Both the position numbers and the translations under genes were made by a program. A DNA stretch of 64,000 nt from the sequence record MZ501052. The stretch is one strand, 5' to 3'. This DNA comes from Escherichia phage AugustSocin. How positions within the stretch are numbered: the stretch's first letter is position 1; every line of letters begins with the position of its first letter. Below the pieces are notes generated by a model. The model did no database searches. It was not told the origin of the DNA and saw only the letters and a list, made by a program, of their open reading frames with translations. Shown one piece after another: positions 1 through 64,000 of this stretch.

Positions 1-1
1 T

Positions 2-367
2 ATGTATGTTCGTGATAACATTGATGTTAACGACGTTTATATTCGTTCTGATATTCGTTGTAAGTCGGAAATTAAGCTTATTAAGAACGCTCAAGAGAAA
101 TCTAAACTATTGGGCGGTTATACTTATCTGCTTAAAAACTCTGTTACAGACGAAGTTAAACCGTCCGCAGGTTTAATTGCTCAGGAAGTTCAAGAAGTAT
201 TACCTGAACTTGTTTCTGAAGATAAAGAGACCGGACTGCTTCGTTTGAACTATAACGGTATTATTGGTTTAAATACAGCTGCAATAAACGAGCATACAGA
301 TGAAATAAAGGAATTGAAATCTGAAATTGCCGAATTGAAAGCATTAATTAAATCATTGATAAAATAA
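2..367 (+). CDS. 37: long tail fibre distal subunit gp37, C-terminal fragment (5' end outside window) with intramolecular-chaperone-like domain and terminal coiled coil
   Basis: ORF open to window edge; motif EVQEVLPELV plus heptad-rich tail typical of tail-fibre C-terminal chaperone domains; lies immediately upstream of gene 38. Confidence 0.7.
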   Translation: MYVRDNIDVNDVYIRSDIRCKSEIKLIKNAQEKSKLLGGYTYLLKNSVTDEVKPSAGLIAQEVQEVLPELVSEDKETGLLRLNYNGIIGLNTAAINEHTDEIKELKSEIAELKALIKSLIK

Positions 368-397
368 TAAAAGGGCCTTCGGGCCCTGGAGGTTTAT

Positions 398-1177
398 ATG
401 GCAGTAGTAGGAATCCCTGGTTGGATTGGGACTTCAGCCGTTGCTGAAACGGGACAAAGATGGATGACGGCTGCTTCAAGGGAACTTCGTTTAGGAAACC
501 CTTCATGGATGTCCCAATTCGCGGGCCGTTCAAGAGAAATAATTCACACACTTGGAGAAGACCATAACTTCAATGGTCAATGGTTCCGTGACCGTTGTTT
601 TGAGGCAGGTAGTGCACCTATAGTGTTTAATATCACCGGAAATTTGGTATCATATAGTAAAGATGTTCCATTATTCTTTATGTATGGCGATACGCCAAAT
701 GAATATGTTACTTTGAATATTCATGGTGGGGTTCATATGTGGGGACGAGGTGGTAACGGTACTGTAAACGGAAACCCAGGCACAAATGGTGGCGATGTAA
801 TCCAAAATGATATCGGCGGAAGACTTCGTATTTGGAACTATGGCGTTATTGCATCAGGCGGCGGCGGTGGTGGTGCAGTGTCATTACAGAATAGCTGGGC
901 GCCAAATGCTACAGCAGGTGGCGGTGGCGGCAGACCATTTGGCCTCGGCGGAGGCGGCGTTAATTGGCCGGGTGGTAATGCTAGTTATGACGCCCCGGGC
1001 GGAGCCGGTTACACTTCCCAATTCGGCGGAGGCAATGGCGGTGATGCCGGAGGATGGGGCGGAGATGGATGGGGTAATCACTTATCTAGATCTGGCGGTG
1101 GTGCTCCTGGCAGAGCAGTATTCGGAAGTTCACCGTCATGGGGTGCTACAGGCACAATCTACGGCTCCTGGATTTAA
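398..1177 (+). CDS. 38: tail fibre adhesin gp38, T2-type receptor-recognising protein with glycine-rich motifs
   Basis: 259-aa ORF; GGAGG RBS at 388-392; poly-Gly blocks separating variable segments; synteny 37-38-t. Confidence 0.85.
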
Positions 1178-1195
1178 ACGATAATACCTCTCAAT

Positions 1196-1203
1196 TATAA
1201 ATA
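1196..1203 (+). promoter_or_regulatory. late promoter (TATAAATA) for holin gene t
   Basis: exact TATAAATA about 20 nt upstream of the t start codon, followed by GGGAGG RBS. Confidence 0.6.
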
Positions 1204-1222
1204 TTGATAAATGGGAGGTAAT

Positions 1223-1882
1223 ATGGCAGCACCAAAAGTATCATTTTCGCCTAGTGATATTTTATTTGGGTTGCTAGACCGCATTTTCAAAGATAACGCC
1301 TCTGGAAATATTCTTATTTCCAGAGTTGCTGTTGTAGTTCTTTTGTTCCTAATGGCACTAATATGGTACAAAGGGAATATTTTTATGGATTATTACGTGA
1401 GGTCGAAATATGATACTTACACAGAAGTAATTCAAAAAGAAAGAAATACACGATTTGAATCTGCGGCTTTAGAACAACTACAAATAGTCCACGTCACATC
1501 AAGGGCGGATTTTAGTTCGGTGTATTCTTTCAGACCTAAAAATCTAAATTATTTCGTCGACCTTATTGCGTATGAAGGTAAGTTACCTAGCACAGTAACT
1601 GAAAAATCTATGGGAGGATTTCCTGTCGATAAAACGACAGCAGAATATTCGGTCCATTTAAGTGGACTTCACTTTACTTCTAAAACAGATTTTGCTTTCT
1701 TACCTACCAAATCAAAAACTCCGGAACTGGCATATATGTATAGTTGTCCTTACTTCAATTTGGATAACATATATGCTGGAACTGTTTCTATGTATTGGTA
1801 TAAGGGGTCAGATGTGTTAAATGAAGAACGCTTGGCCGCAATATGCAACCAAGCTGCAAGGATATTAGGGCGGGCTAAATAA
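1223..1882 (+). CDS. t: holin t (lysis inhibition holin)
   Basis: about 219 aa from MAAPKVSFSPSDIL; single N-terminal TM segment; recalled T4 holin similarity; ORF-track ORF starts 12 nt upstream in frame. Confidence 0.9.
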   Translation: MAAPKVSFSPSDILFGLLDRIFKDNASGNILISRVAVVVLLFLMALIWYKGNIFMDYYVRSKYDTYTEVIQKERNTRFESAALEQLQIVHVTSRADFSSVYSFRPKNLNYFVDLIAYEGKLPSTVTEKSMGGFPVDKTTAEYSVHLSGLHFTSKTDFAFLPTKSKTPELAYMYSCPYFNLDNIYAGTVSMYWYKGSDVLNEERLAAICNQAARILGRAK

Positions 1883-2155
1883 TTAGTTGTTAGAATACAT
1901 CGTCAAATGGCGATAAATATTTTCAAAACCTTCATTGAATTCACTAATCAGTGTTTTCTTTTCTTCGGCAGTTAAATTTGTAATTAGTTTTCTGAACGAA
2001 TTCTGATTTAGCTGCCGACCATCTTTTTTAATTCCAATCTCATTCAAGAATCCGATGAAATTTGCTCGGTCTTCAACAATATCTTCCCTCGAGAATTTAA
2101 TCAAAATAGAAGCAATAGTAATAATTTCACGTACGATTTCAATGTCTTTATTCAT
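1883..2155 (-). CDS. asiA: anti-sigma70 factor AsiA
   Basis: 90-aa ORF MNKDIEIVREIIT...; size and sequence match recalled T4 AsiA; convergent with t. Confidence 0.9.
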   Translation of the reverse strand: MNKDIEIVREIITIASILIKFSREDIVEDRANFIGFLNEIGIKKDGRQLNQNSFRKLITNLTAEEKKTLISEFNEGFENIYRHLTMYSNN

Positions 2156-2201
2156 AACGTTTTATTCATTCCATTTGGTTGATATGGGTATAGTACCATT
2201 A

Positions 2202-2363
2202 TCAGTGTTGATTGTAAATGGCTTTTTCTACGCTTTTAACGTAATTGGTGTAGTCTTCCTGTTCGTACGAGTGTAAGGCTAAGAACAAAGCTAATAGTTC
2301 ATTATAGACTAAAGCCTCACGCTCACGTTCGGCCTCTATTACGTTCTGAAGATTATGACTCAT
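2202..2363 (-). CDS. hypothetical small protein
   Basis: internal ATG of the 2202..2417 ORF preceded by AAGGAA RBS; overlaps arn stop by about 11 nt. Confidence 0.4.
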   Translation of the reverse strand: MSHNLQNVIEAEREREALVYNELLALFLALHSYEQEDYTNYVKSVEKAIYNQH

Positions 2364-2652
2364 ATTGTTCCTTATAACTATCAATGTAGTCCTGTATGTC
2401 GAAGAATGACATTTCATATTCTAGGGCATTAAGAGCCCGTTCTTCAGTATAGTCAGAACCAAAGACGATAGTGATTTCACCAGGCTTCATGTGATTGAAA
2501 TCAACACTAAAAGGAATACGAGAACATACTTCGTCTGCCATATCTGCAACAACACTACGATATACTTCTCGGTTAACCTGATAAAGCTCTGCAAGTTCTT
2601 CGCATCGAATAACAAGTTCAGTGGCAAGATTTTCTTTGATTTTAGTAAACAT
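2353..2652 (-). CDS. arn: anti-restriction nuclease Arn (McrBC inhibitor)
   Basis: about 99 aa from MFTKIKENLATEL; AAGGG RBS; position between asiA and motA as in T4. Confidence 0.75.
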   Translation of the reverse strand: MFTKIKENLATELVIRCEELAELYQVNREVYRSVVADMADEVCSRIPFSVDFNHMKPGEITIVFGSDYTEERALNALEYEMSFFDIQDYIDSYKEQYES

Positions 2653-2735
2653 AGTCTTTACCCTTATGTTTTTGTTTGCGTTTAGATTGAAGTTCTGATT
2701 TCTTCTTGTCCTTATGAACAGAAGCCTTATTGAAA

Positions 2736-2954
2736 TCATGTTTTGCTACAAGATTGTTCATAATGATTTATAACCTCGTTTAAACATTTGTCTGTGAAAG
2801 AAAACTTTTTAGCCACAGAACATTCGATGATGTGTTCTTTCAAATCTTTAGAGTCAGTATATCCCATCTCAGTAATAAAGTGACGAATTAAAGCTTTATT
2901 CTTATCATTAACAGAATTAAAATAATCTGCTTTAGAATCAATTATTCTCATCAT
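2736..2954 (-). CDS. hypothetical protein (72 aa)
   Basis: ORF-track ORF in a tightly packed minus-strand operon. Confidence 0.45.
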   Translation of the reverse strand: MMRIIDSKADYFNSVNDKNKALIRHFITEMGYTDSKDLKEHIIECSVAKKFSFTDKCLNEVINHYEQSCSKT

Positions 2955-3219
2955 CTAATTTCCTTAACTGATATTGCAATGAGCTAATAATTTCTTCGTT
3001 CATTTTAATATACATGTCACGCAAGAAAGGTTTTAACCCTTCACGAATAATTGCTAATGTATCACCTTTACATAGATTGACCAAATAAGGATGATCTAAA
3101 GCATCCCAACCGGGCTGATTAGCATACATACCATAATTTTCTTCCATCATATGATTAAGACGTTTGATATCTTGGATACGTGATTCAATAGCATCTTTCT
3201 GGAGTTGTTTAATATTCAT
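2938..3219 (-). CDS. hypothetical protein (93 aa)
   Basis: ORF-track ORF; stop/start overlaps with neighbours. Confidence 0.45.
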   Translation of the reverse strand: MNIKQLQKDAIESRIQDIKRLNHMMEENYGMYANQPGWDALDHPYLVNLCKGDTLAIIREGLKPFLRDMYIKMNEEIISSLQYQLRKLDDENN

Positions 3220-3683
3220 TAATAAAGGTCCTCTGAATAAAGTTCTTTTTCACTACCACCACGTTCAATACGTACTTGTCCAGCGTAAGTTGCAATAATC
3301 ATTGCTTCTTCACGTGTCCAATAATTACTGTATTGGTCAATAAACCCTTGGTCATCATCACAAACTTGTTGAGTAACTAATTGAGGTTTAACTACATCTA
3401 AAACTTCTGCCATATCTTTAGAATAATGACGAGCACCAGGAATAACAAGAGTTCGTCCATCTTTTAATTTAAAACGGTTGGCTGCACAGACAATTCGTCG
3501 TTGATACTTTTGGTTTTCATCCCAATACGCAGTCTGCCAACATATTTCAGGAACTTCTTTCAGAACATCTTCTTCCGTATAATTAGTATAACCTGTTGAT
3601 TTAAATTTTTCGGCTAAACTCTCTGGAGTCTCACGAGATAATGCAACGTTTAGCATTTCAAGTCTTTCTTCAAATGTTTTCAT
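3219..3683 (-). CDS. hypothetical protein (154 aa)
   Basis: ORF-track ORF; overlaps stop of upstream gene (translational coupling). Confidence 0.5.
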
Positions 3684-4009
3684 TTAAACCATCCTTTAAT
3701 ACGTTGCCACAAAGTTTTCTGTTGAGCTTTGTTAACACCAATTGAGCGAATAACTGGTTGAGATTCCTGGAATTCTTTATAATCGGCAAGGTAAATTTCG
3801 TAAGCTGCATCTGTAAAGGAACTTATCGCTGCCATGAAATTATTGCGAATACCTACTGGAGCATCTTTACTTTCACGAATAATCATGTATTTACCAGTCT
3901 TAATCTTTACGATACTTCCAAGATAAGCTCCATGGTACCAGATATCCCAACCTTCTTGAGTAGGTTCTGCACAACGACGAAGTTCATTGATAATTTCTAA
4001 CTTGTTCAT
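3680..4009 (-). CDS. hypothetical protein (109 aa), motA.1 position
   Basis: ORF-track ORF immediately downstream of motA. Confidence 0.5.
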
Positions 4010-4019
4010 TATTTATTCC

Positions 4020-4655
4020 TCACAGTTCAGATGCTACAGTGATTACTGCTTCAATGTTTTCTGCCGAGCGTTTAATGTCAAGATACACATTACCGTTTTT
4101 AGCGATTTTACATGACATTCCGATATCGGTAAATTTCTGAATATGATGTTCCATCATTTTGTATCCAAAAATTCGCATATTTCCATTGTTGTTAATTTCA
4201 AAATTACGAATTCCATGAGTACGTTTTTCTAAAATAGCAAGATAGTTACTGCGGTAAGTTTCAACCTTTTTAAGAACAAATCCATTTTCATCTAAAAGTT
4301 TTAACATGAGGTCTTTATCTTCTTCCATATCGGAAGTAATCTCACGAGCTTTACGAGTTGCTCGTTTTTTCAGTAGTTCCGGAGCATTTTCCTGCGCGTA
4401 TAAAGTTGCTGCATTTGAAATAATATCTTGAGCTTCACCAGTAATGATTAATCCATCACCAGATTTCTCTACCAGGCCTTTTTTAATCAATACACCAATA
4501 TTACTATTAACTACTGCATTACCTAAATCTGGATGCACCTCACGAACTTCTGCAGCTGTAATGAAATCTTTCTTAGCAATAGTAATTAAAATCGCAGCAG
4601 TTTTTTCATTCAGAACATCGTTAGAAGCTTTGATGATGTAAGTTACTTTAGACAT
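4020..4655 (-). CDS. motA: middle-transcription activator MotA
   Basis: 211-aa ORF; size and sequence match recalled T4 MotA; early promoter upstream. Confidence 0.9.
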   Translation of the reverse strand: MSKVTYIIKASNDVLNEKTAAILITIAKKDFITAAEVREVHPDLGNAVVNSNIGVLIKKGLVEKSGDGLIITGEAQDIISNAATLYAQENAPELLKKRATRKAREITSDMEEDKDLMLKLLDENGFVLKKVETYRSNYLAILEKRTHGIRNFEINNNGNMRIFGYKMMEHHIQKFTDIGMSCKIAKNGNVYLDIKRSAENIEAVITVASEL

Positions 4656-4696
4656 TTTCTAATCTCCGTAATTCTGTATCAGTAGTTGATAGTTGT

Positions 4697-4726
4697 ATAG
4701 TACCACAGCATGCTTTGGTTGTAAAC
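4697..4726 (-). promoter_or_regulatory. T4-type early promoter (-10 TACTAT, 18-nt spacer, -35 GTTTAC, A/T-rich UP element) for motA
   Basis: plus-strand motif tatagtacc...gtaaac...ttttgtgaaaaaaaatttt recurs upstream of many minus-strand genes. Confidence 0.55.
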
Positions 4727-4755
4727 CGTTTTGTGAAAAAAAATTTTAAAATAAA

Positions 4756-4775
4756 AAAGGGAGAGCCGAGGCTCT
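4756..4775 (-). terminator. intrinsic terminator hairpin after 52.1
   Basis: GGGAGAGCC-GA-GGCTCTCCC stem followed by T-run on the minus strand. Confidence 0.55.
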
Positions 4776-4784
4776 CCCTAAAAA

Positions 4785-4934
4785 TTACTGCATGACTGTG
4801 ATAACTGTCATGATAACACGTTGAATTCCGAACGCAAGAAGACCTCCTGCTACGGCTGGAACAACACCTAAACCCGCCAGTAAAATGCTACCGGATACTA
4901 ATGCAGCGCTTGTAATACCTATGAATGGACTCAT
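4785..4934 (-). CDS. small hydrophobic protein (49 aa), 52.1 position
   Basis: hand-translated MSPFIGITSAALVSG...; ATGA overlap with the gene 52 stop; not in ORF track (<60 aa). Confidence 0.5.
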   Translation of the reverse strand: MSPFIGITSAALVSGSILLAGLGVVPAVAGGLLAFGIQRVIMTVITVMQ

Positions 4935-6259
4935 TTGATTTCCTCTAAATCTTTGGTGTATTCTGTAACTACATCAGTAGTTTTCCAATATTCGTTTTCT
5001 TCTTTTTTAGCTTTAGCTTCTTCAGCAAGTTTCTTTGCTTCATCAGAAGTCATATGAAAAATATTCATTCCAACCAGTTTATCAACATAAGAAGAATACA
5101 TATCAATTTTAGAAAGTTCTTCGGTCAGTTCTTTGCGAGTTTTACCTTGCACAACAATTTCACCTGAAATTACTTTCTTAATGAAATGCGCCTTGGCAAA
5201 GGCTAAACGAAAAGCTGACTCAGTTTCTTTGATTTTGTTATCAATTCGTTTTTGGACATAAGTTTTACGAACTTCAACAAAGTCTTTAATTAAATCAACT
5301 ACGTTATCGTAAACTTGTAGTTTTCCTTTCTCATTAATAACCGTAATATTCTGAGAACGACGCTCAATCAACCCGAAGTCTTTCATAATTTTTGCGTGGC
5401 GTTCTTCTTCATTATCGCTCAAAGAATATTCTTTACGGAATTTAACTTTAAAGCCAAAACCATGCTCACCACAAGCATCATCCCATGTAATGAAGCCTTT
5501 ATCTTCAAGTGGGTCTAAGATTTTACTCACATAAGTTTCACGATCATACTTATACGGAATCTCAGTGATATGCATTTGAGTTCGTGAAGTAAACTTATAT
5601 GTTCCACGAATTTCATATTGCCCATCAATTTCAACGATTTCACCACGAAATTCTGGGAATTCTACCTTCGGTTTAGTTACTTTCTTTCCTTGAAGAGCTT
5701 GTAATACAGCTTTCTTGACAGAAGACACGCTATGAGGAAGAATGTAAGTTGCATAACCAGTTGCAATACCGGAAACACCATTAAGAAGAACAGTAGGAAT
5801 AATAGGCAAATAGAAAGCAGGCGGAATGTGTTCTTTATCTTGATGTACCGGAGCATATTCAGTATCTTTATATACGTTATAGAAATTTTTACTTACACGA
5901 GCAAAAATATAACGACTTGCCGCTGCTTTTTGAACGGTACGAGAACCAAAGTTTCCTTGACCATCTAACAGAGGAAAGTTATTGTTCCAAGTATTCGCCA
6001 TCAAAGCACCTGCATCTTGTGCAGAGTTTTCGCCATGATGATATCCAAGGTCCGCTACACCACCTGCAATAGAAGCGAGTTTGTGAAACTTATCTTTATT
6101 TCCTCGTGCCAAATCAAGAGCTCGAGCAATAACAAATCGTTGAACTGGCTTAAATCCATCAATCATATTTGGAATAGCACGATTTTCAACCGTGTACATA
6201 GCATAAGCCAATGCTTCATTATCAATGATACTTTTTAAATCGCGATTATTCAGTTGCAT
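4931..6259 (-). CDS. 52: DNA topoisomerase II medium subunit gp52
   Basis: 442-aa ORF; size and sequence match recalled T4 gp52. Confidence 0.92.
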   Translation of the reverse strand: MQLNNRDLKSIIDNEALAYAMYTVENRAIPNMIDGFKPVQRFVIARALDLARGNKDKFHKLASIAGGVADLGYHHGENSAQDAGALMANTWNNNFPLLDGQGNFGSRTVQKAAASRYIFARVSKNFYNVYKDTEYAPVHQDKEHIPPAFYLPIIPTVLLNGVSGIATGYATYILPHSVSSVKKAVLQALQGKKVTKPKVEFPEFRGEIVEIDGQYEIRGTYKFTSRTQMHITEIPYKYDRETYVSKILDPLEDKGFITWDDACGEHGFGFKVKFRKEYSLSDNEEERHAKIMKDFGLIERRSQNITVINEKGKLQVYDNVVDLIKDFVEVRKTYVQKRIDNKIKETESAFRLAFAKAHFIKKVISGEIVVQGKTRKELTEELSKIDMYSSYVDKLVGMNIFHMTSDEAKKLAEEAKAKKEENEYWKTTDVVTEYTKDLEEIK

Positions 6260-6396
6260 AAATTTACCATACTAGTGAATGTAGTGCCATAATAACATCA
6301 GAAATGAAAAGCACGACTTGAATTAATCCGAACATTACTCCATAATATAGTGCTACTAATAAAGTAGCAAGGGCTAATGAATAGCCCAAGATTTTC

Positions 6397-6558
6397 TTAA
6401 TCATCTTTAATCATCTTAAGTAAGCCAACAGAAGTAGAAAGCACCCAGCCAATAAACAGAAAACTTAAGAATACTGAACCTGGGGTCCACACGCCTAAAA
6501 AGAAGCAAACCGAACAGACAATAGCCGTAATAAGTTCAATAAAAACCAGAATAACCAT
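6397..6558 (-). CDS. small membrane protein, ac (acridine resistance)-like
   Basis: 53-aa hydrophobic ORF; GAGGAAAA RBS; position between 52 and stp. Confidence 0.5.
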   Translation of the reverse strand: MVILVFIELITAIVCSVCFFLGVWTPGSVFLSFLFIGWVLSTSVGLLKMIKDD

Positions 6559-6565
6559 GTTTTCC

Positions 6566-6646
6566 TCACTGGCGTCCGAAGACGCCTTTGGTTTTAAGAT
6601 TGTTACGATAGAACTGCATCACATGTTCGTTATGGAAATTACTCAT
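6566..6646 (-). CDS. stp: Stp peptide (host restriction system modulator)
   Basis: hand-translated 26 aa [26 protein letters not shown], matching recalled T4 Stp. Confidence 0.75.
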
Positions 6647-7103
6647 TAGTATGCCTGTAAAACAAATTTAAAGTTATCAGCCAACATACGGTTCATTTCT
6701 TCAAGTGTTTGATACTCAGAATGATGATTACGAGTAAACGCTAAAGCTAACTGTCCTTTTCCAAATCCCGTCGTCAGAGGTTTCATCTTAGAAGCAGGCA
6801 GATAAAATACTGTGTATGGAACATTGTTATTTGCAATAGTACGTGCAAGCTGAGACCGACGTTGACGAATATGACTTAGAACCGCGCTGAATCCTTGCTT
6901 AGAACGCTGATTACCTACATAAAATCGTGCAGACACACATGGATTACTAAATGGACGACCATCTAATTTACTCACTAAAAGTAAAATCCAGGTTTAGATA
7001 AAATATCTTTGTGTGGAACTCCCAAAAACCACTCACCACCCTTGATTGTACCAATAACAGTAGCGCCCGCATTATTCAGATCAGTAACAGTCATATATTT
7101 CAT
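6646..7103 (-). pseudogene. ndd: ndd (nucleoid disruption) interrupted by a frameshift at a T-run
   Basis: ATG at 7103 with GAGGAAA RBS opens 42 codons ending in TAG at about 6975; the 109-codon ORF 6646..6975 continues in the -1 frame from GTG with no RBS; 42+109=151 aa. Confidence 0.6.
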
Positions 7104-7162
7104 ATTAATTTCCTCTAAAATTATTTTCTACTCCAAGGCCGCATGAATACACGGCCATTAAA

Positions 7163-7378
7163 TTAATCGTCGCAGTCGACGCTCAATTCCCAAAACTCTT
7201 CTACAGTATAAGTTTCAGTATCATTTTCAATACAGAAACGTTCATTACTGTTATTTGCTAAAGTAGCATTAACTGCCGGTTTCTCGCTAGTGCTCTTAAG
7301 AGGTGAAATACGAATTAACTGATCACCATTATCTAAACAGAAAATTTCACCAACTTTTACATCTTTAAAACTTTTCAT
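7163..7378 (-). CDS. hypothetical protein (71 aa)
   Basis: ORF-track ORF. Confidence 0.45.
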   Translation of the reverse strand: MKSFKDVKVGEIFCLDNGDQLIRISPLKSTSEKPAVNATLANNSNERFCIENDTETYTVEEFWELSVDCDD

Positions 7379-7493
7379 AATTCACCTCAAGGAGTATAAA
7401 ATCCGAATGCAGTTGTTGACCATCCCATCCAATATGGAAAATTTGCACCAATGTAAAACATAAGAATATAAAACCAAATGTTTAGTAAATTCA

Positions 7494-7712
7494 TCATTTT
7501 ACACCATTCCAAATTGTTTCAACTACGGATTTTAAACCATTTTGATGAATATCCATTCCGACTACCGCCATCAAATAGATTCCAACTACAACTGAACCTA
7601 AGGCAAAAAACAGCATGAAAATGAATAAAGCCGGAAAAATATTATCAAAAAACCATTCAATAAATGTAAAAGCACTGCGTTTACGCTTCATATTTTCCTC
7701 ACATAAATCCAA
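7494..7712 (-). CDS. hypothetical membrane protein (up to 72 aa)
   Basis: ORF-track ORF with hydrophobic core; start uncertain. Confidence 0.4.
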   Translation of the reverse strand: MDLCEENMKRKRSAFTFIEWFFDNIFPALFIFMLFFALGSVVVGIYLMAVVGMDIHQNGLKSVVETIWNGVK

Positions 7713-7812
7713 AGTAAGCGTTTAATACATCAATCATTAAAACGATTGGGAATATACTCAAAACTATTAGTATTATAACTACATTCCATATAGCTTTAAC
7801 AATCTTTTTCAT
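7699..7812 (-). CDS. small membrane protein (37 aa)
   Basis: internal ATG of ORF 7699..7908 preceded by GGAGGAACAGAAA; upstream part of the track ORF is promoter read-through. Confidence 0.4.
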   Translation of the reverse strand: MKKIVKAIWNVVIILIVLSIFPIVLMIDVLNAYFGFM

Positions 7813-7840
7813 TTTCTGTTCCTCCGTAGTTGATAGAGTA

Positions 7841-7870
7841 ATAATACCACAGAGGAACAGTCTTGTAAAC
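7841..7870 (-). promoter_or_regulatory. T4-type early promoter
   Basis: -10 TATTAT, 18-nt spacer, -35 GTTTAC, A/T-rich upstream. Confidence 0.5.
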
Positions 7871-8054
7871 AACTTTTTAAAAATATTCGTAATAAATGTG
7901 AATACCAATCACTACTGCCGAAACTTGTGCAACCCACCACGCACAAGCAATAAGTACAGAATTAAAAATTTTCATAATAACCTCATCACAAAAGTAAATA
8001 TTAAACAAATTACTGGAATACTAATTAACCAAACAAAACACCACCATAGTGAAC

Positions 8055-8318
8055 TCATAGCTCAATCTCAGCGATTTTCATTTCATTACTATTAATAGCC
8101 GCTTTAAGACTATCTGAAAGAATTACATTCCAATGGTCATTCATATGACCACTAACTAAGCGTGTAATTTCTTCAGGAGTTGAAAAATAAGGCGTATCAG
8201 ACTCCCAATGCGATAGTCCCAAGCGAGCATAAATCATACCTTCATCATCGCTAGAATATTCAACTGACACAAACTCATCAGTTATTTTATGTTTAGCATA
8301 ATAAAATTTAAATTTCAT
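8055..8318 (-). CDS. hypothetical protein (about 88 aa)
   Basis: internal ATG (MKFKFYYAK...) preceded by GGAGGAGCGGAAA RBS and an early promoter. Confidence 0.5.
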   Translation of the reverse strand: MKFKFYYAKHKITDEFVSVEYSSDDEGMIYARLGLSHWESDTPYFSTPEEITRLVSGHMNDHWNVILSDSLKAAINSNEMKIAEIEL

Positions 8319-8346
8319 TTTCCGCTCCTCCGTAGTTGATAGTTGT

Positions 8347-8376
8347 ATAGTACCACGGTCCTTGTGGTATGTAAAC
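8347..8376 (-). promoter_or_regulatory. T4-type early promoter
   Basis: -10 TACTAT, 18-nt spacer, -35 GTTTAC, UP element. Confidence 0.55.
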
Positions 8377-8392
8377 CGTTTTGTGAAAATTT

Positions 8393-8950
8393 TTAAATGG
8401 AAAGATACCATCCGTTGTAGTTGCTTTTTCTTACAACTTTACGAAGGTCTTCTCTATCACCGATGAACTTCGGAGTGTACTGGATGACACCTGGATGAAT
8501 TTCTTTAGTGTTGAATATAATTATACAGTCCGCGACTTGATGATTTAGAATGGGCCCTAGATTTATTCCAGAACCATATGGATACTCTCCGCTGCATCCC
8601 GTTGTTACCGAAATCCAACGCGAGTCAGTTTGATGTGTCTTAACTTCTACACGGAGCCCACAGTATTTTGGATGTGCTAAAACATCCCATGCATATGTAT
8701 ATGGATCATTGACATCTTCTTGGCCTTTATTGACATATCCGCTTAGCCAATCTGCCACCACATACTCGGCATACACTGCGATACGGCATCTTTCGATAAC
8801 TTCTGCCTTATCCTGATTTGGGTTTTGTTTTAAAGAGTATCTCGCAGTATCAGCAATTTTGACCTTCATTTCACTGGTCAAATCACTGTTCGATAGGGTA
8901 AATGTCGGAATCTGAAATAGTCTCTGTAACCCCGGATTCGTTTTCTGCAT
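8393..8950 (-). CDS. denB: endonuclease IV DenB
   Basis: 185-aa ORF; AAGGAAA RBS; size and synteny (rIIB-denB-ndd). Confidence 0.8.
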   Translation of the reverse strand: MQKTNPGLQRLFQIPTFTLSNSDLTSEMKVKIADTARYSLKQNPNQDKAEVIERCRIAVYAEYVVADWLSGYVNKGQEDVNDPYTYAWDVLAHPKYCGLRVEVKTHQTDSRWISVTTGCSGEYPYGSGINLGPILNHQVADCIIIFNTKEIHPGVIQYTPKFIGDREDLRKVVRKSNYNGWYLSI

Positions 8951-9212
8951 TTAGACTTTCCTTTTTACCGCTGAGATAAGCGTTATATACTTTAAGAGTA
9001 CCATAATAAATTCGGTCATTTTCATCTAAAGACTCGAGGTCAAGTTCATCGAGCTCCTTTTTATCCATGACTATAACATCATTACAGTAAAGAAACCCAA
9101 GTTTTTCGTGACCAAACTCAAATTTATTACAGTACACAATATTAGCGTGATGATTTCCGTGCAGTTTAATCTCTTTTATGTCGGAATCGCCGATATTCAT
9201 ACAATAAATCAT
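8883..9212 (-). CDS. hypothetical protein (109 aa)
   Basis: ORF-track ORF; 68-nt overlap with denB lowers confidence. Confidence 0.35.
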   Translation of the reverse strand: MIYCMNIGDSDIKEIKLHGNHHANIVYCNKFEFGHEKLGFLYCNDVIVMDKKELDELDLESLDENDRIYYGTLKVYNAYLSGKKESLNAENESGVTETISDSDIYPIEQ

Positions 9213-9226
9213 AATTTTTCCTTAAA

Positions 9227-9246
9227 ACAAAAGGGCCGAAGCCCCT
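9227..9246 (-). terminator. hairpin with minus-strand T-run
   Basis: GGGCCGAAGCCCC tetraloop hairpin followed by TTTTGTTTT on the minus strand. Confidence 0.4.
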
Positions 9247-9250
9247 TATT

Positions 9251-9445
9251 TTATTTGAATTGTGCAATTCTTTTCTCTAGACATTCAGCATAAGATTTCA
9301 TTGAGATGAACTGTGAAAGCAGCAGTTCTTGCTCAACTGCACTAACTGTTAGAAACTTTGTGCTTTCTAAAAATTTGCTCAGTGCATTAATTTTGAGCAT
9401 TAATTGATCGTATTCTTCTTTTACTCGTGCTTGATAACCTAACAT
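9251..9445 (-). CDS. hypothetical protein (64 aa)
   Basis: ORF-track ORF between rIIB and denB. Confidence 0.45.
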   Translation of the reverse strand: MLGYQARVKEEYDQLMLKINALSKFLESTKFLTVSAVEQELLLSQFISMKSYAECLEKRIAQFK

Positions 9446-9473
9446 AATTTTCCTTAGTTAAGGGCCGAAGCCC

Positions 9474-10412
9474 TTATTTAAATTGTTCAGTAACGTCTTC
9501 AACTACTTCGTATTGACAGGTACGCATTTTAGCATCGTTGTAATCAATCGGAATTGATACTACATCACGAGGATGAACTTTAACTTTTACAACTCGACTA
9601 GTTGAACCACCAAAGTGACGAATATAAGATTTAGAACATACATGCAAACCGCGAGAACAAGTTTGTGTATCATCGTCATTTACGCGAGTACGCGGCATTT
9701 TAACTACTTTACCAGGACTGTTATCAAAAGTGTTTGAGTGACAATCAAAGTAATTGCTACGAACTACTTTCCAAGCATAGAAGTAACCATCTTCTGTAAT
9801 TTCAATATCGTTTGCTACCAAGAAATCAAAAAGTCGAGATACCGCTTTCTGGCTTGGGTTTTCCAGCAGATTTTCCAAGAACGGAAAATAAAATTCAAAG
9901 TTTTCGCCTTTTTCCATCGAATCAAGAATACGATCAACCAAACCAGACCGCAATTCAATATTTTGATAGAATAAGCTTCCACCTTCAATTCGAACATCGC
10001 CGGAAATATATTTTTCAACAGCGCGGCGAACATTAATTTTTTGTGCAGCTTCTTCCAGCTTATCCGCTACGAGCAGATTAAGAATTTCCTGGAAGTTTGA
10101 ATGAGTATTAGGTGTTGCATTATAAGTTACACCATCAACAGTAATCGAAATGAATTTTTTAGATGCATTCCAAATAATGTCAGATTTAGCAACTGGAGCA
10201 ATAACTGCATCGCTATTAACTTTAACTGTAATATCACCGCTAATAGTAATTTTAGAGTGTTTAGCTTCTTCAGCATTTTTCAAAACACGACGGATTGTAT
10301 CAACCGATACACCTTGCCAATCAGCCAATTCCTGCTGAGTATAATTACCGCTTGAATACAGTTTAACAATTTCAGCTTGTTCGTTTTTGGTCAGGCATTT
10401 AATATTGTACAT
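9474..10412 (-). CDS. rIIB: rIIB protein
   Basis: 312-aa ORF; AAGGAAA RBS; size and synteny downstream of rIIA. Confidence 0.9.
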   Translation of the reverse strand: MYNIKCLTKNEQAEIVKLYSSGNYTQQELADWQGVSVDTIRRVLKNAEEAKHSKITISGDITVKVNSDAVIAPVAKSDIIWNASKKFISITVDGVTYNATPNTHSNFQEILNLLVADKLEEAAQKINVRRAVEKYISGDVRIEGGSLFYQNIELRSGLVDRILDSMEKGENFEFYFPFLENLLENPSQKAVSRLFDFLVANDIEITEDGYFYAWKVVRSNYFDCHSNTFDNSPGKVVKMPRTRVNDDDTQTCSRGLHVCSKSYIRHFGGSTSRVVKVKVHPRDVVSIPIDYNDAKMRTCQYEVVEDVTEQFK

Positions 10413-10423
10413 AATTTTCCTTA

Positions 10424-12601
10424 TTAGGCCGCAAGGGCCTTCATAGTTTTAGCGATTTGGGAGACTTCATCATCGCTTAAAGAGCTGCGATAACCGATGA
10501 AGTCGGAAACAATACGGAATTTCTTGGTAAACTCAGCAACCATTTTATCACTGTTTTTTGAAGCATTATTTGATAATACATCAAAAAGATTAGTTACTGT
10601 CCAGATGTCATGACCGATGGTATCTTTTCCACCATTAAAATATACACCGCGCAATGAACTAACTATATTAGCGAGTCGTGTATATTCTTCAGAAACTTCA
10701 TCGGTACTGAAGTACTTCATCATAAAATCTAGTTCAGGATGCTTGATAATTTTATCAATATATCGTTGAGCTGAACTTGAATAACCTACATACTTATCAT
10801 AATCTACATCATCAAAAGCATCTACATATAAATCACGCAAAGCTTCAAAAATACATTGGCACTGACCAAGCTCTTTTACCTTTTTCTGCAAAAGCGGACG
10901 AATAACATAAAATTCATTAATGCCAATAAGATTAGCCATACGAATCAAAATATTCATAGATGGATGACAAAGCGATGTAGTACCATCCATAGAGAAAATA
11001 TCAGAACGATGCATGTACGCTACATAACCAGTAATTTCATCTGCTTCTGACGTAAGTGTAAATAGTTCCTCTTTTTCCCATCGCCCATCTTTAATTTCAA
11101 ACTTAAATGCTGTAGCAGCTTTAGGACGAGGAGCTTTACTTTTAACTACCTTTGGAATATAGCTTTTAACTAAAGCTTCAATTTCTGACAAATAATGAAT
11201 GTTAACTTCATCACTTTCAAACATCGCCATAATATCAGGGAGTAAATCAATCTGCGATTCTACTTCTGGATTAATAAACAGAAGGCGTTCGTTGTGATGA
11301 ATATTCAAAGTGTTATTAAATTCACTATCATCTAACGCATGTGCTAATCCACGGACAATATTAACACGATTTTTAATATTATCAATAACGATATTAATTT
11401 TTGTTGCATTAATACCAAACAGACGATAACTTGATGCAACGGCTGAAGTTTCATGACTTTGCTTAATACGCTTCAGTCGAGGGTCAAGATTTACTTCATA
11501 CACCACGCCTGCATTGCATAACTTACTGTCAGGTTCAAACATGCTCTGCATCTTCTTATATGACAGATTTTTAGTCGTGAATTTGACTGAATTACTAATC
11601 ATATAATCTCGAGCAGAATAGCCCATTTTCATTAACTCGCGATACGTATGGCGAGGAGATGTAGATTCTTTAAATCGTTTTACATCTTCATTAAATGCTT
11701 TCTCACTGAGTTCTTTAACTCGTTCAATGATATTTTTACGAGTGCGATCATCTAGTGAAAGAGCCTCACGAGATGGAGCAATATCAAGTGAACCCATTGG
11801 AAACTTAATGTAATTCACTTCATTGCGGATGCTTAACCAGTTACGGTCTCTAATAACACCATCGATAGGATAAACAATACCGCCATAGATAGCATATAAT
11901 CCACCACGATCTGGCCAGTATCTTTCTGGATTTACGCCATAATAATCATCAAAATCCGGAAAATAATCAATTTCGCGGTCAAGACCATTAATGATAGCCA
12001 AATCTTTGAACGGTCGCATGATATAAGAAACTTCATAAGCAAAGTTTCTAAAGTCTTTTTCTTCAACTGGAACTACGATTTCAATACCAGTTTTATCATC
12101 TGGACCCATTTCTTTTACGAATGTAGGTTTAATCTGTGGGCCATCACCATCCATGTAAGCTACATAACCACGAATTTCACCTTTATGATACGAAGTAATA
12201 CTAAACGTATCAGTATAACTAAACGGAGATTTAGAACCTAAACCAAATCCGCCAATGAAATCGTTAGATTCAGCCTTAGATGAACTGAAGTATGAATTAT
12301 ACAGTCCAGGAGAATTATCATCACCCTGAATATCAAAATCACTCATACCCGGACCAAAATCTCGGCAAACAAATCGCGGGTCTAATCGTCCTGGAACTTG
12401 AATGATAAATTTTTCAGGATTTCCATTGAGAGCATGGGCATCAATCATGTTAGTAATCAATTCACGAACTACTGCGCGAATCTTGTTTGTATACAAATCA
12501 GATGACAGAATTTTAAATACTTTAGGAGACGCTGTGATGCTAAATGCTTTTGATTTAGAACCATTACCAAGAATTGTTTCTTTTTCAGTGGTGATAATCA
12601 T
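10424..12601 (-). CDS. rIIA: rIIA protein
   Basis: 725-aa ORF; size and synteny match T4 rIIA. Confidence 0.92.
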
Positions 12602-12611
12602 AATTTCCTCA

Positions 12612-12815
12612 TTAATTCATATTACGCTTAATAACTTCAGCAACTTCTAGTAGTTCATCTTTAGTTGCGGTGTCGGATTGAATTTTATCTCTAATATCTT
12701 TAAAGCGGTTTTTAAATTCTTCGGCTTCTCCCATATCGAAAAAGCGTTGAATGATTCTATATTCTCGATGAACTGCTTTATCAAAAAGTTCTAAATTTAC
12801 TTTATATGATTTCAT
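12612..12815 (-). CDS. hypothetical protein (67 aa), rIIA.1 position
   Basis: ORF-track ORF; GAGGA RBS; early promoter upstream. Confidence 0.5.
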
Positions 12816-12840
12816 TTCAATATCCTCATTTGCCCAATTA

Positions 12841-12870
12841 ATTATACCACATCCTTGTGGTAAAGTAAAC
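12841..12870 (-). promoter_or_regulatory. T4-type early promoter for the rIIA operon
   Basis: -10 TATAAT, 18-nt spacer, -35 GTTTAC; overlaps the gene 39 stop. Confidence 0.55.
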
Positions 12871-14687
12871 TACTGGCTCATCCATTCTTTACGAAGGTCA
12901 GCATTATCTCCCATGAGCATTTCAAAAAGCTCTTTCCAGTTCTCAGGAAGTTTAACAACATCATATACTGGGTTTTGAATCATCTCACGATATTCAGATT
13001 TTTCCAAAGAGCCAAGTCCCTTAATATAACGGATGCTATGTTTAGGTAGAGCATCTTTGGCACTCTCATATTCAGCGACTGTATAAAACCATTCTTGTTT
13101 TTTACCGACCTGAGCGATGATTACAGGAGTTTTGACAAAGCGAATTCGTCCTTGCTCAAACAATTCTGGCCAATTACTAAAAAATCCGAGCAGAGAAGGA
13201 TAAATGCTTCCTAGACCATCATGGTCAGCATCAGTCATAATAGCAATATTATGATAATTCAAGTTTTCAGCTTTTTCACCGAGAACTAATCCAGTGATTG
13301 CGCAAATATCAAATAGTTCTTTGTTTTTAAGCATATCTGCATAAGACATACCCCAACTGTTGAGAACTTTACCGCGCAATGGATAACCACCATGAAGTTC
13401 TTTATCACGAACATCAATAAGATATCCGATAGCAGAATCACCCTCAGTCAAGAAAAGAGTAGTATCAGCATCTTTACCGCAAAGATTCGCTTTGATATGT
13501 TTATGAACCTTAGCTTTAGAAGCCTTTTTAGCTGCTTTAGTTTCTGCTGCTTTTTCTGCCGCCAATTTACGAGCCAAAGCAGCTTCAATAATTGGCATCA
13601 GAATTGCTTCATTATTCAAAATAGCACGTGAAATCTTTTTAGCATCAAGCTGAATATGACTACGGATTTCACCAAATGGAGAAGTCAAACGCTCTTTAGT
13701 TTGAGAATCAAATCGCATGTTTTTCATATCACGGACAAACATAACGATAGTCAAACATTCTTTAACGCGTGCTTTAGTCACATCAATTTTGAACTTACGT
13801 TTGATTTGTGGAATAAGGTCTTCACAAATATCATCCATAACACAGTCAATGTGATGGCCACCATTCTTAGTGTGAATGTTATTCACATAAGTTAATTGAC
13901 GAAAACCATCCGGTGAACGACCAACCGCAATAGAGCAATTTTCTTGTTCTTGAACGATAGCATGCTCATCATATTGGCGTGCATATTTCTTAAAATTGCC
14001 CTGAACCTTTTTACCATTAAAGGTAAATTGAATATCAGGATAAACTACTGCAAGTGTCTGGAGACGATCTAGTGTAATGTCAAGATAAACTTGGGACAGC
14101 TCATTAGTTTCAAATGACATAAAATCTGGAATGAAAGTAACACGAGTTCCTTTCCATTTTCCAGGAATAGTTTCCCAGGATTTATTTTCCATGCCATTTG
14201 AACAACGAACTACAATATTATTTTGACCATCGCCAGTTTCACCGACAAACATCACAGAAAAAATGTTAGTTAAACTAGAACCAACACCATTCATACCACC
14301 GGTGACACGTTCTTTATCATCACCAAAGTTACCACCCGCTTTTGGAATAGTCCAGGCAGCAACTGGACCAGGAATTTCTTCACCGGTAGGTGTTTTAACC
14401 ATCGCTTGTGGAATACCACGACCGTTATCTTCAACTGTTACTTGATTGTTTTTGATAGTAACATTAATTTTATTTGCGAATTTAAACTTAGTACGAATAC
14501 CTTCATCTACTGAGTTATCGATAATTTCATCAATAAGCTTAACAAGACCAGGTACATACTGAACACTTTCCCATTTACCAAACAGAAAGCGCTCATGCAT
14601 TTCATTAGCAGAAGAGCCAATATACATGCCGCTACGCTTTTTGATATGTTCAATATCGCTCAGAATTTTAATTTCATTCTTAATCAT
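12870..14687 (-). CDS. 39: DNA topoisomerase II large subunit gp39, contiguous (no gene 60 split)
   Basis: 605/606-aa ORF with GyrB-like ATPase and Toprim motifs; single uninterrupted frame. Confidence 0.92.
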   Translation of the reverse strand: MIKNEIKILSDIEHIKKRSGMYIGSSANEMHERFLFGKWESVQYVPGLVKLIDEIIDNSVDEGIRTKFKFANKINVTIKNNQVTVEDNGRGIPQAMVKTPTGEEIPGPVAAWTIPKAGGNFGDDKERVTGGMNGVGSSLTNIFSVMFVGETGDGQNNIVVRCSNGMENKSWETIPGKWKGTRVTFIPDFMSFETNELSQVYLDITLDRLQTLAVVYPDIQFTFNGKKVQGNFKKYARQYDEHAIVQEQENCSIAVGRSPDGFRQLTYVNNIHTKNGGHHIDCVMDDICEDLIPQIKRKFKIDVTKARVKECLTIVMFVRDMKNMRFDSQTKERLTSPFGEIRSHIQLDAKKISRAILNNEAILMPIIEAALARKLAAEKAAETKAAKKASKAKVHKHIKANLCGKDADTTLFLTEGDSAIGYLIDVRDKELHGGYPLRGKVLNSWGMSYADMLKNKELFDICAITGLVLGEKAENLNYHNIAIMTDADHDGLGSIYPSLLGFFSNWPELFEQGRIRFVKTPVIIAQVGKKQEWFYTVAEYESAKDALPKHSIRYIKGLGSLEKSEYREMIQNPVYDVVKLPENWKELFEMLMGDNADLRKEWMSQ

Positions 14688-14737
14688 CACTTATCCTCGT
14701 TTGGTTTCGGGAATATTATACTCCGGTAATCATAAAG

Positions 14738-14756
14738 CTAAAGGCCCGAAGGCCTT
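14738..14756 (-). other. tetraloop hairpin (possible terminator or RNA stability element)
   Basis: AAGGCC-CGAA-GGCCTT between the lipoprotein gene and gene 39. Confidence 0.4.
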
Positions 14757-15026
14757 TTATTTAAAACGAATAGTTGAATCCTTAAAGAACAGCCCAGAAC
14801 ATACTGTTCCTTCTACTTTCTGCCCAGTAGGTCCAACAGCACGAAATCCAGTATGTTGGAAATCATTTTCAGAGCAACCGAACCAGTTATATCCAGTGAT
14901 TTCAATATTCGTAAAACCACTTGATGATAAAATTTTAGTTGCATTATCAGCATCAGTGCATCCTACTAAAGATACTGCTAATACTAATGCTGCGATAGAA
15001 CGATTAACATATTTCATAATTTTCAC
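14757..15026 (-). CDS. putative lipoprotein (89 aa)
   Basis: signal peptide with lipobox-like LVGC. Confidence 0.5.
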   Translation of the reverse strand: MKIMKYVNRSIAALVLAVSLVGCTDADNATKILSSSGFTNIEITGYNWFGCSENDFQHTGFRAVGPTGQKVEGTVCSGLFFKDSTIRFK

Positions 15027-15394
15027 TTAAATTTAATGGCTTGAAGGAGACTAATAATTCTTAAACGGCTTCTTTCATCTTTAACTGTAAAAGAAAGAGG
15101 GTCGCCAGATTTCATAGTAATAGTGCATTCAAAATCAAAATCTTCTGTGACTTCTTCGAAGAAGTCAAATTCTTCATCATAAATTAGAACACTACTTTGC
15201 AGACTGTGGAGAGTTTTTCCAGCATTTCCAGATGCTGTACCAATCATTGTAACATTATGACCTTTCATATCTTCAACGATAAATTCGTTTGTCAATATTA
15301 CAGCATTAATAGAACTATTCCTATTACTAACAGAAAGTAGAAATTTCTGTTCTTCACCTTCACGAATACGATATTTCTTACCAATTTTAAACAT
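15023..15394 (-). CDS. hypothetical protein (123 aa)
   Basis: ORF-track ORF; stop/start overlap with neighbour. Confidence 0.5.
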   Translation of the reverse strand: MFKIGKKYRIREGEEQKFLLSVSNRNSSINAVILTNEFIVEDMKGHNVTMIGTASGNAGKTLHSLQSSVLIYDEEFDFFEEVTEDFDFECTITMKSGDPLSFTVKDERSRLRIISLLQAIKFK

Positions 15395-15428
15395 AATTAC
15401 CCTTTAAGTAAGTCGTAAAAACCACCAT

Positions 15429-15572
15429 TCACATGCTTAGGAGCAGAAGGCCGACGAGTAGACAGACGATGACATTTAGGGCAAACATCATTTTCTCGTT
15501 CAGAAATCTTTTTAATTTTTTCATATTCATGCCCGCAATCTTCGGATTGGCATTTATAATCATACATTGGCA
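15429..15572 (-). CDS. small protein with C-terminal hydrophobic segment (47 aa)
   Basis: hand-translated; AAGGAAT RBS; not in track. Confidence 0.3.
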   Translation of the reverse strand, partial: CQCMIINANPKIAGMNMKKLKRFLNEKMMFALNVIVCLLVGLLLLSM

Positions 15573-15575
15573 TAA

Positions 15576-16001
15576 TTATTCCTTAAAATGTGCTTTCAAC
15601 ATCTGATACAAGGACCATGCATGTTCATTATTTTCAATAGTAACTTTCATGACCGGGAATTCTGTGAAATCTTCTATTTGTTCTTGCTCTTTCTCTTCCT
15701 GCTCTTGCTCTTCGGCTGCCTGGTATGGATTTTCCACTTCATCAAAGAACACAGCTTCGCTCGTTGAAAGCCAGATAAAATCTTCATCCAAAATATCTTT
15801 ACCAGAAGATAACGCCAATTTTCCACTAGATGTCACAAGTTTAGTAGGACGACCAAGATAGTCAATATCTGTAACTCTAAAAGGTTCCATACCAAGACGA
15901 CGTGCATAAATTCCGTTTTCAGTATGGTCCTTGATAAAATCTTCTTGAGCTTGTTTATTTTTAAATTGATACCATTTATTAACTTCAAATTTAATAGCCA
16001 T
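15576..16001 (-). CDS. hypothetical acidic protein (141 aa)
   Basis: ORF-track ORF; goF/cef region by position only. Confidence 0.5.
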
Positions 16002-16216
16002 TAATAAGTTTCCTTCCAGTAAGTTGTGCCATCTTCAGTAATTTCACGAAATACACCGTAAATTGGTTGTTTATCACCAACCTTTTCATACACATAAACC
16101 GAAGTCAAGTGAGTAAACTTAACGGTATGTTCTTTTTGAACTACTACCAAATCTGGATCGAATAGTACATCTTCAAATTCGTCATTAGTGCAATTCTGAA
16201 CAATTTTACGTTTCAT
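16001..16216 (-). CDS. hypothetical protein (71 aa)
   Basis: ORF-track ORF; start overlaps stop of the upstream gene. Confidence 0.45.
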
Positions 16217-16229
16217 TACAATTTCCTCA

Positions 16230-16499
16230 TTAATTGAACAGTGGAGCGATGCGTTTCAGAAGAGTAGCAGCACCTTTAGCGAATTTTACATCATGAAAAA
16301 CAGTTTCTTCTTCCGTTACAACACGAGCTTTAATGTTTTCACAATCCCAATTTTTGCGAACAATCTTCAAAAGCTGCAGTAAATCTTTACATTCAGCAAT
16401 ATCGATAACACATCCACGAGAATCTTCCATTATCGCACGATAACCGTAAGCCATACCATAATCATTGAAAGATTGCTCGATGATAATTAAATTTTCCAT
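16230..16499 (-). CDS. hypothetical protein (about 89 aa)
   Basis: internal ATG (MENLIII...) preceded by GGAGAATAAA RBS. Confidence 0.45.
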   Translation of the reverse strand: MENLIIIEQSFNDYGMAYGYRAIMEDSRGCVIDIAECKDLLQLLKIVRKNWDCENIKARVVTEEETVFHDVKFAKGAATLLKRIAPLFN

Positions 16500-16542
16500 T
16501 TTATTCTCCAAGTTGTTTTCTGTATCAGTAGTTGATATTGAT

Positions 16543-16572
16543 ATAGTACCATAATCAACTACTGATGTATAT
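16543..16572 (-). promoter_or_regulatory. early-type promoter with divergent -35, -10 bracketed by a 13-bp inverted repeat
   Basis: -10 TACTAT conserved; -35 position reads ATATAC; arms atcagtagttgat / atcaactactgat. Confidence 0.4.
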
Positions 16573-16596
16573 AGTTTTATGAAAAAATTTTAAACT

Positions 16597-17088
16597 TTAT
16601 GCATAGCGAGCTTTGCTATAGTGTTTAATCCAACTTTCAGGAATGACTTTGTATGTTCCTAAAAATACCGCGTTGTATAACTTAACGCCATCTTCTACCC
16701 ATTGATCAGTAATGTATGCACACATAGCGCGAGTACGGTTAACAACACCTTCCTCACCTTCAGTAAATTCAAACTCATAAGGAGCAACGAACTTAATAGC
16801 CTGACCGAGTTTCCACTTAAAGTCTACACCTACATGCGAAGTATCAATCGTTTCAATTCCTTTAGCAGGAACAGCTTTCAAAAACGCAGATTCAAGAAAT
16901 TTCGCACGAACATAGCCAAACTGAGGTTTAGACTTTCCATCTTTAGGAATGATACGCACTTTTACTTCAGAATCTTCATCTTTAACACCGTGTTTAAGCT
17001 GAATGCTTACAACTTCGACCAATTTTCCTGCCGCTTTAGAGCGGGATTTATCAGATACACGAGCTAATTCACCAATATTAATAATCAT
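16597..17088 (-). CDS. hypothetical protein (163 aa), motB position
   Basis: ORF-track ORF; C-terminal domain paralogous to the next gene upstream. Confidence 0.55.
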   Translation of the reverse strand: MIINIGELARVSDKSRSKAAGKLVEVVSIQLKHGVKDEDSEVKVRIIPKDGKSKPQFGYVRAKFLESAFLKAVPAKGIETIDTSHVGVDFKWKLGQAIKFVAPYEFEFTEGEEGVVNRTRAMCAYITDQWVEDGVKLYNAVFLGTYKVIPESWIKHYSKARYA

Positions 17089-17132
17089 AGTTATCTCTCA
17101 CTTGTTAAAAAGATTTTATACTCCACGGGACC

Positions 17133-17162
17133 ATTATACTCTGGTCCCAAGAGTTTGTAAAC
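17133..17162 (-). promoter_or_regulatory. T4-type early promoter
   Basis: -10 TATAAT, 18-nt spacer, -35 GTTTAC. Confidence 0.55.
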
Positions 17163-17599
17163 TAGCTTACACGAACATTAATCACTGCGCTGCGAGGAAC
17201 TACAGAGTACTCTCCAGCATGAACTACGTTCAGAAGTTCAACACCATCTTCAATCCACTGATCAGTCACCCATCCACCCACAGGATTCGCGAATGGACGA
17301 CGAATATAAACTGCCTTACACAGTAGATCAGTTGGATCTTCAGGTTTTTCAATTTCTGTCAATAGACTAAAATCTTTTTCATAAATAATAAGCGGTGATA
17401 CCATTCCATAATAGTTTCTAATTTCAATATACATCATACCGATAAGAATTCCGCTATTAACACTAATAACAGTAAAAGGATATCCGCCAGTTAAACCAAG
17501 AAGTTCACAAAACTTATTATGAACTGTATTAGACAGTACCGAAAAATTCTTAATTTCATCAAATTTTTTCAATTGATAAACAGCATTATTTTTAATCAT
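17162..17599 (-). CDS. hypothetical protein (145 aa), paralog of 16597..17088 C-terminal domain
   Basis: shared motif DQW-EDGV-L-N-V..G-Y-V-P-S. Confidence 0.5.
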   Translation of the reverse strand: MIKNNAVYQLKKFDEIKNFSVLSNTVHNKFCELLGLTGGYPFTVISVNSGILIGMMYIEIRNYYGMVSPLIIYEKDFSLLTEIEKPEDPTDLLCKAVYIRRPFANPVGGWVTDQWIEDGVELLNVVHAGEYSVVPRSAVINVRVS

Positions 17600-17609
17600 A
17601 ATTTTCTCT

Positions 17610-18113
17610 TTAATCTAAGGTAATAAAGCCTTTTAATTCGGCATGTGACTTGCGGAACATTACTTGATGCCCACCAATGATAACTTTATCTTCAGGTACT
17701 TCGTATACAGCGAGATAAAATCCTTTAGAAGCTAATTCTTCACGCTCTTCTCGTGTGAACCATCTCATCATATCATATTCACTAGCAAAAGCAAAATGAT
17801 AAAGAGCTATAAACCATCCTGGAATATAGTGATCTACGCCTACATATTCTTCTTTCTCAAAATTAGTATTAATTGCTATATTAGCATTTTTAACTAATAG
17901 TTTGTCTTCGTGCGGAAGAGGAATTCTTTTATTATCATTACTATGATGCATAAAATTAGGTCTGTCATAACCTACGTGTAATAACCACTCTTCGCTCCAT
18001 GAATCCATTATACTCCTGTACGGCGTTATTTGAACACAAAGATCTCGACGTATTGTTATAGCATCTTCATAATTAAGAATACTAAATGATGATTCAACAC
18101 GATAAATTTTCAT
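17610..18113 (-). CDS. hypothetical protein (about 167 aa)
   Basis: internal ATG (MKIYRVESSF...) with GAGGATAATAAA RBS; the track start lies inside the promoter. Confidence 0.5.
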   Translation of the reverse strand: MKIYRVESSFSILNYEDAITIRRDLCVQITPYRSIMDSWSEEWLLHVGYDRPNFMHHSNDNKRIPLPHEDKLLVKNANIAINTNFEKEEYVGVDHYIPGWFIALYHFAFASEYDMMRWFTREEREELASKGFYLAVYEVPEDKVIIGGHQVMFRKSHAELKGFITLD

Positions 18114-18140
18114 TTTATTATCCTCAGTAGCTATGGTGTT

Positions 18141-18170
18141 ATAATACCACAACTAACCGAGGAAGTAAAC
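18141..18170 (-). promoter_or_regulatory. T4-type early promoter
   Basis: -10 TATTAT, 18-nt spacer, -35 GTTTAC. Confidence 0.5.
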
Positions 18171-18176
18171 AACTTT

Positions 18177-18860
18177 TTATCGTTTTGTTGGAAGAGATAG
18201 AGGATCGCACTCTTCCTCTGACGGAGCATCTTCAAGACCCATAGCATAGCGCAAAGCATACTTCATCATCAGGATGTCTTTCGCACAGTCATGAATAGAA
18301 TCATGTGCAACGAATCCATCTAAAGTTCCCTTTGGAAGAGGACATGTGGTCATATCACGAACAAGCAGAAGTGCTTCAATTCTGGTACGAATATCACGCT
18401 GATTCCAGAATTTACAAGGTTCTAACTTAAACGTATCAAGCTCATTCTCGGAAACGCCGTTAAGACGTTGAATATCGCGAATGAGATCGACTAAAATTGG
18501 AAAATCAAACGACATTCCACGGCACCAACCTTGAGATTTCCAAGGATCGATATTATGTGCATTGATGTAATCATTAAATTTTGCAATACCATCGATAGTG
18601 CTTACATCTTCATCTGATGGTGCAATATTTTTTCGAGCTTCAGGAGATTGATTCTTCCACCATTCGATAGTGCTTTTAGTAAAAAGACGATGTCCTTTTT
18701 GGCTTTTTAAATCAAACTTGATTTTAATGCCGCGTGAAACTAATTCATCAAATGTTTCAACTACTTCTGGATTAGGGTCAAAGGCAATAACAGCCAAATC
18801 AATAACAGCTGCCTTTTCACCGCTTCCCATTGTTTCAAAATCTATAATAAAATCAAACAT
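18177..18860 (-). CDS. dexA: exonuclease A DexA
   Basis: 227-aa ORF; DEDD-type exonuclease motifs (FDFETMG); size and synteny. Confidence 0.85.
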   Translation of the reverse strand: MFDFIIDFETMGSGEKAAVIDLAVIAFDPNPEVVETFDELVSRGIKIKFDLKSQKGHRLFTKSTIEWWKNQSPEARKNIAPSDEDVSTIDGIAKFNDYINAHNIDPWKSQGWCRGMSFDFPILVDLIRDIQRLNGVSENELDTFKLEPCKFWNQRDIRTRIEALLLVRDMTTCPLPKGTLDGFVAHDSIHDCAKDILMMKYALRYAMGLEDAPSEEECDPLSLPTKR

Positions 18861-19102
18861 TAAATTTTCCTCGCTAAATCGCGAATTTGGCCTACAGTAT
18901 AGTCTTGAATATAAACTTTATTAATAGGTTCATCAATAAATTTTGCCATAGATTCAATATCTTTTTGCATCTCTTCAAGACTGTATATTATCTTTAAAGC
19001 TTTTTCGCGAATAGTAATATTTTCAGGACCAGAATTTTTCTCAATGACAGCTTTAACATTTGTCATAAGAGATTTAAACTGACACCAACTTAATTCAATC
19101 AT
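18860..19102 (-). CDS. hypothetical protein (80 aa)
   Basis: ORF-track ORF. Confidence 0.45.
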   Translation of the reverse strand: MIELSWCQFKSLMTNVKAVIEKNSGPENITIREKALKIIYSLEEMQKDIESMAKFIDEPINKVYIQDYTVGQIRDLARKI

Positions 19103-19355
19103 TAATAATCGCCTTATAAAGATAGCTAATTTCGCCTAAAATATAATCATTGATTGTAACAGTTTTCACTTCACCGCAAAAGAATTCTAACGCAATCAAA
19201 TCTCGTTCAATTTCTTCCAATTGAAGCATTAACTTGCCTGATTCAATTTTCACGTTTTTGCGATTTTTACTATAAGCTATTTCATAAATTTCGCTCACTT
19301 TATCTTGAAGCAGATAAAACTGGTCTTTAGTTATTTCCACGAATAGCTTCCTCAA
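19095..19355 (-). CDS. hypothetical protein (86 aa)
   Basis: ORF-track ORF. Confidence 0.45.
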   Translation of the reverse strand: MRKLFVEITKDQFYLLQDKVSEIYEIAYSKNRKNVKIESGKLMLQLEEIERDLIALEFFCGEVKTVTINDYILGEISYLYKAIIND

Positions 19356-19587
19356 ATTTAATCAGCAGCTTACAGACACTTTCATCTAATGTAATTACCG
19401 TGTCTGTATTACTATGATATGATTGTTTTTCAATTCGTTTAATTGCTAGTATAGTATCACTTATAAGATTAAGTTTATAAAGGAGCTCAGCTCCTGTTAC
19501 CATAACACTGAGGTTATCTTGCTTATCAGTATGCTTCTTTATACCATCTATTAGACGATTTAAATATTTTGAATTGATGTTAATCAT
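19327..19587 (-). CDS. hypothetical protein (86 aa)
   Basis: ORF-track ORF. Confidence 0.45.
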   Translation of the reverse strand: MININSKYLNRLIDGIKKHTDKQDNLSVMVTGAELLYKLNLISDTILAIKRIEKQSYHSNTDTVITLDESVCKLLIKFEEAIRGNN

Positions 19588-19593
19588 ATATCC

Positions 19594-20913
19594 TCACACA
19601 TAAAACACATCATAACGACCACGAGTAACACCAACATAAAGAAGCTGCTGAGCTAGTTCAGCGTCTGCATAATGAATACAAGGCGTATAAATGAAAGCAC
19701 GGTCTACAGACATACCTTGAGCTTTATGGAATGTTGATGCAGGAAGTGCTTTCACTTTACTAAACTGTGATTTAGCATCCCAAAAATCACTCCATGGAGC
19801 TTTTCCGCCTTTGTTCCAATTTTTATAAGTTTCTGCCGTTTTACCTAAAAATAGGTTAAACTTATATAACTCTTCATCAGATGAAATTATTTTAATCTTT
19901 TCACGATAATATTCATCATCGCCGTAAGTTTCTACTGTTAAATCCCAATGACGAATTAAGTATTCTCCAGGAACACCACGAGCTTTAACAAACGTCGATG
20001 TATACTCTGCTTCTATAATACGAACTAATTGTCCGTTATTAAAAATAATTTCTGACACAGGCTTTCCATCAATTTTATATGTTTTAATTAATGGTTCCTG
20101 CATTACAATAATTTCACCGACAATAAAATCTTTATCAGTTTCAAAAATCTTTTTACGAATAATGCTATTTAACTTGTCAACAGATTTATTCGTAAATGCC
20201 ATTACGCGATTTTCAAACAAATCATCTAGTGATTTTACGATTGAAAAATAATTTACCATAAAATCGCGTAAAGCGGTATCACCTGTAAATCCACGTACTC
20301 CATGCCCGTCAACAATTTTATCATAAATCCACTTACCGTTACGAACGTCAGTAGCTACATCAATAATAGGAGCATTACTGCGTTTAACTTCAGTGAGTTC
20401 ACACTGATAAAAATCTTTATGTGTAAAGAATGGACTGATATAAGCAGTGTTTTCTCCTGGGTCAACAGGTCTAATTTGCTTATTATCCCCTATTCCAATT
20501 ATAGTACACCATGGCGGGATAGTTGAAAGTAGAATTTTGAATAGCTTTCTATCATACATTGACACTTCGTCGCAGATTAATACTCTGCATTTAGCTAAAT
20601 CCGGTACTTCTTTTTGTTCAAAAAGAACGTTTTCTTCATATGTTACTGGGTTAATTTTAAGAATACTGTGAATAGTACTCGCTTCTTTCCCTGATAGTTT
20701 TGAAAGAATCTTTTTAGCTGCATGTGTAGGAGCTGCTAAAATAATGCCAGTTTCGCCTGTAGATATTAAGGCTTCAATGATGAACTTGGTAAGAGTAGTC
20801 TTACCAGTACCGGCAGGTCCATTAATAGTCACATGATGTTTCTTTTCTTTGATAGCCCTCATAACAATGTTAAAGGCATTTTTCTGACCTTCGGTCAAAT
20901 CATCAAATGTCAT
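19594..20913 (-). CDS. dda: Dda DNA helicase (SF1)
   Basis: 439-aa ORF; Walker A GPAGTGKT; near-identical to recalled T4 Dda. Confidence 0.95.
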   Translation of the reverse strand: MTFDDLTEGQKNAFNIVMRAIKEKKHHVTINGPAGTGKTTLTKFIIEALISTGETGIILAAPTHAAKKILSKLSGKEASTIHSILKINPVTYEENVLFEQKEVPDLAKCRVLICDEVSMYDRKLFKILLSTIPPWCTIIGIGDNKQIRPVDPGENTAYISPFFTHKDFYQCELTEVKRSNAPIIDVATDVRNGKWIYDKIVDGHGVRGFTGDTALRDFMVNYFSIVKSLDDLFENRVMAFTNKSVDKLNSIIRKKIFETDKDFIVGEIIVMQEPLIKTYKIDGKPVSEIIFNNGQLVRIIEAEYTSTFVKARGVPGEYLIRHWDLTVETYGDDEYYREKIKIISSDEELYKFNLFLGKTAETYKNWNKGGKAPWSDFWDAKSQFSKVKALPASTFHKAQGMSVDRAFIYTPCIHYADAELAQQLLYVGVTRGRYDVFYV

Positions 20914-21221
20914 CGTAAATTCCCTGCAATTGGTATACTAACAATACGCCCAGTATCTAAAATTCGCCGATATAATCTTTGTGTGTCTACATCAGGCTTA
21001 ACATGTTTAACTTCTATTTTATTAAACCAAAACTTGCGTGGAGTCTCAACTAATCTCGGAATTCCCATACCTAAAGCTAGTCGATACTGCTCTTTAAGAG
21101 TAGTAAATACTTTATCAGCAATCTCCCTTTCAAAAAATACAGCAGGGCGATGTTCATCAAGCGGAACTGGCGCCGTAAATCCATCTTTATCTCTATAAAC
21201 TATCGCATATACATAAAACAT
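20910..21221 (-). CDS. hypothetical protein (103 aa), dda.1 position
   Basis: ORF-track ORF; stop/start overlap with dda. Confidence 0.5.
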   Translation of the reverse strand: MFYVYAIVYRDKDGFTAPVPLDEHRPAVFFEREIADKVFTTLKEQYRLALGMGIPRLVETPRKFWFNKIEVKHVKPDVDTQRLYRRILDTGRIVSIPIAGNLR

Positions 21222-21222
21222 A

Positions 21223-21969
21223 TTATCCTCGGATAAGTTTAAAAATTGAACAATTTAGCGGGTATCCTCTTTTCAGTTTAAGTTTATCAATAAAAGACAA
21301 GTTTTGATACCGCTCTACACCTTGAATAATTTTATCACACATATCATATTGCATTTCTGCTTCTGACAACTTTTTCACAGTTTTCCAATCCGAGCCTTTA
21401 AGAAGAACGTTCAATTTAACAACTTCAGTTCCTTCTGCTATACGAGAACCATCAATACGAGCTTTGAGTGCTACAATCGTTAGCTTAACGTCAGAGGTCT
21501 GTTTTGATTTAGAAAGCTGAGAAATGTGCTCAATTCGGTTTTCACGTTTTTTCTGTATAGCTTTAATTTGATTATAAGTCTTTTTGATTTTAGCCCATTT
21601 CTTTTCATCTAAATTTAGTTTATAAACTTTTTTCGCAGATGAACGACCAATTCGCAAAGCAAATAAATCACGCTTTTCAATCAACTCTTCTAAAGTATAA
21701 TCAGAACGAAATGTATTGTACTTTTTCTTTACTGCAATAACATTCCCTTTAATGTATCCAACGTTATTATCAAAACGTTCTAATGATAATTTCTCTCCTT
21801 CAATACGATTATCAAAAGGTTCTCCTGAGTAAGCGCAAACTTTCTGATCTAAAATGTTCTTAATGTAATTGAAGTCTAAGTTAAAATCTTTAGAACGTCT
21901 TTTAGCAGATGCCTGAGTGTGCTCTAGACGACGTGTAATTTTACGAATTTGATTTTTAGACAGTTTCAT
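21223..21969 (-). CDS. srd: Srd-like protein (sigma-factor-related)
   Basis: 248-aa basic ORF; size and position between dda.1 and modA. Confidence 0.6.
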   Translation of the reverse strand: MKLSKNQIRKITRRLEHTQASAKRRSKDFNLDFNYIKNILDQKVCAYSGEPFDNRIEGEKLSLERFDNNVGYIKGNVIAVKKKYNTFRSDYTLEELIEKRDLFALRIGRSSAKKVYKLNLDEKKWAKIKKTYNQIKAIQKKRENRIEHISQLSKSKQTSDVKLTIVALKARIDGSRIAEGTEVVKLNVLLKGSDWKTVKKLSEAEMQYDMCDKIIQGVERYQNLSFIDKLKLKRGYPLNCSIFKLIRG

Positions 21970-22084
21970 ATTTTTCTCACGGACGGGTTAACTACTTATA
22001 CTATAACATTTTACTTCAGCTTGTAAACAACTTTATGAAAAATGCTTTAAAACTTTCATGGTATAATGAATCTAAGTCCTTCCA

Positions 22085-22687
22085 TTATAGATTAAATCCT
22101 TCAAAATCAAGAGTATAGATAGTGTATGTTGAATACTTTTTATACTCGTATCTATCCGCAATTCTAAATACACTTCCAGCTGGTATCATTACTTCTTGTT
22201 CATCTGAAACTAATTCCATATTACGATAGCGATGGCTATCCGGAAACTTAAAACTCGGACTATATTCTTTACAACGTAAAGCTTTTATAGCATACTCCTG
22301 GAAATTAAACACCATAGGAGCTTTGAATTCAAAAATAACTTGTGTGTTGTATTCTAATCCAGAAGCAAAATGTAGAGCTATATTTTTATCATATGAAGCT
22401 GATACTACTTTATCAAATGTAATAATATCAATTCCTTGATTTAACACCTGTTTAGTCTCAACTGGAACACCTCTCCAAAGAGGTTTATCGTTTGGAACCA
22501 AACGAGATTTGACTATTTCATTTAACCAAGAATGATCGTCTGGTTTATTAGTAATACAATGAATTAAAAGTTCAATTTCAGATAAATTAAATCCTTCGGA
22601 AAGTAATTCTTCACGAATAGAAGCACGCACAGATGCATCCATTGATTTGATTTTAAAATCTTTTAATTGCATTGCTGAATATTTCAT
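22085..22687 (-). CDS. modA: ADP-ribosyltransferase ModA
   Basis: 200-aa ORF with R / S-x-S / E-x-E motifs (LWRG, SAS, EQEVMIP). Confidence 0.7.
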   Translation of the reverse strand: MKYSAMQLKDFKIKSMDASVRASIREELLSEGFNLSEIELLIHCITNKPDDHSWLNEIVKSRLVPNDKPLWRGVPVETKQVLNQGIDIITFDKVVSASYDKNIALHFASGLEYNTQVIFEFKAPMVFNFQEYAIKALRCKEYSPSFKFPDSHRYRNMELVSDEQEVMIPAGSVFRIADRYEYKKYSTYTIYTLDFEGFNL

Positions 22688-23307
22688 TCAACTACCTCAA
22701 TATCATACACTTTAAATGTTCCAAATGAATCGTGTAATTTTTCTTTTGAAATAGAAGTTATTTTATACTTTCCAATTGGAATCATCCATTCCTGTTCACG
22801 CACAATCATCATTAAGTTATCAGTACGTTCTGAATCTAATCCATCAGTATCTTCATATGTATACTTAAACTCAGTATTAGGAGAAGAAAGTATAATATCG
22901 CTGATATGGTCAGAGTAATTAAAAGCTTTATCAGTTTTTAAACGAAGTATTGTTTCAGTGAAATATTCAGCGTAAGAAAAAGAACATGCTGTGAACAAAC
23001 TAGTAGTAAATGAATCTACTCTGTTCGTTGAAAACACTTCTCCAACTTGTAAATCTTTAATGAGTTCTTTTGTCGATTTTGATATACCACGATATAGCTG
23101 ATAAGGTGATTTAGTTAAATGCTTTTTAATGATTTTATTCAACTGCTGATGAAGAGCTTCATTCTTTTTGGCTTCCATACATTGCCAAAGAATTGACTGT
23201 TCAAAGTCAGTAAATTTTTCACAGACCTTTTTATACATATCATATTGAAAATCAACGCTTTCAGCTTTTATAGATAACTGTTCAACATCTGCAAGATTAA
23301 TAATCAT
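22684..23307 (-). CDS. modB: ADP-ribosyltransferase ModB
   Basis: 207-aa ORF with ART motifs (YRG, STN, EQEWMIP); overlaps the modA start. Confidence 0.7.
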   Translation of the reverse strand: MIINLADVEQLSIKAESVDFQYDMYKKVCEKFTDFEQSILWQCMEAKKNEALHQQLNKIIKKHLTKSPYQLYRGISKSTKELIKDLQVGEVFSTNRVDSFTTSLFTACSFSYAEYFTETILRLKTDKAFNYSDHISDIILSSPNTEFKYTYEDTDGLDSERTDNLMMIVREQEWMIPIGKYKITSISKEKLHDSFGTFKVYDIEVVE

Positions 23308-23333
23308 GATAGCCTCCGTATACTTCAGAAGCT

Positions 23334-23363
23334 ATCATATCATCGTTAGAAAGGAAAGTAAAC
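23334..23363 (-). promoter_or_regulatory. early-type promoter for modB/modA
   Basis: -10 TATGAT, 18-nt spacer, -35 GTTTAC. Confidence 0.45.
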
Positions 23364-23374
23364 AACTTTTTGAA

Positions 23375-23557
23375 TTATTTTGCCCAGGGAGCCCAGGGCG
23401 GAGGGTCAAGATGGTATGAAGCTAGTTCTTCTAGAAGAGCATCTGGGGCTTCAATTCCATAATTCTGTAATACTATACGGTACTCTTTCTTATAATCACT
23501 AGAATCATTCTGGATATTCGTAGAATGATTATCTTCTAACATCTCAAATAAATCCAT
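23375..23557 (-). CDS. hypothetical protein (60 aa)
   Basis: ORF-track ORF. Confidence 0.4.
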   Translation of the reverse strand: MDLFEMLEDNHSTNIQNDSSDYKKEYRIVLQNYGIEAPDALLEELASYHLDPPPWAPWAK

Positions 23558-23565
23558 ATTAATTC

Positions 23566-24036
23566 CTAGCGATAAAAACCAAAGTGACGATTAGCTTCAG
23601 CAATCTTTCTTTCTTCTTCGGACATTCTCCAGCGTAGTCCAACGTCAAAATGAGCCCAGACCATCTTAACAAATGCGTTTATATCTTTAATATCTTCAAT
23701 AATGAATGTTTTACTTTTAAAAGGCTGACTCGCTAATTTAACTTTATCATCTTCAAACAGGTCAAAAAGACCATATTCATGAGCTCTTTTATAGCCTTTA
23801 ATAGTTAAAGCTTCAGAAGAAGAAAATGGTGAATCTGTATTTTGCAAAATATCTTCAGTATGCTTTATAATTAGAATAACATTTTCTGGATATTTTCTTT
23901 CTTTTATATCTTTAATTAAAATATCCGGATTTTCTGCTAAAGGAATAATCAATGAGCAATTTTTATCAAGCGTATTTACTGATTTACCTTCTTTAGACAT
24001 AAATTCTATTGAATAATGTTTTGCTACTTCAATCAT
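23566..24036 (-). CDS. hypothetical protein (156 aa)
   Basis: ORF-track ORF. Confidence 0.5.
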
Positions 24037-24189
24037 GTGATTTCCTTTTGCCTACTAATGGACCGTCGGGAATTTTGTTTTCCTGGATATACTTCTCATT
24101 TTCTTCCATCATTTTACTACCAATTTTAAGAAGCAAATCCATTGCTTCATTTGCTTTAGCTTTAGCCTCTTCTAACGTCATATCTTTGT

Positions 24190-24393
24190 TCATGATTTAT
24201 CACCATAGATGTCTCTCATCAATTTAAGCGCTGAGCGTTCTAATTTCTTTTCTTTCTCAGCACTAATCATTGATTTCATCCATTCTTCCGATTCATTCTG
24301 CATTTCTTTATTTGCTTGTTCAACCCAACCATCATCAATATACATTGAGTTTGGTCTATTGAACCATTCAAGAATCTTCTTCAGAACTTTCAT
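24190..24393 (-). CDS. hypothetical protein (67 aa)
   Basis: ORF-track ORF. Confidence 0.4.
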
Positions 24394-24865
24394 TTGTTTT
24401 ACCTAAAACAATAGTAGGAGCATCGTCAAATTCATGAATTTTTAGCAATTTTGGATTTAAATTATTCCATACATAATAAATGAAGTATGATAAAGCATCT
24501 TCACTCGCAATTATAAATTTATTTCCTTTATCTATTTTCCAGTCATATACTGAATCGTACGAATAAAAAGATAAAGGCTTATCATTATATTGTTCTGCGC
24601 TAACATTAATGTATTCGGATTTAGTAAATGCTTCAATTGCTCTAAACGGACTATTTGGAACAGTTTCAATAATACCAATCTTTTTAAGTTTTATTTCAGC
24701 ATCTTCTGGAACTGGCATTGAAACGAAATTTTCTACGAGATACATAGGATTACGATAACCCTTATCAATAATTACAGCTACAGTAATTGGAACATCTTTA
24801 GCAAATGACATGCTATTACTGCTAATATACATTTCAAACAAAATAGCTTCCATAATTTTCCTCAA
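24368..24865 (-). CDS. hypothetical protein (165 aa)
   Basis: ORF-track ORF. Confidence 0.5.
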
Positions 24866-25203
24866 TCACAAGATGTAGATGAACAACTAGAATCACAAGA
24901 ACTTCCACATGAATCGCCCGTCCATACATGAACAGGAACATTAGTATCATATGAATCAGAACTAGACTGTGTATTCTGTGTGTTAGATGATGTAGTAGGT
25001 ACTGACCAGCGCCAAGGATTTTTATAATATTCTTGGGCTTCTTCATAAGTCATAGTAACTGCTTCTACTGTTCCATCTCCCATATAAACATACTCAACTA
25101 CAGTTAAAGGGAGATAGTCATTTGAAATAGGAACTACACCTTCCCCAGGAGTTGTAGAGAAAAAATCCGTAAAGAAACTTTTAAACCAATTAAAGATAAA
25201 CAT
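24862..25203 (-). CDS. hypothetical protein with Cys/Ser-rich C-terminal tail (113 aa)
   Basis: ORF-track ORF; C-terminus [18 protein letters not shown]. Confidence 0.45.
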
Positions 25204-25409
25204 TACAAAAAGCCTCTTTTGAATTCAACTTGTTTATCGCCATAATCATATCGAATCTCTGCATTAAATTCGACAGAACCATCTGCGTACATCATAAATG
25301 AATGCACAACAACTTCTGTAGACCATGGTTGTAGTTCATATTTCTTCATTACATGCCGTGAAATGATAATATCTAAATCTTCATTTGGTTTAATCCAGCG
25401 ATTTAACAT
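25203..25409 (-). CDS. hypothetical protein (68 aa)
   Basis: ORF-track ORF with early promoter upstream. Confidence 0.45.
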   Translation of the reverse strand: MLNRWIKPNEDLDIIISRHVMKKYELQPWSTEVVVHSFMMYADGSVEFNAEIRYDYGDKQVEFKRGFL

Positions 25410-25434
25410 AGTACTCTCCTCTATAAGATAATTC

Positions 25435-25464
25435 TATTATACCATACTCATTTTGGAAAGTAAA
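25435..25464 (-). promoter_or_regulatory. T4-type early promoter
   Basis: -10 TATAAT, 18-nt spacer, -35 GTTTAC. Confidence 0.55.
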
Positions 25465-25482
25465 CCGGTAAAATGAAAAAAA

Positions 25483-25500
25483 GGACTCCCTAGGGAGTCC
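25483..25500 (-). terminator. intrinsic terminator downstream of soc
   Basis: GGACTCCC-TA-GGGAGTCC hairpin followed by TTTTTTTCATTTT on the minus strand. Confidence 0.6.
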
Positions 25501-25511
25501 TTGAATTATTA

Positions 25512-25681
25512 ACCACCTATTTCTGTAGGCGTAAACATTGCAGCATTCTTAGTTTTCCAAGTTGCTGCATCGGAAACTACATCAGAATAAGCTGCTACCA
25601 CCTATTTCTGTAGGCGTAAACATTGCAGCATTCTTAGTTTTCCAAGTTGCTGCATCGGAAACTACATCAGAATAAGCTGCT
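25512..25681. repeat. perfect 85-bp tandem direct duplication (2 copies) spanning the soc 3' end
   Basis: 25512..25596 and 25597..25681 identical on base-by-base comparison. Confidence 0.85.
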
Positions 25682-25830
25682 TTTTCTGACGGAAAGATTT
25701 GATAATGAGAATCTGCAATACGGTGTTCATTTGAATATACATCAAATGCTACAGAAACTTCCATACCTTTAACTTCTTTGCCTTCACCTGCTGGATGAGT
25801 AAAGGTCTTGATGTTAACGAAACCACCCAT
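25582..25830 (-). CDS. soc: small outer capsid protein Soc (divergent; C-terminus altered by the duplication)
   Basis: 82-aa ORF with VNIKTF, VSVAF and HYQxFPSEKAAYS blocks; AAGGAG RBS; late promoter upstream. Confidence 0.8.
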   Translation of the reverse strand: MGGFVNIKTFTHPAGEGKEVKGMEVSVAFDVYSNEHRIADSHYQIFPSEKAAYSDVVSDAATWKTKNAAMFTPTEIGGSSLF

Positions 25831-25861
25831 AATAAACTCCTTTATTGTTTAATTACAGGTG

Positions 25862-25869
25862 TATTTATA
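25862..25869 (-). promoter_or_regulatory. late promoter (TATAAATA) for soc
   Basis: plus-strand tatttata is the reverse complement of TATAAATA, about 30 nt upstream of the soc ATG. Confidence 0.6.
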
Positions 25870-26011
25870 ACTTACAATTTAGCGGCTTTCCAGAGTTGTT
25901 CAATAATCTCTTGGTCTATTTCTTTAGTTATTTCATTACGTAATAAAGCAGTAAGGGCTTTCGCCCTTTTCTTATTCAACTTTTTGAGTTGACGTTTATT
26001 TAAACGAGACA

Positions 26012-26530
26012 TTAATAACCTCGGTCCTGACGAGCAAAGTTCTCGGCATTTTTCAGATAATAAAGTTTAAAGATTTCTTCTGCTGTAAGACCAAGACCTT
26101 GGAACATGTTCAGAACGAAATGGAGAATATCAATCATTTCAAACTTAATTTCCAGTTGGTCTTGTGGAGACAAATCAGTAATCAGAGTTTCACGACGTTC
26201 ACCATGCTGCGACTTCCAAGGTTTCCATACAGCAGATGCGTCTTTTTCACCATTACTCATACCACCAAGAGAAGTTAGAAGTTCACGGAATTCATCGTCA
26301 ATATAATCTTTCTGATTACGCAACCAATCAACAACTTCACCGGCAGTAGCCAAATCATCAGGATGACGATTATATTCAGGTTTATCTTTAGCTAAACGAA
26401 TCTGCAGAGATTTCTGCATGTCAAGCATTACCTGCAGCGGGTCTTTTTCATCACCGAGAATATCCCAATATTCATTTTGAGCTTTATCAACACCTTCGAT
26501 CAAATGAGCACATTCATTAAAGTGAGCCAT
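26012..26530 (-). CDS. 56: dCTP pyrophosphatase gp56
   Basis: about 171 aa from MAHFNECAHLIEG; AAGGAAA RBS; MazG-like; the track ORF has a 31-codon spurious extension. Confidence 0.88.
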   Translation of the reverse strand: MAHFNECAHLIEGVDKAQNEYWDILGDEKDPLQVMLDMQKSLQIRLAKDKPEYNRHPDDLATAGEVVDWLRNQKDYIDDEFRELLTSLGGMSNGEKDASAVWKPWKSQHGERRETLITDLSPQDQLEIKFEMIDILHFVLNMFQGLGLTAEEIFKLYYLKNAENFARQDRGY

Positions 26531-26601
26531 TATTTTTCCTTTCAATTCATGGGTTAGTAGATTAATTATACAATAAATATATAAAGCAATAAGGAGGACA
26601 T

Positions 26602-26802
26602 ATGGTACAAAAATTAATGGCACTTGTTAATGCCATCAAAGGTAATAAAAAGCGTATAGCTTTTACTATTTCTGCTATGGTAGGAATTTTACTCTGGAAC
26701 TTTATTTTATCACCTGTTGCAATTGCACATGGTATTAATATTCCAGTAGTTACTCTTGATACGTTCGTAGATTTAGCATTTGCTTTAGTTGGGTTAATTT
26801 AA
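26602..26802 (+). CDS. hypothetical small hydrophobic protein (66 aa) on the plus strand
   Basis: strong AAGGAGG RBS 5 nt before the ATG; stop overlaps the gene 61 stop (convergent). Confidence 0.4.
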   Translation: MVQKLMALVNAIKGNKKRIAFTISAMVGILLWNFILSPVAIAHGINIPVVTLDTFVDLAFALVGLI

Positions 26803-27827
26803 ATCTTAGCATATTTAGATAGCCGCATTTTAGCCATCAACCCCTGTGCAATATTATTTTTCATATATTCCATAATTTGTTCAGGGGTTGCACCTTCCTT
26901 TCTAATCATATCATTAACATCTTTTGATTTCCAGGGAGATTTATCCCAAAACATAACCCTTTCTCCTGCATCAACTAATTTAGTCATTCGCTTAATAGTG
27001 TCAGGATGACGAGGTTCATTATCTAAAACCCACACACGTCTATCTTTAAATGGAACAACTTCTAGGTCTAATTGACCACCCGTAATAGCTATACCATTTT
27101 CAATAAAAAGTGAATCTATAGGTCCTTCTAGAACATATACATCACCATCTTTAACTCGTTCGACTCCATAGATTTTTGTTGCCTCAGGATAAGCTTTGAT
27201 GGTGATATATTTTTGAGGAGCATCTTTCTTTAATGCACGTCCTTGAAAAGACTCAGCTTTTCCATTAGCATTATAAATTGGAATAACAAGACGAGGCTCA
27301 GGTATTTCCTTTTTATATGTTCCTGGTGCTATGCTATTAACTAATTTAGGCCATTCAGTTGTAAACCAAAGATATTTCCATTTATCCTTTGGAATACAAC
27401 GAGCTTTTACATATTTTATAATTGGATGGTCTTCCGCCAGTTTATCTAATCTAACACATGACGGAAGAGATTTAATTATTTTCTTCTCAGGTTGTTTAGG
27501 AAGTTCTTTAGGTTTTTCTACTGGACGACTTTTACCTTTTTCTTTTCTTATTTCAAAGATATACTCACGATATAAATCGGGTTCAAACTCCTTTAAATAT
27601 ATTCCGATTGGTGCATGATAGTTACAGTTATAACAATGAATATTTCCTTCATTATTATCACCATAATACCATCCACGAGCTTTATTCTGATCGGTTTTTG
27701 AATCTCCACAAACAGGGCATCTAAACCGCAATTTAAAAGTTGAACTATTATTTACTTGTGTGAATTTAGGTAAATGAGCTAATGCACGATACGCAAACTC
27801 ATTATCAATCCAAGGTATTGATGACAT
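26799..27827 (-). CDS. 61: DNA primase gp61
   Basis: 342-aa ORF; N-terminal zinc ribbon (CPVCGDS...CYNCNYH) and Toprim region. Confidence 0.92.
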   Translation of the reverse strand: MSSIPWIDNEFAYRALAHLPKFTQVNNSSTFKLRFRCPVCGDSKTDQNKARGWYYGDNNEGNIHCYNCNYHAPIGIYLKEFEPDLYREYIFEIRKEKGKSRPVEKPKELPKQPEKKIIKSLPSCVRLDKLAEDHPIIKYVKARCIPKDKWKYLWFTTEWPKLVNSIAPGTYKKEIPEPRLVIPIYNANGKAESFQGRALKKDAPQKYITIKAYPEATKIYGVERVKDGDVYVLEGPIDSLFIENGIAITGGQLDLEVVPFKDRRVWVLDNEPRHPDTIKRMTKLVDAGERVMFWDKSPWKSKDVNDMIRKEGATPEQIMEYMKNNIAQGLMAKMRLSKYAKI

Positions 27828-27829
27828 TT

Positions 27830-27994
27830 TTACTCTTCTTTTTCTTTAGATTCCTCTTTCTTCTTTTTAGGAATCTGTTCAGGACCTTTATTTACTACAG
27901 CGCCCGACGTTGTTCCAGTAGAGATATTTTCAGGATTACCACCTGAATCTCCAGCTACCATATCTTCTTTAATAAATTCTTTATATGTTTTCAT
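27830..27994 (-). CDS. small lysine-rich protein (54 aa)
   Basis: hand-translated MKTYKEFIKED...; GAGG RBS; sits inside a repeated junction sequence. Confidence 0.4.
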   Translation of the reverse strand: MKTYKEFIKEDMVAGDSGGNPENISTGTTSGAVVNKGPEQIPKKKKEESKEKEE

Positions 27995-27995
27995 A

Positions 27996-28352
27996 TTAAC
28001 CTCTATTCATAAAAGCATTAAAAATTTGGTCATCAATAGATGGCACAGTAATATTTTCTGCATCATTTAGCAAATCATTAATTTCATCAGATAGCATAAC
28101 ACATGTGCCTTTATTTCCTGTAATTGTTACTGCACAATTACGAACGTTTTCTTTATCAAATTTTAGGTTAATATTTTCGTAGTGAAAATCCTTTAATGCC
28201 GAATATATCTTTAAAATGAAATTGTCTTTTACTACAATAAACCCAACCTCACTATTAAAACGTGGTTCATGGAAACTGTAATAAACCTTTTCATCTATAA
28301 AATCGTATGAAATTTTTTCCATTTTTAAATATGAAAATTCAGAACTATACAT
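27996..28352 (-). CDS. hypothetical protein (118 aa), paralog of the next gene at the C-terminus
   Basis: C-terminus IDDQIFNAFMNRG shared with the 213-aa neighbour. Confidence 0.5.
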   Translation of the reverse strand: MYSSEFSYLKMEKISYDFIDEKVYYSFHEPRFNSEVGFIVVKDNFILKIYSALKDFHYENINLKFDKENVRNCAVTITGNKGTCVMLSDEINDLLNDAENITVPSIDDQIFNAFMNRG

Positions 28353-28353
28353 A

Positions 28354-28995
28354 TTAACCTTTATTCATAAAAGCATTAAAAATTTGATCGTCAATAGAAA
28401 CATTTACTTTAGACTGTTTTTCTGATGGTAATTCATATCCACATATTACAATTTTGTGATCAATATCAAAATACACAGAAGCAATATGATTAATGATGTT
28501 TTCAGTAAAGTCTAAATCAACATCAATATCTTTTTGACCACAGCCCAAAGGATAAATAATGCGAGTAATTCGATTATCTTTAACAAATATTCCACCGACA
28601 TACTCTGTGCTGCGTTTAAAGTTTACACGTTTCCTAAATGAAAAATATTCAGGTTCTTTATGAGCCCGACTCATAGGACACAATGAGTAGCTAGAATAAG
28701 AGATGTCAAATCCTACACCTTCAATATGAGCCAACGCGTCATGATTAAACCAATTATAATCATATGCCAAATCCATTATATTGTAATATGTGAAAGGCAC
28801 CGGATTAACATCATGTGTTGTACCTTTAAAATCTGCCCAGGCAACGATTTCGTTATCTTTAACAATTACAAAAATTGTGTCAATAAGATATCCACGGTTA
28901 TTTTCATCAGGCGTTATATTATAACATTGTGCATCAGGAAATTTACCGTATTTAAACGGTGGATTTTTGTGCATATAATAAATCATATTATTCAC
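28354..28995 (-). CDS. hypothetical protein (213 aa)
   Basis: ORF-track ORF; C-terminus SIDDQIFNAFMNKG. Confidence 0.55.
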   Translation of the reverse strand: MNNMIYYMHKNPPFKYGKFPDAQCYNITPDENNRGYLIDTIFVIVKDNEIVAWADFKGTTHDVNPVPFTYYNIMDLAYDYNWFNHDALAHIEGVGFDISYSSYSLCPMSRAHKEPEYFSFRKRVNFKRSTEYVGGIFVKDNRITRIIYPLGCGQKDIDVDLDFTENIINHIASVYFDIDHKIVICGYELPSEKQSKVNVSIDDQIFNAFMNKG

Positions 28996-29281
28996 CTGTG
29001 ATTTCGGTTACGATATTTTTGTTATTAAAGTTTTTATCGCAATACAGAACATAATTATACTGCATTACACCACCAGACTTAAGTTGTTTTTGCACTTCAG
29101 CTTTCATTTTAGGACGATCGCGCTCAACAATATTCATAATATCCGCTTCAATTTGAGTTTCAACTTCAGTCTGATCTACAGTCATAGACCATTCACACAA
29201 GTCTTTATCATATCCTGCCATAGCAGGCTGAGCAGCACAAGAAGCCAAAGTAAAAATTGTAGCAAAAATAAATTTTTTCAT
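28988..29281 (-). CDS. sp: Spackle periplasmic protein
   Basis: 97-aa ORF with signal peptide MKKFIFATIFTLASCAAQPAMA; matches recalled T4 Sp. Confidence 0.85.
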   Translation of the reverse strand: MKKFIFATIFTLASCAAQPAMAGYDKDLCEWSMTVDQTEVETQIEADIMNIVERDRPKMKAEVQKQLKSGGVMQYNYVLYCDKNFNNKNIVTEITGE

Positions 29282-29341
29282 GATAATCTCCTCAGTAGTT
29301 TATGTTTATATAGTATCTCAATTTCCAACAAAAGTAAACAG

Positions 29342-29599
29342 CTATTTTAAAACTTCTGCATAATCACATGTTACAAACTGTTTCTCTAGCTTAACGATCT
29401 TACGAAAATGCCTTTTACACTGACGAATCTGCCTCTTCGTAGGACGTACAACAAACTTGATAAATTCCACTCGACCAAATGGAGGGCTTTCTTCTGCTGG
29501 AATATCTAACACCAATTCCCATGTATCCGCAATAAGTGCTTTGAATTGAGTATTTTTCCTGACGTTATACGGAGTAGGTTTAAATAAAACAATATGCAT
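29342..29599 (-). CDS. hypothetical basic protein (85 aa), 61.4 position
   Basis: ORF-track ORF. Confidence 0.5.
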   Translation of the reverse strand: MHIVLFKPTPYNVRKNTQFKALIADTWELVLDIPAEESPPFGRVEFIKFVVRPTKRQIRQCKRHFRKIVKLEKQFVTCDYAEVLK

Positions 29600-29600
29600 A

Positions 29601-29783
29601 TTATCCTCGGCAATCTACTTCACATACTTTCTTGTCATCAATGAAAGCTTTAACTAATGCTTTATTAACTTCAGCATATTGAGTAGTAGCCCATTGAACG
29701 TCATCTTTCATCATTGTGATTTCTTTAGTAAACATGTTTTCATTCTTAAACCACCCCATAAAAACTACCTTTACCAATTCCAT
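29601..29783 (-). CDS. dmd: Dmd (discriminator of mRNA degradation; antitoxin against RnlA/LsoA)
   Basis: 60-aa ORF MELVKVVFMGWFKNE...; matches recalled T4 Dmd; early promoter upstream. Confidence 0.85.
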   Translation of the reverse strand: MELVKVVFMGWFKNENMFTKEITMMKDDVQWATTQYAEVNKALVKAFIDDKKVCEVDCRG

Positions 29784-29812
29784 AACAATCTCCTCATTTA
29801 ACCAACAAGACT

Positions 29813-29842
29813 ACTATACCATAGTCTTGTCAGTTTGTAAAC
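29813..29842 (-). promoter_or_regulatory. T4-type early promoter for dmd
   Basis: -10 TATAGT, 18-nt spacer, -35 GTTTAC. Confidence 0.5.
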
Positions 29843-31269
29843 TAAAATTTTAATTCATTTGCCAAAGCATCTAACTGAGCTCGAGTGGATTCATTTCTTT
29901 GATAGCGATTCTGTTCAGCCTGAATCTGTTGTGAACCTGCTACTTCACTCACTTCAGTTGGAGTAGAATCTTGTTCAATTTCTACCCATTTCTGATTTCC
30001 CTTTTGAACACCCATTAAAAACTTATTCCACTTATTCTTATCGCCATATCGTGATTTGATTTGCTTAATGAGTTGTTGTTCAGCAGCTGCTAGCTCCTCG
30101 GTTTCAATGACCGCAAGCATAAAATCAGCTGTTGCTGGAAGACCAGCAGATTCTGCAATATCGCTCATGTTAACATCGGAAGAGTCCCAAGCTTGTTTAC
30201 CGACCTGTGCTGCAGTCCAAAGAACAGTTTCGGTTTCAACAGCCAGAGCACGCAATTCCTCTGCAATAGCTTTAACAGTTGTGTAACTATTTTCTGAATA
30301 AACTCTGATGCGGCAAGATTTACAAATACCTAGATAGTCGACAATAATGATTGTTGGAACAAAATTCTTCTTGAGCTTCAATTCATTCAAGAGAGACCTG
30401 AATGTGTTAGCATCTGCCCCACCAGTGGGATACTGTTTAACGATTAAACGACCAAGAGTAGATTTCTCACGCCATTTTTCCATTTTTCCTTTATACTCAG
30501 CGTAAGAAATATGCCCATCATCAATGTCATCAAGAGAAACATCAAGCATATTAGCATCAATACGCTTAGCACAGACTTCTTCTGCCATTTCCATGGAAAT
30601 GTAAAGAACATTATGTCCGAGCTGTAAATAATCTGCTGCTAATGAACACAATCCTAATGATTTACCAACGTTAACGCCAGCCATTAAAACGTTCAGTGTT
30701 CCAGTCTCAGCTCCGCCTTTAGTAATTTTGTTTAGAATTCTGAGTTTAAATGGAACCTTACGAGCTTTATTCATATAAGATAGCCAACGTGCTTCGTAGT
30801 CATCCATCCAATCATGACCAACGTAACTATCAAATGAAATTGATAATGCTTGGCGCATGATGTCAGGAATAGCACCAACATCCGGCATTTTCTTATTTCG
30901 TTTTTCCGGAGGAAGTTCAGCATTAGTTTGAATTTCGATTATTTTAGACGTAGCATTAAACATCGCCCTTTGCTGAACATATTTTTCTGTTTCTTTTACT
31001 AACCAGCTGTGGTCTTCCGGAGAATCAGCTAGTTTTGAAATAAGTGTTTTTACACCAGAATATTCTGTTTCAGTAAATGAACTATTTTCTAATGCAACAT
31101 TTAACGCATTAATAGATGGAACGCTATGATACTCATTAACATGAGATTTAATTAATTTGAATGTATTTTTAGCTGGACCACTTTCAAAATATTCTGAATC
31201 CATATATGGCCAAACTTTTGAAAAATAAGCTTGATCAAATATGAGATGAGAAAGAATAATTTCTACCAC
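29842..31269 (-). CDS. 41: replicative DNA helicase gp41 (DnaB-like)
   Basis: 475-aa ORF; Walker A GVNVGKS; size and synteny. Confidence 0.95.
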   Translation of the reverse strand: MVEIILSHLIFDQAYFSKVWPYMDSEYFESGPAKNTFKLIKSHVNEYHSVPSINALNVALENSSFTETEYSGVKTLISKLADSPEDHSWLVKETEKYVQQRAMFNATSKIIEIQTNAELPPEKRNKKMPDVGAIPDIMRQALSISFDSYVGHDWMDDYEARWLSYMNKARKVPFKLRILNKITKGGAETGTLNVLMAGVNVGKSLGLCSLAADYLQLGHNVLYISMEMAEEVCAKRIDANMLDVSLDDIDDGHISYAEYKGKMEKWREKSTLGRLIVKQYPTGGADANTFRSLLNELKLKKNFVPTIIIVDYLGICKSCRIRVYSENSYTTVKAIAEELRALAVETETVLWTAAQVGKQAWDSSDVNMSDIAESAGLPATADFMLAVIETEELAAAEQQLIKQIKSRYGDKNKWNKFLMGVQKGNQKWVEIEQDSTPTEVSEVAGSQQIQAEQNRYQRNESTRAQLDALANELKF

Positions 31270-31278
31270 ACTTACTCC

Positions 31279-31641
31279 TTAAAAGAATTTAAATTTTTTC
31301 TTTGACCTTTTATTAAATGCATCTTGTAGTTGCATTGTAATACATTTTTCTACATGAGGAGCTAACTCAGCTTTTCTTTCTTGGTCAAGAACAGCAAAGT
31401 CCATTACAACCTTTCCATCAACCCAATCCAGTTTTGTTACATACACTATATGTGTAGAACCATCTTCTAGTTTAATGACAATCTCCTGGATAACATTTTC
31501 CATGGCAGATTTAATTATCTTAAGAGATTCATTAAAAAGACGTTCTTTTCTTTCTTCTTCCCCCTCCGAAGAGGGGGATTCATCGATAATTTCTAGATCT
31601 AAATCTAAATCATCTTTATTCATTAAATTCTTCCATATCAC
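31279..31641 (-). CDS. 40: gp40 head vertex assembly chaperone
   Basis: 120-aa ORF between uvsX and 41; start may be internal. Confidence 0.6.
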   Translation of the reverse strand: MIWKNLMNKDDLDLDLEIIDESPSSEGEEERKERLFNESLKIIKSAMENVIQEIVIKLEDGSTHIVYVTKLDWVDGKVVMDFAVLDQERKAELAPHVEKCITMQLQDAFNKRSKKKFKFF

Positions 31642-32797
31642 TTAACTGTTCGAGGTCAGTTTCTAAATCAGCAGCTGATTTACTTTTACTTTCTGGAGAT
31701 TTAAATTTTTCAACCTTTGAGTTAATCAATTCATCAACTTCAGCTTCAACAATTTCATTGCTATCAATAGCACCTAACTGATAAGCACGTTTAATAGCAT
31801 CTCGGAATGGTTGATGCTTAAATAAAGGACCCCAGAATGTAGTGCAGTTGGTATCTTTTGCACGCCAAGATTTTTCTTCGCGAATCATCTCACCGGTTTC
31901 TTCATCAAGAAATTCACGAGCATACCAACCGTTCTTAGGTTTTACCACGAATCCTAATTCTAGAGCCATATCTAACAATCCAGAATAAGGATCGATACCA
32001 CCGTCAAATTTAACATCAATAAAGAATTTACTTTTTTCTTTAACGGTACGAGATTTTTCTACATTTAGAACAAATTGATACCCCTGAAGATCAGAACCAT
32101 CTTTAATCTGGCGTTTACCGATAATGAATACGGTATCAGCCGAATACATTACGCCTGTACCACCTGTCATCACGGTTTTACTAAACATTTCAATTGTTTC
32201 AATTGTATGGTTAACCGCAACACATGGAATATTTTTAATGCTAAAATAAGGAGTAACAATACGGAATAATGACTTCAGTGATTTAGCACGAGTCATATCT
32301 GCCACAGATTTTTCATTCAAGGCATCTTCCGTTTCTTTCTTAGAAGCCATATTACCGATTGAGTCGATGAATACAATAACCTTTTCACCGCGCTCAATAG
32401 CTTCAAGCTGGTTCACCATATCAATTTTCAGCTGTTCAACTGACTGAATCGGCGTATGAATTACTCGTTCCGGGTCAACTCCCATGGATCGCAAATAAGC
32501 TGGAGTAATACCAAATTCACTATCATAGAATAGACAAACCGCGTCAGGATATTTGTTCAAATATGCCGCAACCATAGTCAAAGACATATTTGATTTAAAG
32601 TGTTTAGAAGGCCCTGCGAAAATAGTTAAACCAGACTGCATGCCGCCATCAATCGCACCAGAAATAGCAATATTAAGCATTGGGATTTTTGTACGGATTA
32701 CATCCTTTTCATTAAAGAATTTAGATGTAGTCAGTTCAGCAGTCATTTTAGAAGTGGAAGCTTTAATCAAACGGGATTTTAAATCTGCAATAGACAT
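31616..32797 (-). CDS. uvsX: UvsX recombinase (RecA-like)
   Basis: 393-aa ORF; Walker A GPSKHFKS; near-identical to recalled T4 UvsX. Confidence 0.95.
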   Translation of the reverse strand: MSIADLKSRLIKASTSKMTAELTTSKFFNEKDVIRTKIPMLNIAISGAIDGGMQSGLTIFAGPSKHFKSNMSLTMVAAYLNKYPDAVCLFYDSEFGITPAYLRSMGVDPERVIHTPIQSVEQLKIDMVNQLEAIERGEKVIVFIDSIGNMASKKETEDALNEKSVADMTRAKSLKSLFRIVTPYFSIKNIPCVAVNHTIETIEMFSKTVMTGGTGVMYSADTVFIIGKRQIKDGSDLQGYQFVLNVEKSRTVKEKSKFFIDVKFDGGIDPYSGLLDMALELGFVVKPKNGWYAREFLDEETGEMIREEKSWRAKDTNCTTFWGPLFKHQPFRDAIKRAYQLGAIDSNEIVEAEVDELINSKVEKFKSPESKSKSAADLETDLEQLSDMEEFNE

Positions 32798-32874
32798 TCA
32801 TTTTTTCCATAGGCATCATTATATTTTCCTCACTGGTTAAAGATAAAGTAATTATAACACAATAAATTTAGGCA

Positions 32875-33717
32875 TTAATCAACTGCTATCGGATGAATAG
32901 CATTAAACTTATGAAATGCTTCTGATTTTTCTTTACGTGAAACACACATGCGAAGAACCTTTAATGGCTCATCTTCTTCACCCAACGATTTTCGTTTTTC
33001 AATATTCGATGTTTTCCAACGAGCTTGTTCTGGAAACTCTCTATTGATTTGCTCAAGCGCTCTATTATGTTTAGAATTACTACGAATTGAACTGCACCCT
33101 CCAGGAGCTTGTGCTTTTCCAGATACAACCAGATATTTGAACAAGGCCAAATGCGGATAACCTTGATTAATTAAATTGAGAAATGCATACATATCTTCGC
33201 ACAAATCAATTTTTCCATACCCAATTTGTTCTGTCGTAAGTTTTCCAAGGTCATACCATGTATTCGTGAATCCATATAAATTTTCACGATAATTACCCCA
33301 AGATGAAGTAATTTTAAAAATAGGTAGACGAGCATGACCGTGATAATACCCACAATCCATGGCATCTTCGACGTATTGAATCAATTCATAGAACTGTTCA
33401 CGAGTCAATTGATTGACTTTATCCACACAACGACGATCATCTCTTTTTCGCATTGAACTCATACGAATAGTAGTATCATCGTCAATCATCCAGATTCGTT
33501 GACCTGCATACATATCAGTAATTGCTTTACGAGTACCGGCAATTCCATTAACATCATCAGGAATAGTTACAATTTTAGCTTTAGACCCATAGGCATCATA
33601 ATAAGCTTTTTCTTCATGTTCACGTACTACGATATGAGGTTCATAATCAGTCGGAAACATATCAAGGGCAGAAACTGCCCCTACACGTTGATAGCTCGGA
33701 ATTACGAATTGAATCAT
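32875..33717 (-). CDS. glycosyltransferase at the beta-gt locus, likely T2/T6-type beta-glucosyl-HMC alpha-glucosyltransferase
   Basis: 280-aa ORF with DxD-like motif (MIDDDT); occupies the beta-gt position but is shorter and unrelated to 351-aa T4 beta-gt. Confidence 0.55.
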   Translation of the reverse strand: MIQFVIPSYQRVGAVSALDMFPTDYEPHIVVREHEEKAYYDAYGSKAKIVTIPDDVNGIAGTRKAITDMYAGQRIWMIDDDTTIRMSSMRKRDDRRCVDKVNQLTREQFYELIQYVEDAMDCGYYHGHARLPIFKITSSWGNYRENLYGFTNTWYDLGKLTTEQIGYGKIDLCEDMYAFLNLINQGYPHLALFKYLVVSGKAQAPGGCSSIRSNSKHNRALEQINREFPEQARWKTSNIEKRKSLGEEDEPLKVLRMCVSRKEKSEAFHKFNAIHPIAVD

Positions 33718-34355
33718 TTAAGTGCCTTACATTTGTCAAAATGGTATCTTGTCATATTTGGCCCACGTCCTTTTAGTCCGCAATGCGGACATATTTTTTC
33801 TATCAAATTATGAGGTTTTCCTTTACGATTTTTAGACATCGTTTCTTTAATTATTTTAGCTTTTTCTACGCCAAAAATTTCTTCATAAGTTTTACCAGAA
33901 TTTTCCTTGGCTCGATTTATAATTCCATATGCCTGCTCATTTTTACCATACATTGGATTACCTTCGCCTTTCATTCTTTTAGAATGATCAGGACGCTTGA
34001 TTCCACGAAAGGCATTTCCGCACTTATATCTTTCTTCTGGAGATAGTTTTTTACCGTACATTCCATTTAATTTGCCTGGAAAACTTCCTCCCCATGCTTC
34101 ATTCTTTAAATTATATGAATCCGGACAATTAGCAGCATCTAAACAAGTTAAAATAATTTCTTCAACCTGTCTAAACATTGGTCCTTCATATAATATTTCT
34201 TTATTAAAGGATTTTATTCCATATTTCTTTTTAGCATGTTGCCAAACTACACCCGAACCATCATAATTCGGGTTGTGACCATCATGACTTCCTATATACC
34301 ACTTTTTAGTTTTAGGATGTTTATACTTATAAACATGCGGCACATTTACTTCCAT
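33714..34355 (-). CDS. GIY-YIG family homing endonuclease (Seg-like)
   Basis: N-terminal VYKY...KWYIGSH (GIY-YIG-like); basic C-terminal NUMOD-like repeats; CPHC...C zinc-finger-like end. Confidence 0.6.
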   Translation of the reverse strand: MEVNVPHVYKYKHPKTKKWYIGSHDGHNPNYDGSGVVWQHAKKKYGIKSFNKEILYEGPMFRQVEEIILTCLDAANCPDSYNLKNEAWGGSFPGKLNGMYGKKLSPEERYKCGNAFRGIKRPDHSKRMKGEGNPMYGKNEQAYGIINRAKENSGKTYEEIFGVEKAKIIKETMSKNRKGKPHNLIEKICPHCGLKGRGPNMTRYHFDKCKALK

Positions 34356-35086
34356 TTTCCAGTATAATCCTTTTTAGCAATATGAGTCTCACCGGTGTTC
34401 CACCAATGGTCAACTAAATAAAACTGATTTTCGTACACATGAAGACTTCCAACGTTCCATATAATAGAACCTGCTTTATATTGCCGCGATGGGTCGCCTG
34501 CATTCAAATCAGATACTAATTTATCTAGTACGTATTTTTGCCAAGCATAATCATTACGATAGCCTGCCCAGCAATCATTGCTTCTCATGCTAACAACCGC
34601 ATTGACTTTCTTATCACGAATCAGGTACTGTACTGTATTAGTACACATGAAATCTGACATACCATCTTTATTGTAGTCAAATTGCATGGATGGACGAGTA
34701 TAAATCATGATACCACGTCGAGAATCAGGATTTTGACCAAGTTCAGCTAAACACATATCATACTGGGCATAGTTATCTTCTGACCAAATAGCCCAACCAT
34801 AATTCGAGTTAATTTCGCCTTTAGAAGATGCTACCTGCTGCCAAATCTTTGGTGTTTCGCCTGGAATATCTTTAACAAACAAGCTCTTAGATTTATACCA
34901 TTCAAGTTCACGCTGAATGTATTCATCATTAAGAGCGCCAAAAATAAACGGTTCATCTGCTACAAATGATGCGCCAATAATTTCAATAGTTTTAACACCG
35001 GTTTTATCAACTACGAAATCTTTTTCTTTTAATGCAAGCCCCAAATGAAGACGGATTTCTTCAACTGTCATAGAGTCACTAATCAT
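34346..35086 (-). CDS. 42: dCMP hydroxymethylase gp42
   Basis: 246-aa ORF; thymidylate-synthase-like fold motifs; size and synteny. Confidence 0.92.
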   Translation of the reverse strand: MISDSMTVEEIRLHLGLALKEKDFVVDKTGVKTIEIIGASFVADEPFIFGALNDEYIQRELEWYKSKSLFVKDIPGETPKIWQQVASSKGEINSNYGWAIWSEDNYAQYDMCLAELGQNPDSRRGIMIYTRPSMQFDYNKDGMSDFMCTNTVQYLIRDKKVNAVVSMRSNDCWAGYRNDYAWQKYVLDKLVSDLNAGDPSRQYKAGSIIWNVGSLHVYENQFYLVDHWWNTGETHIAKKDYTGKWK

Positions 35087-35239
35087 TTAAACCTCAATTG
35101 ATACATTCATATTTAACTTGTAACAGTAATAAACCCCAACCTAAAATAATAGTTGGAATCATAAGAGGAACCGTTACACTATAGTATATACTTATTATAA
35201 TCATCAAGATTAAAAGCAACACTGCTATAATTTTGCTTT

Positions 35240-35491
35240 TCATTCCTTCTCTCTGATGATAATTACTTGATTTGGTTGTGCAGACTTTTTAGTTTCACCA
35301 GCAATTGACCAAATAAATGTAATAAACCAACCAATAATTGACCAGTTAAACAGTAAAGATGTGAAAAAGATTCCTACTGTCGATTTTGACCCACGCATCA
35401 AGGCAATAAACCATGGAAGCATGTATATAATAATAGCCAACACACCTGAAACTAAAACCATAAAAATTGAACCTGCTACTAAAGTTTCCAT
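35240..35491 (-). CDS. imm: Imm (immunity to superinfection) membrane protein
   Basis: 83-aa ORF with two TM helices; matches recalled T4 Imm. Confidence 0.85.
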   Translation of the reverse strand: METLVAGSIFMVLVSGVLAIIIYMLPWFIALMRGSKSTVGIFFTSLLFNWSIIGWFITFIWSIAGETKKSAQPNQVIIIREKE

Positions 35492-35498
35492 GTTTTCC

Positions 35499-35879
35499 TC
35501 ACTTAGTCAAATTTTTTACACATGAATTATAAGAATTCACTACATACTCCATCGGAGCATTTTTACCGGTACGCCATTGGTAATTATTAGCCCAATTTGC
35601 CCAAAGCTCGGCGCAGTAGTTTTCAATTTTTTCTTCGCGTGTAATTACATCCGAATTACGATATGCTTGAGCAGATTCATCTGGACGAATAGCTTCGTCA
35701 AAATTTGCCTGCATTTGTTCTACTGTTTGCTTTGGAGCTTCTTTATAACACTTGACATTAGGATTATAAAATTTGCTTGAACAGTTTACAATTTTTCCTA
35801 CATCAGACTGATTTACTACCGGTCCTTGAGCTACACAACCAGTAAGACCTAATGCAATAACCAAAATAGCGATTTTCAT
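35499..35879 (-). CDS. putative lipoprotein (126 aa), imm.1 position
   Basis: signal peptide with LTGC lipobox. Confidence 0.5.
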   Translation of the reverse strand: MKIAILVIALGLTGCVAQGPVVNQSDVGKIVNCSSKFYNPNVKCYKEAPKQTVEQMQANFDEAIRPDESAQAYRNSDVITREEKIENYCAELWANWANNYQWRTGKNAPMEYVVNSYNSCVKNLTK

Positions 35880-35889
35880 AATAATTTCC

Positions 35890-36126
35890 TCAAATGCAAG
35901 TAGTAATTACTCCAGTAGTGCTTATGCAGATATTACCCATTTGCACACCTAAAGATCCATTTGTATTCACATGAAGATTATCATCAATTTTAACTGATAT
36001 TTTACCATTAGTGTGAATAACGGTGCTAGATTCAATCACAGGTTGAGTATCATTTTCAACACTAACAAATGGAACTGCTGCTAATGCAACTAAACAAACT
36101 GCTAAGCATCCCATAACAATTTTCAT
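35890..36126 (-). CDS. small secreted/membrane protein (about 78 aa)
   Basis: internal ATG MKIVMG with GGAGAATAAA RBS; signal-peptide-like N-terminus. Confidence 0.45.
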   Translation of the reverse strand: MKIVMGCLAVCLVALAAVPFVSVENDTQPVIESSTVIHTNGKISVKIDDNLHVNTNGSLGVQMGNICISTTGVITTCI

Positions 36127-36160
36127 TTTATTCTCCAAATCCGTATTAGTTGATAGTTGT

Positions 36161-36190
36161 ATAGTACCATGGAAGAACAGTCTTGTAAAC
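36161..36190 (-). promoter_or_regulatory. T4-type early promoter
   Basis: -10 TACTAT, 18-nt spacer, -35 GTTTAC, UP element. Confidence 0.55.
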
Positions 36191-36274
36191 AGTTTTGTGA
36201 AAATTTTTTAGGGAATTCTAAAGGTCCAGAATCATCTGTTTTTCATAAGTATAGATTTATATTACTTGTATGAA

Positions 36275-36292
36275 AAAGGGACCCGGAGGTCC
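36275..36292 (-). terminator. intrinsic terminator downstream of gene 43
   Basis: GGGACC-CGGA-GGTCCC hairpin followed by TTTTTC on the minus strand. Confidence 0.55.
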
Positions 36293-36306
36293 CTAGATTT
36301 ATTCTA

Positions 36307-39003
36307 TCAGCCAAACAGGAAGTCTAACGAAGCTTTTTCTTCATAGTCCATACCAGCCGATTCACACATGCCTGCAAGCGGTTTAACAAACGATTTTTGG
36401 AACAAAGTTGAGTAGTCAATCCAAGACAGTACGTCAGAACGAATTTCTTTTGGAAGTTCTGTGCCCGACGGCCAAGCAATGCACTTGTCACCAAATGGAT
36501 TTCCCTCACGTAATGGAAGAACCATTACCTTATTTCCATCCAAAATTGGAGCTACACCTAAACCGTTAACAGCTCGACGATAAGTTAGCACCCCACGAAT
36601 ATGGAACGGGCATTTAAATCCTGGCCAACCTTTATCATCATATTTCGCTATATCGTTCGCAGTTTTTACTTCAGCAATAACTTTATAGTCAAGTTGACGA
36701 TATTCTTTCTCGAAGTTTTTGTAATATTCTTGGACAGACTCTTCACCTTCCTGAAGAATACGACGAATACTTTCTTCGAGAGCTTCTTGCACTGCTTTTG
36801 GTGTTGAACTCTGCTGAGTTTCCATACCCATGATTTTTAGATGTGGTTCAGCAAATCGCTTATCTTCCATATCATAAACGTTCAGAGCATAACGCTTTTT
36901 CGCTTTCCAAAATCCACCAACGCCCTTTGAACCAAGTGGAGGGCAAGAAATAGCTTCACGGTCCATATGCATCAGATGCTCGCGGTTATTCATATAATCA
37001 CACAACTCGCGATATGCAACATCAATCATAGGTTCCATCTTTTTCTTACCGAACTGATTCATGAATTCAACTAAATCGTTCTGCTCTTTGAATCGGTCAA
37101 GACCAACTTTTTCAATAACTTTATCTACACAAACATATACCGAATCAGTATCACCTGCTGCGATGAAATCTTCGCCATTAGTTCCACATACTTTATTCAG
37201 ATACTCATTAATTTTACGAGCAATCCACTGAATACCAACTTGGCCGAAAATTGTGATAGCAGTAGCATTTCGCAAATCATAGTAACGGAAATGAATATTA
37301 CCAAGAGCACCATAAAGACTGTTAATAAGAATTTTACGGTTCAGCTGATTTGTGTTAGCAAGTGTAGCTGCTTTTTCACATTCTTCGATCAGACTATTAA
37401 GAACAGATTCAGTGTAATTCGATAATTCATTTAAGAAATCATCGCTGAACTTAACATATCGTTCAACTTCAGGTTTAGTTGAACAAGACCCTGCGCCTTT
37501 CATAATAATCTTTTTAATAGCTTCGGCATTCATTTCTTCAGCGAACATTTTCTTTTTCCAATCTTTACGCTGGAAAAATACTTTAGCAATTTCCTTTGGA
37601 ATGATACCTTCTTGGTGCTTATCATACATCCATCCATTCGGAGAACAAGAATATTCATCACTCGGTTTAGGAGCTGTTCCTGCGATATATTCATGAATTG
37701 GATGAACTTTAAACTGGCCACGAATAGTTTCAGGACTAATGTTAACCTGACGAATAATGCTAGGATACAGAGACGTCAAGTCAAAACTCATAATATATCG
37801 ACGAGCAATTGGTTTAGGTTCAAATACAAATGCACCCGGAAAACTCTGTTTAACGTGTGAACCTTGTTGAGGAATAACCTTATGTTCACCTTTCAATGAG
37901 TTAAAAATAATAGCATCCCAGGTTTTAATAGGACTCATTACACCAGAAAAAGGCATTTTAGCGTAATAAGACATACTTAAAACTAGATCGATAAACCCGC
38001 GAATTTTATCAATTGCTTGAACTGATTCTACGTCAATGATGTTATAACTAATGTATCGTTGATGATTAGTCTCACGAAGTTTATTAATAGGACCGTCGTA
38101 TGGTAATTTACCTTTTTTGGTTTCATGCTGAGCAACTGATTCCAAAGAGAATGACGGCAAATTAGTAAATGCGAATTTCTTATACAAATCTAAATAATCA
38201 AGAATAGATACGCCATCAATAGAATAAATTTCTTTGCTACCGTACATATTTTGAATTAGTTTAGATTTTACTCGACCGATTGGAGAGAAGCGTTTCATAC
38301 TGCGTTCACCAAGAACCATTTTAACGCGATTCATGATATACGGAACGTCAAATCCCTCAATATTCCAACCAGTAAAAATAGCAGGTCGTTTCTGTTCCCA
38401 GAGATTGATATATTCCATGAGCATATCACGCTCATTATCGAATGGCATATAAATTACTCGGTCAAGAATTTCTTGAGGAACTTCATCACCACCTTCACAG
38501 TCAAGCTTAGCAGCTAACTTTACATCCCATTTTGATACTGAACCGTACATTGAATTCAAAAGGTCGAAAACATAAAAACGATCATCAATTGAATCGTAAT
38601 GAGTGATAGCATCAATTTCATATTCAGCTTTCATTGGGTCAGGAAATTTATCACCAGTAACCTCAATGTCACAGTTAGCTACACGAACAAATTTTCGGTC
38701 ATAAACAATTTCTGAACCGTATGTATCACTGATATAAGCGAGTTTAAAATCGTTCATACCGAGAGCTTCGAGACCGATGTCTTCCATTCGTTTCATCCAA
38801 TCTCGAGCATCTTTCATTGATGGAAATTTTTGAGGAGCGCAGTTTTTACCATAGATGTCTTTGTACTTTGACTCTTCCTTACAATGCCTAAACATAGTTG
38901 GAAGATATTCTACTTCACGAGTACGTTCCTTTCCGTTTTCATCAATATAACGTTCAACAATGTTATTTCCGACTGTTTCAATAGAGATATAAAATTCTTT
39001 CAT
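36307..39003 (-). CDS. 43: DNA polymerase gp43 (family B)
   Basis: 898-aa ORF; exonuclease and polymerase motifs (YGDTDS); size and synteny. Confidence 0.97.
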   Translation of the reverse strand: MKEFYISIETVGNNIVERYIDENGKERTREVEYLPTMFRHCKEESKYKDIYGKNCAPQKFPSMKDARDWMKRMEDIGLEALGMNDFKLAYISDTYGSEIVYDRKFVRVANCDIEVTGDKFPDPMKAEYEIDAITHYDSIDDRFYVFDLLNSMYGSVSKWDVKLAAKLDCEGGDEVPQEILDRVIYMPFDNERDMLMEYINLWEQKRPAIFTGWNIEGFDVPYIMNRVKMVLGERSMKRFSPIGRVKSKLIQNMYGSKEIYSIDGVSILDYLDLYKKFAFTNLPSFSLESVAQHETKKGKLPYDGPINKLRETNHQRYISYNIIDVESVQAIDKIRGFIDLVLSMSYYAKMPFSGVMSPIKTWDAIIFNSLKGEHKVIPQQGSHVKQSFPGAFVFEPKPIARRYIMSFDLTSLYPSIIRQVNISPETIRGQFKVHPIHEYIAGTAPKPSDEYSCSPNGWMYDKHQEGIIPKEIAKVFFQRKDWKKKMFAEEMNAEAIKKIIMKGAGSCSTKPEVERYVKFSDDFLNELSNYTESVLNSLIEECEKAATLANTNQLNRKILINSLYGALGNIHFRYYDLRNATAITIFGQVGIQWIARKINEYLNKVCGTNGEDFIAAGDTDSVYVCVDKVIEKVGLDRFKEQNDLVEFMNQFGKKKMEPMIDVAYRELCDYMNNREHLMHMDREAISCPPLGSKGVGGFWKAKKRYALNVYDMEDKRFAEPHLKIMGMETQQSSTPKAVQEALEESIRRILQEGEESVQEYYKNFEKEYRQLDYKVIAEVKTANDIAKYDDKGWPGFKCPFHIRGVLTYRRAVNGLGVAPILDGNKVMVLPLREGNPFGDKCIAWPSGTELPKEIRSDVLSWIDYSTLFQKSFVKPLAGMCESAGMDYEEKASLDFLFG

Positions 39004-39063
39004 AGATATTCCTTAGTTTATAGCCCGAGTTATTAGGCTCTTGATATATTATACTCCAAATAA

Positions 39064-39081
39064 GGGGCCGAAGCCCCTTGC
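39064..39081 (-). other. tetraloop hairpin upstream of gene 43 (terminator or translational-operator region)
   Basis: GGGGCC-GAAG-CCCCTT between the 39082 ORF and the gene 43 start. Confidence 0.4.
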
Positions 39082-39345
39082 TTAAATTAGCGCTATTTGT
39101 CGAGTGAAAATTGTCAATCCATCTACATTAATTGACTTAACGACTGCAGTAAAATGTTTTTGTTCTGGGTGAACTAGTTTTTGAAATTCTACTTGAAATT
39201 TTAGTTGGAGGTTTTCTGGTAAATCAAAAAGTGTTTCTGTTGCAGAAAGATTATATTTTTCTTTAAGAGACGCCATGTATTCTTGTGGAGTTATAGCAGT
39301 CATATTAATTACCAATCGTATATTTAGGAACGAGTTTCCATTCAT
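39082..39345 (-). CDS. hypothetical protein (up to 87 aa) between regA and 43
   Basis: ORF-track ORF; weak RBS; overlaps the regA 3' end. Confidence 0.3.
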   Translation of the reverse strand: MNGNSFLNIRLVINMTAITPQEYMASLKEKYNLSATETLFDLPENLQLKFQVEFQKLVHPEQKHFTAVVKSINVDGLTIFTRQIALI

Positions 39346-39673
39346 GCTTTTGTTTAAAAGAAATAACTCGGAAGTTATTAGTTAAATCTTTCATAAAAGT
39401 TCTTTGACCAGGAACGATTTCAATCAGTCCCCAATCTTCTAACAACCATGCAATCGAATCACGACGAACTTCATCTTCTTCTGTCATTTCAACTTGGCGA
39501 CCATCCATACGAAGCATTTCTTTAAAATGAACGATATAGTATAGTCCTTTTTTCTGAAGAATATGACAGGACTGATACAGAACTTTATCTTTATTATTAG
39601 CAATTCCCATACGAGTCAAAGTTTCTTTTACTTTCAGAAAATCTTCAGGTTTTTTAAGAGTAATTTCAATCAT
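39305..39673 (-). CDS. regA: translational repressor RegA
   Basis: 122-aa ORF; matches recalled T4 RegA. Confidence 0.9.
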   Translation of the reverse strand: MIEITLKKPEDFLKVKETLTRMGIANNKDKVLYQSCHILQKKGLYYIVHFKEMLRMDGRQVEMTEEDEVRRDSIAWLLEDWGLIEIVPGQRTFMKDLTNNFRVISFKQKHEWKLVPKYTIGN

Positions 39674-39674
39674 T

Positions 39675-40238
39675 TTACCATTCCAATGCTAGTTTTTTGA
39701 GTTGTTTCTGTTCTTTTACGTTCTTAGTCACTTCTTTCAAAAAATCATCCGTGACTAAACCTTTTAGTTCTTTTAATACTAAAGGAAGTTTTCCATTTTT
39801 AGTAAGAATTGATTTATAGTTAATTGCATCATTTGTATTAACTTGATACCGCTTAGCAAGTAACTTAATAATCAATACTTCGGTGGAATCTTCAACCAGT
39901 TTTGCCCATTTACCGTATCTTTTACCACGAGGAACAGCAGCCATTAGATAATTAAAATGAGCTTCATCACTTAATCCAGAACCGATTAAATTCATTGCAT
40001 ATACAGCTGGCATGCACTCCGGAAATTGTGATAATGCATTTTCGACCATGAATTTTGAATAATCTTTTTGAGCAATAGAGCATTTAGTTTTATTATTGAT
40101 AGCTCCAATTATTTCAAAAAATTCATTTTCAGCTTTTTCTTTAAAAGAATCAGCAGCGGATTGGACAGCTGTCCAATCTTTTGAATACCAAGCAATCTGA
40201 TGCTCGTTTAATTGAATATCATCTTCAAATAAGCTCAT
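39675..40238 (-). CDS. 62: clamp loader small subunit gp62
   Basis: 187-aa ORF; size and synteny. Confidence 0.9.
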
Positions 40239-40239
40239 A

Positions 40240-41199
40240 TCACTTCCACTGCATTTCGCATGCTAATTGAATGAAAAGATAAGCTAAATGCAATTCAGTA
40301 TTAGCTGCAATACCATGATACTGATTATTTTCGCCGACAATTTCGTACATACGAATAATACTCTGTGGAGTTACACGTGAATAGATTTCTTCGGCAAGTT
40401 TACCTACGAACCACGAATAATCGGCTGCATATTTTGGTGCTAAAGCTCTGAGTTGTTTAACATCTTTATTTTTGAGAGACTCAAGAACATCATCAATAGC
40501 ACCACGATCGTTAGTAACCAGTGATAAAATACCAGCATCCAAAACACCTTTAGATGAATAACTATCGAGCTCGCCAATAGTTTTACGAAAATCAGGAAAA
40601 TTCTTTTTAACCAAAGCTGCTACAACTTTCATATCAGCTATAGCAATACCTTCATGTTTACAGATTTCGGTCAACCGACGAATCATCTGCTTCATCATTT
40701 CAATTTTATCTTCATCGGTCGGTTGACCGAATGTGATAACTCGGCAGCGTGACTGAAGCGGTTTAATAATACCATCAATATTGTTAGCAGTAATAATAAT
40801 ACTACAGTTTGAGCTGTAAGCTTCCATAAAGGAACGAAGATGTCGCTGAGATTCTGCTAAACCTGAACGGTCAAATTCATCAATAACGATTACTTTTTGA
40901 CGACCATCAAATGAAGCGGCGCTGGCAAAATTAGTCAAAGGACCACGAACGAAATCAATTTTACAATCTGACCCATTCACAAACATCATATCAGCATTTA
41001 CATCATGACACAATGCTTTTGCTACAGTTGTTTTACCTGTTCCTGGAGAAGGAGAATGAAGAATAATATGTGGAATCTTACCTTTACTTGTAATAGATTT
41101 AAAGGTTTCTTTATCAAAGGCGGGAAGAATACATTCATCGATAGTAGATGGACGATATTTCTGTTCAAGAATGTGTTCTTTTTCATTTACGGTAATCAT
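40240..41199 (-). CDS. 44: clamp loader large subunit gp44 (AAA+)
   Basis: about 319 aa from [15 protein letters not shown]; Walker [10 protein letters not shown]. Confidence 0.93.
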
Positions 41200-41232
41200 A
41201 ATTTCCTCATTCAAGTTTTAGTGTAAATTATA

Positions 41233-41250
41233 AAGGGCCGAAGCCCTCTA
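41233..41250 (-). other. tetraloop hairpin between genes 45 and 44
   Basis: AGGGCC-GAAG-CCCT stem-loop in the intercistronic gap. Confidence 0.4.
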
Positions 41251-41937
41251 TTAAAAATCGTGGGTAGAATCAGCTTCAAGAGCTACTACATAATTCGCAT
41301 GTTCACCTTCAAATTTAGCAGCGCCTTGTTTACCTTTTGCCCAGAGCAGAAGTTTATAATTTCCTGGTTGCATTTTCATATTTGCCATATTGATAATGAA
41401 ATTAAATGTGTTTTCACCATCATAATCACCAAGAGTCAAAGAATATTTAACACGAGTCAAAGCAGAATCTTCTACTTTATTAAAACCGTTAATTACGATT
41501 TTACCTTCTTTTACTGTGATAGCAATTGTATCAATCTGCAGACCGCGAGATACACGCAACAGCTGTTGAAGGTCTTCAGCTTTAATTTCGGTAACAACAG
41601 ATGCTACCGGGAATGGAATTGGTTTATTAGGAGCAACTACTGTACTCGGATCGGCTGCTGGCCAAAAAATTGTTGAACGGGCATCAGCAATTTTAATATT
41701 TCCATCTTCTGACTGGGAAATTTCTGCATCATCATTAACTAGAGACAGAATACCGAGAAAACCGTTCAAATCGTAAATTGCTACATCAAAATCAATAGTG
41801 TCAGAAATATTTGCTTCCGCGTAAGTTGTACCATTAACTGCGCGAGTCATAATAAATTGACCGGATTTAAGCATAATACCAGAGTTAATAGTAGCGAAAT
41901 TTTTAAGCAGAGCAGTAGTATCTTTAGACAGTTTCAT
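41251..41937 (-). CDS. 45: sliding clamp gp45
   Basis: 228-aa ORF; size and synteny. Confidence 0.93.
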   Translation of the reverse strand: MKLSKDTTALLKNFATINSGIMLKSGQFIMTRAVNGTTYAEANISDTIDFDVAIYDLNGFLGILSLVNDDAEISQSEDGNIKIADARSTIFWPAADPSTVVAPNKPIPFPVASVVTEIKAEDLQQLLRVSRGLQIDTIAITVKEGKIVINGFNKVEDSALTRVKYSLTLGDYDGENTFNFIINMANMKMQPGNYKLLLWAKGKQGAAKFEGEHANYVVALEADSTHDF

Positions 41938-41968
41938 GTAATTTCCTTCAATTCAAATGAGATTTAAT

Positions 41969-41992
41969 TTTATAACTAATTTAATAAAGCAA
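41969..41992 (-). promoter_or_regulatory. candidate middle promoter (MotA box TTGCTTTA plus -10 TATAAA) for gene 45
   Basis: minus-strand aTTGCTTTA, about 10 nt, then TATAAA upstream of the gene 45 ATG. Confidence 0.4.
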
Positions 41993-42382
41993 TTAACGAT
42001 TAAAATCAGCCGCAATTGTTTCCGCAACAATTTGAGCAGCAACAATTAGACGTTCATCTGCATTACCACAATAATCATCTTCAAGGCGTTCACCACATGA
42101 AGTCATAATAAATTTAGCACCGGCGTTTAGGGATTCTGTAGTATGTTTGCGCATTAGTTCAATCCATTTATTACTTACTTCACGATCGATAGCTTCATAA
42201 TACGCATGACGAGCAGGTGCAGATTTAATTTTGTTCTGAATAACTTCCATTGCGTTATCAGAAAGAGACAAAACCCATGCGCGACGAATTTTATTTTGGT
42301 TTTGCGGATTTGAGTCAGAACGCACGTGTTTTGGCTGAATATCTTTTACATCAACAGTATAATTCACAGTAATTTTAGTCAT
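41993..42382 (-). CDS. rpbA: RNA polymerase binding protein RpbA
   Basis: 129-aa ORF; size and position. Confidence 0.75.
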
Positions 42383-42391
42383 AATACACCT

Positions 42392-42580
42392 TTAGTCATA
42401 ATAATCAGTAACAGTCCAAGCTTCATTTCTATTGGACATTATTTTTGTATATTCTGCTTTAAATGCATTCCTAAGCATAGATTCAGTAACTATATGCTCT
42501 TCATTAGAAAAATTATTTCTCAGAATATATCGTTTTATTTCAGGAAAAGTTAATAAATGCTGTCCAGTTGAATATTCCAT
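42392..42580 (-). CDS. hypothetical protein (62 aa)
   Basis: ORF-track ORF. Confidence 0.45.
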   Translation of the reverse strand: MEYSTGQHLLTFPEIKRYILRNNFSNEEHIVTESMLRNAFKAEYTKIMSNRNEAWTVTDYYD

Positions 42581-42635
42581 GTTTTTCCTCCATAGAGATT
42601 ATACTCTAATAAATTAAAGCATAATCTCTTATAAA

Positions 42636-44318
42636 TTAAACCATTACAGTAAATCGACCAACTTTCTTCATTTGAAGATGCTGACCATATTCTTGTGGGT
42701 CATGGTCTTTATGCGAAATTATAAAAACATTAGTATTTTTCATTGAATTTATAATATTCGCTACACCTTTAATACCTTCGGCATCAAATGACCCATCAAA
42801 CACTTCATCGAGTATTAATGTACTAATACTAACACCAGATACAATAGAAGCAATATCACGCCAAGTAAATAAAAGAGCAATATCAATTCTTGCCTTTTCA
42901 CCTTCACTAAATGAAGCATAACTAAAATCTTCACGACCACGGGATTTAATTGTCTCATTAAATTCTTCATCTAATGTAAACACATAATCCGCTTCCATTA
43001 TTTTAAGATAATGGTTAATCTGCTTATTAAATAATGGAATGTACTTTTTAATAATAGCACCTTTAATACCAGAATCTTTGAGCATATCAGTCAAAATTCC
43101 TCGGTGGTATTTTTCCATTACTAAATTAGTTTTTGTCTTAACAATTTTATCAAGTTCTTCTTGAAGCAGTGCTATTTCATCAGCATGGTCAATAAACTCA
43201 GAAGATGCTTTTTCTATAGCTGCTTTAACTTTTTTAGCTTTATCTACCGTCGTGATTAGAGATTGCTTTTTATTGCGAATATCATTTGCCAACGACTGCT
43301 GGGTTTTAATATTATCTCGGTATTCATCAACAAGAACTTTTAAATTATCACGATGTGTTGAAAGCTGTTCAAACGAATGCGTACATTCAGAAACTTTATC
43401 TTTAATTTTAGAAACAACTTTATCACCTGAACTTAATTGTGACAAGCAGGTTGGACATAATCCGCCTTCGTGATACATATTAATGACTTTATTATACGAG
43501 TCAATTTTTGATTTAATTAAAACTGCTTCTTGACCGATTTTATTAAATGCATCAGTCGGGTCTTCATCTAAAACAATATTAACTAATCTTTCATTAGCTT
43601 CTTCTATTTCCGATTTTAGCGTTCTAGCTTCTTTTGCCAAATCATCATACATATTTTGCAGACGAGTAAGGTTGTCACCAGTTAATTTTTTCTGGCGTTC
43701 AACGTTATCATTATATATTTTAATTTGTTGGATAATACTATCTTTTTTAACATCAAGCACTTGGTTCTGCGAATTTAATTCGCGTATTAGTGCTTTATTA
43801 AGCTTATCCATTTCAGCTAATGTTCCTACCTCAAGCAGGTCTTCCACAAGCTTTCTTCGCGCAGGGGTCGACAAACCCATGAAAGGGGTATACCCTGCTG
43901 TACCAAGGACAACAATCTGCTTGAAACTGGCATATGACATTCCGATAAGCTGTTCAAATTCTGCTTGGAAATCTTTACTGCTGGCAGATTCATTAAGACG
44001 TGTACCGTTAACGGTGATTTCGAAAACGTTTGGTTTTTGTCCTCTTTTGATATAGTACTTTTTCTCATCATATTCCATCCACAGTTCAACTAAAAGTTCT
44101 TTCTTATTTGTGCTGTTTATTAATTGACCTTTCTTTACATCACGAAATGGTTTGCCAAAAAGCCCAAATGTGATGGCTTCTAACATAGTAGACTTACCAC
44201 CGCCATTTCGTCCAGTAATAAGAGTTTTTTGAACCTTATCTAGTTGAATGTCAATAGGATTTCCACCTACTGACATTATATTTTGATACCTAACTCGGTT
44301 TAGTTTAAAATTCTTCAC
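42636..44318 (-). CDS. 46: recombination endonuclease subunit gp46 (Rad50/SbcC-like)
   Basis: 560-aa ORF; Walker A GRNGGGKST, coiled-coil middle, CPTC zinc hook. Confidence 0.92.
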   Translation of the reverse strand: MKNFKLNRVRYQNIMSVGGNPIDIQLDKVQKTLITGRNGGGKSTMLEAITFGLFGKPFRDVKKGQLINSTNKKELLVELWMEYDEKKYYIKRGQKPNVFEITVNGTRLNESASSKDFQAEFEQLIGMSYASFKQIVVLGTAGYTPFMGLSTPARRKLVEDLLEVGTLAEMDKLNKALIRELNSQNQVLDVKKDSIIQQIKIYNDNVERQKKLTGDNLTRLQNMYDDLAKEARTLKSEIEEANERLVNIVLDEDPTDAFNKIGQEAVLIKSKIDSYNKVINMYHEGGLCPTCLSQLSSGDKVVSKIKDKVSECTHSFEQLSTHRDNLKVLVDEYRDNIKTQQSLANDIRNKKQSLITTVDKAKKVKAAIEKASSEFIDHADEIALLQEELDKIVKTKTNLVMEKYHRGILTDMLKDSGIKGAIIKKYIPLFNKQINHYLKIMEADYVFTLDEEFNETIKSRGREDFSYASFSEGEKARIDIALLFTWRDIASIVSGVSISTLILDEVFDGSFDAEGIKGVANIINSMKNTNVFIISHKDHDPQEYGQHLQMKKVGRFTVMV

Positions 44319-44575
44319 AAAAGATTCCTTTTAATGTATCTTTTAGACCATTCTATCATATCATAATCTAAAAAGTATTCATCAAATTCAGCCATGCAAA
44401 CAACACCTTGTGCTGCTTTTGATGTGATATAAATTATTCCAACATATCTAGAATCTTCTTCGGTATAATCAATATTTGCTATGAATTCATCATTAATGTC
44501 AAATGTCGAAAACTTCACAGTATGCATCCTTAATACAAGATACAGCCATATCTCGTAATGATTTAGGTGTGTCAT
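44315..44575 (-). CDS. hypothetical protein (86 aa)
   Basis: ORF-track ORF; overlaps the gene 46 start. Confidence 0.4.
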   Translation of the reverse strand: MTHLNHYEIWLYLVLRMHTVKFSTFDINDEFIANIDYTEEDSRYVGIIYITSKAAQGVVCMAEFDEYFLDYDMIEWSKRYIKRNLL

Positions 44576-44762
44576 TATCTAAAATGTTGAAGTTAAAAGA
44601 TACAGCCCAGTCAGTGCAGACTGTAACCTTTTTAATACAATTATCTTCAACCTCTAGCGGTTCAAACCAATATTCAATAATTTCTTTATGACCAATATCA
44701 TCTTTTACTTCGCATTCAAAATGCTGACTCATCATAACATTTTTAAATTCATCAAAAGTCAT
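44499..44762 (-). CDS. hypothetical protein (87 aa or shorter)
   Basis: ORF-track ORF; 77-nt overlap with the downstream ORF suggests an internal start. Confidence 0.4.
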   Translation of the reverse strand: MTFDEFKNVMMSQHFECEVKDDIGHKEIIEYWFEPLEVEDNCIKKVTVCTDWAVSFNFNILDNDTPKSLRDMAVSCIKDAYCEVFDI

Positions 44763-45778
44763 TGTGTTGCCTCTACATATAACTGATTTGCATATTGAAT
44801 AAGTGCTTCACGGTCAGAATCAGTGATGTCTGGAATTGCATTAATGTATTCTTCCATCAACGTCTGAAGCGATTGAACTTCAACTTCTTCACTATCATCT
44901 GACCCGACAGAGTTATCAATCTTTGACACAACTCGTAATGAATGCACAACTTTTTCTAGTTCAGATTCGAACTTCGTCAGATTTTTGTCTACTTCAGTTA
45001 CTATAACACGTACTGATAGATTTGTAAAATCTTTATAGTCAATTTTTCCTTTAAATGGATAATGAATTCTACGATGCCAGGTAGTATTGTTTGGAATAAA
45101 TTCCATTCGTTCTGTTTCTGTATCAAACATCCAGAACCCACGAGGGTCATTCTCGTCACCTGCAGTTAGTGTCCATGGTGTCCCAATATATCTGACGTTA
45201 GCAGCCTCAGAGATAGTATGGAAGTGACCAGACCACACTTCTTTATAAGTCTTAAGGAAATCAGGTTCAAGACCATGAGATTTCATTCCTTTATAAAAAT
45301 AAAATCCGTTCAGTTCCCAGTGACCAACGCAAAAAGAAGCAGATGAAGTTTTGATGTGTTCAAGAATTTCACCAGTATTTTCTTCACACATCCAAGGAAT
45401 TAAATCAATTAAACATCCGTCAAAATCTACTGTAGTAGGCTTATCATACACTTTAACATTAGGATATTTAGCCAAAAGCTCAGTAGAGGCATTTGGATGC
45501 ATTACATTTTTATAGTGGAGATCGTGATTTCCTACAATAGTATGTAATGTAATTCCAGCATCATCAAGCGTTTGAACTATTTCACGAGCGAACTCCATAG
45601 TTTTATGTGTGATTGCTTTTCGCACATCAAAAATATCACCATATTGAATCCATACAGTAATTCCATTTTTCTTAGAATATTCTATCGCTTGCTTAATTCC
45701 ATCAATTTGAATACCGCGAATCCACTCATCATCGGCTTTAACGCCTAAATGCCAATCACCTAAATTTAAAATTTTCAT
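44759..45778 (-). CDS. 47: recombination endonuclease subunit gp47 (Mre11/SbcD-like)
   Basis: 339-aa ORF; phosphoesterase motifs (GDWH, GNHD). Confidence 0.92.
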   Translation of the reverse strand: MKILNLGDWHLGVKADDEWIRGIQIDGIKQAIEYSKKNGITVWIQYGDIFDVRKAITHKTMEFAREIVQTLDDAGITLHTIVGNHDLHYKNVMHPNASTELLAKYPNVKVYDKPTTVDFDGCLIDLIPWMCEENTGEILEHIKTSSASFCVGHWELNGFYFYKGMKSHGLEPDFLKTYKEVWSGHFHTISEAANVRYIGTPWTLTAGDENDPRGFWMFDTETERMEFIPNNTTWHRRIHYPFKGKIDYKDFTNLSVRVIVTEVDKNLTKFESELEKVVHSLRVVSKIDNSVGSDDSEEVEVQSLQTLMEEYINAIPDITDSDREALIQYANQLYVEATQ

Positions 45779-45915
45779 ATATCAAGAACCGTCATTGAAA
45801 TGCAAAATAAAATTATTGAAATAAACCCATCTGGTGTGCTAAAGAACCCAATCCAACATGCTCTAGTGAATAGATAAAATGCAAGAAAAAGTATCACATA
45901 TCCAAGAAATATCAT
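45775..45915 (-). CDS. small membrane protein (46 aa)
   Basis: hand-translated hydrophobic ORF; stop overlaps the gene 47 ATG; not in track. Confidence 0.3.
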   Translation of the reverse strand: MIFLGYVILFLAFYLFTRACWIGFFSTPDGFISIILFCISMTVLDI

Positions 45916-45938
45916 TATATCAAACTCCGTATAAAGCT

Positions 45939-45957
45939 AAAGGGCCGAAGCCCTTTA
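45939..45957 (-). terminator. tetraloop hairpin at the alpha-gt 3' end
   Basis: AAGGGCC-GAAG-CCCTTT with T-rich flank. Confidence 0.45.
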
Positions 45958-47157
45958 TTTTGTAATAATGTCAAACTGTTCTTTAAAGCAGAAGCTTGAA
46001 TCTTGATGCTGATACAAAAATTCATATGCTTTTTCTCGCTCACGGTCATAAAGAGCTCGGTCAGATGACAGTTCTTTAATACGTTCAAATGTTGATTCCA
46101 TATCATTTTCATCAAACCAAATGATACCGCTATCATGCGAGGTCAAAGGAGTATTATCAACACGGAATTTTAAATTTTCGCCAGTAGATTTCCAAAATAC
46201 CGGAATTGTTCCACATGCACCAAGCTCGAGATGAGTATATTCTAAAGAACGTTGTAGATATTTTTTGTCCAACTTACTCAGCTGATAACCAAATCCGGAT
46301 TTACTCATGCGTTCAAGCATTTCGCTATTTACATAACGGTCAAGAATTTGCGTTGGCAAATTAGGAGCAATTTTAATTTGGTCTACTTGATGAAGACGAT
46401 AATACTCGTATGGAATTCCTTTTTCTTTAATAGGAATGAACGCTGGAGAACGTTCCAGACCTTCCATAATAGTACTTAGTCCTGCAGGTTTAAGATGTTT
46501 TTCGTGAAAATCAAACATCTGATAAAAACCTTTCCATGTAGTCGTACGACCAATCCAACGGTTGATATTCATGTTAATTTCAGAAACATCTTTCCAGTAG
46601 GTTGACCGAACCTTCGCAATATCCATAGGAGGCTGAAAGTTATATACTGTCGGTGCTTCTTCAATATCATCAAACAGAGAAACTGTTTCTGGATACCATT
46701 CTTTCATCAGAACTTTATTAAAATCACCATTATCAGAATGGCTAAAAATAACATCAGCTCGACGAACAGTTTCTTCTAATCCCAAATTTCGACGCAAAGA
46801 AAGAGAAGAATGGTCATGTTGATAAACTACAACACGAACAGAAGGTTTAATGTTATCAATAATTTTTTTATAGTTATTAATAGAGTCTTCTTCAACCGAA
46901 GTAGCAGGAACTGAATTGATAATTAGAATATCACAATCATTTACCAGCTTAAGTGTTTTATCATATTCTTTTGCCAATAAAACCGGAATTGAAAATGATT
47001 TATAATCATGCGCGCAATTACGAGTAAATGATTTATCTTTAGCATAAACCAAAGTTACTTCATGACCATTCTTAATAAACCAATCACGTTGCTCAAGAGA
47101 AAATTTAGTTACACCACAACCTTCAAGACCTCGAGCCATAAAAATACATACTTTCAT
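45955..47157 (-). CDS. a-gt: alpha-glucosyltransferase
   Basis: 400-aa ORF; near-identical to recalled T4 alpha-gt. Confidence 0.93.
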   Translation of the reverse strand: MKVCIFMARGLEGCGVTKFSLEQRDWFIKNGHEVTLVYAKDKSFTRNCAHDYKSFSIPVLLAKEYDKTLKLVNDCDILIINSVPATSVEEDSINNYKKIIDNIKPSVRVVVYQHDHSSLSLRRNLGLEETVRRADVIFSHSDNGDFNKVLMKEWYPETVSLFDDIEEAPTVYNFQPPMDIAKVRSTYWKDVSEINMNINRWIGRTTTWKGFYQMFDFHEKHLKPAGLSTIMEGLERSPAFIPIKEKGIPYEYYRLHQVDQIKIAPNLPTQILDRYVNSEMLERMSKSGFGYQLSKLDKKYLQRSLEYTHLELGACGTIPVFWKSTGENLKFRVDNTPLTSHDSGIIWFDENDMESTFERIKELSSDRALYDREREKAYEFLYQHQDSSFCFKEQFDIITK

Positions 47158-47210
47158 TTAATATCCTCTTTGTTTTGGTTTATTTTACCAAAAATTTATA
47201 AAGCAATATA

Positions 47211-47226
47211 GGAGCCGAAGCTCCTA
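47211..47226 (-). other. tetraloop hairpin
   Basis: TAGGAGC-CGAA-GCTCCTA upstream of alpha-gt. Confidence 0.4.
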
Positions 47227-47400
47227 TCTACATAATACGCCATACAGAGGCTCGTTAGAACTTTTAAATTTTATGCGCTTATATTTTATAGTTCCTTCTG
47301 CTTTAGCTTTATCATGAGACGCTTTAAAGAGTCTCATCATTTCCTCTTTAGAGGAACGAATTTTATTATAATCTATTTCAGAAGTCTGGGTGTTCATCTT

Positions 47401-47607
47401 TCATAACTGCCACCATTTTTTGACTTGATAAGAATCAACCCACACTTTCATATTAGGGTCTGCTCTTACAATAGGAGGATTAACTTCTTTAATTGAACTA
47501 TCATGGTATTCTTTTTCAGAAATTTTCACACAAAGATGACCATTCAAAGATTCAGTAAATCCTGCATTAATTTTAAGACGCTTGAATTTTACGTGTGTAA
47601 GCATCAA
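47401..47607 (-). CDS. hypothetical protein (68 aa)
   Basis: ORF-track ORF. Confidence 0.4.
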   Translation of the reverse strand: MMLTHVKFKRLKINAGFTESLNGHLCVKISEKEYHDSSIKEVNPPIVRADPNMKVWVDSYQVKKWWQL

Positions 47608-47890
47608 TCATATCCTCAATTTGCGATCTAGTAGTCTTCCAAAGAATACTGATGAGTTCATCGTTATATGGCTGTTTTAGAATATCCCGACTTTTCTTGA
47701 TAGCATATTCGTATTGAGCAAAATTATTGTTTTCAGCTGCAATCTGAGCGTGCTTATAAAGACGATTCAGTTCGCGTTTGTTTTTAGACAATAACTTATT
47801 TGCTTTTCTTTCTGCTTCAAGACGGTTCTTTTCTTCAATAGAAGAAATAAGCTTTTCCACTTCATCATTAATTTCGGGTTTATCAGTCAT
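47573..47890 (-). CDS. hypothetical protein (105 aa)
   Basis: ORF-track ORF. Confidence 0.45.
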   Translation of the reverse strand: MTDKPEINDEVEKLISSIEEKNRLEAERKANKLLSKNKRELNRLYKHAQIAAENNNFAQYEYAIKKSRDILKQPYNDELISILWKTTRSQIEDMIDAYTRKIQAS

Positions 47891-47891
47891 A

Positions 47892-48110
47892 TTATTTCTC
47901 TAATATAAAATAAAAATCATCATCTGTTAAATGATACCTGTAATTTAATTCTACACCATTAGATTTAAAAGCGGTATCATACGGATTTTCTGGATCAATA
48001 TCAATGTCAAGAGCTAAAACTTCCCTGAGATACATTTTAAGTAAATAGGGAATAGCTTCAACTTCAGGTATTTCTTCCAAGAATCCGGAGAGGTTAATCG
48101 TTAGCCTCAT
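47892..48110 (-). CDS. hypothetical protein (72 aa)
   Basis: ORF-track ORF. Confidence 0.45.
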
Positions 48111-48651
48111 ATAAAAAATCCAAACTAGGAGAATCGTCTACAACACTTTTCTTTTCAGCCCCCGGTGTTCTATAGGTTGATTCTTCGTAATGCGTCATTT
48201 TATCGTAGATGTCTTGAATAAAAGTTTCATCTACTAACGCAACCATATCGTCGTCACGACTGTCATAGACATTGTGAACGAAGTAACTATATTTCTTTGC
48301 AACTTCCTTACGTTCTTTTTTAATACGCTGGACGAATGCATTAAAACAAGCTTGAGTTATATATGCATGTGGGTTTTTATATTTCGTTTCATCAAAATTG
48401 TGAAGCCCCTTAATAGAAGCTTCTATACCATCTGCAATCATTTCTTGTTTCCAAGACTGGGTGTATCCTGAAAAGTTGAAACGCTTAGATAAGCCTTCTG
48501 CAATAAGCATAATGGCTAATCCGATAGTATCATTCTGACGAACTACTTTATTTGGGTCTTTATTATTTGCTAATTCTGTTTTCCAATCAATAATAGCTTG
48601 TAAAAGCTCTTTATTGTTTACGTAATTATATTTAGGCTTAGTTTCTGACAT
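48094..48651 (-). CDS. 55: late sigma factor gp55
   Basis: 185 aa from [17 protein letters not shown]; matches recalled T4 gp55. Confidence 0.93.
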
Positions 48652-48729
48652 TTTCACCTCTTAGCTCAATTCATAGATCTATTATATCATAATATTTGAA
48701 GATCCATCTTAAAGCATAGAGGATATCAG

Positions 48730-48999
48730 TTATCTAAGTAAACAGTATGCTTGGAATACTTTCTCCATCATCTTTTTAAATTCATGAATATCTATATAAT
48801 GACTAGTTAGATCAGCATGATATAAAAAGTCTAAAAACTTTTCATGTGTACTAACATATTCGCTTTCATTTAATTCAGAAACATGGCTTTCCCAATATCC
48901 AACACCAGTCTTATTTGGGAAAAATGAAATTTTCATGTATTGGTCAACATAGAAAATGCCATAATTTTCAATAGTAATAGAAATATTAATAAATTTCAT
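48730..48999 (-). CDS. hypothetical protein (89 aa)
   Basis: ORF-track ORF. Confidence 0.45.
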   Translation of the reverse strand: MKFINISITIENYGIFYVDQYMKISFFPNKTGVGYWESHVSELNESEYVSTHEKFLDFLYHADLTSHYIDIHEFKKMMEKVFQAYCLLR

Positions 49000-49211
49000 A
49001 CATTCATCAACTTAGCCGCTCCAAGAGCTGCATCTAGTGAATCAAATTGGTCAACGTATTCAATCAATTCGCCGTAATTGGCATATAACCACCATTGGCT
49101 AAATTCATACTCAAGGATGAATCCGTTTCCTTCAATTTGAGTTAAACCATTGCCGTTTGTATTTACTTCATATCCGGCAAGACGCAAATCGTTAATAAGA
49201 GCTTCGTTCAT
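48996..49211 (-). CDS. hypothetical protein (71 aa)
   Basis: ORF-track ORF. Confidence 0.45.
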   Translation of the reverse strand: MNEALINDLRLAGYEVNTNGNGLTQIEGNGFILEYEFSQWWLYANYGELIEYVDQFDSLDAALGAAKLMNV

Positions 49212-49213
49212 AA

Positions 49214-49540
49214 TTATACCTTAGTAATTTTCAGGTCTGCAAATTTTTTCTTGCGTTGATTTTTCATGCGACGAATAGTTTTATCGGAAATTTCATGCTT
49301 TTGATAAGCTTTAGATTCTACACCAAAAGCTTTAACATCAAATTCTGACAAGATATATTGAACCAACAATTCACGGACAGTATTGCGTCCAATCTTCTGA
49401 TCATTCTGTTTCATCGTTTGATGAAGCTCTTTTTCCCATTTATCCAAACTTTGAGGAGTTACAATATCGCCTTTTTCTAGCAAAGAAACTACTTTATCAT
49501 ATGCGTAAGAATTGATGGCGTTTTTAATTTGAATAGTCAT
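49214..49540 (-). CDS. hypothetical protein (108 aa)
   Basis: ORF-track ORF. Confidence 0.45.
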   Translation of the reverse strand: MTIQIKNAINSYAYDKVVSLLEKGDIVTPQSLDKWEKELHQTMKQNDQKIGRNTVRELLVQYILSEFDVKAFGVESKAYQKHEISDKTIRRMKNQRKKKFADLKITKV

Positions 49541-49574
49541 ACATTATCCTCAATTACGTTAAAATTTTATTATC

Positions 49575-49592
49575 CAAAAAGGGCCGAAGCCC
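49575..49592 (-). other. tetraloop hairpin
   Basis: AAGGGCC-GAAG-CCCTT. Confidence 0.4.
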
Positions 49593-49793
49593 TTAGCTAA
49601 ACTTTTTGGCACCCTTCCAGCCTTCGTACATCATTGCGACTGACAATAACAAAGCTCCTTCACATGCTGCATACTTATTATTCCAGAACCAATTTAGAAA
49701 AACTTCATCCTCAATACCATTGTGTTTCATGTTCTGGAAAAATTTGGCGCGTTCTTCAGCAATTCGCTGCGATAATTTAGATTCAGGATTCAT
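49593..49793 (-). CDS. hypothetical protein (66 aa)
   Basis: ORF-track ORF. Confidence 0.4.
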   Translation of the reverse strand: MNPESKLSQRIAEERAKFFQNMKHNGIEDEVFLNWFWNNKYAACEGALLLSVAMMYEGWKGAKKFS

Positions 49794-50009
49794 TTAAATT
49801 TTCCAATTACCATTTTCATCAATAAATTTAATCCAGTCATTTACTGACCACTTAGTTGTATCACCTTTTGGAGTAACATTTAAAGTGTATAACCCCTGCT
49901 TAAAAAGCATTCGTTTGATATTCATATTTTCCTCAGCTGTAACGATAACACTCGTTTGATTTACGTTTAGCAACTCGTTGAGAAGTATTATAATCAAAAT
50001 CATCGTCAA
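49794..50009 (-). CDS. hypothetical protein (71 aa)
   Basis: ORF-track ORF. Confidence 0.4.
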   Translation of the reverse strand: MTMILIIILLNELLNVNQTSVIVTAEENMNIKRMLFKQGLYTLNVTPKGDTTKWSVNDWIKFIDENGNWKI

Positions 50010-50226
50010 TGTAAACTGATTTTTTCAACTTTCTTACTTCACCACGTAATTGACGATTTAGCTCATCTTTAACTTCTGAATCAATACCTTTCATTCTACG
50101 CCATTTATCTGAGCGAAAAATGTTTTCAACCATATCTTTATGACTTACACCATCAGGAGCTTTACGCTTTCCGAAATAGTCATAATCACGTACTTTTAAA
50201 TCTTTACGACGATACGTTTTACCCAT
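49933..50226 (-). CDS. hypothetical basic protein (about 97 aa)
   Basis: internal ATG (MGKTYRRKD...) overlapping the stop of the upstream small ORF. Confidence 0.4.
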   Translation of the reverse strand: MGKTYRRKDLKVRDYDYFGKRKAPDGVSHKDMVENIFRSDKWRRMKGIDSEVKDELNRQLRGEVRKLKKSVYIDDDFDYNTSQRVAKRKSNECYRYS

Positions 50227-50395
50227 GGAGTTTAATTTCCTTAGCAACTGAACTAAATACAGCACGATCACAAACCATGCGTTTGTTCCATTTAATCACA
50301 GTATAATGAACATCTAGATCATCGACTGCTGTAACAATAACGATATGTCCGTTAACACGATAGTACTGGTCAATTTTAATCTCTTTATCAACCAT
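50219..50395 (-). CDS. hypothetical protein (58 aa)
   Basis: hand-translated MVDKEIKIDQYYRVNGH...; early promoter upstream. Confidence 0.35.
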   Translation of the reverse strand: MVDKEIKIDQYYRVNGHIVIVTAVDDLDVHYTVIKWNKRMVCDRAVFSSVAKEIKLHG

Positions 50396-50425
50396 ATCAA
50401 TTCCTCAAAGGTAATTCATATGTTA

Positions 50426-50455
50426 ATAATACCACGGTTTGAACCTGTTGTAAAC
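50426..50455 (-). promoter_or_regulatory. T4-type early promoter
   Basis: -10 TATTAT, 18-nt spacer, -35 GTTTAC. Confidence 0.5.
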
Positions 50456-50535
50456 AACTTTGTGAAAAATATTTCAGGGAATGATAAGAAAGGAACGATA
50501 GCTTAGAATGGTAATATACAGAATGTGAGAAAGAA

Positions 50536-50552
50536 AGGCCCAGAGGGCCCGT
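50536..50552 (-). other. GC hairpin downstream of the nrdH-like gene
   Basis: GGCCC-AGA-GGGCC. Confidence 0.35.
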
Positions 50553-50553
50553 C

Positions 50554-50877
50554 TTAATCTTCTATGATATCTCTATCATATCCAAGTGAAATGAGAGTTT
50601 CTTTGAAGTGTTTAATGTTCTTTTGTCTAGAATCATTAATGAAAATGACTGGATAACGAATGTTAAGAGATGTGAATCCAGCGCGTTTAGCAAGAGATAC
50701 AATCAGAGGACGATCATACTCAATCTTACCGTTATTTGTAAGAACTTTATAGAAAGTAAAAGGAGCATTGAGCTCCTTTAGAAGTTTTGTAACTGATTGA
50801 CATCCAGGACAACAACCTACTTCATCTGGAATTCCATAGACTTCAATCTTATTCTTTAAGTTCGAGTTTTGTTCCAC
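50554..50877 (-). CDS. nrdH: glutaredoxin-like protein (NrdH-like)
   Basis: thioredoxin-fold motif with CCPGC; probable GTG start; upstream part of the track ORF overlaps the neighbouring gene. Confidence 0.5.
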   Translation of the reverse strand: MEQNSNLKNKIEVYGIPDEVGCCPGCQSVTKLLKELNAPFTFYKVLTNNGKIEYDRPLIVSLAKRAGFTSLNIRYPVIFINDSRQKNIKHFKETLISLGYDRDIIED

Positions 50878-51160
50878 GAGAAATAATTCCTTGGTAAGCC
50901 CAATAAGGAGGATTAACAGAATCCTCACCAGAGTTTTCTTCAGGAAAATAAACCTGGATAACGAAGCCGGATTCATCAAAGGTAAAATAAACCGTAGGCA
51001 GTTCACCTAACAAATCGGCACGAGCGTTGATTTCTTCGAGGTCTTGTTCACGTCCAGCCCAGAAGCTTGGGTTCAGACTACATTCATAGAAATAATAGTC
51101 ATTACCGAACATATCAAAACCATTCCAACTCTCTACTACATACCGCTCAAAACTAATCAT
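50849..51160 (-). CDS. hypothetical protein (103 aa)
   Basis: ORF-track ORF. Confidence 0.45.
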   Translation of the reverse strand: MISFERYVVESWNGFDMFGNDYYFYECSLNPSFWAGREQDLEEINARADLLGELPTVYFTFDESGFVIQVYFPEENSGEDSVNPPYWAYQGIISRGTKLELKE

Positions 51161-51162
51161 AA

Positions 51163-51378
51163 TTAAGCCTTTTTATCAAGAACCGCATTCAGTTTGTTAG
51201 TAATTTTATCCAGACGCTCATTGAACTCACTAGAAGATAAGCCCTTTTCTGGAGAAATTAAACTAATCACGAAAAATACAACAATAAAAGGAATAAGGAA
51301 AATAGCTCCAACTGCCATAAACAGAAAGAATGTTACAGTTGTAAGAAAATCAGCTAAACCTTTACGAAATTTATACAT
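51163..51378 (-). CDS. hypothetical membrane protein (71 aa)
   Basis: ORF-track ORF with TM segment. Confidence 0.45.
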   Translation of the reverse strand: MYKFRKGLADFLTTVTFFLFMAVGAIFLIPFIVVFFVISLISPEKGLSSSEFNERLDKITNKLNAVLDKKA

Positions 51379-51493
51379 ATTTTACCCTTAATTGATTAAC
51401 CAAGCATTGATAAGCACTAAACTATATTGCGAATAAAATTCTGGACCAAAATGAAAAATCATATCATTTATAGTATCCATAATGTAATTCAAT

Positions 51494-51964
51494 TTAATCA
51501 TGTGTCCACACCCCATCGGTATTTGACCAAAGTCGCTGATTATCTGATCCTCGCCACAGCTTTTTAGTCGGAAGATTTTTCTCATACTTCCCATCAATAA
51601 TAACATCAACATATTTAAGCATTTCTAGTTGTTTAATATCTTCAAACTTATATCCTGTCCACAACCAAATGCTTTTATTGGGATAAAGATTTTTAATAGT
51701 TTGAACCACAGAGTGAATCACGTCTCTGTTATCAGGATAAAGAGGGTCACCTCCGGTTATAGTCAATCCTTCTATATAATCATTATTCAAACATTCAATT
51801 AATTGTTCTAGTGTTTCACCAGTGAATGGAACACCATTTCTAGCATTCCATGTTGATTTATTATAACACCCTTCGCATTTATGCAAACAACCTGTAACGA
51901 AAAGAACGACCCTGCATCCAGGGCCATTCACAAAATCACAGGGATAAAATCTATCGTAATTCAT
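51494..51964 (-). CDS. nrdG: anaerobic ribonucleotide reductase activating protein NrdG (radical SAM)
   Basis: 156-aa ORF; CxxxCxxC-type cluster (CLHKCEGCYN). Confidence 0.9.
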   Translation of the reverse strand: MNYDRFYPCDFVNGPGCRVVLFVTGCLHKCEGCYNKSTWNARNGVPFTGETLEQLIECLNNDYIEGLTITGGDPLYPDNRDVIHSVVQTIKNLYPNKSIWLWTGYKFEDIKQLEMLKYVDVIIDGKYEKNLPTKKLWRGSDNQRLWSNTDGVWTHD

Positions 51965-53778
51965 TGGTGTTTAACCCTATGCATGATTTCTTTATTTTTA
52001 CCGAGATTAAATCCGCGTTCGTTCGGATTTCCCAAATAACCACATGTTCTTCTTATTGTGTTCATCTTTTTAGGATCAGTTTCTCCACAAATAGAACAAA
52101 CAAATCCGTTTTCAGTAGGAGTCATTTCATGGGTACTTCCACATGTAAAACATTTATCTACTGGCATATTAACACCAAAATAATCTAAATGTTGTGCAGC
52201 ATAATCCCATACGGCCTCAAGACCCTTTAAGTTATTTTTCATATCAGGAAGTTCAACATAAGAAATGTGACCACCTGTCGCAATGAAATGATATGGCGCT
52301 TCACGAGAAATCTTTTCAAACGGAGTAATATTTTCTTCTACTGAAACGTGGAAACTGTTAGTGTACCAGCCTTTATCGGTAACATCTTTTACGCTTCCAT
52401 ATTTTTCTGTATCGAGTTTACAGAAGCGATAACACAGGTTTTCAGCAGGAGTAGAATACAAGCTAAAAGCAAAACCAGTTCTTTCAGTCCACTGTTTAAG
52501 ATGAGCATTCATTTTAGTTAAAATTTCTCGTCCAATATCACGACCGACAAGAATATTCAATTCGTGAATACCAATGTATCCTAAAGACACTGAACTTCTA
52601 CCGTTTTTAAATAACTCAATTATGTCGTCATCAGGTTTAAGACGAACCCCGAATGCACCTTCTTGGTAAAGAATAGGAGCAACAGTCGCTTTAACTCCTT
52701 TTAAGGAACTAATTCTACACATCAAAGCTTCAAAACATAAATCCATTCGTTCATTGAACAATTCGATAAATTTCTGTTCATTGAACTGTGTTCCAATATA
52801 AGAATCTAATGCGATACGAGGAAGATTCAGTGTTACAACACCGAGATTATTACGTCCATCAAGAATTTCATTACCGGTTGAATCTTTCCACGCACTTAAG
52901 AAACTACGGCAACCCATTGGAGAAACAGGAATAGATGAACCAGTGATAGCTTTATTGTTCTTAGCTGAAATAATGTCAGGATACATCCTTTTGCTTGCGC
53001 ACTCTAGAGCAAGCTGCTTAATATCATAGTTCGGATCGTCTTTATAAAGATTAACACCTTCTTCAACGAACATAACAAGCTTAGGGAAAATAGGAGTTAT
53101 TCCATCACGACCAAGACCTTTAATACGATTTTTCAGAATTGCTTTCTGAATCATTCGTTCAGTCCAGTCAGTTCCCGTACCAAATGTAATTGTTACAAAA
53201 GGAGTCTGTCCGTTTGAACTAAAGAGAGTATTTACTTCATATTCATAAGCTTGGAATGCATCGTATACATCTTTTTCTGTTTTAGATTGAGCATAATTCA
53301 ACGCATCAGCGATTTGCCATTTTTCTGCATCCTCAATATGTTTTGCATAGGTGCGTTTAACATAAGGAGAAAGTACTTTATCTACATTAGCAAAAGTCGT
53401 TCCGCCGTATTGATGGGAAGCAACCTGTGCAGTAATTTGTGCCATAATTGCAGTAGCAACACCGATTGATTTAGGAGTTTCAATCTGTGCATTACCAAGC
53501 TTAAATCCGTTCTCAAGCATTCCTTTTAAATCTACTAAACAACAATTAGTAAATGGAAGAGCAGGGGAATAATCAATATCGTGGAAATGAATAATTCCGC
53601 TTTCATGCGCTTTCATAATAAAAGACGGGACCATATTTTTGGCAATGTGTTTAGACACAATACCAGCCATAAGGTCCCGTTGAGTTGGAAAAACACGAGA
53701 ATCTTTATTAGCATTCTCGTTTAAAAGGTCTTTATTAGTTTTATGAATCAATCCTTCAATTTCTTTTTCAATTGTCAT
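51961..53778 (-). CDS. nrdD: anaerobic ribonucleoside-triphosphate reductase NrdD, intron-less
   Basis: 605-aa uninterrupted ORF; C-terminal glycyl-radical and Zn motifs (CFTCGS...CSICG, RRTCGYLG). Confidence 0.95.
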   Translation of the reverse strand: MTIEKEIEGLIHKTNKDLLNENANKDSRVFPTQRDLMAGIVSKHIAKNMVPSFIMKAHESGIIHFHDIDYSPALPFTNCCLVDLKGMLENGFKLGNAQIETPKSIGVATAIMAQITAQVASHQYGGTTFANVDKVLSPYVKRTYAKHIEDAEKWQIADALNYAQSKTEKDVYDAFQAYEYEVNTLFSSNGQTPFVTITFGTGTDWTERMIQKAILKNRIKGLGRDGITPIFPKLVMFVEEGVNLYKDDPNYDIKQLALECASKRMYPDIISAKNNKAITGSSIPVSPMGCRSFLSAWKDSTGNEILDGRNNLGVVTLNLPRIALDSYIGTQFNEQKFIELFNERMDLCFEALMCRISSLKGVKATVAPILYQEGAFGVRLKPDDDIIELFKNGRSSVSLGYIGIHELNILVGRDIGREILTKMNAHLKQWTERTGFAFSLYSTPAENLCYRFCKLDTEKYGSVKDVTDKGWYTNSFHVSVEENITPFEKISREAPYHFIATGGHISYVELPDMKNNLKGLEAVWDYAAQHLDYFGVNMPVDKCFTCGSTHEMTPTENGFVCSICGETDPKKMNTIRRTCGYLGNPNERGFNLGKNKEIMHRVKHQ

Positions 53779-54248
53779 TTTAAACTCTTTCTAAGCTGCT
53801 TCTTGAATGAAGCTATTAATTGTGTTTTGGTGTCAGATTCATTATATTCAAATCCTCTTTGAAGCATCTCGGCCATCATTTCCTCTTTTCCTAAACGAGA
53901 AAATTCCTTTGATTTATCTCCAACGAAGTTAGGGTGAATATTATTTTGGGTGTAATCGGATTTTAAATAAGTAAGTAAATTTTCTAACCATTCAAGATAA
54001 TCAACACCTTGTCCCTTTAAGCCAGAACGATTAAATTTATGCTTCATTTGACCTTCTGCGGCATTGCAGAGATTACAGAGCAATCCACGTACCTTTCCTG
54101 CTTTTGGTCCATTTAATTCATGGTCATGGTCGAGGTGATTAGCTTGAACGTCAGGATTTAGTTCTCGTTGGCAAATTAAGCATTTACCATTTTGTGCATC
54201 ATAAAATTTCTGTTTTTCTTCTTTATATAATTTGCCAGTCAATAACAT
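53775..54248 (-). CDS. 49: endonuclease VII gp49 (Holliday junction resolvase)
   Basis: 157-aa ORF; zinc motif CLIC...CNLC. Confidence 0.9.
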   Translation of the reverse strand: MLLTGKLYKEEKQKFYDAQNGKCLICQRELNPDVQANHLDHDHELNGPKAGKVRGLLCNLCNAAEGQMKHKFNRSGLKGQGVDYLEWLENLLTYLKSDYTQNNIHPNFVGDKSKEFSRLGKEEMMAEMLQRGFEYNESDTKTQLIASFKKQLRKSLK

Positions 54249-54290
54249 AATAAAACCCTTACCTTAAATAGATAAGGGTATTTATTATTT

Positions 54291-54776
54291 TCAAGTATTG
54301 TAAAACATTTGATTCAATCGCTTATATTGCCGAATCTTTTGGTCAGAAAAAGAAATTTGGGTTTCAAGCCATTCAATATATTCTGCCGCAGCTTGCATCA
54401 AATTTCCTTCATAGCCATCGTTATTTTCTTGTGCAGCTAATTTAGCTAATGCGTACGGAATACGTTCACCTTGAAAATCGGCTTTAGGCTTCTGAACAAC
54501 TTGATTAGTTCTCTCTACAACTTCCTCGATTTCACCATTTTCTACTGATTCAGTATTCCACAAGCACCAATACGCAGTTGGCTTATCGTAGATGTTAATA
54601 ATCTTTCCATCAGAAAGTTCAATTTCAATAATTCCAGTATCAGGTTCTATATCATCTTCACATTCTTTTACAAGTTCACGAACTTTAAAGACAGTACCTG
54701 CACTAAGTTCCGGCCAGTAATTACATAGCTCTTTATCAGCACGATTAATTCTAAACCACTTATCTACTGTAATCAT
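54291..54776 (-). CDS. pin: Pin (inhibitor of host Lon protease)
   Basis: 161 aa from ATG MITVDK with GGAG RBS; the track ORF uses an upstream TTG. Confidence 0.6.
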   Translation of the reverse strand: MITVDKWFRINRADKELCNYWPELSAGTVFKVRELVKECEDDIEPDTGIIEIELSDGKIINIYDKPTAYWCLWNTESVENGEIEEVVERTNQVVQKPKADFQGERIPYALAKLAAQENNDGYEGNLMQAAAEYIEWLETQISFSDQKIRQYKRLNQMFYNT

Positions 54777-55069
54777 GTCCCATCTCCATATCAATTAAGT
54801 CATTTATCGTTGGTTCATTATACATCGTTTCTTCATCAGTGTAAACCGGTTCTTCCGGCTCTGGCTCTACAGTTTCCCATCTAGCCGCCCACCAAGGTTT
54901 AACCCCGAAGCTTATTAAGTTCTTCATCATCAATCCAGGATTCTAGTCCTGTTGGCAGGTCACATTCAATTTCCCAAAGAAGTTCTTCAATTTTCTGAAG
55001 ACGATCTAGTTCTTCGGCTGGAATAGTAACCATTGACGGAGTTCGTGATACATTAATATCGTAAATCAT
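54760..55069 (-). other. two overlapping short ORFs (55 and 56 aa) that may be one gene split by a frameshift at a G4 run
   Basis: ORF A MIYDINVS...NKLRG stops at TAA; frame +1 continues VKPWWAARWETVEPEPEEP... to the pin start. Confidence 0.3.
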
Positions 55070-55071
55070 AT

Positions 55072-55287
55072 TTACCCCAATTTAGCCATACAATCGCCGT
55101 ATTTCCACTTAGAAATAGACTTTTCACCATTAGAATAATAAACTTCGAGTTTAGCACGATTATTTTTAATTTGAATAACCTTGGCTGTCATCAAAGTTCC
55201 ATACCCATAATAAACTGCAACTTCATCACCTACATATACCGCGCTTCCGCGGTAATCGTGAATATAGTCAGTTCCTTCGAGCATCAT
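55072..55287 (-). CDS. hypothetical protein (71 aa)
   Basis: ORF-track ORF; overlaps the nrdC stop. Confidence 0.45.
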   Translation of the reverse strand: MMLEGTDYIHDYRGSAVYVGDEVAVYYGYGTLMTAKVIQIKNNRAKLEVYYSNGEKSISKWKYGDCMAKLG

Positions 55288-55547
55288 TTAAAATATTCTC
55301 GCAGTTGGTCAAATCCACCAATATGACTTCCATCAGGAGCAAATACCTGGGGCATTGTCAAGCCGATTTGAGTATCACGACCTAGTTTAGTCAGAAGCTC
55401 AGCGATTTTCTCATCATCAAAAACACCTTTTTCCGGCATAATGTTGATAAATTCAAACGGCTGTTTCTTCACGGTCAAAAGACGTTTTGCATTATCACAA
55501 TACACACATTTATGAATGTTGCTATCATAACCATATACTTTAAACAT
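55284..55547 (-). CDS. nrdC: thioredoxin/glutaredoxin NrdC
   Basis: 87-aa ORF with CVYC active-site motif. Confidence 0.85.
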   Translation of the reverse strand: MFKVYGYDSNIHKCVYCDNAKRLLTVKKQPFEFINIMPEKGVFDDEKIAELLTKLGRDTQIGLTMPQVFAPDGSHIGGFDQLREYFK

Positions 55548-55548
55548 A

Positions 55549-55791
55549 TTATTCCTTAATTCCTAGTACTTGTTTAAAAGTCTCGTCGTAATCAAGACTT
55601 TGGCCCGTTTGTTCTTTATGTTTGTATATAATATCACTTACTTCTGATAGCATATTTTTATATGAACGAGTTAAAGCAGATTTAAGCACGCTGTATCTAT
55701 CAGGAAATTTACCGTGTTCATTATAATAAGCTATTGCTAATTCACGGACTGCCTTTTCAGCAGTCTCCATATATTCTTTACGCTTGGTCAT
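55549..55791 (-). CDS. hypothetical protein (80 aa)
   Basis: ORF-track ORF. Confidence 0.45.
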
Positions 55792-55793
55792 TT

Positions 55794-56183
55794 TTAATCC
55801 AAAATATTATTAGGCATTGGTTGAACACTCACAAGTTCTTTAAAGAACTCAGTAGAGTCAGGCAATTTAACCATTTCCGGAGCATGCTTACTGAATTTAT
55901 GTTTACATTGACGGCATTTATATTCAAGCTCTGGTTTACGCCAGTTAATCAATTGAACTTGTTCAGTACCGCATTCAGGGCAATTAGGAACGTTTTTAGA
56001 AGCTCTTTCACGTCGTTCAACCATAGCCATAATAGCATCCCATGCTGGAGGTTTAAAATCTAAATCGTCGCAACCGTGAATCTTTCCACGCATTTCCATA
56101 TCATCTTCCTCACCAGCCATAATAATTTTAATTAGACTAGAATTACTTGAAGCTGCAATGTCTTCTAATAAACACTTTTTCAT
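55794..56183 (-). CDS. hypothetical protein (129 aa) with C-terminal zinc-ribbon-like CPECG...CRQC
   Basis: ORF-track ORF. Confidence 0.5.
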
Positions 56184-57106
56184 TTCAGTACCTCAATAGC
56201 ATCACGTAAACCATTTGCTTTGGCGGTTAAAGCCTTAAGAACTTTAGTATGCTCTTCAATTTGTTTTTCAACTTCAATCAAACGAGCATTGAGATATTCG
56301 CGTTCTTCTTTCATAGTATCATTTCCATGATTGGATTTTGGTGTAGGTTTAAATTCACTAGGGTCCTTTAATTTAATAACAAATTTAGTTTCAAACAGTG
56401 AAAGACCATAATTCGTATTATCATCAAAGGATTTGACTACATCCATATCAGATAATAACACGCGCAAATTATAAGCCAAAGAACTAATAGTTTCATTGTG
56501 TTTATTAGCTTCGAGTGGTTTCATATACGGAAGATTTTTATATATCTCATGCGGAGCGCAAACGATAATTGACAATTCAAATTGTCCATTCTGGGACGAT
56601 GGAATGAATTTAGCCGTAACCCAGTCTTTTACATTCACATTAATAGTACGGTTATCACCATGACAAAACAGTCTACGAGAATGCTTAAAAAGCATATTCA
56701 CGTTATTATTGAATTCGTGTGAAAATTCACTAGCAAATTTTTCTTTACTATCTTTAGAAAACCATTCTTCTAAATAAGTTCTTTTCACGTCATTAATAAT
56801 ATTAAATGTAACAACACTAGCATTTGATACATTAGTCTTAATGTAGCTTGGATACATAAATTTTTTAACATTATTAACAGCTATCACAGAAGATAGTAAT
56901 CGGGAACGTTTGAACCACTCGAGCAAAGAACCAAGAGAATGTGAATACGCATTTTGTGTATCTTTACAAATATGGTTTTCCCATCCAATATAGTCTAAAA
57001 AATCACGAAGAATATTATTGATTACTGCTCTGTGTCCAATCTGATAATTACGATGTTTAGTAATAAGACTGTCAAAATAATCAATATAATGTTTACGAGT
57101 TTTCAT
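56180..57106 (-). CDS. hypothetical protein (308 aa) with C-terminal coiled coil
   Basis: ORF-track ORF; member of a tandem family. Confidence 0.55.
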   Translation of the reverse strand: MKTRKHYIDYFDSLITKHRNYQIGHRAVINNILRDFLDYIGWENHICKDTQNAYSHSLGSLLEWFKRSRLLSSVIAVNNVKKFMYPSYIKTNVSNASVVTFNIINDVKRTYLEEWFSKDSKEKFASEFSHEFNNNVNMLFKHSRRLFCHGDNRTINVNVKDWVTAKFIPSSQNGQFELSIIVCAPHEIYKNLPYMKPLEANKHNETISSLAYNLRVLLSDMDVVKSFDDNTNYGLSLFETKFVIKLKDPSEFKPTPKSNHGNDTMKEEREYLNARLIEVEKQIEEHTKVLKALTAKANGLRDAIEVLK

Positions 57107-57158
57107 GTTCTTCTCACTTGGTTAATGATTTATACTCCGAGCCATCCTTGGCTTTAAA

Positions 57159-58160
57159 TTACTTAATTAACTGTAAAGCTTGTTCCAGACGATCAAGACG
57201 ATTAACAGATTCTTCCCAAATCCTTTTAGCCTGCTCATATTCTTTCTGCGCTTTATTAGAAATTTCTAGAACTTCTTTATAAGCTTTTTCTAGTGCAATA
57301 ACTTCTGGACGAATTTCTACCGGTTCAGGTGAATCATCAAGATTATCCATTAGTTCCTCAAGGGTAGTTTCTTCTTTAGGAGTATTCACAATTTCATCAC
57401 ATTTTTGTTGATAAATTTCTTTATCAGTAGGTGAGTACGCGCACTTTACTTCACGAAGACTAATTACAATTTTATATCCTTCCCAACCACCCATATTTTT
57501 GAAAGGATATGTATGAATACTTTTTACAGTTTCCATACAATCCAAAGCCGTCTCTAATTGATGAGTTATAGTGCTAGCAATTGAGAAAAATTTATTAATA
57601 TTCTTTTGGTTAGCTTCTGGTGTAAAAAATTCATAATTCACAAAAATAGCTGCTTTATTTTTATCGAGTTCATATTCTTTTATGATAATCATATCAGAAG
57701 CCAAAGGATGAATTTGACGATAATCGCCATAACATAATTTAGAAGCTGATTTTAGAATTTGCTTTTTGAAAAGTCTGAAATTACTAATCCAACGACGAGT
57801 AAAAATATTCTTAGGGTCTTCTTTGATATTAAGATGATAAGAATTAACATCACCGAACCAATTGTATCCTATTACACCTTTAGTTCGTTTAATTTCTTTC
57901 CCAAAATTACCAAGAATATCCCGATTAACCAAATATGAAAGAAGACGAGACCCTTTAAAGATTATCTTAATATCATCTTTATCTACACGGCTAGAAATTT
58001 CACGAACTTCATGAATAAATTTACTGGAAGAAACAATACTTGCATCAATACTGCTGAGCCATTGATTGATAATAGAAAGAACAGCGTTCTGACTAGACAT
58101 GGGTTTAACTTTATCATCAATAACGCTATTGAATGATTTGATATATTCGTTACGAGTCAT
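57159..58160 (-). CDS. hypothetical protein (about 333 aa) with C-terminal coiled coil
   Basis: internal ATG MTRNEY downstream of an early promoter; the track ORF starts at TTG inside the promoter. Confidence 0.55.
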   Translation of the reverse strand: MTRNEYIKSFNSVIDDKVKPMSSQNAVLSIINQWLSSIDASIVSSSKFIHEVREISSRVDKDDIKIIFKGSRLLSYLVNRDILGNFGKEIKRTKGVIGYNWFGDVNSYHLNIKEDPKNIFTRRWISNFRLFKKQILKSASKLCYGDYRQIHPLASDMIIIKEYELDKNKAAIFVNYEFFTPEANQKNINKFFSIASTITHQLETALDCMETVKSIHTYPFKNMGGWEGYKIVISLREVKCAYSPTDKEIYQQKCDEIVNTPKEETTLEELMDNLDDSPEPVEIRPEVIALEKAYKEVLEISNKAQKEYEQAKRIWEESVNRLDRLEQALQLIK

Positions 58161-58189
58161 AATAATCTCCTCAGTAGAAAGTAAGAACA

Positions 58190-58219
58190 TTATACCACAT
58201 CCTTGTGGCAATGTAAACT
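58190..58219 (-). promoter_or_regulatory. T4-type early promoter
   Basis: -10 TATAAT, 18-nt spacer, -35 GTTTAC. Confidence 0.5.
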
Positions 58220-59243
58220 AGTTCAGTGCATTTAGTGCATTGTTCAGTTTAGAACGTTGCTTCGTAAGATTTTTGACTTTTTCTTGAGCTTTTTCCAACA
58301 TCTTTTCAGCTTCTAGCACTTCATTAGTTGCTTTAACGAGTTCATCATCTACTGCCTTAAGGGACTTCTCAATCGCATCTGCATGCCATTTTTCAACAGG
58401 TTTAAGACTCGGATTTTCAATAGGAAGAAAATTCACTTTATTAAATTTCCATGCATCTTTATTACCTGAACTATACATCCAAAATTTAGGATCGTTTGAT
58501 AAGTAATTGGATAAATTTAAATTTAAGTTATCTTGTACTTCCTGCTTTTTCTCTTGCGGGACTTCGTCCTTTCTCAAAAAATCATATTTAAATGAAACAA
58601 CCATATCAAGTTCATATGTTGTTGTGTCTAATTTAAATCGTTCAAAACGAGGTAAAATCTTAGATTGAACAGCAGCAACAACATCCATATACTTAAATGC
58701 TTCTGTCAACTGTGATTTAAGGCATTCACAAATTGAAAGAGAATTTTTAGTATTAGGCTTAAAGCTAATTCGTGCAGTTCTATTATTTTCCTTTAATGGT
58801 CTTACTTCCATCTGAAGAGTATAACCATCAAATTTAAGATTCTTTAAGTTAATATCAGAACCTTTTAATCGACTAGCAGTAGACAAAATTTGCTTTAATT
58901 GTCTACGGAATAGAGCAATAAATCTCCATTCAATACGATAATGATTTGGATTGAAAAATCCAGATGATAAATCGACCTTACTTTGACCAACGCCTTGAAC
59001 AAATAGAGGATTTTTATAATCAATAGTTTTACAGAAATCGGTGAGTTGCTCACGAGCAGTCATTTGTGTAATATACCCAGCTTTACTAAAATGACGTAAC
59101 CATTCACTGCTATTCATATATTTAAAGTGAATATCACGATTAACTTTATCAGGGTCTAAATTATTTTGGCACAAAAATGTCATAACATCACGAGTATAGC
59201 TGGCATTACGAACCATATCTTCAATTTGAGAACGAGTTTTCAT
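58218..59243 (-). CDS. hypothetical protein (341 aa) with C-terminal coiled coil
   Basis: ORF-track ORF. Confidence 0.55.
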   Translation of the reverse strand: MKTRSQIEDMVRNASYTRDVMTFLCQNNLDPDKVNRDIHFKYMNSSEWLRHFSKAGYITQMTAREQLTDFCKTIDYKNPLFVQGVGQSKVDLSSGFFNPNHYRIEWRFIALFRRQLKQILSTASRLKGSDINLKNLKFDGYTLQMEVRPLKENNRTARISFKPNTKNSLSICECLKSQLTEAFKYMDVVAAVQSKILPRFERFKLDTTTYELDMVVSFKYDFLRKDEVPQEKKQEVQDNLNLNLSNYLSNDPKFWMYSSGNKDAWKFNKVNFLPIENPSLKPVEKWHADAIEKSLKAVDDELVKATNEVLEAEKMLEKAQEKVKNLTKQRSKLNNALNALN

Positions 59244-59251
59244 GGTGTTCC

Positions 59252-60160
59252 TTAAGATTTAAGTAAATCAACAATTTTAATTAATTTTTCACGCTCAGAT
59301 TTAGCTTTACTACTCAATCCAGATAGTCTGAAAATTTCATCGTCATACTGTTGAATAGAAATATTCAGCTCTTCAATTTGCTTATTAAAATAATCAATTT
59401 GTTCAGAATGTTTTTCGTTACTACGAACTGGTACAGGTTTTGTAGGTAATTTAGATGAACTGGATTCATCCGGGCGATAAATTAAAATACAACTTGAACC
59501 AATCGGGCATTTTGCACCAGACGAATATTCTAATGTTCCGGCTTCTTTTAAAACTTCAAAAGCTAAACAGAGATGATGCCCCATATTAACATAATCTGTA
59601 GAGCGAGCTCTGATATAATAATCATCGCCGCGAATACTAAATTTAAAGCATTTAAGGTCTTCTGTATTATTGGTCTTAAAAATCATTTGTTTATCTAGAC
59701 CTTTAGCTAATCGAGCGCCTAATGCTAATAATCGTCGTTGATTTTCCCACAAATCTGCGATCATTTGGTCAAATGATAATTTCGGCATTAGTCGACCGTA
59801 AAGATCATAGCCTTTATTATAATTGCGAAGAATTTCACTTGCATTAATACGAGACAATGCTCCAATTTTATTAAGGGCTTTCATGATGCGATTAGATAAA
59901 CCCATTCCAGACCCATTTGTTCGCTGTAAATGTTTTTCTAATCCAAATCCAATATCAACTTTAAACTTATCTAAAATTTCTGCATGAACATCTCTGTCAA
60001 TAACATTTAAATTTAGTACTGGGTTAAATCTATGAAAAAATTTATCTGGCTCTCCACGACGAAGTACAGTCCATTCATTCAATTTTTTATTAACTAAAGA
60101 TTTAATTACTGCATTGACATTATTAATTACGACTGACATATTTTCCTCACTCAATTTCAA
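59252..60160 (-). CDS. hypothetical protein (302 aa) with C-terminal coiled coil
   Basis: ORF-track ORF. Confidence 0.55.
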   Translation of the reverse strand: MKLSEENMSVVINNVNAVIKSLVNKKLNEWTVLRRGEPDKFFHRFNPVLNLNVIDRDVHAEILDKFKVDIGFGLEKHLQRTNGSGMGLSNRIMKALNKIGALSRINASEILRNYNKGYDLYGRLMPKLSFDQMIADLWENQRRLLALGARLAKGLDKQMIFKTNNTEDLKCFKFSIRGDDYYIRARSTDYVNMGHHLCLAFEVLKEAGTLEYSSGAKCPIGSSCILIYRPDESSSSKLPTKPVPVRSNEKHSEQIDYFNKQIEELNISIQQYDDEIFRLSGLSSKAKSEREKLIKIVDLLKS

Positions 60161-60554
60161 TTTTACTAAATATACAGAATAAGATGGAACAGACTATATA
60201 AGCACCGCATACAGATTGAACTAATACCATTCCAAAGAACCAAACAATATTATCAAACAATGTCTGTTTTACGTCGAAAGGACGTAAACTTACAGTAATA
60301 TTATCGCCTTTTTCTATTGATGAATACATCTCTGGGGAAATATATTCGCTAAATCTATAACCGTCTTTGAGTTCATATACGGCAATAAACGATAAACTAG
60401 ACCCCTTTCCTTGAGTTCCTGTAAGGGTATTAACTACAGTAACATCATAATCTTTATAATGCATATAATCATTAATAGCATAATAACCATATGCAATTGC
60501 TATACATAAACAACATATCAATAAATTCAATCTTTTAATTATCAACTGTTTCAT
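60147..60554 (-). CDS. hypothetical membrane protein (135 aa)
   Basis: two hydrophobic segments at N- and C-termini. Confidence 0.5.
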   Translation of the reverse strand: MKQLIIKRLNLLICCLCIAIAYGYYAINDYMHYKDYDVTVVNTLTGTQGKGSSLSFIAVYELKDGYRFSEYISPEMYSSIEKGDNITVSLRPFDVKQTLFDNIVWFFGMVLVQSVCGAYIVCSILFCIFSKIEIE

Positions 60555-60609
60555 AATAATCTCAATTAAAAGGGCTTAGAACCATTATACCATCCTTGGT
60601 ATAAAGCGG

Positions 60610-61137
60610 TTATGCGAGTACCGTCTTTAACCGTTCTTCAAACTTCTGAAGAGTATTCTGGCGTTCAGCTCTTTGCTTTTTGTAAGTTTCAATACGCTCT
60701 GAAATGAGAGCGTATCGTTCATTTACTGATTCTTTCATAAAATCAGGAATTTCACGAGAAGCTTTAATCTCGTCAAATTTATCAATAACAGCTTGCTCTT
60801 CAGCAATTAAGTTATCATACATCAAAATATCTTTCTTGATGAACTCAATATCTTCTTGAGTTACACGAGATAATTTAGATGCTTTATCCTTTTTGTACTG
60901 TTCGTTAGTATCACGAGACCAGTGTAATGTACGATTTTTATTCGTATTTTTGTAAATTTCTACAATACCAATCTCATCGATAATAACGATCCAATTCCAA
61001 CGAGATTTATAAACTTGTCCTCCATCAACCGTGATTTCACCACCGATTGAGATGTCATTAAAGAACTTACTTTGTGCTTCAGATTTAAATTTACCATCAT
61101 TGTAGTTTACCAAGTTGAAAATATCTTTAGCGTTCAT
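60610..61137 (-). CDS. hypothetical protein (175 aa) with C-terminal coiled coil
   Basis: ORF-track ORF; GGAGGAACAGAAA RBS; early promoter upstream. Confidence 0.55.
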   Translation of the reverse strand: MNAKDIFNLVNYNDGKFKSEAQSKFFNDISIGGEITVDGGQVYKSRWNWIVIIDEIGIVEIYKNTNKNRTLHWSRDTNEQYKKDKASKLSRVTQEDIEFIKKDILMYDNLIAEEQAVIDKFDEIKASREIPDFMKESVNERYALISERIETYKKQRAERQNTLQKFEERLKTVLA

Positions 61138-61165
61138 TTTCTGTTCCTCCGTAGTTGATAGTTGT

Positions 61166-61195
61166 ATAGTACCACAGAGGAACAGTCTTGTAAAC
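61166..61195 (-). promoter_or_regulatory. T4-type early promoter
   Basis: -10 TACTAT, 18-nt spacer, -35 GTTTAC. Confidence 0.55.
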
Positions 61196-61197
61196 CA

Positions 61198-61512
61198 CTA
61201 AAAGAAACTTCTTTCACAATTTTTTCCACTGAACCACGCGCTAACCGCTTTCTTAGTCTCAGGAGCAGTGTTATCCATAAACCATTCAAAGGCAGCCTTT
61301 TTATGATTCTGGAGGGCTTCTCGGGCTTTAATCTGCTCACGGTCTATTAACACTAACATATGAGCCTTTCTTGTCACCATGGGCTTCTTATGATTTTTTG
61401 AATACTCCCAATCATTTGTCCAACGCATTGTCGTTGCGAACTGATGAACCGCGTCTTTAATTTTAGTTTCGTAAATTTCACGAGCCTTTGAGTATAACAT
61501 CACTACCTCCAT
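61198..61512 (-). CDS. hypothetical protein (104 aa)
   Basis: ORF-track ORF. Confidence 0.45.
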   Translation of the reverse strand: MEVVMLYSKAREIYETKIKDAVHQFATTMRWTNDWEYSKNHKKPMVTRKAHMLVLIDREQIKAREALQNHKKAAFEWFMDNTAPETKKAVSAWFSGKNCERSFF

Positions 61513-61601
61513 TTACCAGTTTAATTCTAATCATCTTTTTGATGGCAGTCCATATAATCTATTTCTGAACTGCCTTTTTGTCATAGAAGTCCTCTTATGA
61601 A

Positions 61602-62570
61602 TTATTTCAGAAGAGTAACCTCAGCGATTTCTTCCCAACCGTTTTTGTCGGTCATAATAAAGTCAGCAAGATAAAGAGCAGTACGCAGTGAAACATTACG
61701 TAAACGATTAACATTGACTTTCATCCATGATAATGCTTTATAAGTTTCTTCATCAGAAAGACCGCGCTTTTGCATCATGTCAGTTGAAAGAATAACATCT
61801 TCAACCCTGACCATAATTTCTTCATTAGTGTGAACACCCAAATCCAAATAAACTGAGCGGGACACTAATGCTTGTAAATGTGGAGCAAGTTTAGTACCAC
61901 GGTCTAATTCGCGGTCAATGTCAACGTTTGTGATAAAAACAATCGTTCCTTTAAATTCAAACTCACGCTCAATGCCTTTTTCTTCTAAGTAAGAAGATGC
62001 AGTGCTCCAGCAGACTTTACGGGTCTCTCCAGTGTCCAGAGCAGCTTTCAGAAGATTAAGAATGTCCATATCAGAGAAAACATCCACATCATCAATCAAA
62101 AGGACAGAATTCTCTTCACGATTATTCCAAAGCTGTTCATAAAGACCAATACCAGAGATTTTACCATTAATGCTTTTATACTCAATGTATCCAATATCAT
62201 TTGCTTTATTTAAAGCTTTATCTAAAGAATACGTTTTACCAATACCTGCTGCTCCCGAGATAATTAATGAACGAATGTTTCCGTTAATAATACCATTCGT
62301 CATCATTCCCATAACATTAAATCTTTTATTAATGCGGGTTTTCATATCTTCATACGATTCTTTAACTTCTTCAACTTTTACACCATCATATGAAATGTCT
62401 GATTTGTAAACCCAAACACCGCGACGTTTACCGTCAATTTCAACAAAAACTTTACCATCTCCTTGTGCATCTACCGGAGCATTATCCGGGAACCATTCGC
62501 CTAAGAGCTCAAAAGTTCCAGAGATTTCTTTACCGAAGTAGATACCCTTATTGATAGTTACAGTTTTCAT
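61602..62570 (-). CDS. putative P-loop ATPase (AAA-like)
   Basis: Walker A GAAGIGKT and Walker B-like VLLIDDVD; start at MKTVTINK with GGAGAATAAA RBS. Confidence 0.55.
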   Translation of the reverse strand: MKTVTINKGIYFGKEISGTFELLGEWFPDNAPVDAQGDGKVFVEIDGKRRGVWVYKSDISYDGVKVEEVKESYEDMKTRINKRFNVMGMMTNGIINGNIRSLIISGAAGIGKTYSLDKALNKANDIGYIEYKSINGKISGIGLYEQLWNNREENSVLLIDDVDVFSDMDILNLLKAALDTGETRKVCWSTASSYLEEKGIEREFEFKGTIVFITNVDIDRELDRGTKLAPHLQALVSRSVYLDLGVHTNEEIMVRVEDVILSTDMMQKRGLSDEETYKALSWMKVNVNRLRNVSLRTALYLADFIMTDKNGWEEIAEVTLLK

Positions 62571-62604
62571 TTTATTCTCCAAATCCGTATCAGTTGATAG
62601 TTGT

Positions 62605-62634
62605 ATAGTACCATAAAGCTTTATGCTTGTAAAC
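62605..62634 (-). promoter_or_regulatory. T4-type early promoter
   Basis: -10 TACTAT, 18-nt spacer, -35 GTTTAC, UP element. Confidence 0.55.
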
Positions 62635-62663
62635 AGTTTTGTGAAAAATTTTTGAAATAAAAA

Positions 62664-62683
62664 AGGGAGCCCGAAGGCTCCCT
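62664..62683 (-). terminator. tetraloop hairpin downstream of the nucleotidyltransferase-like gene
   Basis: GGGAGCC-CGAA-GGCTCCC with A/T-rich flanks. Confidence 0.5.
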
Positions 62684-62684
62684 A

Positions 62685-63698
62685 TCATTTATAATAACTT
62701 CGGTGGTTTTCAAGATAAACCTTCTCAAGGAAGTCATCCCAGAAACCCATGTCTACTTTTTGCTGCATACCGTTCTTAGAAGCTTCAGTAGATGCTGCTT
62801 CTACTTGATCGACCACATCTTCCAAAAACTCTTGAACTGTTTTAAATGGATGCTTACCCAACTTCACGTCGAGAATAAATGGAGCATCTTGGAGTGGATA
62901 AACCAAGTCACCAGTTTTGTAAATTTCCAATAGTTGAAGTCCACCACGACAAGCATGGCTCAGAGCTTTCCAGTCAATGCCTTCGTTGGCTTCGGCCTTA
63001 CGAGCACGTTCACCGTATTCAGCATCTAATTTGTTCAGTGACTGCTTAAGCTCAATAAGAGAAAGAGTTGTCTGATATTTACGACCCAACACAGTGTAGA
63101 ACGTTTGTGGGCCTGTTTTCTCATGATTATGGAACACCCATTCACAGAATTCGTTTTCTGGAAGACGATGCTTAATATCTTCAACTTTAGTACGACGCTG
63201 CTTAATAGAACCATCTTCTTGGTAATCAACCCATTGCTCAGGGATTTGATTAACTACTTTCAATACATCACGTAATGCAGCCAAACGAGAACCCTTGACA
63301 CCGTATTTAGAAGCTTGCTTGCGAACATATCCTAAATAGGATTTCATGTTAGTCGTATAAAAACGAGAACGGTTGTCTTGAATAAACTTCCACACATCAG
63401 GCAAATCAGATTTAACCACTAGTTCAGGTGGAGTGTGAAGCATATCCAATGCTACAGTTTCACCATCTGCTGCTAATTTAAAGAAATATTTAAGACTGTA
63501 TAGTTCATGGTCAATATCATCTTTAGTGTTTTTAGATGATGTGTTGTTAGTGTTTTTACTCATGTGCTCTTTGACATTTCCGATAAGAATATCACGAGCA
63601 GGAGGAACAAAAATTTCTTTAAAATCTACATCAGATTCTGGGGTAGAAGTTCCATAAAGATGACTACCAAAATAGCTTTTCATTACTGTTTTCATCAT
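62685..63698 (-). CDS. putative nucleotidyltransferase-fold protein (337 aa)
   Basis: N-terminal GSHLYGTSTPESDVDF fits the pol-beta-type NTase motif G[SG]x9-13DxD. Confidence 0.45.
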   Translation of the reverse strand: MMKTVMKSYFGSHLYGTSTPESDVDFKEIFVPPARDILIGNVKEHMSKNTNNTSSKNTKDDIDHELYSLKYFFKLAADGETVALDMLHTPPELVVKSDLPDVWKFIQDNRSRFYTTNMKSYLGYVRKQASKYGVKGSRLAALRDVLKVVNQIPEQWVDYQEDGSIKQRRTKVEDIKHRLPENEFCEWVFHNHEKTGPQTFYTVLGRKYQTTLSLIELKQSLNKLDAEYGERARKAEANEGIDWKALSHACRGGLQLLEIYKTGDLVYPLQDAPFILDVKLGKHPFKTVQEFLEDVVDQVEAASTEASKNGMQQKVDMGFWDDFLEKVYLENHRSYYK

Positions 63699-63916
63699 TC
63701 AGCCTTATATTCAATAACAGGACATACTTTAGCTTTACGAGCTTTTAAAAATTCGACGATAATCGATTTCTTGGGTTGAATAGGAGGTAAACCTTTATAC
63801 GCCCTATCAATATTTTCTACGTGTAAAGCATAATCCTTTTTCCATTTATAATCTTTATATTTTTCACGCAAATGTGCAGGAATAACAAATGAACCGATAA
63901 TAAGTAAAACAACCAA
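63695..63916 (-). CDS. hypothetical protein with N-terminal TM segment (73 aa)
   Basis: ORF-track ORF near the window end. Confidence 0.4.
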   Translation of the reverse strand: MVVLLIIGSFVIPAHLREKYKDYKWKKDYALHVENIDRAYKGLPPIQPKKSIIVEFLKARKAKVCPVIEYKAE

Positions 63917-64000
63917 AAGTGCAAGTATAAATGCCGATGGAAGAAGAGTCCATAAACTACCGAAAATAAGCCAACGTTGTAAGCTTTCTGCACAAATAAT

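Follow-up and report, generated by a model that had tools for sequence, protein, structure and literature searches.

In Escherichia phage AugustSocin, a reading frame of 213 aa separates gene 42 from a glucosyltransferase gene. What does this frame encode, and how did it come to lie within an otherwise compact gene cluster? We addressed this question in a window of 64,000 nucleotides (sequence record MZ501052), in which all of the features discussed here lie on the minus strand. The original prediction, made from the letters alone, had taken the frame for a Seg-like GIY-YIG homing endonuclease gene that entered as a mobile insertion. Free-standing Seg endonucleases are a textbook class, and one further member would therefore be unsurprising. 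The literature that we searched, whose coverage excluded subscription journals, describes no endonuclease at this junction. Dozens of phages in GenBank carry the gene, labelled "hypothetical protein" or, automatically, "homing endonuclease", "SegD" or "segE".

The homing endonuclease (HEG) gene occupies positions 33714-34355, begins with ATG and matches exactly an entry of the open reading frame listing. Its upstream neighbour and presumed target, gene 42 (34346-35086), encodes dCMP hydroxymethylase, as judged by the Pfam family Thymidylat_synt (1.3e-14), PHROG 160 and the label gene 42 in related records. The downstream neighbour (32875-33717; PHROG 842, 2.4e-88) is ba-gt, which encodes the beta-glucosyl-HMC-alpha-glucosyltransferase of the T2/T6 type and not the beta-gt product of T4. 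The frame overlaps both neighbours at stop and start, as had been noted. The HEG start codon and the gene 42 stop share 10 nt (ATGGAAGTAA, 34346-34355), and the HEG stop and the ba-gt start share an ATGA (33714-33717). The K-W codons of the gene 42 tail found in HEG-bearing phages provide the HEG ATG, and two relatives (L005 and L006) have the same overlap with the gene 42 stop. T4 indeed has no gene at this junction, 42 and beta-gt being only 23 nt apart there; its segA is one gene removed, between beta-gt and uvsX. The window contains no segA, the gap between uvsX and ba-gt being only 77 nt, and no second Seg paralogue was found within its 64 kb.

The frame is not a chance one. Its product matches PHROG 314, "homing endonuclease", at 2.3e-31 and has 70 homologues at E <= 1e-3, and the diverged HEG copies differ by 12-13 synonymous changes and 1 non-synonymous change, indicating purifying selection over the whole reading frame. 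The Seg-like identity is further borne out by BLASTP matches to SegC (35% identity over 147 aa, E 1e-14; tblastn to T4 segC, 2e-7) and to the nuclease domain of SegA (44% over 71 aa, E 3e-11). The protein begins with a GIY-YIG nuclease, continues with two NUMOD3-like repeats and a helical linker, and ends in a CCHC zinc finger. The N-terminal motifs noted at the outset, VYKY (aa 8-11) and KWYIGSH (aa 18-24), fall within a nuclease domain at aa 7-90 (34086-34337) that has the beta-beta-alpha-beta-alpha core fold of about 90 residues. The basic repeats are likewise present at aa 94-138 (33942-34076), as a presumed DNA-contacting linker with a sub-threshold Pfam NUMOD3 match. The predicted CPHCG...C end is a CPHCG...H...C module (33729-33800), whose four ligands, C189, C192, H205 and C209, are invariant in the family alignment. 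A structure model gives it a beta-beta-alpha arrangement (strands 186-188 and 195-197, helix 199-208), and it is presumably the domain that reads the DNA sequence. This module matches no Pfam model, and it recurs in up to seven tandem copies in other proteins.

Is such a nuclease still active? A decayed or domesticated Seg relative, which would bind DNA, for instance as a regulator, through a protein whose degenerate GIY-YIG site no longer cuts, and which would be immobile, is quite unlikely. The profile searches speak for it in part. The expectation that Pfam would recognize GIY-YIG and NUMOD domains held for some of the relatives and not for the HEG sequence alone, which gave no match to PF01541 or PF19835 at E <= 1 and reached only 18 bits against NUMOD3 (aa 125-138; cut-off 20.4). 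Among 30 relatives, 6 match PF01541 and 11 match PF19835 at E <= 0.01, and 19 match NUMOD3. The NCBIfam model TIGR01453, for I-TevI-like intron endonucleases, likewise scored 24 bits against a cut-off of 56 with the single sequence, phmmer against PDB sequences returned no meaningful match, and an hhalign comparison of the family with the I-TevI sequence reached only 34% probability and was not relied on. The domain calls consequently needed family profiles and structure prediction. The active site itself tells against decay. V8-Y9-K10 aligns with I5-Y6-Q7 of I-TevI, Y20-I21-G22 with Y17-V18-G19, E65/E66 with the catalytic E75, and Y81-N82 with Y89-N90, which includes the catalytic N90. Y20 and G22 are invariant in the 30 relatives, and Y9, E65, Y81 and N82 are conserved in at least 90% of them. 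The one catalytic residue without a counterpart is R27 of I-TevI helix 1: the aligned position has no Arg, and the family has a deletion of about 10 residues in this region, with a conserved Seg-type Y31-x-G33-S34-G35 loop instead. SegA and SegC, both listed as active in a review (PMC2988022), have the same "Y-x-GSG" layout, and the missing R27 helix therefore need not be disqualifying. The conserved R62 or K44 is a candidate substitute. A few HEG copies are frameshifted or split, as decay would have it. Against this stand the strong purifying selection along the reading frame and a diversity lower than that of the flanks across many genomic backgrounds.

The comparison of this junction across T-even phages revealed a sporadic gene: of 510 matching phage records, 77 contain it, always between 42 and ba-gt, and about one T2/T6-type phage in six has it right after gene 42. 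In most HEG-less records, gene 42 and ba-gt overlap directly by a clean ATGA, the one that here links the HEG stop to the ba-gt start. The copies are 97.8-100% identical, with a diversity (pi) of 0.006-0.018 as compared with 0.03-0.06 for the flanks of the same genomes. HEG-bearing and HEG-less genomes show no differentiation (Fst about 0) within 6.9 kb on either side, except next to the gene. Low diversity combined with many backgrounds indicates a recent spread, and the precise HEG-less alleles agree with the mobile insertion that had been proposed. The frame is a real, ordinary selfish gene.

Two other histories would place the gene here without homing of a free-standing element. In one, an ancestral gene was inherited vertically and became patchy by repeated deletion. 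A deletion derivative and relics do exist at the same site 3' of gene 42 (L007, L072-74), and between genera the gene diverges about as much as gene 42 (62-70% and 61-74% amino-acid identity, respectively). However, random deletions would not regenerate uniform, precise ATGA junctions with a different gene 42 tail. Moreover, within Tequatrovirus the flanks are 2-6 times as diverse as the gene, its carriers form no clade for the flanking 14 kb, and it is tied to an imported, 21%-divergent block, described below. We consider this history very unlikely. In the other, the gene would be an intron-encoded endonuclease like I-TevI, lying inside a group I intron. The nearest NCBIfam model is indeed named for a group I intron endonuclease, and some records label the gene "site-specific intron-like DNA endonuclease". 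Yet the HEG gene is flanked by an intact gene 42 and an intact ba-gt, which overlap it by their stop and start codons, and Rfam finds neither a group I intron nor any other RNA family in 32500-35500 at E <= 1. The intron reading is refuted by these two results, and its chances are next to nil.

The gene apparently travels with a foreign-looking piece of gene 42 of about 240 bases. The linkage scan and the identity tables delimit a HEG-linked haplotype block comprising codons 167-246 of gene 42 and its stop, the final 243 nt of the gene (34346-34588). In a sample of only 8 HEG-bearing and 10 HEG-less genomes, linkage disequilibrium is high (r2 0.6-1.0) in gene 42 up to +237 nt from the HEG edge and then falls to about 0, whereas on the ba-gt side it does not exceed 0.36 from 20 nt onward, that is, there is no linkage. 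The block is 79% identical between HEG-bearing and HEG-less phages, as compared with 97% for the rest of gene 42; its identities are bimodal database-wide, and those just upstream are unimodal. Its 5' edge coincides with the catalytic MRSND motif (codons 167-179; 34550-34588), which reads MRSND-CWAGY-RND here and MRSND-VVFGF-RND in HEG-less T-evens. At its 3' end lies a recoded tail (34346-34378), where all six fixed differences between the two classes lie (GCTAAAAAGGATTATACTGGAAAATGGAAGTAA in HEG-bearing and GTGAAAAAAGATTATAACGGTGAGTGGAAATGA in HEG-less phages), and which resembles the gene 42 tails of HEG-bearing relatives in other genera. Co-conversion of a flanking marker is thus visible as a population signature, the one-sided linkage, and not from an observed cross. 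Parts of the HEG-type block also occur in some 7-17 HEG-less records, such as T4_ev151, CE1 and pSe_SNUABM_01, and the block is therefore not strictly tied to the gene. A distant cut site is not the only reading of the one-sided linkage, which could in part reflect suppressed crossing-over within the 21%-divergent block.

Most likely, as far as the sequences tell, a new, uncharacterised Seg-family member homes into gene 42. The reading as a whole, a free-standing Seg-type GIY-YIG homing endonuclease at the 42/ba-gt boundary that co-converts the 3' block of gene 42, is one that we hold with good confidence. No T4 late promoter (TATAAATA) was found near the HEG gene, although relatives do have one, and a scan of the vicinity for sigma-70 promoters and terminators gave no more sites than shuffled sequence. 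Lacking a promoter box of its own, the gene probably shares the transcript of gene 42 and is probably translated by coupling to it; an RNA hairpin masking its start codon was not supported (z -0.8). In a mixed infection, the enzyme would cut the HEG-less allele within the last 240 bp or so of gene 42, and T4-type recombination from the HEG-bearing genome would mend the break, copying the gene and, with it, the 3' part of gene 42 that lies in between. The HEG-bearing genome would be shielded by its divergent block, including the CWAGY version of the MRSND motif and the recoded 30-nt tail that supplies the HEG start codon. Two candidate sites for cleavage or recognition, and for immunity, may be proposed: the terminal 30 nt of gene 42 with the junction and, about 205-240 bp upstream of the insertion point, the stretch coding for MRSND-VVFGF-RND. 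An inspection by eye for I-TevI-type CNNNG motifs telling the gene 42 alleles apart was uninformative, such pentamers being present in both.

An active nuclease might instead be selected mainly for its benefit to the phage, by excluding the 42/ba-gt markers of co-infecting relatives or by break-induced amplification. There are precedents in T6, where SegB drives the segmental amplification of anti-defence loci (PMC13096335), and in a case of interference competition between phages, which an intron endonuclease mediates (PMC11620839). The HEG-less phage Sf25 carries a tandem duplication whose junction coincides exactly with the linked block's edge, at the MRSND motif, which would fit such amplification; it comes from a single record, could be an assembly artefact and was set aside as evidence of break repair, as a lead only. 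No feature of the window links the gene to defence or counter-defence, and a benefit of this kind would go along with homing and be no true alternative to it. As the main selective force we regard it as unlikely.

The association with gene 42 extends beyond the T-even copies. Each of the 14 relatives examined (44-71% identity) immediately follows, on the 3' side, a gene of the Thymidylat_synt family, with the thymidylate-synthase (TS) fold, whatever gene is downstream. A second lineage shows an independent, clean presence/absence of the gene (L020/L021 compared with L022/L023), with 668 bp inserted immediately after the gene 42 stop and flanks that are 94-97% identical. There the two alleles do not differ within the last 250 nt of gene 42, so that no immunity polymorphism is visible; the MRSND motif also bounds a mosaic region in this lineage. 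A broader proposal would be that a widespread Seg-like lineage has been kept with TS-fold genes, dCMP hydroxymethylase and its relatives, across very different phages, cutting not where it is inserted but about 240 bp upstream in MRSND-x5-RND DNA, and that CWAGY and VVFGF are immunity and susceptibility alleles maintained by the endonuclease. We put this forward tentatively, as a possibility with less than an even chance. If the upstream-cutting reading is true, the family would join I-TevI and I-BmoI as a further GIY-YIG lineage directed at TS-family coding sequence.

Our work provides a testable model of a homing endonuclease gene that is faithful to gene 42 across genera and travels with a 243-nt piece of an essential gene. 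If confirmed, it would explain the sharp mosaic boundary in the T-even hydroxymethylase gene, and the 42/ba-gt region should then show marker exclusion when therapeutic Tequatrovirus isolates are crossed. The Tev-type genome-editing toolbox would, moreover, gain a new GIY-YIG nuclease plus CCHC-finger module.

Among the known systems, SegC is the closest T4 paralogue. The two proteins share the "Y-x-GSG...KKYG...F..IL...E...YN.K" nuclease domain, the NUMOD3 repeats and a free-standing position between conserved genes. However, SegC, which lies between genes 5.1 and 5.3/5.4, has another insertion site and target and lacks the C-terminal CCHC zinc finger. SegA fills the neighbouring intergenic slot of the same replication and modification gene cluster (PMC2988022, Table 1), but it lies one gene further along, targets uvsX and has an unrelated C-terminal half. 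I-TevI, from the T4 td intron, and I-BmoI, from the B. mojavensis thyA intron, are intron-encoded, while the present gene is free-standing. I-TevI combines the R27 helix with a CCCC zinc finger in the linker and a helix-turn-helix at the C-terminus, whereas the HEG protein has no R27 helix and ends in the CCHC beta-beta-alpha finger. In its proposed behaviour, that of a free-standing gene co-inherited with a one-sided tract of the conserved gene beside it, the HEG gene is like SegF and SegG, which show intronless homing. As cited in PMC2993671, SegG is reported to cleave at a distance and co-convert its flanks (Liu et al. 2003), and SegF to cause localized marker exclusion in gene 56 (Belle et al. 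2002; also PMC2988022, Table 1). Their targets are genes 56 and 32, and the cleavage and marker exclusion demonstrated there are what we infer for the endonuclease beside gene 42.

The open reading frame in this Tequatrovirus genome occupies 33714..34355 on the minus strand, starts with ATG and encodes 213 aa, as the original prediction had it and as the ORF listing confirmed. Its start codon lies inside the terminal 10 nt of gene 42 (ATGGAAGTAA, 34346-34355, minus strand), and its TGA stop shares an ATGA with the start of the following gene (33714-33717, minus strand), so the predicted overlap with both neighbours holds. The upstream neighbour is gene 42, encoding dCMP hydroxymethylase (34346..35086, minus strand; Pfam Thymidylat_synt, 1.3e-14), and the downstream neighbour is the T2/T6-type beta-glucosyl-HMC-alpha-glucosyltransferase gene, ba-gt (32875..33717, minus strand; PHROG 842, 2.4e-88), not the beta-gt of T4. 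These Pfam and PHROG assignments place the gene between the glucosyltransferase and gene 42, as proposed. The nearest loci are those of Yersinia phage PYps14T (99.5% identity) and Escherichia phage G4498 (99.4%). A G+C-rich, terminator-like hairpin (GGGGCAG-TTT-CTGCCC) with a run of mostly T after it lies 30 nt inside ba-gt (33663-33683, minus strand). Its sequence is kept in 18/18 Tequatrovirus loci and partly in Jiaodavirus, with or without the inserted gene, and could reflect either constraint on the coding sequence or an RNA element where ba-gt begins.

The encoded protein has the Seg-type GIY-YIG architecture. The expected GIY-YIG and NUMOD domains were not recovered from the single sequence, for which a plain Pfam scan gave no GIY-YIG match and a sub-threshold NUMOD3 match (18 bits; cut-off, 20.4), but they appeared among its relatives. 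Homologues numbering 70 were gathered and 30 of them aligned; the aligned members matched PF19835 (SegE_GIY-YIG, 11/30), PF01541 (6/30) and NUMOD3 (19/30), and their profile matches the I-TevI catalytic domain (1LN0, E 0.005). The protein falls into PHROGs family 314, 'homing endonuclease' (2.3e-31), and has a sub-threshold NCBIfam match to 'group I intron endonuclease'. An AlphaFold model built from the alignment (mean pLDDT 86) displays an N-terminal beta-beta-alpha-beta-alpha fold, whose structural matches also include PD-T4-3, T4 EndoII, UvrC and Eco29kI, all GIY-YIG nucleases. A viral structure library yielded 209 matches at E <= 1e-3, and every named protein among those listed at the top is a Seg-like, NUMOD3 or GIY-YIG endonuclease. 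By BLASTP, the protein is 35% identical to T4 SegC over 147 aa (1e-14) and 44% identical to T4 SegA over 71 aa (3e-11), both listed as active endonucleases (PMC2988022). The profile, family, fold and BLASTP results together uphold the predicted nuclease architecture.

In the alignment, the conserved Y9, Y20, G22, E65, Y81 and N82 correspond to Y6, Y17, G19, E75, Y89 and N90 of I-TevI. The helix bearing R27 of I-TevI is absent, with a conserved Y-x-GSG loop in its place. Because SegA and SegC likewise lack this helix and carry the loop instead, the domain probably represents the Seg flavour of GIY-YIG rather than a sign of decay. The anticipated zinc-finger-like C-terminus is also borne out: the motif C189-x2-C192-x12-H205-x3-C209 is invariant in the 30 sequences and is modelled as a beta-beta-alpha finger, whereas SegA, SegC and I-TevI have no such CCHC finger at their C-termini. 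This module (residues ~185-211), for which Pfam has no model, has 6-7 tandem matches in the database proteins P0099, P0120, P0131, P0164, P0172 and P0201, and appears to be a reusable, repeatable predicted DNA-binding unit.

The 2.4-kb locus has matches in 510 phage records, and the homing endonuclease gene (HEG) is carried by 77 of them, in every carrier (77/77) at the gene 42/ba-gt junction, and is thus not present in all relatives. In an evenly spaced listing, gene 42 and ba-gt overlap directly by ATGA in ~77% of the records (for example RB27, RB3, phiD1, ime09 and a T2 record), and ~7% have the T4-type beta-gt instead. T4 itself has only a 23-nt spacer at the 42/beta-gt junction, and segA is found there at the next slot along, between beta-gt and uvsX (see also PMC2988022), in agreement with the original view that no seg gene occupies this junction in T4. 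The 77 copies are 97.8-100% identical in nucleotide sequence and labelled 'hypothetical', 'homing endonuclease', 'SegD' or 'segE' in GenBank. Intact diverged copies differ from that of the window by 12-13 synonymous changes and 1 non-synonymous change, which points to purifying selection on the protein, beside occasional decay; frameshifted or split copies occur in Shinka, REP2/3 and PYps5T. Two other phages are also of note. Escherichia phage vB_EcoM_CE1 (ON229909.1, 2479-3096) is without the HEG at 42/ba-gt and has another annotated homing endonuclease directly after ba-gt, the slot of segA in T4. In Escherichia phage vB_EcoM_SYGD1 (MW883059.1, 3200-5984), the gene 40/uvsX region is disrupted: uvsX is annotated at 930 nt against 1182, gene 40 is shortened and two additional ORFs (648 and 723 nt) separate them, possibly a further mobile insertion in the cluster.

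Beyond Tequatrovirus, the family is constantly associated with genes of the thymidylate synthase (TS) fold, and gene 42 is itself a TS paralogue. Several other lineages have relatives with 58-70% identity immediately 3' of gene 42: Jiaodavirus ValerieMcCarty03, where ba-gt follows, Yersinia phage MHG19, where a T4-type beta-gt follows, and two IMG/VR contig groups. All six more distant members that were examined (44-58% identity, metagenomic contigs) lie 6-52 nt 3' of a same-strand Thymidylat_synt-family gene, and the genes downstream of them are mutually unrelated (IMPDH, helicase, NTP-transferase and several without assigned function). One partial relative, P0062, follows a gp46-like gene. 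The precise presence/absence polymorphism recurs in an IMG/VR lineage, where two contigs with and two without the gene have flanks 94-97% identical and the 668-bp insertion starts directly after the gene 42 stop. Three other IMG/VR contigs (L072-74) keep a relic of the last ~35-50 HEG codons (aa 178-212, 54% identity), comprising the C-terminal finger, at the usual site ~40-170 nt past the gene 42 stop, which fits the decay phase in the life cycle of a homing endonuclease. In Klebsiella phage vB_KpnM_GF (MK421971.1, 'partial genome', ~2395-2600), a 633-bp deletion relative to ValerieMcCarty03 takes out HEG residues 1-178 together with the final ~109 nt of gene 42, leaving a truncated 214-aa gene 42 and the zinc-finger end only. 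Additional NUMOD3-containing ORFs lie a few genes from family members on metagenomic contigs (L106/L107, 4743-5390; L110, 757-1680), suggesting that these nucleotide-metabolism gene neighbourhoods are rich in homing endonuclease genes.

In the spacer that separates the gene 42 stop from the HEG, eight relatives (L018, L020, L021, L024, L035, L036, L104 and L110) have a T4 late-promoter-like TATAAATA box 10-25 nt upstream of the HEG start. The window copy, which overlaps gene 42, has no such box, and we infer that it is co-transcribed and translationally coupled with gene 42. The timing of expression may therefore differ between lineages.

The linkage of the HEG to its surroundings is one-sided and confined to gene 42, in its 3' third. 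Across 8 HEG+ and 10 HEG- Tequatrovirus loci aligned over +-6.9 kb, Fst is ~0 everywhere except in the 300-nt bin adjoining the HEG towards gene 42, where it reaches 0.75 with 6 fixed differences. Per-site r2 with the HEG is 0.6-1.0 from its edge to +237 nt in gene 42 and then abruptly ~0, defining a linked block that takes up the final 243 nt of gene 42 (34346-34588, minus strand); on the ba-gt side, there is no linkage even at the first informative site, 20 nt off. On these unlinked backgrounds HEG diversity is low: within HEG+ genomes, pi is 0.006-0.018 in the HEG against 0.03-0.06 in the flanking genes, 2-6 times lower, which fits a recent spread onto many backgrounds. The window and RB27 are 79% identical in the block and 97% in the first 495 nt of gene 42. 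Compared with the gene 42 sequences that HEG+ phages in other genera carry, the block scores 0.68-0.70 and the HEG-less block 0.62, somewhat less close. Database-wide, 34385-34480 is bimodal (84 records at least 95% identical, 430 at 80-90%); at 34530-34605, identity is at least 90% in 94 records and about 78% in typical T-evens. Immediately beyond the block, identities over 34600-34700 form a single mode, reaching at least 95% in 427 records. The differences form four dense patches: MRSND-CWAGY-RND for HEG-less MRSND-VVFGF-RND, DPSRQ for DSTRQ, HVYENQF for HVYSRHF, and the recoded last 30 nt. The HEG-less phages T4_ev151 and CE1 carry the whole HEG-type block minus this tail, and pSe_SNUABM_01 the CWAGY patch only; these may be ancestral, or recombinants that have lost the HEG or are resistant.

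These patterns suggest that the enzyme would cut HEG-less gene 42, and that recombinational repair would then copy the HEG together with the intervening gene 42 sequence. A candidate cut site lies at codons 167-168 (ATG/CGC), ~240 bp upstream of the insertion, because three boundaries coincide there. The linked block begins at the first linked site, the first base of codon 168; in the second lineage, the upstream mosaic polymorphism ends at the same motif and the sequence is uniform thence to the HEG; and the HEG-less Shigella phage Sf25 (MF327009.1, 1655-1882) shows within gene 42 an in-frame tandem duplication of 114 nt (38 aa, TRPSM...AVVSM repeated; window equivalent ~34586-34700), whose junction falls exactly between M167 and R168, the 5' edge of the block. 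This junction occurs in 1 of 50,697 phage records, and the duplication is either a genuine scar of break repair or an artefact of assembly. The block edge could also be a mere crossover in a conserved stretch, with the 21% divergence suppressing recombination inside the block so that linkage persists. Alternatively, the enzyme could be aimed at the last 30 nt of gene 42 plus the junction, where all six fixed HEG+/HEG- differences are located, among them the GAG to AAA change (E to K) that makes the HEG ATG within K-W codons. The distant cut at codons 167-168 is a tentative proposal, with a somewhat less than even chance of being right; the target model as a whole is testable.

A search of the openly available literature turned up no description of an endonuclease at the gene 42/ba-gt junction, and the HEG is a new representative of a well-known and, as a class, ordinary group of endonucleases. 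The nearest known proteins are T4 SegC and SegA, and structurally the nearest is I-TevI, whose target, like that of I-BmoI, is a thymidylate synthase gene (PMC5009752). The nearest behaviour is that of SegF/SegG, free-standing endonuclease genes beside a conserved gene, with a distant cut and co-conversion of the flanking DNA, steps that would apply here by inference. From all of these, the HEG differs by its own insertion site, its CCHC finger and its lack of an intron.

Follow-up and report, generated by a model that had tools for sequence, protein, structure and literature searches.

A probable T2/T6-type gentiobiose-forming DNA glucosyltransferase gene at the beta-gt position of Escherichia phage AugustSocin

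Second DNA glucosyltransferases of T2, T6, and their relatives

Phages T2 and T6 lack beta-gt and carry gentiobiosylated 5-hydroxymethylcytosine (gentiobiosyl-hmC), which amounts to ~5% in T2 and ~72% in T6, with ~25% unglucosylated hmC in both (PMC11078745; bioRxiv 10.64898/2026.02.25.707755). The gene concerned is variously named ba-gt, ggt, or TAGT (TET-associated glycosyltransferase). T6 without ba-gt loses gentiobiosylation and shows greater sensitivity to the Brig1 glycosylase (PMC11078745); the DNA of this deletion mutant behaves as though it held alpha-glucosyl-hmC only, in that Brig1 degrades it and BapA frees glucose from it (PMC11078745; bioRxiv 10.64898/2026.02.25.707755). In T2, the CDS annotated as beta-glucosyl-HMC-alpha-glucosyltransferase sits between gene 42 and uvsX, and the T6 copy is found at the same locus.

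This arrangement is widespread. Ten environmental Tequatroviruses that encode alpha-GT and TAGT and lack beta-GT were found by HPLC-MS to contain 5-hmdC, alpha-glucosyl-mdC, and alpha-gentiobiosyl-mdC, with no beta-glucosyl form, and their TAGT lies “at the position syntenic with” T4 beta-GT (PMC13390438). A survey of 753 GT-encoding phage genomes found alpha-GT and beta-GT together in only six of them, most genomes pairing either enzyme with TAGT (PMC13216743).

The 280-aa ORF, its family, and its fold

The sequence analysed here, which we call the window, covers about 64 kb of the ~167-kb AugustSocin genome (MZ501052). Its gene order (41, 40, uvsX, the glycosyltransferase ORF, 42, imm, 43) is that of T4-like phages, and a 24-kb stretch around the locus is 96–97% identical to many Tequatrovirus genomes (PE37, Sf23, ACG-C40, wV7, and others) and identical to none. 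The features at the locus are as follows.

31616..32797, minus strand: uvsX recombinase, the downstream flank marker (Pfam T4_UVSX_C, E = 5e-39; RecA also matched).
32875..33717, minus strand: probable ba-gt/ggt/TAGT (280 aa), the beta-glucosyl-HMC-alpha-glucosyltransferase that would add the second sugar and form gentiobiose, assigned by PHROG 842, Pfam PF20691, identity to T2 and WL-3, and a GT-A fold model.
33475..33483, minus strand: codons GAC GAT GAT for D79-D80-D81, the DxD motif predicted, from conservation and its canonical GT-A position, to bind metal and UDP-sugar.
33714..34355, minus strand: GIY-YIG Seg-like homing endonuclease, 213 aa (PHROG 314, E = 2e-31).
34346..35086, minus strand: gene 42, upstream of the transferase, dCMP hydroxymethylase, which makes hm-dCMP (Pfam Thymidylat_synt; 93.9% identical to T4 gp42).

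A first-pass annotation, made from the sequence alone, had described a 280-aa ORF with the motif MIDDDT at 32875..33717, had placed it between uvsX and gene 42, and had proposed that it encodes the beta-glucosyl-HMC-alpha-glucosyltransferase that T2 and T6 carry at this locus. The ORF is there, with an ATG start on the minus strand, and its position was given correctly; the interval, however, contains two genes, since the endonuclease ORF also lies in it. The proposed identity stands as well, as does the assignment of ba-gt to this locus in T2 and T6. Comparison with the T2 and T6 enzymes, which the annotation had suggested as a check, returned 98.2% identity to the T2 protein and 98% to the T6 copy in NC_054907. 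The ORF further matches PHROG 842, “beta-glucosyl-HMC-alpha-glucosyltransferase,” over its full length (E = 2e-88) and the TAGT family profile PF20691 at 38.7 bits, above the gathering score of 27.5. Like its T2 and T6 counterparts, it lies between gene 42 and uvsX in the same orientation, carries the DDD motif, and co-occurs with alpha-gt. The window protein and that of T2 both have 280 aa, and that of T6 NC_054907 has 279. The junction with gene 42 differs: the stop of gene 42 and the start of the transferase gene overlap in T2 and T6, whereas in the window the endonuclease gene separates them.

With homologues at 48–98% identity and codon differences from the T2 gene that comprise 22 synonymous and only 5 non-synonymous changes, the ORF is no chance reading frame; the codon pattern is the signature of purifying selection. 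We are highly confident that it is an orthologue of T2/T6 ba-gt and that AugustSocin is a Tequatrovirus with the pathway hmC to alpha-glucosyl-hmC to gentiobiosyl-hmC, with activity, linkage, and DNA composition as we infer them below.

A tblastn search of 50,697 phage records found homologues in 688, of which 472 hold a copy at least 90% identical; the closest match is WL-3 (99.6%), and the identical protein occurs in no record. Close copies of T4-type beta-gt (again at least 90% identity) are present in 29 records of the collection. By these counts, it is T4 that is unusual and AugustSocin that is usual. The first-pass annotation had implied something out of the ordinary, and this is unsupported, because a TAGT at the beta-gt position, in company with alpha-GT, is what this genus commonly has. 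All of this is in the literature, the gene and its position as well as the fold class and the product, and near-identical copies are known from hundreds of sequenced phages.

A search of PDB sequences with the transferase gave two chance hits only (E above 1, unrelated proteins) and none other at E ≤10. As no solved relative was returned, evidence on the fold had to come from a model. The AlphaFold2 model, built on an alignment of the window sequence with search-returned homologues and leaving out the T2 and T6 rows, matches GT-A (GT2-like) glycosyltransferases and not the GT-B fold of the T4 alpha- and beta-gt. Its confidence is moderate, with residues 125–147 and 204–211 below pLDDT 50. The motif MIDDDT corresponds to residues 77–82, and its DDD triplet, which does not vary among 12 homologues as distant as 32% identity, directly follows a predicted strand at 74–77, the canonical GT-A position. 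A GT-A fold with a conserved DxD motif, as in the T2/T6 ba-gt, is thus predicted for the window protein. We would consider it an inverting GT-A-fold transferase, in which D79-D80-D81 probably hold a divalent metal and the UDP-sugar.

Among cellular enzymes, the GT2-family inverting GT-A transferases TarP (6H1J), PcManGT (6YV7), BcsA (9FMV), and AvpGT (9JMA) share 6–16% identity with the window protein, and the cellular GT2 enzymes act on lipid, polysaccharide, or teichoic acid, whereas the predicted acceptor of the phage enzyme is a sugar on duplex DNA. Unlike them, the phage enzyme has no membrane or accessory domains.

Around the locus, 14 promoter-like sites were counted against 11.7 in shuffled sequence, and two terminator-like sites against 1.7, in neither case an excess. 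One site flagged by the terminator scan is a 9-bp G+C-rich hairpin, TAGGGGCAG-TTT-CTGCCCTTG, at 33663..33683 (minus strand) in codons 12–18 of the transferase gene; it is kept in T2 and T6, and the regional count of such sites is, as stated, not above that in shuffled sequence. Homopolymer runs (at least six A/T or at least five G/C) were not found in the window's transferase gene. A preprint on a contingency locus was considered as a link to ba-gt and set aside, as the gene it concerns is agt (alpha-gt).

Sugar, acceptor, and activity of the enzyme

Two further genes of the pathway lie in the window.

26015..26530, minus strand: gene 56, dCTPase/dUTPase, which removes dCTP so that only hmC is incorporated (76% identical to T4 gp56 over 171 aa by tblastn; PHROG 173).
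45955..47157, minus strand: alpha-gt (400 aa), the DNA alpha-glucosyltransferase that supplies alpha-glucosyl-hmC as acceptor (PHROG 2888, E = 2e-222).

The alpha-gt matches the T4 alpha-gt crystal-structure sequences 1XV5 and 1Y6F end to end (E = 2e-257). The 280-aa transferase therefore occurs together with alpha-gt, gp42, and gp56, and, with no beta-gt in the window, this constitutes the full T2/T6-type set. In such a phage, gp42 and gp56 would replace cytosine by 5-hydroxymethylcytosine, alpha-gt would place an alpha-linked glucose onto most hmC residues in the DNA, and the 280-aa enzyme would then take another glucose from UDP-glucose and join it to the first by a beta-1,6 bond, giving gentiobiosyl-hmC. 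This last step, with UDP-glucose as donor and alpha-glucosyl-hmC in DNA as acceptor, we infer from orthology to the T6 enzyme. Given the T2/T6-type gene set, the virion DNA would be expected to hold unglucosylated hmC, alpha-glucosyl-hmC, and gentiobiosyl-hmC, and no beta-glucosyl-hmC. The earlier expectation of gentiobiosyl or mixed glucosylated hmC DNA is supported to this extent, and PMC13390438 states essentially the same and includes an LC-MS-type experiment, on other Tequatroviruses.

How much of each sugar is present is a separate matter. The mono- to di-glucosyl ratio differs ~15-fold between T2 and T6, whose enzymes are ~98% identical, so it is not predictable from sequence; in the Durham phages, hmC : glc : gentiobiosyl ranges from about 1:2:2 to about 1:0:2 (PMC13390438). 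At the variable positions, the window protein agrees with T2 in Y40, D55, and R106 and with T6 in R11 and P251. In T4, dam lies between genes 56 and 61, with segF beside gene 56; in the window, tblastn found dam neither between genes 56 and 61 (26530..26799) nor elsewhere, and segF nowhere. Of the Tequatroviruses in PMC13390438, those without dam were the ones with about two-thirds gentiobiosyl-dC, a correlation only. We considered and rejected calling AugustSocin T2-like (~5%) or T6-like (~72%), as neither the shared residues nor the absence of dam is causal evidence.

Against the T2 protein, the five substitutions are (window residue first) R11H, K46R, V50I, L147S, and P251S. The fourth is private to this phage: Ser147 has become Leu (TCA to TTA; codon 147 at 33277..33279, minus strand), and L147 is seen only in the window sequence. 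The residue adjoins the invariant N146 and is Ser in 10 of the 11 homologues compared, the exception being the Lys of the most distant, P0011, at 32% identity. S147L falls in a poorly modelled loop.

The public T6 records deserve a remark of their own, as MH550421 and NC_054907 show different ba-gt lesions. In MH550421 (2924..2980 in the locus extract), codon 10 is TAG (amber) and the CDS is annotated from Met20, with 261 aa; the same codon is CAG in NC_054907 and CAA in the window and T2. In NC_054907/AP018814 (911..1750 in the locus extract), one Asp of the invariant DDD is lost in frame (WMI-DDTT), leaving 279 aa. Either T6 laboratory stocks differ in ba-gt or one of the records has errors, a point that concerns T6 and not the window. 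Please note that the T6 TAGT reference in PMC13216743, YP_010067197.1, is the NC_054907 protein with the missing Asp.

These observations bear on the alternative that the window enzyme is a ba-gt orthologue weakened or inactivated through S147L, which would leave DNA of essentially alpha-glucosyl-hmC and hmC, like that of T2 or of T6 deleted for ba-gt. The near-constancy of Ser147 next to N146 is compatible with this, and the two differing T6 lesions suggest that ba-gt can suffer loss or damage in stocks kept in the laboratory. Yet the ORF is neither truncated nor interrupted, none of the invariant residues is changed, and the one substitution, conservative to moderate in kind, falls in the poorly modelled loop; we regard such a loss of function as highly unlikely.

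It could also be proposed that the protein belongs to the TAGT family but transfers a different sugar, such as the arabinose of Mosigvirus, or has a different acceptor, such as unmodified hmC. The TAGT family is broad, and its many solitary, distant members without alpha- or beta-GT imply other specificities (PMC13216743); the Pfam score here, moreover, is only moderate at 38.7 bits. Against this, 98% identity to T2/T6 enzymes with a known deletion phenotype makes a changed specificity very unlikely (PMC11078745), gp42 is an hmC-type synthase (93.9% identical to that of T4), and alpha-gt is present. The arabinosylation reading in particular was rejected on the 98% identity together with the hmC-type gp42, and the proposal as a whole is highly improbable.

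The last comparison is with T4 beta-gt (GT63, PF09198; PDB 1JG7 family), which resembles the window enzyme in being a UDP-glucose-dependent DNA-modifying glucosyltransferase at a syntenic position; both would form a beta glycosidic bond, if the window enzyme acts as predicted. In sequence and architecture, they part company. T4 beta-gt has 351 aa (the first-pass figure of about 351 was correct) and a GT-B fold, whereas the window protein has 280 aa and, by its model, a GT-A fold (PMC13216743); the acceptor is hmC itself for the former and probably alpha-glucosyl-hmC for the latter. The first-pass annotation saw no resemblance between them and would have yielded to sequence identity, which was not found: BLASTP between the two gave E = 2.2, a tblastn search of the entire window with T4 beta-gt a best value of E = 1.4, the Pfam search no PF09198 match in the window protein, and the PDB sequence search no T4 beta-gt structure, although such structures are deposited there. 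Neither sequence similarity to T4 beta-gt nor its two-domain GT-B fold is thus seen in the window protein. A T4-type or diverged beta-gt, glucosylating naked hmC in beta linkage to give T4-like mono-glucosylated DNA, would fit the position between uvsX and gene 42, but on the sequence and fold comparisons, and with beta-glucosyl-dC absent by LC-MS from phages with the same gene set (PMC13390438), this reading is effectively refuted. A beta-gt elsewhere in the ~167-kb genome is formally possible; it would be outside the known beta-gt locus, and nothing suggests one.

With gentiobiosylation as the preferred reading, AugustSocin would be placed in the T2/T6 hypermodification class (hmC, alpha-glucosyl-hmC, and gentiobiosyl-hmC) and not in the T4 class (alpha- and beta-glucosyl-hmC). 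Class membership predicts behaviour toward defences that read sugar identity, since the expected sugar mixture changes which of them attack the DNA, be they glycosylases (Brig1), deglucosylases (BapA), or type IV enzymes. Gentiobiosyl-hmC resists Brig1 and BapA in vitro (PMC11078745; 10.64898/2026.02.25.707755), and GmrSD-family enzymes, BrxU included, restrict phages with glucosyl and gentiobiosyl modifications (PMC13216743; PMC13390438). The use of this assignment lies in annotation and in the choice of therapeutic phages; as biology, it is not novel.

The neighbouring homing endonuclease and a second side observation

In alignment with T2 and T6, the endonuclease gene forms a ~640-nt insertion that fits precisely between the stop codon of gene 42 and the ATG of the transferase gene. 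The ORF shares 10 nt with the end of gene 42 and the tetranucleotide ATGA with the start of the transferase gene, and its product is 32–35% identical to T4 SegA and SegC (32% for SegA), with a weak NUMOD3 match. The gene is missing from T2, T6, and T4 and found in WL-3. Copies that are at least 95% identical were counted in 77 phage records, compared with the 472 that hold a close TAGT; T4-like phages of Klebsiella have a 70%-identical homologue at this junction. The last ~70 nt of gene 42 (about 34346..34420) show clustered substitutions relative to T2 and T6. Such clusters are typical of the flanks of free-standing homing endonuclease genes. The endonuclease is a sporadic mobile element that stands outside the modification chemistry and is physically linked to the transferase allele.

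One may speculate that, during mixed infection, the endonuclease might cleave the genomes of relatives that lack it, close to the junction, and carry the linked TAGT allele into them by co-conversion and that, separately, S147L could shift the sugar ratio; we think these ideas improbable. Were the first of them true, gentiobiosylation would be a genotype that the endonuclease actively propagates, possibly at the expense of beta-gt in T4-like genomes, and such spread could help to explain the dominance of alpha-GT with TAGT in the genus.

Lastly, two ORFs on the minus strand, at 23566..24036 (156 aa) and 24368..24865 (165 aa), match the Mrh family PHROG 1234 (E = 2e-52 and 2e-61), which suggests an mrh duplication or a paralogue of this transcription modulator in the phage.

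Follow-up and report, generated by a model that had tools for sequence, protein, structure and literature searches.

The nrdC.3 to nrdC.8 row studied here is, we consider it reasonably probable, an early and non-essential counter-defence island in which four paralogs (nrdC.3, nrdC.4, nrdC.5 and nrdC.6) join a fast-diverging target-binding domain to a conserved oligomerising tail, and in which nrdC.8 encodes an unrelated inhibitor. Each paralog would have three parts, namely a fast-diverging N-terminal alpha/beta domain of ~220-250 residues, a low-complexity linker and a C-terminal heptad helix of 40-56 residues. The proteins would be made early in infection and would self-associate via the tail, and each variable domain would bind one particular immune protein of the host, neutralising it before its trigger appears. 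Copy-number expansion and allelic replacement would then allow a broader range of defences to be overcome. NrdC.8 would be an unrelated, more conserved inhibitor, likewise with a heptad tail.

The window, by which we mean the whole stretch of 64,000 nucleotides analysed, shares ~97% DNA identity with RB51 and thus belongs to a T4-like phage (Tequatrovirus). By the RB51 annotation, the five ORFs of interest are nrdC.3, nrdC.4, nrdC.5, nrdC.6 and nrdC.8 of T-even phages. All are encoded on the minus strand at the coordinates assigned to them in an earlier, sequence-only reading of the same DNA, with the start codon of nrdC.6 corrected. The products of nrdC.3 (56180..57106, 308 aa) and nrdC.4 (57159..58160, 333 aa) are members of the NrdC.3/4/5/6 superfamily and of phrog_1435 in PHROGs, and nrdC.4 is also assigned to Pfam PF26897 in the precomputed annotation; its start codon is ATG 58160, with a GAGGAG Shine-Dalgarno sequence and a T4-early-type promoter-like site upstream. 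The 341-aa product of nrdC.5 (58218..59243) matches Pfam DUF7235 (PF23882) over its full length (E 3e-122). A probable remote member of the superfamily is encoded by nrdC.6 (59252..60139; PF26899 in the precomputed annotation), which most likely starts at ATG 60139 rather than TTG 60160, since a GAGGA Shine-Dalgarno sequence lies upstream of that ATG and homologues begin there too; its product is therefore 295 aa long instead of 302. The array is broken up by nrdC.7 (60147..60554, minus strand, 135 aa, phrog_2547), which is outside the family and has no heptad tail; T4-type records list its hydrophobic product as a putative membrane protein, which it probably is. The last gene, nrdC.8 (60610..61137, 175 aa), belongs to a separate family (phrog_2274) and ends in a heptad tail of ~36 residues.

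Published phenotypes exist for two of the five genes, so that the function of the array, given earlier as unknown, is no longer so for nrdC.5 and for the ortholog of nrdC.8. Plating on the Dsr1 sirtuin defence is restored when T4 nrdC.5 is expressed in trans (Srikant, Guegler and Laub, eLife 2022, PMC9391042), and the NrdC.5 of the window, its ortholog, is 94% identical to the T4 protein. The anti-Dsr1 activity was shown for the T4 allele only, and the same paper mentions neither paralogy nor a coiled-coil tail; the paralogs nrdC.3, nrdC.4 and probably nrdC.6 have the same domain-linker-tail architecture. Bas37_0203 inhibits Druantia type III, and bas37_0203 shows a log2FC of -5.80 on host CFE303 (HIDEN-SEQ preprint 2025, bioRxiv 10.1101/2025.11.20.689424). 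The preprint gives no nrdC.8 name, domains or mechanism for this protein; we identify it as the nrdC.8 ortholog by its position, its length and its 98% identity to NrdC.8 of the window (171/175 residues), the slot between nrdC.7 and nrdC.9 being the same. Because T4 nrdC.5 and the nrdC.8 ortholog turn off bacterial immune systems, NrdC.3, NrdC.4 and NrdC.6 are candidate defence inhibitors. No counter-defence phenotype has been reported for these three genes in the literature, and the Bas37 orthologs 0198-0201 had no fitness effect in the HIDEN-SEQ comparisons on CFT073 and CFE303 (10.1101/2025.11.20.689424). We would expect NrdC.3-6 to bind defence proteins directly, and it should be noted that the effect of NrdC.5 on Dsr1 could be indirect.

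The surroundings of the array are consistent with this function. The adjoining nrdC.1 inhibits Septu according to the literature, and the adjoining Gp49.2 inhibits OLD (PMC13096335); the region would form part of an accessory counter-defence island that T-even phages carry between gene 49 and nrdC.11. All genes from nrdC.2 to nrdC.11 are classed as non-essential in the HIDEN-SEQ tables (10.1101/2025.11.20.689424). The description of the array as early genes agrees with promoter-like sites and with the literature. Directly upstream of nrdC.4, a sigma-70 or T4-early-type site at 58189..58217 (minus strand) reads (G)TTTACA-17-TATAAT with an extended TG and has 11/12 consensus matches. A second site at 61166..61194 (minus strand; TTTACA-17-TACTAT with a TG extension, 9/12) lies upstream of nrdC.8, both of these being consensus matches only, and another T4-early-type site stands in front of nrdC.10. 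Likewise, nrdC.5 is termed an 'early gene' in the Dsr1 paper (PMC9391042), and RegB cleavage at nrdC.8 has been described in the literature. The Dsr1 trigger in the literature is the major capsid protein, which is made late.

Profile comparisons indicate that NrdC.3, NrdC.4 and NrdC.5 are homologous. BLASTP among the three gives E 6e-5 at best, and hhalign links nrdC.3 with nrdC.4 (probability 98%, E 1.6e-13), nrdC.3 with nrdC.5 over the full length (86%, E 4.8e-6) and nrdC.4 with nrdC.5 (70%, E 3.9e-5). The faint mutual similarity attributed earlier to the N-terminal parts of all five proteins therefore holds for these three, and pairwise BLAST reveals nothing between either nrdC.6 or nrdC.8 and the other array members. 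With deeper profiles, nrdC.6 matches the superfamily at 94% (hhalign, E 1.4e-7), with reversed and block-shuffled controls at <=1.1%; the link is alignment-dependent, and a shallower alignment pair gives 4.8% only. Together with the order of secondary-structure elements and common Foldseek neighbours, the deeper profile suggests that NrdC.6 is probably a remote member of the same superfamily.

AlphaFold2 models of NrdC.5 and NrdC.6 display the same order of elements, in which two helices are followed by a beta hairpin, a further helix and a second beta hairpin, and then by a linker and a terminal helix. The NrdC.5 model, which is of moderate confidence (mean pLDDT 73) and was built from an alignment that mixes subfamilies, consists of an alpha/beta globular domain (residues 1-228), a low-confidence linker (229-283) and one continuous 56-residue helix (285-340), and the NrdC.6 model has two tail helices (245-271 and 277-294). 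Foldseek searches of BFVD with NrdC.5 and NrdC.6 return common neighbours from Klebsiella phage Mineola (E 1.5e-7 and 2.5e-4, respectively), Yersinia phage fHe-Yen9-01 (2.7e-6 and 7.2e-4) and Citrobacter phage Merlin (5.4e-4 and 1e-3). The TM-scores of these searches are low (0.2-0.5), and the flexible linker and long helix may account for part of this.

The heptad-rich tails proposed for all five products are borne out by several observations in addition to these modelled helices. By eye, every tail has an unbroken 3-4 hydrophobic spacing over 36-50 residues, reaching to the last 2-3 residues. On a home-made single-register a/d score over the last 35 residues, the tails rank 1 (nrdC.5), 2 (nrdC.3), 3 (nrdC.8), 5 (nrdC.4) and 9 (nrdC.6) among 95 gene tails in the window. 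Coiled-coil propensity by this score exceeds composition alone in all five cases, the observed value being reached by 1, 5, 20, 64 and 67 of 5000 composition-preserving shuffles for nrdC.5, nrdC.3, nrdC.8, nrdC.4 and nrdC.6, respectively. Two further window proteins, probably gp46 and gp47 by length and position, score high in a 28-residue sliding version. T4 gp46 is a coiled-coil protein, and these high scores provide a rough sanity check on the home-made heptad score. The tails also have weak Pfam matches to coiled-coil families (DUF4164, CENP-F leucine zipper and V-SNARE_C). In nrdC.3 the heptad tail covers approximately the last 42 residues and ends in LRDAIEVLK, and the tails of nrdC.4 and nrdC.6 end in LEQALQLIK and LIKIVDLLKS. 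Compared with the nrdC.3 and nrdC.4 tails, that of nrdC.5 carries exactly 7 inserted residues, and the heptad register is thereby maintained. Several predicted core positions in the NrdC.5 tail are read as alanine.

The tail is also the part that evolves most slowly, and it goes back to the ancestor of the family. Among 1.84 billion representatives, a profile search found 19 proteins only, and this protein type has so far been found only in T4-like phages. Six distant full-length members were scored (five from that search and P0120), along with JD18 gp070. The heptad tail is kept in all six (shuffle p 0.0003-0.01) and in JD18 gp070 (p 0.033); the tail end is the same as the end motif of the paralogs or nearly so in five of the six, and P0240 and JD18 gp070 diverge at the end but retain the heptad pattern. 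Between genera, tails are more identical than domains (72% vs 55% in nrdC.3, 63% vs 38% in nrdC.4 and 60% vs 31% in nrdC.6), and the two nrdC.3 alleles present in Tequatrovirus are 59% identical in the N-domain and 86% in the tail. In the reading preferred here, the tails of NrdC.3-6 would serve as an oligomerising module. Alternatively, the tails may be a functional surface rather than a means of homo-oligomerisation, with the helix docking on a helical or coiled-coil host target, or with different paralogs pairing with one another. We regard this as unlikely, if worth keeping in mind, and present data fit it and self-association alike. The greater conservation of the tail across genera, the alanines at predicted NrdC.5 core positions and the motif common to all four paralogs in their last nine residues (L-x-x-[AI]-[ILV]-x-x-[LI]-[KN]) speak for such a surface, and a conserved tail with a common end would fit a common partner. 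However, a common conserved partner fits poorly with fast-diverging domains and with the different published targets, and the occurrence of the motif in exactly nrdC.3, nrdC.4, nrdC.5 and nrdC.6 among 378 window ORFs is descriptive only, since it was derived from those same four sequences.

A role as decoys has about the same low chance. In this reading the four paralogs imitate a structural protein of the phage; with a core domain folded like a tail terminator such as lambda gpU, they could occupy host sensors for such virion proteins. The NrdC family does show fold similarity to gpU-like tail terminator proteins. The likeness to lambda gpU, T5 p142 and DUF3168 (tail terminator/completion proteins) is one of fold only, with no sequence similarity to the nrdC family and no tail-terminator Pfam match in 60 superfamily members. 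Moreover, tail terminators are late structural proteins that lack a linker and a coiled-coil tail, whereas the nrdC genes are non-essential and lie in an early accessory region.

Less likely still is that all five genes form one paralogous family, with nrdC.8 as a shortened member that has kept the tail. The heptad tail of nrdC.8 is placed like the others with respect to the C-terminus and the gene stands in the same row; the NrdC.5 model also has a weak match to a 175-aa protein of Klebsiella phage KPV15 (Foldseek E 1.3e-3). However, that match falls to E 0.35 with the NrdC.6 model, and the KPV15 protein is at most a putative nrdC.8 homologue. In hhalign comparisons of the nrdC.8 family with every other family and with the superfamily profile, probabilities are <1-8%, so that no homology is detected; the superfamily HMM has no match to nrdC.8 in the window, and nrdC.8 has its own PHROGs family. 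Its evolutionary rate is also very different: between genera the four paralogs are 24-56% identical and evolve much faster than their neighbours, as opposed to 69-83% for NrdC.8 and 78-91% for endonuclease VII, NrdC, NrdC.10 and NrdC.11. Given the lack of detectable homology and the much better conservation between genera, nrdC.8 is not to be regarded as a paralog. The earlier proposal of a diversified paralogous family with an oligomerisation-type C-terminal module thus stands for nrdC.3, nrdC.4, nrdC.5 and probably nrdC.6, and falls for nrdC.8.

A role in nucleotide or redox metabolism is very improbable: many GenBank records call homologues of nrdC.3 to nrdC.8 'thioredoxin' and one paper handles nrdC.8 as a nucleotide reductase, but the label is taken from the locus name nrdC.x, the true nrdC is separate (55284-55547), the published phenotypes are counter-defence, and a thioredoxin identity is effectively refuted by the absence of any thioredoxin or glutaredoxin match in Pfam or NCBIfam for all five proteins.

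The counter-defence reading, in which paralogs diversify on a conserved tail, has partial parallels among known systems. The phage protein DSAD1 inhibits the DSR2 sirtuin defence and resembles NrdC.5 by description in that both counter a SIR2-domain, NAD+-depleting protein recognising a virion protein. Its target DSR2 is paired with the tail tube, whereas the NrdC.5 target Dsr1 is paired with the capsid protein, and the abstracts on DSAD1 place it in no coiled-coil paralog array. Closer at hand, the dmd-tifA-adfA anti-toxin-antitoxin island and the gp49.2 / nrdC.1 locus are likewise clusters of small-to-medium, early, non-essential and fast-evolving accessory genes, each neutralising one host system and deletable or amplifiable under selection. 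The array genes share such accessory traits, including variable copy number and alleles, fast divergence, early-type promoter-like sites and non-essentiality in the HIDEN-SEQ tables. The same genomic slot is occupied with variable copy number in Mosigvirus ST0, Dhakavirus VR5 and C6, Gaprivervirus UPEC07 and Jiaodavirus JD18, the number rising from a single copy in Klebsiella Jiaodavirus up to three or four copies in the T-evens of E. coli. Those T-even islands are composed of unrelated genes, in contrast to the nrdC array, in which four adjacent paralogs have a conserved C-terminal module.

The 6.1-kb stretch surrounding the array has matches in 622 phage records, nearly all of them Tequatrovirus, with RB51 as the top match (96.9%). 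The matching genes are annotated in RB51 as nrdC.3, nrdC.4, nrdC.5, nrdC.6, nrdC.7, and nrdC.8, and the five open reading frames picked out by the sequence-only reading therefore exist as nrdC.3 (56180-57106), nrdC.4 (57159-58160), nrdC.5 (58218-59243), nrdC.6, and nrdC.8 (60610-61137), all on the minus strand, which carries 90 of the 95 ORFs taken as genes in this AT-rich 64-kb window. Judged from sequence features, nrdC.6 most likely begins at the ATG at 60139: a GAGGA Shine-Dalgarno sequence precedes it, and homologues begin at the same place. The array is flanked on one side by endonuclease VII (gene 49), pin, nrdC (a real glutaredoxin), nrdC.1, and nrdC.2 (zinc ribbon), and on the other by nrdC.9, nrdC.10 (P-loop ATPase), and nrdC.11 (RlaP-type nucleotidyltransferase). 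Between nrdC.6 and nrdC.8 sits nrdC.7 (60147-60554), which probably encodes a membrane protein; in Mosigvirus ST0 (locus L010, 10245-10658) an nrdC.7-like membrane protein of 40% identity adjoins nrdC rather than occupying this position, and nrdC.7 is therefore viewed as a mobile insert in the array and not as part of it. In RB51, nrdC.9 and nrdC.10 are separated by a seg-like homing endonuclease gene (locus L001, 9090-9809) that the window lacks (61512-61602). It should be noted that homologues of nrdC.3 to nrdC.8 are widely labelled 'thioredoxin' in GenBank records and that nrdC.8 is treated as a nucleotide reductase in one paper (PMC13275509). Domain searches found a thioredoxin or nucleotide reductase domain in none of the labelled nrdC genes, and the 'thioredoxin' label appears to have been propagated from the locus name nrdC.x. 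A search of NCBIfam returned no match.

Relatedness among the five products was assessed with family alignments drawn from eleven related loci and homologue searches. Pairwise BLASTP, which is too weak a method here, reached significance for nrdC.3 versus nrdC.4 alone, with the other pairs faint or silent; the faint mutual similarity first described is accurate for nrdC.3, nrdC.4, and nrdC.5, but pairwise BLAST shows none for nrdC.6 and nrdC.8. nrdC.3 and nrdC.4 also share one PHROGs family (phrog_1435). Profile comparison with hhalign linked nrdC.3 to nrdC.4 (probability 98%, E 1.6e-13), nrdC.3 to nrdC.5 over the full length (86%, E 4.8e-6), and nrdC.4 to nrdC.5 (70%, E 3.9e-5). A joint MAFFT alignment shows these three proteins to be collinear throughout, with 'M-x-T-R' at the N-terminus, then two motifs in the centre, then the tail. 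The nrdC.5 tail is set apart from those of nrdC.3 and nrdC.4 by an insert of exactly seven residues that leaves the heptad register intact. The isolated tails gave no convincing hhalign signal (best 37%, nrdC.3 versus nrdC.5) and are by themselves too short for proof of homology.

With shallow profiles, nrdC.6 did not match the others by hhalign. Once distant members from a search of representative proteins were added to the superfamily profile, the nrdC.6 family aligned to it with a probability of 94% (E 1.4e-7, 132 columns), while reversed and block-shuffled controls stayed at or below 1.1%. This link is supported by two independent observations that agree with it. Structural elements follow one another identically in the NrdC.5 and NrdC.6 models (a pair of helices, then a beta hairpin, a further helix, a second beta hairpin, a linker, and the terminal helix), and in BFVD both models match the same uncharacterised proteins, which have about 310-335 residues and belong to Klebsiella phage Mineola, Yersinia phage fHe-Yen9-01, and Citrobacter phage Merlin. 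nrdC.6 is thus a probable remote member of the superfamily. nrdC.8, which belongs to a separate PHROG, gave no signal against the other four or the superfamily profile in any comparison and, at the level of sequence, is not a detectable paralog. Hence, the suggestion of a paralogous family with a shared tail holds for nrdC.3, nrdC.4, and nrdC.5 and probably for nrdC.6, but does not extend to nrdC.8. Against PDB sequences the superfamily profile returned weak coiled-coil noise only.

The heptad-rich ends attributed to all five products are borne out. By eye, hydrophobic residues follow a strict 3-4-3-4 spacing over 36 to 50 residues in each tail, stopping two or three residues short of the stop codon. 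When all 95 gene tails of the window, each taken as the final 35 residues, were scored with a single-register a/d measure, the five ranked 1, 2, 3, 5, and 9, and few shuffles of their own residues reached the observed score (out of 5000: nrdC.5, 1; nrdC.3, 5; nrdC.8, 20; nrdC.4, 64; nrdC.6, 67). A sliding 28-residue score agrees and is also high for two proteins (42636-44318 and 44759-45778) that are probably gp46 and gp47, given where they lie and how long they are. T4 gp46 is a known coiled-coil protein, and these high values give the home-made heptad score a rough sanity check. AlphaFold2 predicts a single terminal helix of 56 residues in NrdC.5 and two helices with a short break at 'SGLSS' in the NrdC.6 tail. 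The ranks, shuffles, and predicted helices together indicate that the heptad tails are real and well beyond chance. Pfam matches in the tail stretches are weak and are to coiled-coil families. The 35-residue end of the Lon protease inhibitor pin (54291-54794) also scores as heptad-like (rank 6 of 95).

The NrdC.3/4/5/6 family is very small as judged from sequence searches: the superfamily profile found just 19 matches, several of them fragments, among 1.84 billion representative proteins, and an IMG/VR scan with NrdC.5 found only five close relatives. The heptad tail is kept in all six distant full-length members scored (P0120, P0227, P0233, P0237, P0238, and P0240); five end like the window paralogs, or nearly so, and P0240 retains the heptad pattern with a divergent end. 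By tblastn and in the loci compared, family genes occupy one syntenic slot, bounded by nrdC/nrdC.2 and nrdC.10/nrdC.11. Tequatrovirus carries nrdC.3,.4,.5, and.6, Mosigvirus (ST0).3-like,.5-like, and.6-like genes, and Dhakavirus and Gaprivervirus.4,.5-like, and.6, each together with nrdC.8. Klebsiella Jiaodavirus (JD18) has a single copy, which the nrdC.2 homologue still directly adjoins. nrdC.2 itself (55794-56183) encodes an unusually variable zinc-ribbon protein, with 129 aa in the window versus about 104 aa in T4; of six close relatives, three, T4 among them, are just 60-78% identical to it.

Identity between genera is 24-56% for the four paralogs and 69-83% for NrdC.8, against 78-91% for the neighbouring endonuclease VII, NrdC, NrdC.10, and NrdC.11. 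The rapid divergence of the paralogs is concentrated in the globular domain, with tails more conserved in nrdC.3 (72% versus 55%), nrdC.4 (63% versus 38%), and nrdC.6 (60% versus 31%). Two nrdC.3 alleles occur among Tequatroviruses that are otherwise about 95% identical (window 56180-57106 versus loci L003, L004, and L006); they share 59% identity in the N-terminal domain and 86% in the tail. P0119, a 299-aa database protein on a 167-kb contig, is a fusion in which the middle of NrdC.5 continues into the alternative NrdC.3 allele (its C-terminal half) and nrdC.4 is deleted, which suggests recombination between paralogs inside the array. Another protein, P0236 (173 aa), joins an unrelated N-terminus to an NrdC.5-type tail with one substitution in 53 residues relative to the window tail. 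We did not rely on it as an instance of natural module shuffling, as it comes from a single 803-bp ENA metagenome contig (L013) and its N-terminus has no match among 50,697 phage records; it may be an assembly chimera.

The function of these genes had been described as unknown, a view that published work overturns for two of the five. A T4 clone with compensatory deletions failed to plate on an E. coli host into which dsr1 of ECOR17 had been placed, and nrdC.5 supplied in trans restored plating (Srikant et al., PMC9391042); NrdC.5 of the window is 94% identical to T4 NrdC.5. The 528-nt gene bas37_0203 of phage Bas37, reported as an inhibitor of Druantia type III, lies between nrdC.7 and nrdC.9 orthologs (preprint annotation table and GenBank MZ501089), and its product is 98% identical to NrdC.8 of the window. 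Insertions in it were depleted on host CFE303 (log2FC -5.80), orthologs of nrdC.3 to nrdC.6 had no effect on that host, and nrdC.2 to nrdC.11 were all classed as non-essential in T4 and Bas37 (bioRxiv 10.1101/2025.11.20.689424). A few genes away, Gp49.2 is encoded, which inhibits OLD (PMC13096335). From these published activities, the region is a counter-defence island in which two of the five array genes already have assigned targets.

In each paralog a low-confidence linker joins a variable alpha/beta domain to a conserved heptad helix. The tail would allow the protein to oligomerise, each paralog would bind a single host immune protein through its variable domain, and the array would act as an arsenal that widens host range. 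We consider this overall picture reasonably probable; its weakest links, both inferred, are oligomerisation and the contribution, if any, of nrdC.3, nrdC.4, and nrdC.6. In a quite improbable variant, the paralogs, and perhaps NrdC.8, would form a mixed coiled-coil early 'hub' through their conserved tails and nine-residue end motif, displaying several different defence-binding domains together, and the core domain may derive from a phage tail-terminator-like structural protein; if true, the genes would encode a modular, combinatorial platform for counter-defence instead of inhibitors that act independently. Mimicry of the Dsr1 trigger was rejected as a primary model because the sensor is reportedly triggered by the major capsid protein (PMC13581612). 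Under the arsenal of separate binders, an inhibitor made early could occupy or disable the sensor before the capsid protein appears.

The genes are catalogued T4 ORFs, and the family-level link falls within a known category, being incremental and unsurprising to a specialist. In the literature searched we did not find nrdC.3/.4/.5/.6 treated as one family (Pfam keeps three separate families) or bas37_0203 identified as nrdC.8, and neither that literature nor Pfam describes the conserved, predicted coiled-coil tail or how its conservation contrasts with that of the domain. For phage counter-defence the T-even phages serve as the main model, yet most of their accessory genes are without assigned function. 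The link is useful because paralogy to nrdC.5, the sole family member whose target (Dsr1) is known, makes nrdC.3, nrdC.4, and nrdC.6 specific candidate inhibitors open to simple experiments, and the similarity in fold to tail terminators may point to the origin of such inhibitors.

Consensus matches accord with the description of these as early genes. Immediately upstream of nrdC.4 is a near-perfect match to a T4-early-type promoter (GTTTACA-17-TATAAT), after which come GAGGAG and the ATG at 58160; weaker TTTACA-17-TACTAT sites precede nrdC.8 and nrdC.10. In the literature on T4, RegB is described as cleaving moderately at the nrdC.8 Shine-Dalgarno sequence. Between nrdC.11 and nrdC.10, a perfect 8-bp GC-rich hairpin on the minus strand (62664-62683; AGGGAGCC-TTCG-GGCTCCCT), with a T-run after it, resembles an intrinsic terminator within the row of genes.
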